Source: a virus. Taken from it: a stretch of DNA of 5,811 nt. This document shows positions 1-5,811 of the stretch, piece after piece. The notes below the pieces were generated by a model. That model worked only from the letters and a program-made list of their open reading frames with translations. It did no database searches and was not told where the DNA came from. How positions within the stretch are numbered: position 1 is the stretch's first letter; every line of letters starts with the position of its first letter. The position numbers and the translations under genes were made by a program. Where the stretch lies: IMG/VR virus record IMGVR_UViG_3300045988_026689; one strand, 5' to 3'.

Positions 1-119
1 AAGCCATCTTACGTAACCGGAGAAATGAGGTCGAACTACGCGACAAGTCTGGACGCATGGCACTATGCAGACGATTATAACACGCTGCCGAGACTGTCAG
101 CGGAATGGATACAAGAGGG
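1..119. repeat. Terminal direct repeat, left copy. It is identical to 5693-5811 and marks a circular genome with a 5,692-nt unit.
   Basis: Base-by-base comparison: aagccatcttacgtaaccggagaaatgagg...ggatacaagaggg occurs at 1-119 and again at 5693-5811 with a constant offset of 5692. The repeat lies inside the capsid reading frame and preserves it. Confidence 0.95.
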
Positions 120-252
120 ACAGCAGAACATTGACAGGACGATTGCAGTAACAAGCAACGTGTCACACCAGTTCTTGTGTGACTTCTTTTTCGCAGAAGA
201 CTGGTTCAGAGAAATGCCTATTTACAGTATTCCCGGCATCGAAAGAATCTAA
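1..252 (+). CDS. VP1: Microviridae major capsid protein VP1, C-terminal 83 codons plus stop (continuation of 4256-5811 across the junction).
   Basis: Frame 1 is open from position 1 (KPSYVTGEMRSNYATSLDAWHYADDYNTLPRLSAEWIQEG...SIPGIERI, TAA at 250-252). The first 119 nt are identical to the end of the 4256+ ORF and in the same frame. Confidence 0.93.
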   Translation, partial: KPSYVTGEMRSNYATSLDAWHYADDYNTLPRLSAEWIQEGQQNIDRTIAVTSNVSHQFLCDFFFAEDWFREMPIYSIPGIERI

Positions 253-262
253 GAAAGGAGGA

Positions 263-288
263 AGCCTCGCAAAAGCGAGGCTATTTTT
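263..288 (+). terminator. Intrinsic (rho-independent) terminator-like hairpin immediately after VP1.
   Basis: agcctcgc (263-270) / aaaa loop / gcgaggct (275-282) form a perfect 8-bp GC-rich stem, followed by aTTTTTg (283-289). It lies 11 nt after the VP1 stop. Confidence 0.7.
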
Positions 289-290
289 GA

Positions 291-1151
291 ATGGAAACAT
301 TATTGAAACTTTTTCCGTACCTCTTGCAAGGACTAAGCATGTTAACAGACATCGCAACAAGCAGCAACCAGAGCAGCGCTAAGAACACCGAGGCAGCGGG
401 CAGCGAGACCACAACCGGCAGCGAGACCACAACCGGCAGCTTAACAGCACCGCAACAGATAGGTGCAGCACAAATCAGCACGCCAACAGGTATCACAACA
501 ATCGGGAATGAAAGCAGCGTAAACAACGCAAACGCACTGCAAATGATGAGCGGACTATTGAGCAACCTCGCGAACGCTGGAAGCCAAGCAAGCGCAAAAA
601 AGTACAACAGCGCAGAAGCGGCAGCAGAACGAGCGTTCCAGAAGGAAATGCGGGGGACGGCCTATCAGGATACAGTAAAGGACATGATCGCGGCGGGCAT
701 CAATCCTATTCTGGCAGCGACCAACGGAGCAACAAGCGCACCATCGGGAGCATCTGCAAGCATTGGCAGCCAACATTACAACCAGCAGAGTGCACAGGCT
801 GCAAGCGTATCAGCGATGTACGAATACGGCAACAACACGGCAGAACTGGCAGAAAAATATTTACAGCTATCAAAACAAAGCTCAAGCGCAAAACAGTACA
901 AAGCAGCCAAAAGCTGGGAACAATCAGCAAGCGAGCTGGCAAGCTCAAGCGCAAAACAAGTACAAAAGTACAGCTATGCAGCTAACAAGTTAGGCACAAG
1001 CCTTGCGGGAGCCGGCAAAGCAGCAAAAGACGCAGCAAAAAAGGCCGGCGCAGCAGCAAAAAAAAACGTTGACAAGACAGCAAAGAGCTATGCAGACAAA
1101 CAGATTGAAAAATACCAATCTGGGCAATTCGACGCATACAGAGGAAACTAA
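291..1151 (+). CDS. VP2: Microviridae DNA pilot / minor capsid protein (VP2, H-protein analogue).
   Basis: 286-aa ORF directly downstream of VP1. It has an Ala/Ser/Gln/Lys-rich low-complexity composition. It contains the block AERAFQKEMRGTAYQDTVKDMIAAGINPILA, which matches the conserved NTAYQR..D.K.AGLNPxL core I recall from gokushovirus VP2 proteins. The start is uncertain: ATG 291 has no adjacent SD (see the split-SD finding) and ATG 339 is the alternative. Confidence 0.85.
   Translation: METLLKLFPYLLQGLSMLTDIATSSNQSSAKNTEAAGSETTTGSETTTGSLTAPQQIGAAQISTPTGITTIGNESSVNNANALQMMSGLLSNLANAGSQASAKKYNSAEAAAERAFQKEMRGTAYQDTVKDMIAAGINPILAATNGATSAPSGASASIGSQHYNQQSAQAASVSAMYEYGNNTAELAEKYLQLSKQSSSAKQYKAAKSWEQSASELASSSAKQVQKYSYAANKLGTSLAGAGKAAKDAAKKAGAAAKKNVDKTAKSYADKQIEKYQSGQFDAYRGN
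399..440 (+). repeat. In-frame 18-nt tandem duplication inside VP2 (ggcagcgagaccacaacc x2 plus a partial ggcagc), encoding GSETTT-GSETTT-GS.
   Basis: Units at 399-416 and 417-434 are identical; the partial third unit is at 435-440. Confidence 0.9.
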
Positions 1152-1156
1152 AAAGG

Positions 1157-1187
1157 AGAGGGGGGTGACAAAACATCCCCCTTTTTT
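1157..1187 (+). terminator. Intrinsic terminator-like hairpin immediately after VP2.
   Basis: ggggg (1161-1165) pairs with ccccc (1177-1181). The stem is extended by tg/ca, with an acaaaa loop, followed by TTTTTT (1182-1187). An upstream A/G tract can pair with the T-run. It starts 6 nt after the VP2 stop (1149-1151). Confidence 0.7.
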
Positions 1188-1226
1188 AGTAACAATAATC
1201 CAAAAAATAAAGAATGTGGAAAACTT

Positions 1227-1396
1227 GAGTTTTCAACACTTTCAACAGGTTTTCAACATAAAGTTGCACAAAGAAATCCGTCATAATGACGAACATTCAA
1301 CAATTCAACAAGTTTTCAACAAAGTTTTCAACAGGCAAAAAGGCAATAAATAAACGTAGTAACATTAAAAAAACGAGTTTTCAACGCTTTCAACAC
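1227..1396 (+). repeat. Iteron-like array of nine same-orientation copies of the TTCAAC(A) core, five of them as GTTTTCAAC(A/G), in three clusters.
   Basis: TTCAAC starts at 1232, 1241, 1252 | 1296, 1304, 1315, 1327 | 1380, 1389. Spacing within clusters is 8-12 nt. The outer 22-mers gagttttcaacactttcaacag (1227-1248) and gagttttcaacgctttcaacac (1375-1396) differ at 2 positions. Confidence 0.9.
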
Positions 1397-1412
1397 TACT
1401 ACTACTACTACT
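1395..1412 (+). repeat. (ACT)6 trinucleotide microsatellite in the intergenic region.
   Basis: actactactactactact read directly at 1395-1412, abutting the last TTCAACA copy. Confidence 0.95.
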
Positions 1413-1449
1413 ACAACAAGTTAATAATAAAAGAAAGGGAGGTGTCAAA

Positions 1450-1480
1450 CGGCACAAGATAGACAAGGAAGCTTGTGCCG
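1450..1480 (+). other. Perfect 9-bp stem / 13-nt loop hairpin just upstream of the Rep start codon.
   Basis: cggcacaag (1450-1458) and cttgtgccg (1472-1480) are exact reverse complements. The loop is atagacaaggaag. Confidence 0.8.
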
Positions 1481-1489
1481 GTAACAAAA

Positions 1490-2479
1490 ATGCCATGTAC
1501 AAAACCATTAGTATTTCAGATGGATACGAAAAAACCAAGACTGTGGGGAAGTCTGGAAAACCTATCAAAACAAGGGCTACAAACGGACATCATGGACGGA
1601 ATCAAAAAAGGAAAATTCGCACTGTTACCATGCGGTAAATGCGAGTATTGCCGCAAACAGATGGCTGACCAATGGGCAACCAGGATAGAGCTGGAGGCCA
1701 AAGAATGGGACGATGTAATTTTTCTAACGCTGACGTATGACGATGAACATATTCCATACGGCGAAATTCTCAAAGGATACCAGAGTATCCAAAGTCAAAC
1801 AGTAAGCAAGCGAGACGCGCAGCTATTCCTAAAAAGACTGCGGAAAGCGTACAAGAAACCAATAAAATATTTCCTAGCGGCTGAATATGGCGACAAGACA
1901 AAAAGACCACACTACCACGCGATAGTATTCGGACTAAAACCACCTGATGCACAATGGTATAAAAACCAAAAGGGCAACAGCTATTTTAAAAGCAAGTGGC
2001 TAGAAAAAATATGGGGCAAAGGCATGATAGACTTTTCACCAGCACAACCAGGAAGTTTTGCATACGTGGCACAGTACGTCAACAAAAAAGCCATAGGTGC
2101 AGAGGAAAGCGCGAAATACTGGATGCAGGGCAGAGAACCAGAGTTTAGGATCATGTCGAAAGGCATCGGCGAAAAATATCTAAACGAGCACAAAGATGAA
2201 ATTTTAAAAACAGATAGCATCATCTGTGCAGGAGGACGCGAGAAAAGGCCTCCACGCTATTTTGATAAAATCCTAGATAAAGATACAAGCCAAGACACTG
2301 AAAGCTATTTCAAGGCACATTCTGACGAACTAAGAGAGGTTAGAGCCAGACGCAGACGCAACGCAATACAGAGTTTGATCAATCTCGAACAGAGCACGAA
2401 CGTGGATTATGAAACCTATCTAAACATCCAGAAAGAAAAAGATAATCTAAGGCAAAAATGGCGTGAACCGAAAGTTTGA
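1490..2479 (+). CDS. VP4: Rolling-circle replication initiator (VP4 / phiX174 protein A family, HUH endonuclease).
   Basis: ORF 1475-2479. I place the start at ATG 1490 because MPCTKPL... resembles the usual MPC..P N-terminus of gokushovirus VP4. Motifs present: PCGKCEYCR (Cys cluster), FLTLTYDDEH (motif 1), RPHYHAIVFG (HUH motif 2) and FAYVAQYVNKKA (the Y-x3-Y-x2-K double-tyrosine motif 3). Confidence 0.93.
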   Translation: MPCTKPLVFQMDTKKPRLWGSLENLSKQGLQTDIMDGIKKGKFALLPCGKCEYCRKQMADQWATRIELEAKEWDDVIFLTLTYDDEHIPYGEILKGYQSIQSQTVSKRDAQLFLKRLRKAYKKPIKYFLAAEYGDKTKRPHYHAIVFGLKPPDAQWYKNQKGNSYFKSKWLEKIWGKGMIDFSPAQPGSFAYVAQYVNKKAIGAEESAKYWMQGREPEFRIMSKGIGEKYLNEHKDEILKTDSIICAGGREKRPPRYFDKILDKDTSQDTESYFKAHSDELREVRARRRRNAIQSLINLEQSTNVDYETYLNIQKEKDNLRQKWREPKV

Positions 2480-2537
2480 CGCGCACAGCGCTTATAAGGA
2501 ATGGATTAGCCGAATTCCGCTGCGCTCCATACGGCAG

Positions 2538-2554
2538 GGCGCTAAAGCGCCTTT
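2538..2554 (+). terminator. Short GC hairpin with a T-tract after VP4 (weak terminator candidate).
   Basis: ggcgc (2538-2542) / taaa / gcgcc (2547-2551), followed by only three T residues (ttt, 2552-2554). The short stem and short U-tract keep confidence low. Confidence 0.35.
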
Positions 2555-2607
2555 CAAAACAAAGGAGCAAAGGCTGGTTACAAATTTATTACAAAAACAC
2601 AAAAACA

Positions 2608-2636
2608 TTGAAAAACCTCTTGACATGCGGTAAAAT
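2608..2636 (+). promoter_or_regulatory. Sigma70-type promoter candidate for the accessory block: TTGAAA-N17-TAAAAT.
   Basis: The -35 TTGAAA is at 2608-2613, followed by an exact 17-nt spacer and the -10 TAAAAT at 2631-2636. The predicted TSS near 2643-2645 lies just upstream of the SD (aaagga/ggtga, 2649-2660) of the ORF starting at 2667. Confidence 0.45.
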
Positions 2637-2666
2637 AAAATCAGAAAGAAAGGATGGTGAAACACC

Positions 2667-2819
2667 ATGAAAGGTTACGATGATTACACAGGACTGTTCA
2701 CAAGCCGCTACTACGCAAAAAAATACGCAAAAGGAGATGAGGTAGTCGTAAAAGTTGAGGGTGGATACAAAGTAATAACCGCCGACTATTATTACAAGAT
2801 CTGGAAAACGCAAAAATGA
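2667..2819 (+). CDS. Hypothetical 50-aa Tyr/Lys-rich protein, translationally coupled to the downstream peptidase.
   Basis: ATG 2667 to TGA 2817-2819: MKGYDDYTGLFTSRYYAKKYAKGDEVVVKVEGGYKVITADYYYKIWKTQK. GGTGA lies 6 nt upstream of the start. The stop overlaps the next start as ATGA (2816-2819). The ORF is too short to appear in the supplied track. It has no hydrophobic segment and I recognise no family. Confidence 0.45.
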   Translation: MKGYDDYTGLFTSRYYAKKYAKGDEVVVKVEGGYKVITADYYYKIWKTQK

Positions 2820-3226
2820 AAGGATTGACAAAAATGATTAAAAGCTACATAATGAACACAGACGGAAACGTGAAGCTTGCGAGACACTTCTCGGTAAAGG
2901 AATTCGCTTGCAAGGACGGGTCACCAGTAGTTTTCATCGACGACTACTTATACACCATCCTGGACATCCTAAGGCATAAGATAGGGAAGCCGGTAATCAT
3001 AACGAGCGGATACAGGACGCCAGAATGGAACAAAAAATGCGGGGGAGCAAAATACAGCTACCACATGCGCGGTATGGCCGCAGATATCCGGGTGGAAGGA
3101 ATGAGCGCAAAACAGCTTGCCAACGAACTGAATGCAATCATACCGGAAGAATGCGGCATTATCGTATACAAGAGCTGGGTGCACTTTGACGTGCGCACCG
3201 GCAAAAAGTACAGAAAGGGGGTGTAA
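2816..3226 (+). CDS. Zinc D,D-/L,D-peptidase of the M15 family (Peptidase_M15_3 / DUF882-like fold); putative peptidoglycan hydrolase (endolysin-like).
   Basis: The 136-aa ORF contains FSVKEFACKDG, LRHKIGKPVIITSGYRTPEWNKKCGGAKYSYHMRGMAADI and WVHFDVR. These give the SGYR...N..GG...S.H..G.A.D ... H.D arrangement of Zn ligands (H, D, H) characteristic of M15 cell-wall peptidases. The start is ambiguous between in-frame ATGs at 2816, 2834 and 2852. Confidence 0.9.
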   Translation: MKGLTKMIKSYIMNTDGNVKLARHFSVKEFACKDGSPVVFIDDYLYTILDILRHKIGKPVIITSGYRTPEWNKKCGGAKYSYHMRGMAADIRVEGMSAKQLANELNAIIPEECGIIVYKSWVHFDVRTGKKYRKGV

Positions 3227-3228
3227 AA

Positions 3229-3345
3229 ATGGCACACAGAAGCGGAGCGGGTCGAGGCGACCAGAAACGATTCACGCAGACCGCAAAACGCGTGAAAAAC
3301 GTCAACGTCCGACCAAAAGTATCACGCGGTGGCATCCGCCTGTAA
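3229..3345 (+). CDS. Small arginine/lysine-rich DNA-binding protein (phiX174 J / Chlamydia-phage ORF8 analogue).
   Basis: ATG 3229 to TAA 3343-3345: MAHRSGAGRGDQKRFTQTAKRVKNVNVRPKVSRGGIRL (38 aa, 10 R/K residues, 1 D). SD aagggggtg lies 6-7 nt upstream. The C-terminal RGGIRL resembles the ...MRGGIRF ending I recall for gokushovirus ORF8 proteins. It is not in the supplied track because it is under 60 aa. Confidence 0.7.
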   Translation: MAHRSGAGRGDQKRFTQTAKRVKNVNVRPKVSRGGIRL

Positions 3346-3348
3346 AAA

Positions 3349-3430
3349 GGCTGCATGCTGAAGGCTGCATGCTGAAGGCTGCATGCTGAAGGCTGCATGC
3401 TGAAGGCTGCATGCTGAAGGCTGCATGCAG
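3349..3430 (+). repeat. Perfect 14-nt tandem repeat (ggctgcatgctgaa) x5 plus a partial sixth copy that ends in the 10-bp palindrome ctgcatgcag.
   Basis: Units at 3349-3362, 3363-3376, 3377-3390, 3391-3404 and 3405-3418 are identical. The sixth copy, ggctgcatgcag (3419-3430), diverges at unit position 11. Each unit contains the palindrome GCATGC. The unit length is not a multiple of 3. Confidence 0.97.
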
Positions 3431-3450
3431 CAAAGAAAGGAGGTGAAGCA

Positions 3451-3555
3451 GTGGACTTTAAGGAAACCATGAACATCCTGATGAAAATCCTTGCAATGGT
3501 GGACAAGATTTACCATGCAGTGGTCAAAGAAGATGATGACAAGAACGAAGAATAA
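3451..3555 (+). CDS. Hypothetical 34-aa protein (GTG start) with an amphipathic N-half and an acidic tail.
   Basis: AAAGGAGGTG (3436-3445) lies 5 nt upstream of GTG 3451; the stop is TAA 3553-3555. Sequence: MDFKETMNILMKILAMVDKIYHAVVKEDDDKNEE. An alternative in-frame ATG at 3469 has no SD. I recognise no family, and the ORF is too short for the supplied track. Confidence 0.4.
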   Translation: MDFKETMNILMKILAMVDKIYHAVVKEDDDKNEE

Positions 3556-3566
3556 AGGAGAAAAAC

Positions 3567-3821
3567 ATGAAACTGAAATTTTACTCGTTCCGCGACGCAC
3601 TAACCAACGGCTACTCTCAGCCGTTTTTGCAGAACAACAGAGCGCAGGCAGTAAGAACGGCACGATGGAAAGCAGACGAAAGCAAGCCGAACGAAATCGA
3701 GGACATCAGCCTCGTTGAGCTGGGCGAATTCGACACGGAAACGGGATACATGAGTGAGGCAGCGCCTGAACACATCGCACGACTCATCGACCTGAAGGAG
3801 ACGACCAATGTTAAATCCTGA
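3567..3821 (+). CDS. VP5: VP5-like small non-structural protein (gokushovirus ORF5 family, proposed phiX174 protein C analogue).
   Basis: 84-aa ORF with AAAGGAG 6 nt upstream. The pattern MKLKFYSFRD......SQPF.....A.A.R.......P.E..D..LVELGEFDTETG matches the conserved layout I recall for microvirus VP5/ORF5 proteins (F.I.D.K...F..PF ... D..L...G.FD..TG). Its position directly upstream of and overlapping VP3 is canonical. Confidence 0.6.
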   Translation: MKLKFYSFRDALTNGYSQPFLQNNRAQAVRTARWKADESKPNEIEDISLVELGEFDTETGYMSEAAPEHIARLIDLKETTNVKS

Positions 3822-4230
3822 AATGATGGTGCGATACTTCGGGCTGCCGACAGAAAGAAAGACAAACAATTCTGGCAGCAAGACAGAACCAACATGGAAA
3901 GCAGTCAAACGACCAAACGGCACTACCGACTACATCCAGCAGCCGGACGAAAACATATACGAGAAAATCCAAAAAGCGGGCGAGGGCTACGACCTTGCAA
4001 GCGCAATCGCGAGGCTGGAAGCTGGAGACACCAGCATCAAAGCAAAAAGCGTGATATACACCGAGGGCACCGGCCTCGAAAATCTACCAAAAGATATCAT
4101 GACAATGCACGAAAAAGCAAACGCAGCAGCCGAAACACTGGAAAAACTGAAACAGATGAAAAAGAACGAACAACCGAAGCCGGAAGAAGAAAAAAAGGAA
4201 GAGGTGAAGGACAACGAACAGAAACAGTGA
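3808..4230 (+). CDS. VP3: Internal scaffolding protein (VP3, Chlamydia-phage scaffold family).
   Basis: 140-aa ORF with GAAGGAG 7 nt upstream. It overlaps the VP5 3' end by 14 nt and lies immediately upstream of VP1. NIYEKIQKAGEGYDLASAIARLEAGDTS......YTEGTG...LPKDIMTMHEKANAAAETLEKL resembles the conserved central part of gokushovirus VP3. It has a highly charged Lys/Glu C-tail. Confidence 0.72.
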   Translation: MLNPEMMVRYFGLPTERKTNNSGSKTEPTWKAVKRPNGTTDYIQQPDENIYEKIQKAGEGYDLASAIARLEAGDTSIKAKSVIYTEGTGLENLPKDIMTMHEKANAAAETLEKLKQMKKNEQPKPEEEKKEEVKDNEQKQ

Positions 4231-4255
4231 AAACCATTTCGCGCAAGTGCCGCGA

Positions 4256-5811
4256 ATGGAGCGACCACGAAGCAAATTTGACCGAAGTCATCAGCTCTTG
4301 ACGACCATTAACGAGGGCGAACTCGTTCCAATCTACTGCGACGAAGTACTGCCGGGTGATACCGCACGTATTCGTCTGAACGGCCTTATCCGTATGAGTA
4401 CACCCATCTATCCAGTGATGGATAACTGCTATATGGACACATACTTCTTCTTTGTCCCGTGCCGTCTGCTGTGGGAGCACTGGCAAAACATGTTTGGGGA
4501 GAATGACACCGATTACTGGGCAGAGAAAACCGAATACAGCACGCCGACATGCAAAATTGGCGGCAAATCCGGGCTTGCAAATGGCAGCATCGGCGACTAC
4601 TTCGGACTGCCGACCGAAGTAAAAAATGAAATCCAAGTTAACGCGCTGCCTATCAGAGCATACGCAATGATCTACAACGAATGGTTTCGAGACGAAAATC
4701 TGGAAGCACCGCTAATGCTAGGCTACAAAAAAACCGATGATGCAGCAAAAGACGATTCACCGGGACCGGCAAACGCATACGCCAACCAACCGTCGTTAAC
4801 AACAAACACCAACGAAGCAAGCATGTACGGGAGAAAACCGGCCAAAGCGGGTAAGTTCCACGACTACTTCACGTCCTGCCTCCCTTCACCGTTGAAATCT
4901 GACCCTGTGGAAATCAGCCTGACAGGAGACGCACCGGTCGTTATGGGCAACTACAACGAAGTAACCGGCAAGGTAGAAGCATTTGACATGGATACGAATG
5001 TCTGGTTCAACGGCAAAGGCGCAGGAGCGGGGCGAGCCTTCAACCGGTATTACCAGAATACACAACCAGGATACCCGGCGGTAGAACTGGCAGGCCTAGA
5101 AACCAACGGAGCAACAACTCAGCCAGACGGCGGCAACATCCTAACAGGCAACCTATACGCCAACCTGAACAACGTGACGGCAATCAAAATTGAGGATTTG
5201 CGAATGGCTATTGCCTTACAGCACATTTTCGAGACTGATGCACGAAACGGCACGCGCTACCGCGAATTCCTAAGCGGAACATGGGGCGTAACGTCACCGG
5301 ACAGCCGTCTGCAGATTCCGGAATACATCGGCGGTCAGCGCATAGCAATCAACGTCAATCAGGTCGTACAGACGAGCCAGACGGACACGACAACCGGACA
5401 GGCACTGGGCAATACAGCAGCATACAGTCTGACCACATGCAGTAAGCAGATGGTTGACTATGCAGCAACCGAATACGGCTATATCATCGGTCTGGCAGTG
5501 GTACGAGTGGAGCACAGCTATCAGCAGGGACTTGCGACCAAGTGGACACGCGGTGGAAGATTTACCTACTACGACCCGCGACTGGCAACACTGGGAGAGC
5601 AGCCGGTATACAACAGAGAAATCTACGCACAGGGCACGCCCGAAGATAACGAAATCTTCGGGTACCAAGAAGCTTGGGCGGACTACCGCTACAAGCCATC
5701 TTACGTAACCGGAGAAATGAGGTCGAACTACGCGACAAGTCTGGACGCATGGCACTATGCAGACGATTATAACACGCTGCCGAGACTGTCAGCGGAATGG
5801 ATACAAGAGGG
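4256..5811 (+). CDS. VP1: Microviridae major capsid protein (VP1 / F-protein family). This is the N-terminal ~519 codons; the gene continues across the circular junction into 1-252, for 562 aa in total.
   Basis: Frame 2 has no stop codon from ATG 4256 to the window end. It is absent from the ORF track only because it has no stop in the window. Translation: MERPRSKFDRSHQLLTTINEGELVPIYCDEVLPGDTARIRLNGLIRMSTPIYPVMDNCYMDTYFFFVPCRLLWEHWQNMFGE...RAYAMIYNEWFRDENL. These are hallmark conserved blocks of microvirus capsid proteins. The frame at 5693 equals the frame of position 1. Confidence 0.95.
   Translation, partial: MERPRSKFDRSHQLLTTINEGELVPIYCDEVLPGDTARIRLNGLIRMSTPIYPVMDNCYMDTYFFFVPCRLLWEHWQNMFGENDTDYWAEKTEYSTPTCKIGGKSGLANGSIGDYFGLPTEVKNEIQVNALPIRAYAMIYNEWFRDENLEAPLMLGYKKTDDAAKDDSPGPANAYANQPSLTTNTNEASMYGRKPAKAGKFHDYFTSCLPSPLKSDPVEISLTGDAPVVMGNYNEVTGKVEAFDMDTNVWFNGKGAGAGRAFNRYYQNTQPGYPAVELAGLETNGATTQPDGGNILTGNLYANLNNVTAIKIEDLRMAIALQHIFETDARNGTRYREFLSGTWGVTSPDSRLQIPEYIGGQRIAINVNQVVQTSQTDTTTGQALGNTAAYSLTTCSKQMVDYAATEYGYIIGLAVVRVEHSYQQGLATKWTRGGRFTYYDPRLATLGEQPVYNREIYAQGTPEDNEIFGYQEAWADYRYKPSYVTGEMRSNYATSLDAWHYADDYNTLPRLSAEWIQE
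5693..5811. repeat. Terminal direct repeat, right copy (identical to 1-119).
   Basis: Same as the left copy. It runs to the last base of the window, as expected for an end overlap of a circular contig. Confidence 0.95.

Follow-up and report, generated by a model that had tools for sequence, protein, structure and literature searches.

In bacterial chromosomes, the basal unwinding system (BUS) of oriC consists of tandem DnaA boxes, a short spacer and at least three DnaA-trios, with unwinding taking place beyond them (PMC8287927). In its published definition, a box with at most two mismatches to TTATCCACA lies 0–16 bp from the first trio, and up to four mismatches to the same sequence are allowed in the second box of the pair (PMC8287927). 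The sequence TTATCCACA is the DnaA-box consensus, which takes the form TTWTNCACA in origin prediction (PMC6669920; PMC7561715), where oriC is expected to hold at least three such boxes, with no more than one mismatch and a mean distance below 100 bp (PMC7561715). In B. subtilis, the sequence 5'-CTACTATTACTTCTACTA-3' lies opposite the trios and is also the DnaD recognition element (PMC10201434), and 5'-CACCTACTACTATTACTACTATGA-3' is found at the origin of C. difficile (PMC7561715). Here we compare these systems with a repeat array located in the genome of a gokushovirus.

The array and its module in the window

The window, that is, the whole stretch of 5,811 nt that was analysed, contains a circular gokushovirus genome of 5692 nt plus a 119-nt terminal overlap, and its plus strand carries every gene:

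4256 through the end to 252, plus strand: VP1
291–1151, plus strand: VP2
1490–2479, plus strand: Rep/VP4 (Pfam PF23343)
2816–3226, plus strand: M15 peptidase
Also on the plus strand of the window: a VP5-like gene and a VP3-like gene

The VP2 stop (1151) and the VP4 ATG (1490) are separated by 338 nt with no supported gene inside. A first-pass annotation had reported nine same-orientation TTCAAC copies in this gap, and all nine are indeed found on the plus strand, at 1232, 1241, 1252, 1296, 1304, 1315, 1327, 1380, and 1389. The hexamer occurs 12 times in the whole window, against 3.08 ± 1.69 expected, and a count of 12 was reached in none of 200 shuffles. The longer form GTTTTCAAC(A/G) is present in five of the copies, as had been described, and the outer repeats (1220–1247 and 1368–1395), singled out as near-identical, lie 148 nt apart and share 86% identity over 28 nt. 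What had gone unreported was a tenth, inverted copy at 1215–1223, which reads TTTTCCACA on the minus strand; a (CTA)6 run at 1396–1413, unique in the genome, which starts where the reported array ends; and the fact that the entire block is a conserved module of other microviruses. The array sits inside this module of about 210 nt (1215–1437), which comprises the following parts:

1215–1223, minus strand: inverted DnaA box TTTTCCACA, without mismatch to TTWTNCACA
1230–1258, plus strand: box cluster 1, with TTTTCAACA (1230), CTTTCAACA (1239) and TTTTCAACA (1250)
1262–1270, plus strand: possible weak extra box AGTTGCACA, with two mismatches to TTWTNCACA, within the conserved sequence GTTGCACAA
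About 1279–1293, no strand assigned: small palindrome CGTCATAATGACG, separating clusters 1 and 2
1294–1333, plus strand: box cluster 2, with CATTCAACA (1294), AATTCAACA (1302), TTTTCAACA (1313) and TTTTCAACA (1325)
1378–1395, plus strand: trio-proximal tandem boxes TTTTCAACG (start 1378) and CTTTCAACA (start 1387)
1396–1413, minus strand: six DnaA-trios (3'-GAT-5' x6); the plus strand reads (CTA)6, with TnnT repeats
1414–1437, no strand assigned: AT-rich tract CAACAAGTTAATAATAAAAGAAAG, a candidate unwinding element

The repeat unit is the 9-mer TTTTCAACA, one position off TTWTNCACA. Among 114 unique copies of the module, the position aligned to 1313 holds TTATCCACA in 24 and TTTTCAACA in 72, and the position aligned to 1250 holds TTTTCCACA in 39 and TTTTCAACA in 57. 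At the distal end of the module, the 1215–1223 box and the segment 1228–1238 make up a 10/11-bp palindrome, and inverted distal boxes are also seen in other phage clades and in bacterial oriCs. The boxes of cluster 1 have start-to-start spacings of 9 and 11, an arrangement that recurs, together with the GG dinucleotide, in the oriC of an Armatimonadaceae MAG, and cluster 2 aligns to AACAAGTTATCCACAGGTTTATCAACA in Clostridia oriCs. Conservation at 1262–1270 amounts to 7–8 of 10, and AGTTGCACA is a possible additional, weak DnaA box. Other clades carry different palindromes at the place of CGTCATAATGACG; the palindrome of the window includes the sequence TGACGAA, which we take to fit the Spo0A-box consensus TGNCGAA. 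The box at 1378 is followed directly, in a 9-bp register, by the box at 1387; both are directed at the trios, which begin at 1396. The (CTA)6 run is near-invariant across the 114 module copies, as is AACAAGTT within the AT-rich tract. GC content at 1400–1429 is 23%, and the AT-rich tract, only about 23 nt long, runs into the VP4 ribosome-binding site.

Set against the published features of bacterial origins, the window presents five boxes within 119 bp (1215–1333), a cluster of the kind used in general oriC prediction, and its tandem boxes share one orientation toward the trios, at a constrained box-to-trio distance. Taking trios as at least three consecutive NAN (consensus 3'-GAT-5') on the strand with 5'-TGTGGATAA-3', the window contains six perfect 3'-GAT-5' trios, oriented as in B. 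subtilis, C. difficile and the 111 bacterial origins described below, and its CTACTACTACTACTACTAC is close to the published B. subtilis and C. difficile sequences. The AT-rich element is present at 1414–1437 as a short tract. The trio-proximal boxes of the window, TTTTCAACG and CTTTCAACA, have three mismatches each and thus exceed by one base the limit set for the BUS box, within which the boxes of KX513876 (TTTTCAACA) and KT264791 (TTTTCCACT) fall. The GC-rich spacer is absent from the window and from its clade (29 of 155 phages), and a spacer (CTCC, GCCC, others) separates box and trios in 126 of the 155; three real origins, those of Intestinibacillus, Butyricicoccus and an Oscillospiraceae MAG, are spacer-less as well. 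Lastly, the module lies between VP2 and VP4 of a microvirus and not beside dnaA and dnaN, and is therefore to be regarded as an oriC-like module, not as a chromosomal origin.

Several other elements were noted around the module and elsewhere in these genomes. A strong Shine-Dalgarno sequence (GGGAGGTG) lies upstream of the VP4 ATG, with a 9-bp hairpin between the two (1436–1490). This hairpin is perfect (CGGCACAAG-N13-CTTGTGCCG, at 1450–1480), is kept in KX513876 and, in altered form, in KT264784; control of VP4 translation is one possible role for it, and that of a Rep signal another. Directly after the VP4 stop, a GC-rich block with several small hairpins (2481–2575) is kept, in gene orientation throughout, in about 50 related genomes, and in other clades its counterpart directly flanks the DnaA module; its fold z-score is only −0.42, and it could be a strand-specific replication signal. 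At 3347–3428, between a small basic J-like ORF and the one after it, the window holds a perfect 14-nt tandem repeat (AAGGCTGCATGCTG, x5.9) that differs in copy number among the nearest relatives (11 in L045, 3 in L077, none in other clade members). Alternating CGCG/CACG blocks, Z-DNA-like in sequence, were observed in other clades (L002 1125–1170, L003 3693–3736, L005 2978–3012), where they adjoin the AT-rich end of the module or sit just upstream of VP4; the window has no such block.

Distribution of the module and of its signature

The module is found in at least 155 gut gokushovirus genomes, with proteins only 32–48% identical to those of the window. In a megablast search with the genome, MG945447 and KT264791, two otherwise unalignable microviruses, matched only at 1231–1430, with 83–88% identity, and the module aligns end to end between these genomes despite the divergence of their proteins. 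A search of viral contigs with the 19-nt core TTCAACAATTCAACAAGTT matched at least 120 contigs, with 121 microvirus loci, GenBank records included, listed among the matches; 33 GenBank microvirus records match too, and these come from human, pig, mink, raccoon and monkey samples. The first-pass annotation had named absence of the repeats from close relatives as evidence against a DNA element, and they are present in every close relative found. Conservation peaks at the boxes, the CTA run and the AACAAGTT that follows it, and in the window clade 19 variable sites fall in spacers versus 6 in boxes. In 155 phage genomes, forward boxes occur at about 20 times the genome background in the 230 nt upstream of the trios (median, 5 strict boxes), reverse-strand boxes have a mean of 0.63, and each module carries 8–10 TTCAAC or TCCAC units. 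The density of forward boxes and the scarcity of variable sites within boxes speak for selection on the boxes.

Outside this group of phages, no match to the module was found in the plasmids searched, and phiX174, Chp2, phiMH2K and SpV4 contain neither a (CTA)3 run nor a box-trio module. Viral contigs yielded few canonical C-type box-trio sites, six in all, each in a contig of 14–76 kb. Four long non-microvirus contigs (L029, L044, L090, L105), considered as clues to a prophage or host, turned out to be chance or coding matches to TTCAACAATTCAACAAGTT, and a 10.9-kb contig considered as a prophage (L098) is a chimera in which two different microviruses meet at a 55-nt repeat.

In order to examine bacterial genomes, a phage-derived pattern, TTTCMACN{1,5}CTACTACTACNNCTAC, which recovers 91 of the 114 phage copies, was scanned on one genome per bacterial species. 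The scan, partly circular in that the pattern itself specifies box and trios, returned at least 120 bacterial sites, against some 11 expected by our own rough estimate under equal base frequencies. According to tblastn, 111 of the 120 matches listed are closely preceded by dnaA and/or closely followed by dnaN in matching orientation, both genes flanking 93 of these 120, and several of the remaining nine are cut off by locus ends; Pfam recovered DnaA upstream and DnaN downstream in both loci tested. The bacterial flanks are origin-like (e.g., gTTATCCACAgTTTCCACAggccCTACTACTAC... followed by AT-rich DNA), and an abutting pair, TTATCCACA + NTTTCCACA, precedes the trios in bacterial oriCs. Judged from sequence, the box-spacer-trio signature is in bacteria an almost exclusive mark of the chromosomal origin among the matches listed. 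The distribution of box-to-trio gaps is alike in the two groups: 122 of 155 phages and 99 of 111 bacteria have the commonest gap, 5 nt with box position 9 counted. When a profile built from the phage module is aligned to bacterial oriCs (nhmmer), the alignment continues past what the pattern specifies, with E-values to 3e-11 and scores that carry a high compositional bias.

The boxes of the phage module are predominantly of the A type (7.6 per module versus 1.4 of the C type, in 155 phage genomes). C at box position 6 belongs to the accepted DnaA-box consensus; A-type boxes are hence probably weak sites for canonical DnaA. Among the matches listed, an A-type TTTCAAC stands beside the trios in 10 of 111 dnaA-dnaN origins, and one Ruminococcus origin has six A-type boxes. 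The DnaA recognition helix is without its conserved His in 4 of 7 A-type versus 5 of 87 C-type origins (Fisher p = 0.0013, or 0.015 without actinomycetes, for a small sample with phylogeny uncontrolled). In the bacterial dnaA loci L212, L140, L149, and L220, the His is replaced by Y, S, S, and N, respectively. The His-less DnaA helices give hints of an altered box specificity and of possible host groups in the Clostridia.

Readings of the module

The reading that we favour, with moderate confidence, is that the segment 1215–1437 copies or mimics the BUS of bacterial oriC, and would serve, on the dsDNA replicative form, for unwinding and loading in dependence on host DnaA. Host DnaA-ATP would bind the boxes of the double-stranded replicative form and, starting at the proximal pair, oligomerise along the trio strand; the DnaA oligomer would melt the AT-rich tract, and the host helicase-loading machinery (DnaD/DnaB/DnaI-DnaC in Bacillota) would then enter the opened tract. 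Replicative-form replication would in this way be started, or boosted, through DnaA, besides the rolling circle of Rep (VP4). Theta-type amplification or plasmid-like carriage may follow from this, or easier access for Rep. The link to replication control proposed in the first-pass annotation fits the evidence presented here, and its alternative of a phased array for a host protein is compatible with it. A more ambitious version, which we put forward tentatively and with more doubt than conviction, holds that the dsDNA form is a DnaA-dependent theta mini-chromosome tied to host initiation, and that the TTCAACA box may track a subgroup of Clostridia with a His-less DnaA. Were the mini-chromosome true, the Microviridae would gain a second, plasmid-like mode of replication and carriage beside Rep rolling circle, and were the box to track those Clostridia, the module would also predict the host. 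Against the BUS reading, a DnaA origin is not required by phiX174 and similar rolling-circle phages, and the cultured microviruses phiX174, Chp2, phiMH2K and SpV4 are without the module.

The position and strand of the module with respect to the phage genes vary among the 121 genomes:

Upstream of VP4, on the same strand as the genes: 42 genomes
Downstream of VP4, on the opposite strand to the genes: 75 genomes
Downstream of VP4, on the same strand as the genes: 4 genomes

As an internal control, the GC-hairpin block (2481–2575 in the window) is in gene orientation in 49 of 49 genomes. The closest pair of opposite orientation is 92.9% identical over 5.4 kb, and inversion of the module has occurred repeatedly, the nearest relatives of the four downstream, same-strand genomes being all of opposite orientation (L053 versus L258; L002, L008, L080). 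No clear terminal inverted repeats, of the kind expected of an invertible switch, were found at the inversion junctions. As the phage always packages the coding strand, a gene, or a strand-specific signal such as a nick origin or a minus-strand origin, would not withstand inversion, whereas a protein-binding module acting as duplex would.

DnaA could also bind the array as a regulator or sink, after the fashion of datA and other DnaA-box clusters, with no part in a replication origin; VP4 expression would then be tied to the DnaA status of the host, or host re-initiation blocked. There are many boxes per genome, the module of the window is directly upstream of VP4, in a region (1187–1489) where no sigma-70-type promoter was found, and the trio/AT-rich end points toward VP4 in 117 of 121 genomes. 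We nonetheless deem this role unlikely. Neither trios nor an AT-rich tract are needed by a regulator or sink, yet the trios, their register and AACAAGTT are what is most conserved at about 40% protein identity, and the module lies downstream of VP4 in 79 of 121 genomes. It is this strong conservation of the trios and of their register that leads us to favour unwinding over a pure sink.

A role at the single-stranded stage, in which the trio strand (through DnaA) or its TnnT complement (through DnaD) would recruit helicase and primase for synthesis of the complementary strand, could explain why either orientation works, and would provide an ssDNA phage with the priming that it needs from host proteins only. 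The two strands of the B. subtilis unwinding region are each recognised by a different initiation protein (PMC10201434), and a hairpin that can form at 1215–1238 in the window clade would make one double-stranded DnaA box. This inverted box is, however, limited to some clades, and nine or ten boxes would remain single-stranded in the virion strand, leaving their strong conservation unexplained. The ssDNA structure is moreover not significant, with fold z-scores of −0.03 and −0.04 for the module on both strands relative to shuffled sequence, all of which makes such a role improbable.

The first-pass annotation had likened the array to the iterons bound by Rep at plasmid and geminivirus origins. 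Direct repeats at about one helical turn are iteron-like, and the module always adjoins VP4, up- or downstream. The comparison fails to hold, however, when genomes are set side by side: the boxes are essentially identical at a VP4 identity of 32–39%, with no co-variation between the two, their variants converge on the host DnaA-box consensus TTATCCACA, and DnaA-trios adjoin the array, as they adjoin the boxes of bacterial oriC. The orientation of the module with respect to the packaged strand flips, which is unsuited to a strand-specific nick origin, and iterons for VP4 are hence very unlikely. We find no more to recommend the proposal of another host protein with TTCAACA specificity, such as a direct-repeat response regulator or a nucleoid protein, whose probability we put at least as low. 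The A-type unit is dominant in the array and its 8–12-bp direct-repeat spacing resembles that of regulator sites, those of OmpR/PhoB-type regulators being direct repeats with a similar spacing, but such a protein would explain neither the TTATCCACA and TTTTCCACA variants at aligned positions, nor the trios, nor the near-exclusive matches to dnaA-dnaN origins.

A small protein (GTG 1165 or TTG 1003 to 1353; ATG 1286 to 1462) or a structured RNA is extremely unlikely and can be set aside. In its favour, reading frames cross the repeats uninterrupted, since TTCAACA contains a stop codon in none of the three frames. Against it, the variable sites (9/7/9) are not biased towards any codon position, start codons are not conserved (median of 31 codons from the first start, fewer than 10 codons in 19 of 114 copies), 75 of 121 genomes carry the module antisense to all their genes, the small ORFs of the region match no Pfam family above threshold and, as regards RNA or ssDNA structure, Rfam yields nothing above threshold (sub-threshold L20-leader, E = 0.48), fold z-scores are about 0 and both orientations occur. 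The preference of the first-pass annotation for a DNA-level over a coding function is borne out by these data, and the synonymous-site pattern that it had named as a sign of a protein gene was looked for in relatives, where none was seen.

Comparison with known systems

Gokushoviruses rank with the most abundant phages of the mammalian gut and persist for years. A conserved host-origin module would offer a concrete handle on their replication, in the form of DnaA dependence and of the origin-like behaviour predicted for a cloned module, as well as a way in which plasmid-like carriage might be achieved with no integrase and a sequence feature possibly useful in host assignment. If the favoured BUS reading is true, the module, some 210 nt long, would constitute a minimal box-trio unit that occurs naturally, selected outside the chromosome and tolerant of inversion.

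Dense boxes outside oriC, which could titrate or regulate DnaA, are a trait that the module shares with E. coli datA and the DnaA-box clusters of B. subtilis. As far as we are aware, these clusters are without conserved trios or an unwinding element, whereas trios and unwinding element are the most conserved parts of the module. With plasmid and geminivirus iterons the module has in common same-orientation repeats at about one helical turn beside a rep gene, and it departs from them in showing no co-variation with Rep, in matching the consensus of the host initiator and in having no fixed orientation with respect to the nicked strand. Signals of the phiX174 type comprise a primosome assembly site as well as an origin located within gene A; in the ABC primosome, the "A site" is a DnaA-box hairpin. 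These are host-factor-dependent signals of ssDNA replicons, and the stem of the window clade (1215–1238) likewise holds a DnaA box; phiX174-type signals are, however, strand-specific single-strand structures, whereas the module has no significant structure and flips.

The likeness to the BUS, as found in B. subtilis (incC boxes 6/7, DnaA-trios and AT-rich region) and in C. difficile oriC2, extends to the abutting same-orientation boxes, the spacer of 0–4 nt, GC-rich in most phage clades, the presence of at least three 3'-GAT-5' trios with AT-rich DNA downstream, the additional boxes 50–170 bp upstream and a top strand that is nearly the same (CTACTAC...). The module differs from the BUS in its replicon, a 5.7-kb ssDNA rolling-circle phage, in boxes that are mostly TTCAACA and not TCCACA, in its variable orientation relative to neighbouring genes and, in the window, in having no GC spacer and proximal boxes weaker than the published threshold. 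A literature search returned nothing relevant on DnaA boxes or trios, or on oriC-like origins, in Microviridae or phages. What seems new here, as far as sequence comparison can tell, is hence the presence of a known oriC unwinding module in an unexpected replicon, that of an ssDNA phage.

Follow-up and report, generated by a model that had tools for sequence, protein, structure and literature searches.

The window, the whole 5,811-nt stretch of DNA analysed here, holds a circular gokushovirus genome of 5,692 nt with a terminal redundancy of 119 nt. All of the features described below are on the + strand. The block under study, positions 2480–3566, is bordered on the left by VP4, the Rep gene (1475–2479; Pfam PF23343, 7.5e-20; PHROG 942, 5e-107), and on the right by VP5 (3567–3821; Pfam PF20577, Phage_ORF5, 1.9e-13). 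An earlier note on this DNA had mapped four ORFs between these borders and they are present as mapped: ORF50 (2667–2819), an M15 peptidase gene (2816–3226), ORF38 (3229–3345) and ORF34 (3451–3555). The same is true of every other feature that it listed. Its premise, that VP4, VP5 and VP3 are adjacent on canonical gokushovirus maps, does not hold in that order for the classical isolates: the arrangement is VP1-VP2-VP3-VP5-J-VP4 in phiMH2K and VP1-VP2-VP3-ORF8-ORF4-ORF5 in Chp2. The idea that the VP4–VP5 junction is a recurrent variable or insertion region is borne out by comparison with relatives, as explained below.

Immediately behind VP4 is NCR2 (2479–2575), a non-coding element with three hairpins, whose first base is also the last one of the VP4 stop codon. 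Helix 1 pairs 2481–2484 with 2488–2491, helix 2 pairs 2509–2515 with 2529–2535, and helix 3 pairs 2537–2542 with 2547–2552 around a TAAA loop. The nucleotide identity of NCR2 is 80–94% in both of the gokushovirus clades compared here, A and B. A structured leader had been proposed at 2481–2554; folded alone, this sequence is not significant (z −0.57 and −0.66), but the structure does emerge from covariation in alignment A2, which consists of 44 distinct sequences and is the source of the evidence for folding. Here, helix 2 shows 100% pairing and has compensatory changes at four of its six pairs, and the covariation score of 0.182, compared to 0.092 in shuffles, was reached by 0 of 500 shuffles. 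Both sides have changed at five pairs of the element, and 95.5% of cells are paired, a value that falls to 14.6–49.1% when the partners are slid by 1–3 columns as a control. In addition, RNAalifold recovers the same helices. The covariation test gave no support to an alternative helix that folding of the single sequence had suggested.

The core pattern of NCR2 occurs in at least 120 IMG/VR contigs, every one of which is microvirus-sized. A search run on the gene-sense strand located it on that strand in 77 of 85 genomes chosen by their M15 gene and in every one of the 46 contigs that the NCR2 pattern retrieved, and its orientation relative to the genes is constant wherever it was found. Further, helix 3 contains G-T pairs in six sequences, which on the opposite strand are C-A mismatches. 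NCR2 would thus be expected to act on the + strand, either as viral ssDNA or as mRNA. There is no match to NCR2 in Rfam, and the scan of the whole window produced just a sub-threshold match to the L20 leader, which was taken as chance.

One reading of such an element is that it is a mere Rep terminator joined to the leader of the next operon, its conservation across clades being a passive by-product of the recombination that carries M15. The location directly behind the VP4 stop codon, the GC-rich third hairpin followed by TTTC or ATTC, and the promoter downstream are all in keeping with this. We consider it rather unlikely. The T-tract comprises 2–3 T in place of a T-run and was not flagged by the terminator scan, and the conservation of helix 2 and of the loop sequences goes well beyond what a terminator needs. 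In addition, NCR2 follows VP4 in all VP4-selected relatives that have at least 92% VP4 identity and a contig covering the junction, and it stays there even where M15 sits elsewhere or is a different allele. In clade B, NCR2 is never next to VP4.

Instead, NCR2 is most plausibly a complementary-strand initiation signal, although it may alternatively work at the RNA level, in termination, processing or stability. The PriA n′ site of phiX174 and the complementary-strand origin of G4 are comparable structured elements of the viral strand, and the single-strand origin (sso) cassettes of rolling-circle plasmids are common to replicons with differing Rep proteins, as NCR2 is. The conserved hairpins next to Rep in small microviruses are likewise structured, intergenic, Rep-adjacent elements of the viral strand with compensatory substitutions (PMC9865509). 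NCR2 is dissimilar in sequence to all of these, and its role, as ssDNA or RNA, is that of a candidate.

Beyond the third hairpin is a putative σ70/σA-like promoter, TTGAAA-N17-TAAAAT (2608–2636), which matches the consensus at 10 of 12 positions and which the earlier note had regarded as the block's own. Promoter-like sites are not in excess across the whole window (7 found versus 5.4 ± 2.9 expected). The call is made by consensus matching, and the site has both a spacing within the usual 16–18 nt and a conserved position: in 53 of 74 relatives (72%), a site scoring 10/12 or better falls in the 150 nt past the third hairpin, compared to 2% of equally long background windows, and a perfect TTGACA-N17-TATAAT is present in 12 relatives. 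The transcript that would start here would pass through ORF50, M15, the ORF8-like ORF38, ORF34, VP5 and onward. A scan of the + strand revealed no terminator-like site as far as the end of VP1, and the genes of the arm overlap or are separated by 2–11 nt, except at a spacer bearing a tandem repeat.

That spacer separates two core genes. The first, ORF38, encodes a basic, ORF8/J-like DNA-binding protein, as the earlier note had recognized, with the C-terminus SRGGIRL and a match to PHROG 10695 (3.4e-6). Its length falls in the 38–44 aa range of the family, it has the RGGIR(L/F) motif, and it is universal, being present in 85 of 85 M15-selected genomes. The J-like protein of phiMH2K, a Bdellovibrio phage, is also basic and 38 aa long and has MRGGIRL, while ORF8 of Chlamydia phage Chp2 has MRGGIRF, so that the common motif is (M/S)RGGIR(L/F). 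The N-terminal half of ORF38 is weakly similar to these proteins and the position in the gene order differs.

The second, ORF34, begins with GTG at 3451 and is preceded at a distance of 5 nt by the near-perfect Shine–Dalgarno sequence AAGGAGGTG (3437–3445), so that the feature as a whole spans 3437–3555. It encodes a small protein predicted to form an amphipathic helix, with no significant family match and no result from function searches. All 85 M15-selected genomes have a member of the ORF34 family, as do the VP4-selected genomes and clade C, which lacks M15; ORF38 and ORF34 are both retained in M15-less genomes of 5.2–5.3 kb. ORF34 also occurs in 31 GenBank records, and in nearly all of these it is unannotated. 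The view that the J-like protein is the only usual microvirus component of the block is therefore correct as regards ORF38, but ORF34 is core as well. Purifying selection, which the view of the small ORFs as functional genes entails, is seen in all of them, the median dN/dS being 0.055–0.106 for ORF38, 0.08–0.11 for ORF34 and 0.21 for ORF50.

The repeat in the spacer between ORF38 and ORF34 (3347–3428) is perfect, with the 14-nt unit AAGGCTGCATGCTG; Tandem Repeats Finder (TRF) gives a period of 14, 5.9 copies (5.7 in the earlier note), 100% matches and a score of 164. It is found in the window, in L006 (~3.9 copies) and in L005, where it forms a complex array of ~240 nt with a duplicated ribosome-binding site; within IMG/VR, a two-unit repeat pattern occurs in just those two contigs. 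That so exact an array lies precisely between the ORF8 stop and the ribosome-binding site of ORF34, that its unit contains the palindrome GCATGC, and that it co-occurs with the GTG-start allele of ORF34, could mean that it is functional, either as a regulatory hairpin array for ORF34 translation or as an array for protein binding. This is improbable. Just three genomes have the repeat, its copy number differs at ~96% genome identity (the window and L005 are ~96.6% identical genome-wide), and the other clade-A genomes manage with a spacer of ~30 nt, at most 66 nt, that has no such repeat. Moreover, the repeat folds no more stably than shuffles (z −0.88), and the same ORF34 allele exists without it in L087 and L106–L111. 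The repeat is a copy-number-variable expansion limited to this sub-lineage.

Between NCR2 and M15 there is an optional slot, which in the window is occupied by ORF50. The encoded protein is small, soluble and rich in Tyr and Lys; the description of a Tyr-rich 50-aa ORF holds, with 9 Tyr in 50 residues. Homologues form 32 clusters with 67–100% identity, and a profile search extends the family to 117 clusters at the 50% level. An AlphaFold2 model (pLDDT 89) predicts a beta-beta-alpha-beta-beta-alpha arrangement that has no PDB match by sequence or by fold. Pfam, PHROGs and NCBIfam gave nothing, the matches in BFVD are to uncharacterised proteins only, and longer proteins with a C-terminal ORF50 domain have no annotated domains either. 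ORF50 is thus an unannotated family under purifying selection.

ORF50 is present in just 5 of the 85 M15-selected genomes. Related genomes have either nothing in the slot or one of at least eight unrelated small ORFs; these families, for which function searches produced nothing significant, are each found in both clades and occur in M15-less genomes as well. The NCR2-to-M15 interval is bimodal, with 55 of 132 distinct intervals being 150 nt or less and 64 of 132 being 200–400 nt. M15 comes after NCR2 in 44 of 46 independently retrieved contigs. Emptiness was judged from interval length, as ORF calling from ATG alone misses ORFs that overlap the M15 start, and by this measure the slot is too short for any ORF in ~42% of distinct intervals.

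ORF50 also occurs outside the microviruses. At the DNA level, the gene alone (2661–2824) shares 80% identity with the gene that comes first in contigs of ~15 kb, which encode a DNA polymerase and a holin. Here, the podovirus copy heads the DNA-polymerase operon and is ~6 kb from the holin, which is on the opposite strand; no M15 was found within the 8.4 kb examined. An assembly chimera was rejected as the explanation for these contigs, as the homology does not extend past either border of the gene, and the gene is carried by at least eight contigs of independent origin.

The position of ORF50 immediately upstream of M15, to which it is translationally coupled by the overlap of its stop with the M15 start (ATGA, 2816–2819), could suggest a dedicated partner of the peptidase, such as a chaperone, export helper, inhibitor or timing factor. 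In mycobacteriophage Ms6, the small Gp1 is encoded just upstream of lysA and offers an analogue, and in a genome without a holin, a helper would be welcome. A partnership of this kind is nonetheless very unlikely. Very similar M15 alleles have an empty slot or an unrelated upstream ORF, slot families exist in genomes that lack M15, the podovirus copy belongs to a DNA-polymerase operon far from the holin, and in MG945233 a further ~335 nt intervene between the ORF50 homologue and M15. Given that an empty slot is common and that this gene also heads the DNA-polymerase operon of a ~15-kb tailed phage, we favor an ORF50 that is independent of M15. Its genomic context suggests a host-interaction or early-type protein.

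The M15 gene that follows (2816–3226) encodes an M15_3 zinc peptidase of the LAS type, so that the assignment made in the earlier note stands. The match to Pfam Peptidase_M15_3 (PF08291) has an E of 9.8e-23, covers profile positions 2–108 of 108 and scores 80.8 bits against a cut-off of 23.2; PHROG 894, "endolysin", matches at 3.7e-42. The protein has the motif SxHxxGxAxD, with SYHMRGMAADI aligning to NSRHMYGHAADL of the zinc D-Ala-D-Ala carboxypeptidase 1lbu, and WVHFD near the C-terminus. From knowledge of the family, we take the His and Asp of the former (H-x6-D) and the C-terminal His to be the zinc ligands and catalytic residues. The median dN/dS is 0.15–0.17. M15 lies in the VP4–VP5 interval in every complete VP4-matched relative found in IMG/VR, and in some close relatives it comes after ORF8 and ORF34.

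The presence of M15 in gut gokushoviruses is already known, as is its occasional recombination. Roux et al. 2012 (PMC3394797) and Kirchberger et al. 2022 (PMC9239249) described the gene in these viruses, and the former considered it of foreign origin, proposed a role as endolysin and noted an adjacent "unknown ORF". The M15_3 genes of human-gut Gokushovirinae, in that study (PMC3394797) and in GenBank (KX513876, KX513877, KX513868, MG945447 and others), resemble the one in the window in Pfam family (PF08291), virus group, habitat, placement (downstream of VP4 and before VP5/VP3/VP1) and affinity to Faecalibacterium; the closest endolysins outside the microviruses are those of Faecalibacterium phages (~45% identity). 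In GenBank, M15 is labelled "peptidase M15" in KX513876 and "similar to peptidase" in MG945447. On whether the block as a whole is universal and already annotated, which the earlier note had seen as decisive against its reading, the answer is thus affirmative for M15, in position and in GenBank, but the ORF50 slot gene, the structure of NCR2, the conservation of ORF34 and the variable-copy repeat are not described in PMC3394797 or PMC9239249.

The likely host bears on what M15 does. Relatives of VP1 are found as prophages in Oscillibacter sp. PC13, Muriventricola aceti and further contigs of Clostridia (76–317 kb), which points to Gram-positive Clostridia as probable hosts, and in the Oscillibacter prophage an M15 gene sits between ORF8 and VP5. 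A search for attachment sites in the Clostridia prophages returned candidate direct repeats of 14–20 nt, without an established link to NCR1 or NCR2. On the sequence evidence M15 is a candidate endolysin, which would cut the peptide stems of peptidoglycan and release progeny from the Gram-positive host. The locus does not have the form of a canonical holin–endolysin cassette, as it lacks a membrane protein and ORF50 and ORF34 are soluble or amphipathic. No holin or amurin was found among all + strand ORFs, overprinted ones included, and no transmembrane-like segment among + strand ORFs of at least 25 aa, where the highest 18-residue Kyte–Doolittle mean was 1.21 (ORF34). The N-terminus of M15, MKGLTKMIKSYIMNTDGNVKLARHF, has no hydrophobic stretch, consistent with neither a signal peptide nor a SAR domain.

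Virion-associated hydrolases are frequent in tailed phages of Gram-positive bacteria, and given Gram-positive hosts and the lack of both holin and signal peptide, M15 might instead act at entry, as a virion-associated wall hydrolase that aids the delivery of DNA through thick peptidoglycan. This is very unlikely, as the best family match is to PHROG 894, the closest relatives outside the microviruses are annotated as endolysins, M15 is neither fused nor homologous to a structural protein, and the M15-less clade C shows it to be dispensable for the virion. The endolysin remains the candidate function.

How M15 is distributed is apparent when the clades are compared. In their DNA, clades A and B resemble each other only at 1231–1430, 2479–2600 and 2830–3235, with the exception of a short stretch at the end of VP1 that is common to ~40% of clade B genomes. 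The median identity to the window is 78% in clade A and 40.5% in clade B for VP1, 83% and 38% for VP2, and 94% and 38% for VP4, whereas for M15 it is 83.7% and 82.9%. Since M15 is ~83% identical across clades in which Rep and capsid are only 38–40% identical, it must have been exchanged repeatedly. Consistent with this, M15 alleles are fully intermixed across ~80 genomes of the two clades, and 14 of 33 clade-A alleles have their nearest allele in clade B. M15 identity is 82.4% inside clade A, 82.0% inside clade B and 81.5% across the two, an apparent homogeneity that is inflated by the choice of the 80 M15-selected loci for similarity to this M15; the VP4-selected and NCR2-selected sets also hold alleles at 40–65% identity. 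Further support came from KX513876, whose genome is 86% identical to the window in DNA and whose M15 protein is only 68% identical, indicating that the allele has been swapped. M15 and the slot ORFs are therefore discordant with the core genes, as is expected of a mobile module.

The first of the three segments, NCR1 (1231–1430), is a conserved non-coding region outside the block, with nine TTCAAC[A/G] repeats, compared to 1.5 expected in the whole window, and the central palindrome CGTCATAATGACG. In clade B it abuts NCR2 with a usual gap of 10 nt; by VP4-based clade calls, the adjacent arrangement is inverted in 38 genomes and direct in 2, and three unassigned genomes have it inverted. The conserved flanks of the slot, NCR2 upstream and M15 downstream, could serve as anchors for homologous recombination during co-infection, by which both the alleles of M15 and the genes of the slot would pass from one lineage to another.

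Kirchberger, Martinez and Ochman 2022 (PMC9239249) described the same phenomenon, that is, a peptidase inside an island of raised identity between dissimilar microviruses. Their example, MG945328 versus MG945336, has 21% identity in VP1 and 74% in the peptidase over ~700 nt, and such events were called occasional (PMC9239249). Here, by contrast, intermixing of alleles is complete across ~80 genomes and two clades, and the island includes the non-coding flanks NCR1 and NCR2 together with a variable gene slot.

These histories make it scarcely credible that the block is a single acquired ~1.1-kb lysis or host-interaction cassette whose four ORFs travel together: the ORFs are all real and under selection, a promoter stands at the start and Roux 2012 regarded M15 as foreign in origin, yet ORF38 and ORF34 are in every assessable genome including those without M15, few genomes have ORF50 and fewer the repeat, close relatives differ in where M15 lies with respect to ORF8 and ORF34, the composition is not anomalous, and the view is thus already contradicted by the comparative data. 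The proposal of an acquired cassette survives in part, in that M15 and ORF50 are accessory and horizontally exchanged. The compositional check suggested by the earlier note revealed no anomaly, with a GC content of 46.0% compared to 47.3% for the genome, and among 114 windows the block ranks 81st in dinucleotide and 22nd in trinucleotide deviation. This unremarkable composition fits exchange inside one gene pool rather than recent import. In our judgment, then, 2480–3566 is probably a mosaic accessory arm of a gut gokushovirus genome, the parts of which have separate histories.

From here, we tentatively propose that the NCR2–M15 interval may be a recombination-anchored slot that trades small host-interaction genes (for anti-defence or take-over) among divergent microviruses and the tailed dsDNA phages of the same Clostridia, with NCR2 and the repeat-bearing NCR1, which varies in orientation, acting as portable, host-specific replication or transcription signals that make the arm interchangeable. 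This is possible rather than probable. ORF50 is its clearest case, since, over the gene alone, its DNA matches the leading gene of the DNA-polymerase operon in the recurrent ~15-kb phage genomes at ~80% identity. The slot resembles the morons and accessory slots of tailed phages in being optional, variable between close relatives, preceded by a promoter and surrounded by conserved flanks. It differs from them in that it is in a 5.7-kb ssDNA genome, has no dedicated terminator, and shares its promoter with M15 and the genes downstream.

For the biology of these viruses, the analysis has several consequences. ORF34 is an overlooked, conserved small core gene that deposited annotation has almost always missed. 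NCR2 is a candidate cis-element backed by covariation, in a group whose replication signals are not described in the literature searched. With a probable Clostridia host and no holin, the route of the endolysin to the cell wall becomes a concrete and testable question of gokushovirus lysis. The unit of recombination is now defined: it comprises NCR1 and NCR2 as conserved non-coding elements, together with the promoter, the optional slot and M15. Between lineages that are deeply divergent, M15 seems to be exchanged pervasively and not just on occasion. Finally, a small gene common to an ssDNA microvirus and a dsDNA tailed phage is documented and, if the slot does trade genes in the manner proposed, this would contradict the published near-isolation of microviruses from the phage gene pool, to which peptidases and methyltransferases have been the exceptions.

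The first and last 119 bases of the window are identical, and the genome is therefore circular with a length of 5,692 nt. Every gene lies on the + strand: VP2 (291–1151), VP4 or Rep (1475–2479), VP5 (3567–3821), VP3 (3808–4230), which follows VP5, and VP1, which wraps around the genome ends. VP2 and VP4 are separated by a non-coding stretch (1152–1474). The block of interest (2480–3566), bounded by VP4 on the left and VP5 on the right, was described in an earlier note as inserted between genes that are adjacent on canonical maps. That premise is only partly right: in phiMH2K the order is VP1-VP2-VP3-VP5-J-VP4, and in Chp2 it is VP1-VP2-VP3-ORF8-ORF4-ORF5. The closest GenBank record is a human gut gokushovirus, KX513876, with 86% identity across 79% of the genome.

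A search of IMG/VR with the M15 peptidase protein of the block returned 239 relatives, and 80 whole or near-whole genomes were fetched. A search with VP4, which makes the selection independent of M15, gave 55 loci, and a 20-nt pattern from the leader element NCR2 matched at least 120 contigs, every one microvirus-sized. The M15-selected genomes split into two deeply divergent clades, A, to which the window belongs, and B. Median identities to the window in clades A and B, respectively, are 78% and 40.5% for VP1, 83% and 38% for VP2, and 94% and 38% for VP4; for VP5 (93% in clade A) and VP3 (82% in clade A), identity is undetectable in clade B. For M15, the values are 83.7% and 82.9%.

The M15 ORF (2816–3226, 136 aa) matches Peptidase_M15_3 in Pfam (E 9.8e-23) and endolysin family 894 in PHROG (3.7e-42), and its SxHxxGxAxD motif aligns with the zinc D-Ala-D-Ala carboxypeptidase 1lbu. 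The median dN/dS is 0.15–0.17. M15 proteins are as similar between the clades (81.5%) as they are inside clade A (82.4%) or clade B (82.0%), and 14 of 33 clade-A alleles are closest to an allele from clade B. At the DNA level, similarity between the clades is limited to 1231–1430, 2479–2600 and 2830–3235, plus a short stretch at the end of VP1 that is alike in approximately 40% of clade B genomes. Every complete genome retrieved with VP4 carries an M15 gene, with alleles 40% to 84% identical to that of the window, and in eight of these genomes M15 is placed after ORF8 and ORF34 instead of before them. The comparison of composition proposed in the earlier note was run on the block, whose base composition is ordinary relative to the genome. 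Taken together, the alignments indicate that M15 is exchanged between the clades, a phenomenon that is already published. M15_3 peptidases with Faecalibacterium affinity were reported in five gut gokushoviruses by Roux et al. (2012), who proposed an endolysin role and noted a neighbouring unknown ORF (PMC3394797), and Kirchberger et al. (2022) placed a peptidase within an island of raised identity of ~700 nt shared by distant microviruses (PMC9239249). GenBank records also annotate an M15 gene at the same position. Separately, the best promoter-like match of the window (2825–2853, TTGACA-N17-CATAAT, 11/12) falls within the 5'-terminal part of the M15 ORF, 3' of the candidate starts at 2816 and 2834 and overlapping a third at 2852. 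It is probably spurious, and its position among these candidates leaves the true M15 start uncertain.

The leader, NCR2, comprises ~97 nt (2479–2575), the first of which is the final base of the VP4 stop codon, and is 80–94% identical in clades A and B. An alignment of 44 distinct sequences defines three hairpins. Helix 2 (2509–2515 with 2529–2535) is paired in 100% of cells, with compensatory changes at 4 of its 6 pairs; in helix 3 (GGCGC-TAAA-GCGCC), a single pair covaries and G-T intermediates also occur. Covariation scores 0.182 in this alignment versus 0.092 for shuffled alignments, with 0 of 500 shuffles reaching as high, and when partners were shifted by 1–3 columns as a control, just 14.6–49.1% of cells pair. 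RNAalifold recovers the helices independently. An alternative helix from the single-sequence fold was rejected, as covariation does not support it. Thus, the structured leader proposed earlier is, on this comparative evidence, a real structured element, although folded alone it is no more stable than its shuffles.

NCR2 was found, oriented like the genes, in 77 of the 85 M15-selected genomes and in each of the 46 pattern-retrieved contigs, 44 of which have M15 76–541 nt downstream. Among contigs that span the VP4 junction, it follows VP4 in every VP4-selected relative with at least 92% VP4 identity, whatever the M15 allele or position. It is absent from a subclade with ~80% VP4 identity and from clade C, which comprises relatives without M15. 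The Rfam search gave no match. Other small microviruses have conserved, Rep-adjacent hairpins with compensatory changes, tentatively linked to negative-strand initiation (PMC9865509), and NCR2 is comparable in being conserved and showing such changes. The most plausible role of NCR2 would be that of a candidate complementary-strand initiation signal. The main rival is that NCR2 acts at the RNA level. Hairpin 3 is not followed by a proper T-tract.

Beyond the leader is the putative promoter (2608–2636, TTGAAA-N17-TAAAAT), which matches consensus at 10 of 12 positions. Across the whole window there is no excess of promoter-like sites (7 versus 5.4 expected). When relatives were scanned for TTGACA-N16-18-TATAAT within 150 nt past hairpin 3, however, a match of at least 10/12 was present in 53 of 74, perfect in 12, as against only 2% with a match of at least 10/12 among equal-length windows taken from other parts of these genomes. 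The predicted promoter is therefore supported by its positional recurrence and, as with the leader, it is comparison with relatives and not single-sequence statistics that provides the support.

The interval from NCR2 to M15 behaves as an optional slot. Its length is bimodal, with 55 of 132 distinct intervals at or below 150 nt, into which a gene does not fit, and 64 at 200–400 nt. Filled slots hold one of at least eight unrelated families of small ORFs, several of which are found in both clades; a search for functions of these families returned none. In the window the occupant is ORF50 (2667–2819), the Tyr-rich ORF of the earlier note (9 Tyr per 50 residues), which is present in just 5 of 85 M15-selected genomes. 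Its 32 homologue clusters (67–100% identity) differ by conservative substitutions, the median dN/dS is 0.21, and a confident model (pLDDT 89) has a small beta-beta-alpha-beta-beta-alpha fold. On these grounds, ORF50 is a real gene. A profile search extended the family to 117 clusters at the 50% level, mostly of 42–65 aa, a few members being the C-terminal domain of 100–190-aa proteins. The family has no annotation in Pfam, PHROGs or NCBIfam, PDB gave no match, and BFVD returned only uncharacterised phage proteins.

One homologue of ORF50, with 82% protein identity, opens a ~15-kb contig as its first gene, next to the contig end. Other products of this contig are a DNA polymerase (PHROG 1907, 9e-43) and an SPP1-type holin, and a further one weakly matches a connector. 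The DNA homology (80%) covers exactly 2661–2824 of the window, and the flanks have none. That this contig is a chimera or a one-off was ruled out, because at least eight independent contigs of 15.0–15.6 kb carry a member of the homologue's protein cluster. The homologous locus is L118:261–422 (protein clusters P0020 and P0023), and the contig end starts with AAATATACG. In this phage the ORF50 homologue heads the DNA-polymerase operon, while the holin is distant and on the opposite strand. This operon position, and the frequent emptiness of the slot, argue that ORF50 acts independently of M15. From context alone, we infer that it may have a host-interaction role.

The remaining two ORFs of the block are core genes. 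ORF38 (3229–3345) is the basic, J/ORF8-like protein, ending in SRGGIRL, compared with MRGGIRL in the 38-aa J-like protein of phiMH2K and MRGGIRF in Chp2 ORF8; it is found in 85 of 85 M15-selected genomes with a median dN/dS of 0.055–0.106. ORF34 (3451–3555) has a GTG start 5 nt past the Shine-Dalgarno sequence AAGGAGGTG, and its common allele is MALIKVKDVKEAIALMMNILEKLDEIYHALKDANKDKE. The family is present in all 85 M15-selected genomes, in VP4-selected genomes, in 31 GenBank records, nearly all of which leave it unannotated, and in clade C genomes of 5.2–5.3 kb that are without M15 and NCR2. Its median dN/dS is 0.08–0.11. It lies directly after M15 and before ORF8 in clade B, and after ORF8 in clade A. 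ORF34 contains the most hydrophobic 18-residue window of the genome (Kyte-Doolittle mean 1.21), yet this is well under transmembrane values, and the product is an amphipathic, probably helical peptide. In clade C (L114–L117: KT264799, MG945157, MG945199 and MG945423), a conserved ORF of ~68 aa containing YEYIIRKLYRQLKKAYTVEEAKTIVEEIYK sits directly upstream of ORF34 and is named 'VP5' in KT264799, whose variable region holds an ORF like slot family 2.

Between ORF38 and ORF34 is the 14-nt tandem repeat (3347–3428, 5.9 copies, 100% matches). Elsewhere in clade A, the spacer at this place measures ~30 nt, never exceeds 66 nt, includes a Shine-Dalgarno sequence and lacks the repeat. Carriers are limited to three genomes: the window, L006 (~3.9 copies) and L005, which is ~96.6% identical to the window genome-wide and has a complex ~240-nt array including a duplicated ribosome-binding site. 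A two-unit pattern found no further contigs in IMG/VR, the predicted fold of the repeat is no better than those of shuffled versions, and the associated ORF34 allele is also seen without the repeat. The repeat is read as a lineage-specific, slippage-prone expansion that is probably neutral or mildly regulatory.

Outside the block, NCR1 (1231–1430) is a 200-nt non-coding element in which nine same-strand TTCAAC[A/G] repeats, versus 1.5 expected across the whole window, flank the palindrome CGTCATAATGACG. These repeats resemble iterons or DnaA boxes (TTTTCAACA versus TTATCCACA). NCR1 is 74–90% identical between the clades and differs in location: clade A has it upstream of VP4, and in clade B it sits on the downstream side, usually with 10 nt between it and NCR2. 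Where NCR1 adjoins NCR2, the genomes that have a VP4-based clade call show it inverted in 38 cases and direct in 2 (L003 and L011); 3 further unassigned genomes are likewise inverted. In L047 it is direct but 64 nt off, and direct copies are spread over at least two separate backgrounds. In clade B (L003, L004, L007, L015, L016 and L080), long, alternating GC-rich palindromes such as TTTTCGCGCGTGCGCACGCGCGCGAAAA sit ~100–200 nt upstream of NCR1, and the start of NCR2 carries the similar ACGCGCACAGCGC; such near-palindromic flanks could mediate the inversion.

Several features of the structural genes were also observed. VP2 contains a perfect 18-nt tandem repeat (399–440, 2.3 copies), which gives GSETTT repeats in the pilot protein's N-terminal part. 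In temperate microviruses, superinfection exclusion has been associated with hypervariable regions of this protein (Kirchberger et al. 2021, as cited in PMC9239249). VP1 has a hypervariable stretch (~4950–5150), alignable as DNA in only ~12% of clade-A relatives, as expected for the loop of the gokushovirus 'mushroom' protrusion. Terminator-like, GC-rich hairpins directly follow VP1 (263–282, AGCCTCGCAAAAGCGAGGCT, then the T-run ATTTTTG), where the hairpin is partly conserved in ~40% of clade B genomes, and VP2 (~1158–1190, GGGGGGTGACAAAACATCCCCC, then TTTTTT).

Relatives of VP1 (42–48% identity) are integrated in large Clostridia contigs, including those of the isolates Oscillibacter sp. PC13 (L128, NZ_FOXE01000003) and Muriventricola aceti (L132). 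In the Oscillibacter prophage, the genes run VP4-ORF8-M15-VP5-VP3-VP1-VP2. With L121, L123, L124, L126 and L130, there are seven Clostridia contigs of 15–317 kb with gokushovirus-like prophages (39–47% VP1 identity), six of them 76–317 kb; the prophages are opened between VP2 and VP4 in some and between VP4 and ORF8 in others, and have candidate flanking direct repeats of 14–20 nt. The nearest non-microvirus endolysins are those of Faecalibacterium phages, the phage that shares ORF50 has an SPP1-type holin, and the promoters and ribosome-binding sites fit a sigma-70/sigma-A, AGGAGG-type host, for example a Firmicute. Together, these observations make a Gram-positive Clostridia host likely, the same host on which Roux et al. 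speculated (PMC3394797). As for lysis, none of the + strand ORFs of the genome encodes a membrane protein resembling a holin or an amurin, and a signal sequence is likewise absent from M15. A Bacteroides metagenome-assembled genome ('Bacteroides sp. CAG:545') includes one 5.7-kb contig, L119 (CAVKUS010000079), which shares 80% VP1 and 92% VP4 identity with the window; its placement there is most likely a binning artefact and is not taken as evidence on the host.

Every feature that the earlier note listed in the block exists, and its reading of the block as accessory holds in part: M15 and the ORF50 slot are variable, whereas ORF38 and ORF34 belong to the core. Gut gokushoviruses were already known to carry an accessory region with M15, and the window adds another case. 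What is new is the detail: a leader backed by covariation, an optional slot, a slot gene in common with a tailed phage, an overlooked core gene in ORF34, and a repeat of variable copy number.

Follow-up and report, generated by a model that had tools for sequence, protein, structure and literature searches.

Gokushoviruses are among the most abundant phages of the mammalian gut, and one that infects E. coli has been resurrected from synthetic DNA (eLife 2020, PMC7062461). Peptidases of the M15_3 family were reported in human-gut gokushoviruses by Roux et al. 2012 (PMC3394797), who already proposed for them an endolysin role and a Firmicutes-related origin. M15 peptidases are also given in a literature listing as a recurrent accessory gene of microviruses. 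The first peptidoglycan hydrolase of an ssDNA phage to be verified biochemically is Gp7 of phage Ebor, a microvirus of the Tainavirinae (PMC11980548). A peptidase gene in gut microviruses is not new, having been known since 2012.

The window analysed here (the whole stretch of 5,811 nt) holds a complete gokushovirus genome, circular and 5692 nt long, plus a 119-nt terminal overlap. It codes for VP1, VP2, VP3, VP4/Rep and VP5, as identified by Pfam and PHROG matches. The GenBank entry KX513876.1 is 86% identical to it at the DNA level over 79% of the genome, and carries a 'peptidase M15' annotation. A sequence-only reading of the window had considered the presence of such a domain 'probably not unprecedented', in agreement with the 2012 report, with this annotated GenBank genome and with the listing as a recurrent accessory gene. 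The window gene is of the type described in 2012, that is, a PF08291 gene on a gokushovirus backbone, related to enzymes of Clostridia and of Faecalibacterium phage.

Identity and start codon of the peptidase gene

The window contains an ORF from 2816 to 3226, of 136 aa as counted from the upstream ATG, and the strings quoted earlier from its translation (SGYR, GGAKYSYHMRGMAADI, WVHFD and the N-terminus) are all found in it. The assignment to the M15-type zinc peptidases, first made from the sequence alone, is supported by HMM search. Pfam PF08291 (Peptidase_M15_3) is matched with 80.8 bits against a gathering threshold of 23.2 (E 9.8e-23), residues 24-125 of the 136-aa ORF being aligned with positions 2-108 of the 108 of the profile, and PHROG 894, 'endolysin', is matched with E 3.7e-42. 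Residues R61, S75, H77, D84, H117, D119 and R121 are invariant in alignments that reach SP6 gp43 and the Clostridia homologs (Table 1). R61, conserved from the microviruses to SP6 gp43, corresponds in the 1LBU alignment to the Arg of GFRS, and the motif from S75 to D84 aligns with SRHMYGHAAD of 1LBU and with SLHYEGRAxD of Hedgehog N-domains. Alignment to these proteins thus places in the ORF the zinc-ligand pattern H-x6-D ... H, together with a conserved Arg and an acidic catalytic residue. The gene is under purifying selection: its in-frame dN/dS is 0.19, compared with 1.1-1.7 for the other frames.

The C-terminal K-Y-R-K-G of the peptidase is invariant as well. We considered whether this basic tail might be a signal peculiar to microviruses, for packaging or for the membrane, and rejected the idea, as tailed-phage homologs have such a tail too ("DVRxxKxRW") and the codons also serve as a Shine-Dalgarno sequence for the ORF downstream.

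The start had been placed at 2816, but ATG 2834 is more probable. Homologs have a modal length of 130 aa and most of them open with M-I/L-K-S-Y, and a Shine-Dalgarno motif precedes 2834 only, none being found upstream of ATG 2816. The true gene is thus probably the 130-aa frame, with the 136-aa frame as the alternative. With a start at 2834, the ATGA overlap with the preceding 50-aa ORF is therefore probably incidental.

A profile search against the PDB matched the peptidase to 1LBU, the M15A prototype, with E 5.7e-9. A first structure model, for which the alignment was shallow, had no significant match in the fold search. The second, built from a two-subfamily alignment, was of moderate confidence (pLDDT 71.4, pTM 0.69). 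Its top 16 Foldseek matches were all LAS enzymes, with 1LBU in first place at a probability of 1.00, although the best E was only 3.7e-3, a weak value. VanY and VanXY were among these fold matches.

Table 1. Features of the window discussed in the text.
Feature	Position	Strand	Remarks
VP2 pilot protein N-terminal hydrophobic helix	291..371	+	KD19 1.15; relatives reach 1.57
Noncoding block	2479..2650	+	from Rep stop codon; contains hairpin GGCGCTAAAGCGCC
50-aa soluble ORF, sporadic accessory gene of tailed-phage origin	2667..2819	+	between upstream noncoding block and peptidase
AAGGA, Shine-Dalgarno-like	2820..2824	+	9 nt upstream of ATG 2834
Peptidase_M15_3 gene (MEROPS M15A-like, LAS-type zinc peptidase)	2834..3226	+	130 aa from probable true start
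SGYR motif, residues 58-61	3005..3016	+	alignments, 1LBU comparison
S-x-H-x3-G-x-A-x-D motif (S75...D84)	3056..3085	+	invariant in both alignments
Zinc ligands H77 (3062-3064), D84 (3083-3085)	within 3056..3085	+	alignment
WVHFD motif	3176..3190	+	third zinc ligand H117 (3182-3184), probable catalytic D119 (3188-3190)
Final peptidase codons AAG GGG GTG TAA	3212..3226	+	also Shine-Dalgarno-like AAGGGGGTG for ORF starting 1-4 nt downstream
38-aa highly basic (+10) ORF	3229..3345	+	phrog_10695; begins 2 nt past peptidase stop
34-aa amphipathic net-acidic protein	3451..3555	+	divergent member of conserved MALI(S/K)xKDxK..ILEKLDEIYHAL family

Distribution and tailed-phage relatives

Peptidases of this kind had been described in the sequence-only reading as noted sporadically in metagenomic Microviridae, but an M15_3 gene is present in 137 of the 137 genomes of three related gut lineages (A, A' and B). 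It occurs there in three gene orders and as at least two alleles, which are mutually only 42% identical and lie at different positions. A search for peptidase-less members of these lineages found none; the peptidase and the small ORF at 3451 are both absent only from very distant 4.4-kb gokushoviruses. The noncoding block that follows Rep moves with the peptidase between divergent lineages, as seen by blastn against lineage B. It contains a promoter-like TTGAAA-17-TAAAAT at 2608-2636; promoter and terminator scans overall were not above chance, and no RNA family was significant in an Rfam search.

With few exceptions, the cellular and prophage homologs of the peptidase come from Clostridia. 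Bacterial homologs reach 50% identity at best, a level that does not pinpoint the host; nothing closer turned up among the 185,579 species genomes searched, nor did any copy, integrated or episomal. A profile search for more diverse homologs gave matches dominated by the microvirus clade. Single-domain M15_3 endolysins of tailed phages are 41-47% identical to the microvirus enzyme, that of the Faecalibacterium phage FP_oengus being at 42.6%. In FP_oengus the endolysin, gp82, adjoins the TM protein gp83 and the holin gp84. In P0175, whose group lies on 40-48-kb contigs, a 63-aa ORF with two TM segments precedes the peptidase, and the Clostridia prophage homologs have neighbouring ORFs with 1-3 TM segments. 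Some short genome-bin contigs (L084, L086, L092 and L124) were examined as holin-bearing microviruses and were rejected as tailed-phage or bacterial fragments. We propose that gut gokushoviruses captured the peptidase from tailed phages of Clostridia-like bacteria, whose holin-endolysin cassettes have this enzyme as their endolysin, and that it is now a fixed microvirus gene, exchanged between lineages.

Two further ORFs flank the peptidase in the window. The 50-aa ORF upstream had been suggested as a coupled partner in export. It is present in only 3 of 81 relatives, and its family, comprising 34 clusters, is found mostly on 50-60-kb tailed-phage contigs among small early-like genes; an M15 peptidase lies beside the family genes in none of 78 tailed-phage loci. 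The protein is soluble, with no hydrophobic or strongly amphipathic segment. We therefore reject it as an export partner; it is at any rate not a general one. The 38-aa ORF downstream is 87-100% identical across lineage A and about 45% identical in lineage B, with a dN/dS of 0.26, and is interpreted from its sequence as a J/VP8-like DNA-binding protein.

Export route and candidate lysis partner

Hydropathy was expressed as the Kyte-Doolittle mean over 19 residues (KD19), a value of at least 1.6 being taken as TM-like, and was computed for + strand ORFs of at least 25 aa. The peptidase reaches a maximum of only 0.84. Its N-terminus, MIKSYIMNTDGNVKLARHF, is polar by hydropathy, without signal peptide or SAR segment, and the earlier statement that the enzyme lacks a signal peptide, a SAR and a TM segment thus stands. 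This N-terminus is homologous to that of cytoplasmic tailed-phage homologs, whereas the secreted bacterial homologs have clear signal peptides. The highest KD19 among these + strand ORFs of the window is 1.25, in the 34-aa ORF, and no TM-like + strand ORF was found in about 130 related genomes, contig-end oddities aside. The claim that the genome encodes no holin-like TM protein therefore holds for the + strand, and extends to the whole clade. Positive controls scored 1.86-2.79, yet the annotated FP_oengus holin gp84 only 1.43; phiX174 E scored 2.79 in the same scan. No E-type overprinted small ORF with an N-terminal TM segment was detected in any of the three + strand frames, and the canonical cassette, in which a TM holin is encoded with the endolysin, was found neither in the window nor in the approximately 130 relatives. 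With no signal peptide and no TM holin in the clade, an enzyme that degrades the wall at host lysis would therefore have to pass the membrane by a non-canonical route.

The complementary strand, which the sequence-only reading had overlooked in this respect, does contain several ORFs with TM-like segments (KD19 2.0-2.7). The missing holin might be one of these, for example 281-607, 3987-4268 or 4084-4275 on the minus strand. Three hydrophobic minus-strand ORFs keep an open frame in 29-40 of the 43 genomes of lineage A, and one possible complementary-strand gene beside a microvirus peptidase was noted by Roux et al. (PMC3394797). Those closest to the peptidase are open in 0 of the 43 genomes, however, and hydrophobicity is expected of the T-rich minus strand, as the + strand has only 16.6% T. 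The frames that persist face purine-rich coding sequence. Among the antisense frames, a low dN/dS is seen precisely in those that share their wobble position with the sense frame, whose ratio is always the lowest; because the open frames have this coincidence, dN/dS has no power to exclude them. In addition, we know of no demonstrated antisense gene in the Microviridae. We thus treat the hydrophobic minus-strand ORFs as compositional by-products of a T-poor coding strand, and an antisense holin appears highly improbable.

The most hydrophobic conserved + strand segment of the clade is the N-terminal helix of VP2, a possible alternative membrane-active element judging from its sequence. Its KD19, up to 1.57 in relatives, is comparable with the value of the FP_oengus holin gp84. 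Excess VP2 with this hydrophobic N-terminus, an unrecognised non-TM lysis protein or host autolysins could each provide the primary lesion if the peptidase only speeds or completes wall breakdown after a membrane failure caused by something else. Classical gokushoviruses that have no peptidase lyse nonetheless, and certain marine microvirus subgroups are also without it, in line with such an auxiliary function. On the other hand, the gene is universally kept, different alleles of it have been acquired repeatedly, and in a genome of 5.7 kb it is under strong constraint. These points speak for a role beyond the marginal, and no candidate primary lysis gene was found. We consider a purely auxiliary peptidase unlikely.

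The 34-aa ORF at 3451 had been listed among the options for export, and its case is strengthened by comparison with relatives. It starts at a GTG that is preceded, 5 nt upstream, by a perfect 9-nt Shine-Dalgarno sequence (AAGGAGGTG), and belongs to a clade-conserved family with members in 136 of 137 related genomes. The window copy is atypical: its own sequence gives few tblastn matches, and the family becomes apparent from the ORF maps of relatives. A PHROG search with the small protein gave no significant family. Its dN/dS of 0.11, against 1.3-2.4 out of frame, indicates strong purifying selection. In a survey of the junction in 137 genomes, the small-protein ATG lies 1-4 nt past the peptidase stop in 73, and the two genes are thus often translationally coupled; in lineage A' the small ORF is immediately upstream of the peptidase, and in lineage A the J-like gene lies between them. 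All of the 46 loci found through the small protein alone also have the peptidase. The protein has a hydrophobic moment of 0.53-0.70 and a mean hydrophobicity of 0-0.2, like delta-toxin, PSM-alpha3 and melittin, and a net charge of -1 to -4. We regard it as the best candidate for a lysis partner by elimination, because lineage A has no other conserved gene that lacks an assigned role.

The best overall explanation, to which we assign a probability of roughly 40%, is that the peptidase is an endolysin-type lysis enzyme captured from tailed phages and released with the help of the small amphipathic protein. The single-domain, zinc-dependent LAS/M15A-type peptidase would most likely be the wall-degrading effector of host lysis. 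The small, presumably helical protein may accumulate late and disturb the cytoplasmic membrane, and this disturbance would release the folded peptidase, the small protein acting as a holin substitute that has no TM segment. We infer the activity of the peptidase on peptidoglycan, its role in lysis and the membrane activity of the small protein from the sequence comparisons described above. A two-gene, holin-free lysis module in the strict sense, with an amphipathic peptide of 34-40 aa and no TM segment in place of the holin, is possible but somewhat doubtful. Most lytic peptides do not share the net acidic charge of the small protein, and the sequence type of this protein tracks the backbone and not the peptidase allele: in the window, the small ORF is of the A' type and the peptidase of the A/B type. 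The small protein also shows a heptad-like pattern, which an assembly factor or a soluble coiled coil could have as well. The co-occurrence of the two genes may be a mere clade trait, because no peptidase-less member of the lineages was found that would break the link.

The requirement for export would vanish if the peptidase acted in the cytoplasm on soluble or lipid-linked wall precursors (D-Ala-D-Ala, UDP-MurNAc-pentapeptide or inner-leaflet lipid II), so that a defective wall is made and the cell bursts. Such single-gene lysis would follow the logic of phiX174 E in a catalytic form, as an enzymatic 'amurin', and matches the single-gene lysis habit of microviruses. The nearest solved structure, 1LBU, is deposited as a 'muramoyl-pentapeptide carboxypeptidase', a class defined by removal of the terminal D-Ala from the precursor stem peptide. 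Many M15-type endolysins are nonetheless made in the E. coli cytoplasm without lysis. The ChiX paper assigns VanX, a zinc D-Ala-D-Ala dipeptidase, to the LAS group; lysis of E. coli by soluble cytoplasmic VanX is described in the summary given in PMC11514776 of Sohya et al. 2014, and the related VanY and VanXY are among the fold matches of the peptidase. Against a precursor-directed enzyme, the closest tailed-phage homologs adjoin holins and there act on the mature wall, and the tightly linked small ORF would be left unexplained. We hold this mechanism to be quite improbable.

An enzyme acting from outside would need no export either. A few copies packaged in or attached to the virion might open the wall of the next host for the tailless capsid or a VP2 conduit. 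The closest cellular and prophage homologs are almost all from the thick-walled Clostridia and, if such bacteria are hosts, entry of a tailless virion might require the wall to be cut; the tailless phages PRD1 and Bam35 have virion-associated wall hydrolases. Ebor Gp7 was found in purified virions, in trace amounts only (PMC11980548), a level that could be carry-over. A T=1 capsid offers little room for extra protein, tailed-phage endolysins have the basic C-terminal tail as well and it is not specific to microviruses, and lysis itself would be left unexplained. An entry role thus has, in our view, a low probability, and release of a captured endolysin with the aid of the small protein is the reading that we prefer.

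Comparison with known systems

If the preferred reading is true, lysis with a small protein would be a new phage lysis route, as would lysis by the peptidase alone from the cytoplasm, and either reading would yield a small lysis module of use in biotechnology. The relatedness of the peptidase to Clostridia enzymes also bears on whether gokushoviruses infect Gram-positive-type gut bacteria.

Among cellular enzymes, the best solved-structure match by both sequence and fold is 1LBU, the zinc DD-carboxypeptidase of Streptomyces albus G and prototype of MEROPS M15A and the LAS group. It shares with the phage peptidase the GxRS, SxHxxGxAAD and H motifs, but is a secreted bacterial enzyme of 213 aa, only about 29% identical over 86 aligned residues, and has an additional N-terminal wall-binding domain. 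VanX, VanY and VanXY have an LAS-type zinc site like that predicted for the phage enzyme; these are resistance enzymes, however, and distant in sequence.

The tailed-phage cassettes (FP_oengus gp82-gp84, SP6 gp43 and P0175) contain a homologous, single-domain enzyme of equal length, with like catalytic motifs and a basic C-terminus. They differ in having at least one TM holin directly adjacent, whereas the microvirus clade has none and carries instead the amphipathic ORF of 34-40 aa without a TM segment. The phiX174 E protein and other amurins are a precedent for very small phages that lyse without a holin-endolysin pair, perhaps with a like logic if the peptidase acts on precursors. E itself is an overprinted TM protein and a non-enzymatic inhibitor of MraY, and the window has no such + strand ORF. 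Ebor Gp7, of about 146 aa, is a small microvirus-encoded wall hydrolase acquired from tailed phages, as is proposed for the window's enzyme. Ebor differs in its predicted 45-aa membrane protein Gp1 and in its Gram-negative alphaproteobacterial host, and the best HHpred match of Gp7 is 6SSC.

The closest counterparts are the genes of Roux et al. 2012 and of KX513876.1, which agree with the window in Pfam family, virus group, habitat and location downstream of Rep, with no essential differences. To the 2012 description, the present analysis adds the clade-wide absence of a TM ORF, the probable start at 2834, the occurrence of at least two alleles, 42% identical, at different positions, and the universality of the gene in three lineages. 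It also provides a parts list for the clade of eight conserved genes, including a wall peptidase and an amphipathic protein of 34-40 aa, with no membrane-protein frame on the + strand.

A peptidase-bearing gokushovirus clade

The window spans one complete circular genome of a microvirus, a 5692-nt unit plus a 119-nt terminal overlap, with all of its recognisable genes on the + strand. The nearest annotated genome is "Human gut gokushovirus" KX513876.1 (86% identity across 79% of the genome), the annotation of which already lists a "peptidase M15". Close relatives of the peptidase number more than 1200 in the protein database; the best 120 are all at least 80% identical; nearly all are on 5.3-6.2-kb contigs. 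An M15_3 gene is present in all 137 related genomes that were fetched, and these sort into three backbones. In lineage A, to which the window belongs, Rep is 92-99% and VP1 about 75-96% identical to the window, and the order is Rep, peptidase, J-like ORF, small ORF, VP5. In lineage A' (Rep about 80%, VP5 about 70-74%) the order is J-like ORF, small ORF, peptidase, VP5. In lineage B, with Rep, VP1 and VP2 only about 35-50% identical, it is Rep, peptidase, small ORF, 75-aa ORF, J-like ORF. The 75-aa ORF is conserved in lineage B (relative to the start of the peptidase, for example, it spans about +513 to +741 in genome L028), has the consensus M..KTWNVRDQ.KE.LE..L..KYKEI...Y+ML++VSNI.DAK.L.DEIWQMKSF.N.IE.EL.RRE, and has no counterpart in the window.

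Features of the window and its blocks of DNA homology with lineage B
Feature	Position (nt)	Strand	Description
VP1, major capsid protein	from 4247, wrapping round to 252	+	
Hairpin 3' of VP1	263-282		terminator-like, GC-rich, directly 3' of VP1, with T run: AGCCTCGCAAAAGCGAGGCT + ATTTTTG; region kept in lineage B too
VP2, pilot protein	291-1151	+	
Repeat within VP2	399-440		18-nt perfect in-frame tandem repeat, 2.3 copies, encoding repeated GSETTT; related repeats in relatives
Hairpin 3' of VP2	1160-1188		terminator-like, GC-rich, directly 3' of VP2, with T run: GGGGGGTGACAAAACATCCCCC + TTTTTT
VP2-Rep intergenic array	1227-1429		about ten (G)TTTTCAAC(A)/TTCAACA repeats; small palindrome CGTCATAATGACG (about 1278-1290); (ACT)x6.7 run
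Homology block	1231-1429		200-nt TTCAAC-repeat element, inverted in lineage B
VP4/Rep	1475-2479	+	
Homology block	2479 to about 2650		noncoding, begins exactly at the Rep stop codon
ORF50	2667-2819	+	50 aa
Peptidase	2816/2834-3226	+	
Homology block	about 2825-3235		peptidase
J/VP8-like ORF	3229-3345	+	38 aa, very basic
Tandem repeat	3347-3428		14-nt, perfect, AAGGCTGCATGCTG, 5.9 copies, GCATGC palindrome in each; between J-like ORF and ORF34
ORF34	3451-3555	+	34 aa
VP5	3567-3821	+	
VP3, scaffold	3808-4230	+	
Homology block			VP1 end and its terminator

An M15_3 peptidase in a microvirus is an already known feature, and the guess of the sequence-only reading that it was probably not unprecedented was right. 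PF08291 peptidases were reported in 11 human-associated Microviridae, five of them Gokushovirinae, with relatives adjoining holin genes in Faecalibacterium and other Clostridiales, and horizontal acquisition and an endolysin role were proposed (Roux et al. 2012, PMC3394797). M15 metallopeptidases are also present in marine Occultatumvirinae isolates, and the purified Gp7 of microvirus Ebor degraded peptidoglycan (PMC11980548). Our literature search found no paper on how such microvirus enzymes cross the membrane. The enzyme itself would not surprise specialists; the clade offers a compact, testable way into the question of gokushovirus host lysis.

Identity of the peptidase

The ORF and the zinc-ligand motifs proposed from sequence alone were found in the window, and the M15 assignment holds in an HMM search, which aligned the protein end-to-end with Pfam Peptidase_M15_3 (80.8 bits, cut-off 23.2; E 9.8e-23). 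PHROG 894 "endolysin" also matches (E 3.7e-42). Residues R61, S75, H77, D84, H117, D119 and R121 (numbered on the 130-aa version) are invariant in alignments extending to Salmonella phage SP6 gp43 and Clostridia homologs, and correspond to the signatures S-x-H-x3-G-x-A-x-D and H-x-D typical of LAS/M15 zinc peptidases. The only clear solved-structure relative by sequence is 1LBU, the zinc DD-carboxypeptidase of Streptomyces albus (E 2.2e-4 from the single sequence, 5.7e-9 from a profile); Hedgehog N-domains match weakly, with the same ligand motifs aligned. On these sequence comparisons family membership is firm. Two AlphaFold models reached a pLDDT of 71 at most. The first gave no significant fold matches. 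With the second (pLDDT 71), the top 16 Foldseek matches were all LAS proteins, 1LBU being first (probability 1.00, E 3.7e-3), followed by VanY, VanXYc, Hedgehog N-domains, the endolysin LysECD7, LdcB and MepA, with the T5 endolysin at rank 23. This predicted fold agrees with LAS membership without being decisive by itself.

In a rival reading of lower probability, the peptidase would be a cytoplasmic "enzymatic amurin" acting on wall precursors, which two facts make plausible: 1LBU, the closest structure, was deposited as a "muramoyl-pentapeptide carboxypeptidase", and VanX, according to the summary in PMC11514776 of Sohya et al. 2014, induces lysis of E. coli.

The peptidase is under purifying selection (dN/dS of 0.19 in the coding frame and 1.1-1.7 in shifted frames). 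Its homologs are mostly 130 aa long and start M-I/L-K-S-Y, and an AAGGA motif lies 9 nt 5' of ATG 2834, with none before ATG 2816. Both observations favour the downstream start, so the ATGA overlap with ORF50 is probably not the functional junction.

Access to the cell wall

The peptidase was originally described as lacking any export or transmembrane (TM) segment, and the genome as lacking a holin-like ORF. Both statements are borne out, the second for the + strand. The maximum Kyte-Doolittle mean over 19 residues is 0.84 in the peptidase, and its polar N-terminus is homologous to those of cytoplasmic tailed-phage enzymes. In no frame of the window does a + strand ORF of 25 aa or longer reach 1.6 (maximum 1.25), and among about 130 relatives + strand ORFs at this level occur only as contig-end oddities and on one 10.9-kb contig. 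As controls, phiX174 E scores 2.79, gp83 of Faecalibacterium phage FP_oengus 2.57, and the holin adjacent to P0175, a tailed-phage homolog group of the peptidase, 1.86. The cut-off is fallible, as the annotated FP_oengus holin gp84 scores only 1.43; at this relaxed level the VP2 N-terminus (up to 1.57) is the only qualifying segment in the clade. In a rival reading, the enzyme might be an accessory peptidase behind another primary lysis mechanism, possibly one involving the VP2 N-terminus; a virion-associated enzyme acting at entry is a further rival. The initial observation is correct and well supported, and the export problem it raised is real and extends to the whole of this abundant clade.

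On the coding strand, lineages A, A' and B are unusually rich in A (34-37.5%) and strikingly poor in T (16.6-18.6%; AT skew 0.2-0.57), a composition that removes hydrophobic ORFs from all coding-strand frames and generates many on the opposite one. In five distant microviruses bearing a peptidase, T makes up 31-34% and hydrophobic + strand ORFs are numerous; one of these, in Dulem virus 178, is a free-standing 35-aa TM ORF. An antisense holin encoded on the minus strand is unlikely. Hydrophobic ORFs are present there, and three remain open in most lineage A genomes; these sit opposite purine-rich coding sequence, their dN/dS is low only in frames that share a wobble position with the sense frame, which itself shows the strongest constraint in every case. 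We read them as probable compositional by-products, the dN/dS comparison not being formally decisive on this point.

Two small ORFs had been put forward as export partners. ORF50, the supposedly coupled 50-aa ORF, is rejected. It is a sporadic accessory gene, located without exception between the upstream noncoding block and the peptidase in the 3 relatives out of 81 that have it, and encodes a soluble protein rich in Tyr, Lys and Arg. Its family is real (small proteins in 34 clusters, consensus TGLYxSRYYAKK...VVVKVxGGYxIM...W+xQK) and resides mainly on 50-60-kb tailed-phage and about 15-kb gut phage contigs, beside small genes resembling early or replication genes; none of the 78 ORF50-family loci on tailed-phage contigs has an M15 gene. 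ORF50 is a second gene common to tailed phages and microviruses.

The case for ORF34 is considerably strengthened. ORF maps place it, as a diverged copy, in a family of 34-40-aa proteins, MALI(S/K)xKDxKxAI..MM.ILEKLDEIYHAL.D...., present in 136 of the 137 genomes, and all 46 loci retrieved through the small ORF alone also have a peptidase, 42-49% alleles included. With a dN/dS of 0.11 in frame, against the 1.3 and 2.4 out of frame, the small ORF is a genuine gene, constrained at least as much as the peptidase. Its ATG lies 1-4 nt past the peptidase stop in 73 genomes, with a Shine-Dalgarno sequence (SD) supplied by the peptidase codons AAG GGG GTG; in lineage A' it is directly upstream of the peptidase, and in the window the J-like ORF occupies the slot after the peptidase. 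The net acidic protein matches no PHROG family and is predicted to form a single amphipathic helix (computed hydrophobic moment 0.53-0.70, mean hydrophobicity 0-0.2), the moment being above that of the GCN4 zipper and within the range of delta-toxin, PSM-alpha3 and melittin.

In the model we prefer, the small amphipathic protein would damage the membrane, through which an endolysin-type peptidase would be released to reach the wall. We hold this full model only tentatively, at a probability of about 0.3; a narrower statement, in which the peptidase is simply the effector of lysis, is probably correct. Should the enzyme need another phage factor to gain the wall, no conserved candidate other than the small protein is available: the conserved lineage A gene set otherwise consists of VP1 to VP5, the J-like protein and the peptidase. 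Co-occurrence with the peptidase may be a mere clade trait, the sequence type of the small ORF follows the backbone and not the peptidase allele, and the features of the protein would fit a coiled-coil assembly factor too.

ORF34 itself is 92-96% identical to the lineage A' variant (L254, L261, L263), which lies directly upstream of a 42%-identical peptidase allele; lineage A genomes mostly have a MALIKVK... variant, and the window is thus mosaic in this region. The nearby 14-nt repeat occurs only in the closest relatives of the window (3.9 copies in L003, at least 9 in L002, at contig ends) and appears to be a hypervariable minisatellite.

Exchange between lineages, and tailed-phage relatives

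DNA homology between the window and lineage B is confined to four blocks, a pattern of the same kind as the exchange described by Kirchberger et al., in which a single peptidase recombines among distant microviruses. The lineage A' peptidase is only 42% identical to that of the window, as distant as the tailed-phage enzymes, indicating that the gene was acquired or replaced more than once.

The noncoding block overlaps the Rep stop codon by that codon's final base and is 78-95% identical between lineages A and B; its reading frame is not kept, open frames differing among genomes. With the hairpin GGCGCTAAAGCGCC inside it, as well as a TTGAAA-17-TAAAAT sequence resembling a promoter (2608-2636), it may be the regulatory part of a mobile peptidase module. 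The VP2-Rep intergenic element keeps 72-88% identity in lineage B, against only about 40% for the core proteins, and is inverted there and placed between Rep and peptidase. Its possible function is that of an origin or of a host-factor binding element moving between lineages. At 3212-3235, the final peptidase codons AAG GGG GTG TAA serve as SD for whichever ORF comes next. The J-like and small ORFs both start ATGGCAC, and this is the precise point at which homology between lineages stops, suggesting that the 3' junction of the peptidase is a recombination hotspot.

A search of 185,579 species genomes yielded no relative of the peptidase above 50% identity. Bacterial matches are almost all from Clostridia (Lachnospiraceae, Oscillospiraceae/Faecalibacterium, Lacrimispora), where the domain takes three forms: part of secreted bacterial proteins that have clear signal peptides, fusions with other lysin domains, and a single-domain version of about 130-140 aa between ORFs encoding 1-3 TM segments. 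The FP_oengus homolog, annotated as endolysin gp82, precedes the TM protein gp83 and the holin gp84, and in the P0175 group (47% identity; 40-48-kb contigs) it lies directly 3' of a 63-aa ORF with two TM segments. Given these adjoining TM and holin ORFs, the tailed-phage versions of the enzyme are holin-dependent endolysins.

Follow-up and report, generated by a model that had tools for sequence, protein, structure and literature searches.

What is the perfect 14-nt tandem repeat that lies just downstream of the J-like gene in a small single-stranded DNA (ssDNA) phage, and does it serve the virus in any way? An earlier note, made from the letters alone, had offered several answers: a protein-binding iteron array, an element controlling translation of the genes downstream, a structured ssDNA signal or a hypervariable VNTR. 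Based on the window (the whole stretch of 5,811 nt of viral DNA that was analyzed) and its relatives in public collections, we consider the last of these answers the probable one, and set out below the evidence for it and the standing of the others.

Genomic setting and structure of the array

The window represents a circular genome of 5,692 nt, its first and last 119 nt being identical (exact terminal redundancy, 1-119 and 5693-5811); the VP1 reading frame runs across both ends of the linear window. The source virus is a human-gut gokushovirus with a circular ssDNA genome, and the nearest GenBank records, KX513876 (86% nucleotide identity over 79% of the genome) and MT121961 (84% over 71%), are likewise human-gut gokushoviruses. 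Every gene of the genome is carried on the + strand, and its layout is as follows:

291-1151, + strand: VP2 pilot protein
1475-2479, + strand: Rep (VP4)
2816-3226, + strand: M15 peptidase
3229-3345, + strand: J-like (VP8-type) small basic protein of 38 aa, matching phrog_10695; its TAA stands 1 nt before the start of the array at 3347
3347-3428, + strand: tandem array as delimited by Tandem Repeats Finder (TRF); the same unit at the same site, in other copy numbers, in L006, L005, L018 and L017/L019
3355-3446, + strand: chain of mini-ORFs, which follows from the unit sequence
3420-3431, no strand assigned: perfect 12-nt terminal palindrome GCTGCATGCAGC, made by the last, variant copy
3436-3446, + strand: Shine-Dalgarno site (SD) AAAGGAGGTGA of the small gene, ancestral and outside the repeat
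3451-3555, + strand: small ORF of 34 aa with a GTG start, allele B (VDFKETMNILMKILAMVDKIYHAVV...), directly downstream of the array
3567-3821, + strand: VP5 (Phage_ORF5), matching PF20577 and phrog_1670
3808-4230, + strand: VP3-like scaffold protein
from about 4250, wrapping the origin, + strand: VP1 capsid protein

TRF detects a single array of period 14 that scores 164; it spans 5.9 copies, which match at 100% and show no indels. Five exact units, GGCTGCATGCTGAA, start at 3349, 3363, 3377, 3391 and 3405, and are followed at 3419-3428 by a partial sixth copy that, taken as a full unit, reads GGCTGCATGCAGCA and has two mismatches. With up to three mismatches allowed, chance alone would give 0.61 unit matches, and seven were not reached in any of 200 shuffles; the same scan found the unit only in the array and nowhere else in the genome. 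The perfect tandem repeat described in the earlier note is thereby confirmed, and the complete identity across the array upholds its further point that the copies have been homogenized. No second tandem repeat of comparable copy number and score turned up in 237 kb of related sequence. Furthermore, the dimer of the unit has no match in 185,579 GTDB genomes and the right junction plus unit dimer none in JGI metagenome contigs; hence, the unit is not a borrowed host repeat.

The array occupies a non-coding spacer between the stop codon of the J-like gene and the SD at 3436-3446, and TGA stops fall inside it in all three + frames, in agreement with the earlier view that it does not encode a protein repeat. 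The periodic peptides of the overlapping reading frames were rightly regarded as artefacts: when the periodic peptide of the - strand was run against the protein collection, no match scored. A coding repeat was rejected on the grounds that stops occur in every + frame, that each copy-number step shifts the frame and that all genes lie on the + strand, and a CRISPR-like array on the grounds that there are no spacers and that the unit is merely 14 nt long.

Self-complementary GCATGC cores had been suggested to let the units pair with one another, and structure predictions support this. Adjacent units are predicted to pair through GCATGC in a 6-bp hairpin (-6.9 kcal/mol as DNA, -9.9 as RNA), and the last two to form a stronger terminal hairpin (-17.7 kcal/mol as RNA and -11.8 as DNA) that appears in the RNA minimum-free-energy (MFE) fold. 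The latter stem exists as proposed, but it is 9 bp long (3406-3414 / 3423-3431) and not 8 bp, the last copy creating the 12-nt palindrome listed above. The 141-nt array region as a whole folds better than shuffles, both as RNA (z = -2.3) and as DNA (z = -2.75). As DNA, the ensemble is diffuse (MFE frequency 0.007; the centroid keeps only one 6-bp hairpin within the array), which is to be expected if the cores are interchangeable partners. When 0 to 12 units were modeled, the folding energy alternated with copy number, showing a larger gain at each even core count. A scan with Rfam 15 (E<=1) gave no match in or near the array, and a promoter scan found no + strand promoter-like site within it.

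Phyletic distribution and copy-number turnover

We compared ten contigs with an identical J-like protein, 62 IMG/VR loci with a related VP5, for which the VP5 gene served as the bait, and the GenBank relatives. The array is present in just two of the 62 IMG/VR loci; the identical J-like protein occurs in 68 blocks of the public collection, and none of the ten places listed has the array; and it is found in none of the GenBank relatives, including the two closest. It is also missing from genomes whose Rep is 92% identical. About 60 relatives carry in its place a short, non-repetitive spacer of about 12-18 nt. Typically this spacer is unstructured (the ancestral spacer is predicted at -0.4 kcal/mol as DNA) and ~12 nt long, for example GCAATACAAACC; an SD identical or closely similar to that of the window comes next, and then the small gene. 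The SD AAAGAAAGGAGGTGA or a close variant of it is kept in most of the array-less relatives. The comparison of related genomes that had been recommended for the presence and copy number of the unit thus sets four other assemblies with the array beside about 60 relatives without it: the array, confined to a single small lineage, stands where the others have a short spacer ahead of an ancestral SD.

The four other array-bearing assemblies, found by exact-pattern scans and exact-protein look-ups, are given here with their identity to the window:

L006 (IMG/VR): three full units plus the terminal copy (3.9 units); 92.2% identity
L005 (IMG/VR): two unlike versions of the array, one per contig end; 96.6% identity
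L018 (ENA): contig begins inside the array, at least 5.9 units; 100% identity over 3,390 nt
L017/L019 (ENA): at least 9.9 units at both contig ends; 99.86% identity (8 SNPs in 5,606 nt)

One version in L005 consists of three units, a variant, one unit and the terminal copy, and the version at the other end of at least four units, the variant, two units and the terminal copy. The variant, GGCTGCATGCTGCATGCTGCATGCTGAA, is a 7-nt slippage within one unit, with an internal triple repeat of TGCATGC. The terminal overlap of L017/L019, 125 nt in length, is array sequence throughout, and contig ends fall inside the array in three cases (L017/L019, L018 and L005); assemblers fail to resolve the array wherever it is longer than their k-mer length. 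The contrast between 5.9 units in the window and at least 9.9 in L019, despite 99.86% genome identity, shows that copy number turns over much faster than point substitutions build up. The option of a hypervariable VNTR is supported by this spread of copy numbers (3.9 and 5.9 units, and at least 5.9 and 9.9 where contig ends cut the array), together with the two versions in a single contig.

At the same time, the array has been retained across lineages whose flanks have diverged by ~5% and whose genomes have diverged by ~8%, and no allele with fewer than three full units was found, though the right-junction searches would have caught one. We did not take constancy of the unit as evidence for or against selection on its sequence, an unchanged 14-nt consensus being expected by our estimate about half the time at ~5% flank divergence. 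The number of GCATGC cores is even in all three fully resolved alleles (six in the window, four in L006 and eight in L005), so that no core need stay unpaired; this has a chance of 1/8 with n=3 and is a possible sign of a two-unit step or of a constraint on pairing.

The J-stop junction has also been rearranged elsewhere. L063 has a 15-nt tandem duplication in two copies (672-702), L034 a 51-nt tandem duplication in two copies that takes in the SD as well as the 3' end of J (969-1070), and L040 has lost the entire small gene at this point. This junction is a recurrent site of rearrangement, where the duplications and the deletion arose independently in other lineages.

Proposed replication slippage and comparable repeats

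In light of this distribution, we propose with good confidence that the array is a lineage-specific, fast-mutating VNTR, and that the intergenic spacer which holds it in this circular ssDNA gut gokushovirus is dispensable. Most likely the array arose by replication slippage and is itself dispensable, rather than serving as an essential signal. We posit that the growing strand loses register by one or more 14-nt units in rolling-circle or complementary-strand synthesis, while the internal GCTG...GCTG / TGCATGC sub-repeat might also permit slippage by 7 nt. The self-complementary core may aid this process in that neighboring units would fold into hairpins on the single strand, and repeated expansion and contraction would keep the copies identical by concerted evolution. 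Such an array would be tolerated because it lies between a stop codon and an ancestral SD, where it disrupts no reading frame, and because it adds just about 40 to 140 or more nucleotides when relatives vary by several hundred. The earlier description of the genome as size-constrained was overstated, given that contigs of relatives span about 5.4-6.3 kb. If the small gene, VP5, VP3 or VP1 were expressed differently because of the array, this would be a side-effect and at most modulatory. In practice, the array breaks short-read assemblies once it outgrows the k-mer. The existence of relatives without it excludes essential roles, be they as iterons, as a complementary-strand origin or in packaging.

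One expectation runs against the VNTR reading, namely that purely deletion-biased slippage would be expected to collapse an array of this kind. The lack of alleles with fewer than three units, the persistence of the array, the even core counts and the GTG start of the small gene hint at some selective or mutational bias, and we regard a modulatory role in mRNA stability or translational coupling as rather unlikely.

The array resembles bacterial and phage VNTRs in its head-to-tail identical short units, conserved unique flanks and homogenized copies, in the differences in copy number among otherwise near-identical genomes, and in the presence of a second, 7-nt slippage register. It differs from them in residing in a 5.7-kb ssDNA microvirus and in having a palindromic core that makes it also a stack of hairpins. 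Full-text literature searches returned no description of tandem repeats or intergenic hairpins of such a kind in Microviridae or gokushoviruses; nonetheless, the array reveals no new class of element.

Closest to an experimental counterpart are the engineered palindromic or tandem inserts in phiX174 of Russell and Muller in 1984 and of Williams and Muller in 1987, which were reportedly placed in the J-F intergenic region. Like these, the array is extra non-coding DNA in a microvirus and, if that site is right, it too lies directly after the DNA-binding J gene; unlike them, it is natural, has persisted across 5-8% divergence without being seen below three units, and belongs to a gokushovirus rather than a phiX-like virus. 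According to PMC6855363, phiX174 tolerates inserts of up to 163 bp while repeated identical palindromes are unstable, stability falls as repeat number and identity rise (Williams & Muller 1987, as cited there), and the insert experiments suggest a deletion bias. By analogy, the proposed slippage matches this instability of palindromic inserts. The array would thus offer a natural counterpart of those stability tests, one that could gauge rates of rolling-circle ssDNA slippage in the gut. As a natural example of a hypervariable minisatellite in a Microviridae genome, it also explains why some gut gokushovirus contigs break or circularize inconsistently at this point, and it offers a fast-evolving marker separating strains that are a few SNPs apart.

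Possible alternative functions for the array and other features of the genome

The VNTR reading has to be weighed against roles in gene expression, protein binding and ssDNA metabolism. According to the first of these, the array acts in cis within the polycistronic mRNA as a regulatory element tunable by copy number, so that the number of units sets how strongly the small gene and the structural genes are expressed. It could do so as an mRNA stabilizer or processing barrier, as a partial attenuator after the J-like gene, or as a relay in which hairpins and overlapping mini-ORFs pass ribosomes from the J stop to the GTG at 3451. We hold this to be unlikely.

The SD at 3436-3446 forms the best anti-SD duplex in the window (-17.8 kcal/mol); the claim that the strongest SD directly follows the array is therefore true, yet this SD is ancestral and kept in array-less relatives. 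The GAAGG element noted in each unit is likewise present but weak as an SD (-3.7 kcal/mol). ATG codons spaced 14 nt apart at 3355, 3369, 3383 and 3397 each open a mini-ORF reading MLKAAC*, and a sixth ATG stands at 3425. Five mini-ORFs had been described and do exist; the fifth, from the ATG at 3411, however, reads MLKAACSKERR* and not MLKAAC, and ends at the TGA at 3444-3446, inside the SD and 4 nt before the GTG. The TGA of each mini-ORF falls 2 nt past the next ATG, a layout predicted to suit coupled reinitiation.

The small gene itself is real and under purifying selection, as judged from its homologues of 36-38 aa in about 60 relatives and from the distribution of variable sites over the three codon positions (13/5/32 among 51 unique alleles). 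No exact entry for the 34-aa protein is on record, and the gene has no family annotation. It occurs as two divergent allelic types, A (MALIKVKDVKEAIALMMNILEKLDEIYHAL...) and B (MDFKETMNILMKILAMVDKIYHAVV...); the array-bearing lineage has allele B, which is also found without the array in L023, L069, L070, L073 and L083. The start codon is GTG in the array-bearing genomes and ATG in all others.

A regulatory role would be consistent with the strong terminal hairpin (z = -3.5 as RNA), which ends 4 nt before the SD, with the better-than-shuffled RNA fold of the region, with mini-ORFs that tile the array up to the SD, with the persistence of at least three units over 5-8% divergence, with even core counts in resolved alleles alongside a folding energy that alternates with copy number, and with the co-occurrence of the GTG start and the array. 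In phiX174 a partial terminator or mRNA-stabilizing hairpin follows gene J, and this parallel may be counted in favor as well. The hairpins of phiX174 and G4 (PriA site, ori_c and the partial terminators after J, F, G and H) do share with the array their hairpin-forming nature and a position after a J-type gene; they are, however, unique conserved structures, whereas the array is a degenerate repeat without a U-tract that is absent from sister genomes. Several further observations argue against regulation. Predicted pairing of the SD and start codon shows no systematic change from 0 to 12 units: the probability that GGAGG is paired is about 0.76 in eight of ten modeled unit numbers and 0.57 and 0.72 in the other two, and a switch based on SD sequestration was rejected on this flat response. 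The in-unit SD-like element is far weaker than the SD proper, and the tiling of mini-ORFs arises because the unit sequence itself dictates it. Relatives manage without such an element, L040 even without the small gene, and the co-occurrences reduce to n=1, as the array has a single evolutionary origin. A canonical intrinsic (rho-independent) terminator was also rejected: no U-run follows the array hairpins on the + strand, where GCAAAGAAAGG stands instead, and a terminator scan found a terminator-like site at the array solely on the non-coding - strand (3372-3353).

The + strand terminator-like site of the genome lies instead at 263-282, directly after VP1, and comprises a strong hairpin and T-run (AGCCTCGCAAAAGCGAGGCT ATTTTTG). 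It is likely the main transcription terminator of the genome and is a better candidate than the array for a conserved structured element.

A bolder form of the regulatory idea, to which we give still less credence, casts the array as an ssDNA phage's natural 'contingency locus', with unit number tuning expression downstream of the J-like gene. If true, slippage favoring even GCATGC counts would tune mRNA stability, attenuation or the translational coupling that joins the J-like gene with the module of the small gene, VP5, VP3 and VP1, and the microvirus population would hold heritable and rapidly reversible variation in expression.

Very unlikely, in our assessment, is the possibility that the array provides sites on the dsDNA replicative form for a dimeric protein, whether as Rep iterons, for a phage or host regulator, or for a restriction/modification enzyme recognizing GCATGC or CTGAAG. 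Six identical palindromic cores at regular spacing would fit such sites, as would the lack of GCATGC in the rest of the genome (0 observed against 1.0 expected), but this depletion is not significant; with CTGAAG observed once elsewhere against 1.2 expected, restriction-site avoidance was set aside as uninformative. The array further recalls the iterons of rolling-circle and theta replicons and of eukaryotic ssDNA viruses in consisting of short direct repeats in non-coding DNA of a small Rep-encoding replicon. Unlike iterons, however, it lies neither by rep nor by a nick site, being ~870 nt downstream of the end of rep, and it is not conserved with Rep, since genomes with a 92%-identical Rep lack it, as does the remainder of the clade. 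Its 14-nt period is out of helical phase, setting successive sites about 120 degrees apart, and an unconstrained copy number, with values between 3.9 and at least 9.9, does not resemble that of a tuned operator. A better iteron-like cluster exists upstream of rep, where TTTCAACA occurs six times at 1231-1395. The suggestion of an iteron array consequently finds no support in the array-less relatives, the out-of-phase period and the presence of this other cluster.

The cluster at 1231-1395, in the VP2-Rep intergenic region, holds six exact copies of TTTCAACA, where 0.23 would be expected, and TTCAACA variants as well. Two microviruses without any other megablast match to the genome, MG945447 and KT264791, share the segment 1231-1430 at 83-88% identity. 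On these sequence features the region is a candidate origin, iteron or promoter region, and a far better iteron or origin candidate than the array. A perfect ACT microsatellite of 6.7 copies (1395-1414), also non-coding, lies just upstream of rep and is shared with L005.

A structured ssDNA signal, either for complementary-strand priming (as with the phiX174 PriA site or the G4 ori_c) or for packaging, we regard as highly improbable. Microviruses do require a hairpin for minus-strand initiation (PMC9865509), and the + strand of the array folds as DNA better than shuffles; but such a signal should be conserved, and the close relatives carry an unstructured spacer in its place, which leaves this earlier suggestion unsupported. 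Moreover, the DNA ensemble is diffuse, and the identity among units offers no covariation.

Lastly, an assembly or amplification artefact is scarcely credible: tandem repeats are known to cause assembly errors, and there are several contigs that stop within the array and one with two conflicting versions, but the same unit, junctions and position recur in five assemblies from different projects and assemblers, the 82-nt array of the window is shorter than its 119-nt terminal overlap, taken as the k-mer size of the assembly, so that single k-mers would span it whole, and the uncertainty is limited to the exact copy number of the longer alleles.

Several further features of the genome and its relatives were observed. 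Within the VP2 coding sequence a perfect 18-nt repeat of 2.3 copies (399-440) encodes GSETTT in-frame and is shared with L005, where third-position bases differ. The identity profile of the window against L006 is strongly mosaic, ranging from 68% to 100% in 200-nt windows (for example at 4926-5100, 317-500 and 1717-1900), which points to recombination among gut gokushoviruses and a hypervariable VP1 segment. With regard to hosts, L083, the complete contig of a related phage, was assigned to the bin of a 'Bacteroides sp. CAG:545' MAG, and L084 and L085 are two tiny contigs in an Acinetobacter lwoffii isolate assembly, with a Rep that is 93-96% identical, where they are probably contamination. 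The strong SDs that precede ORF 2667, the J-like gene and the small gene would speak for a Firmicutes-type host and against a Bacteroidetes one. GATC is under-represented across the whole window (5 observed against 17.6 expected), a shortage that may be reminiscent of phiX174, in which, according to PMC5014478, GATC is absent and its absence is linked to avoidance of mismatch repair.
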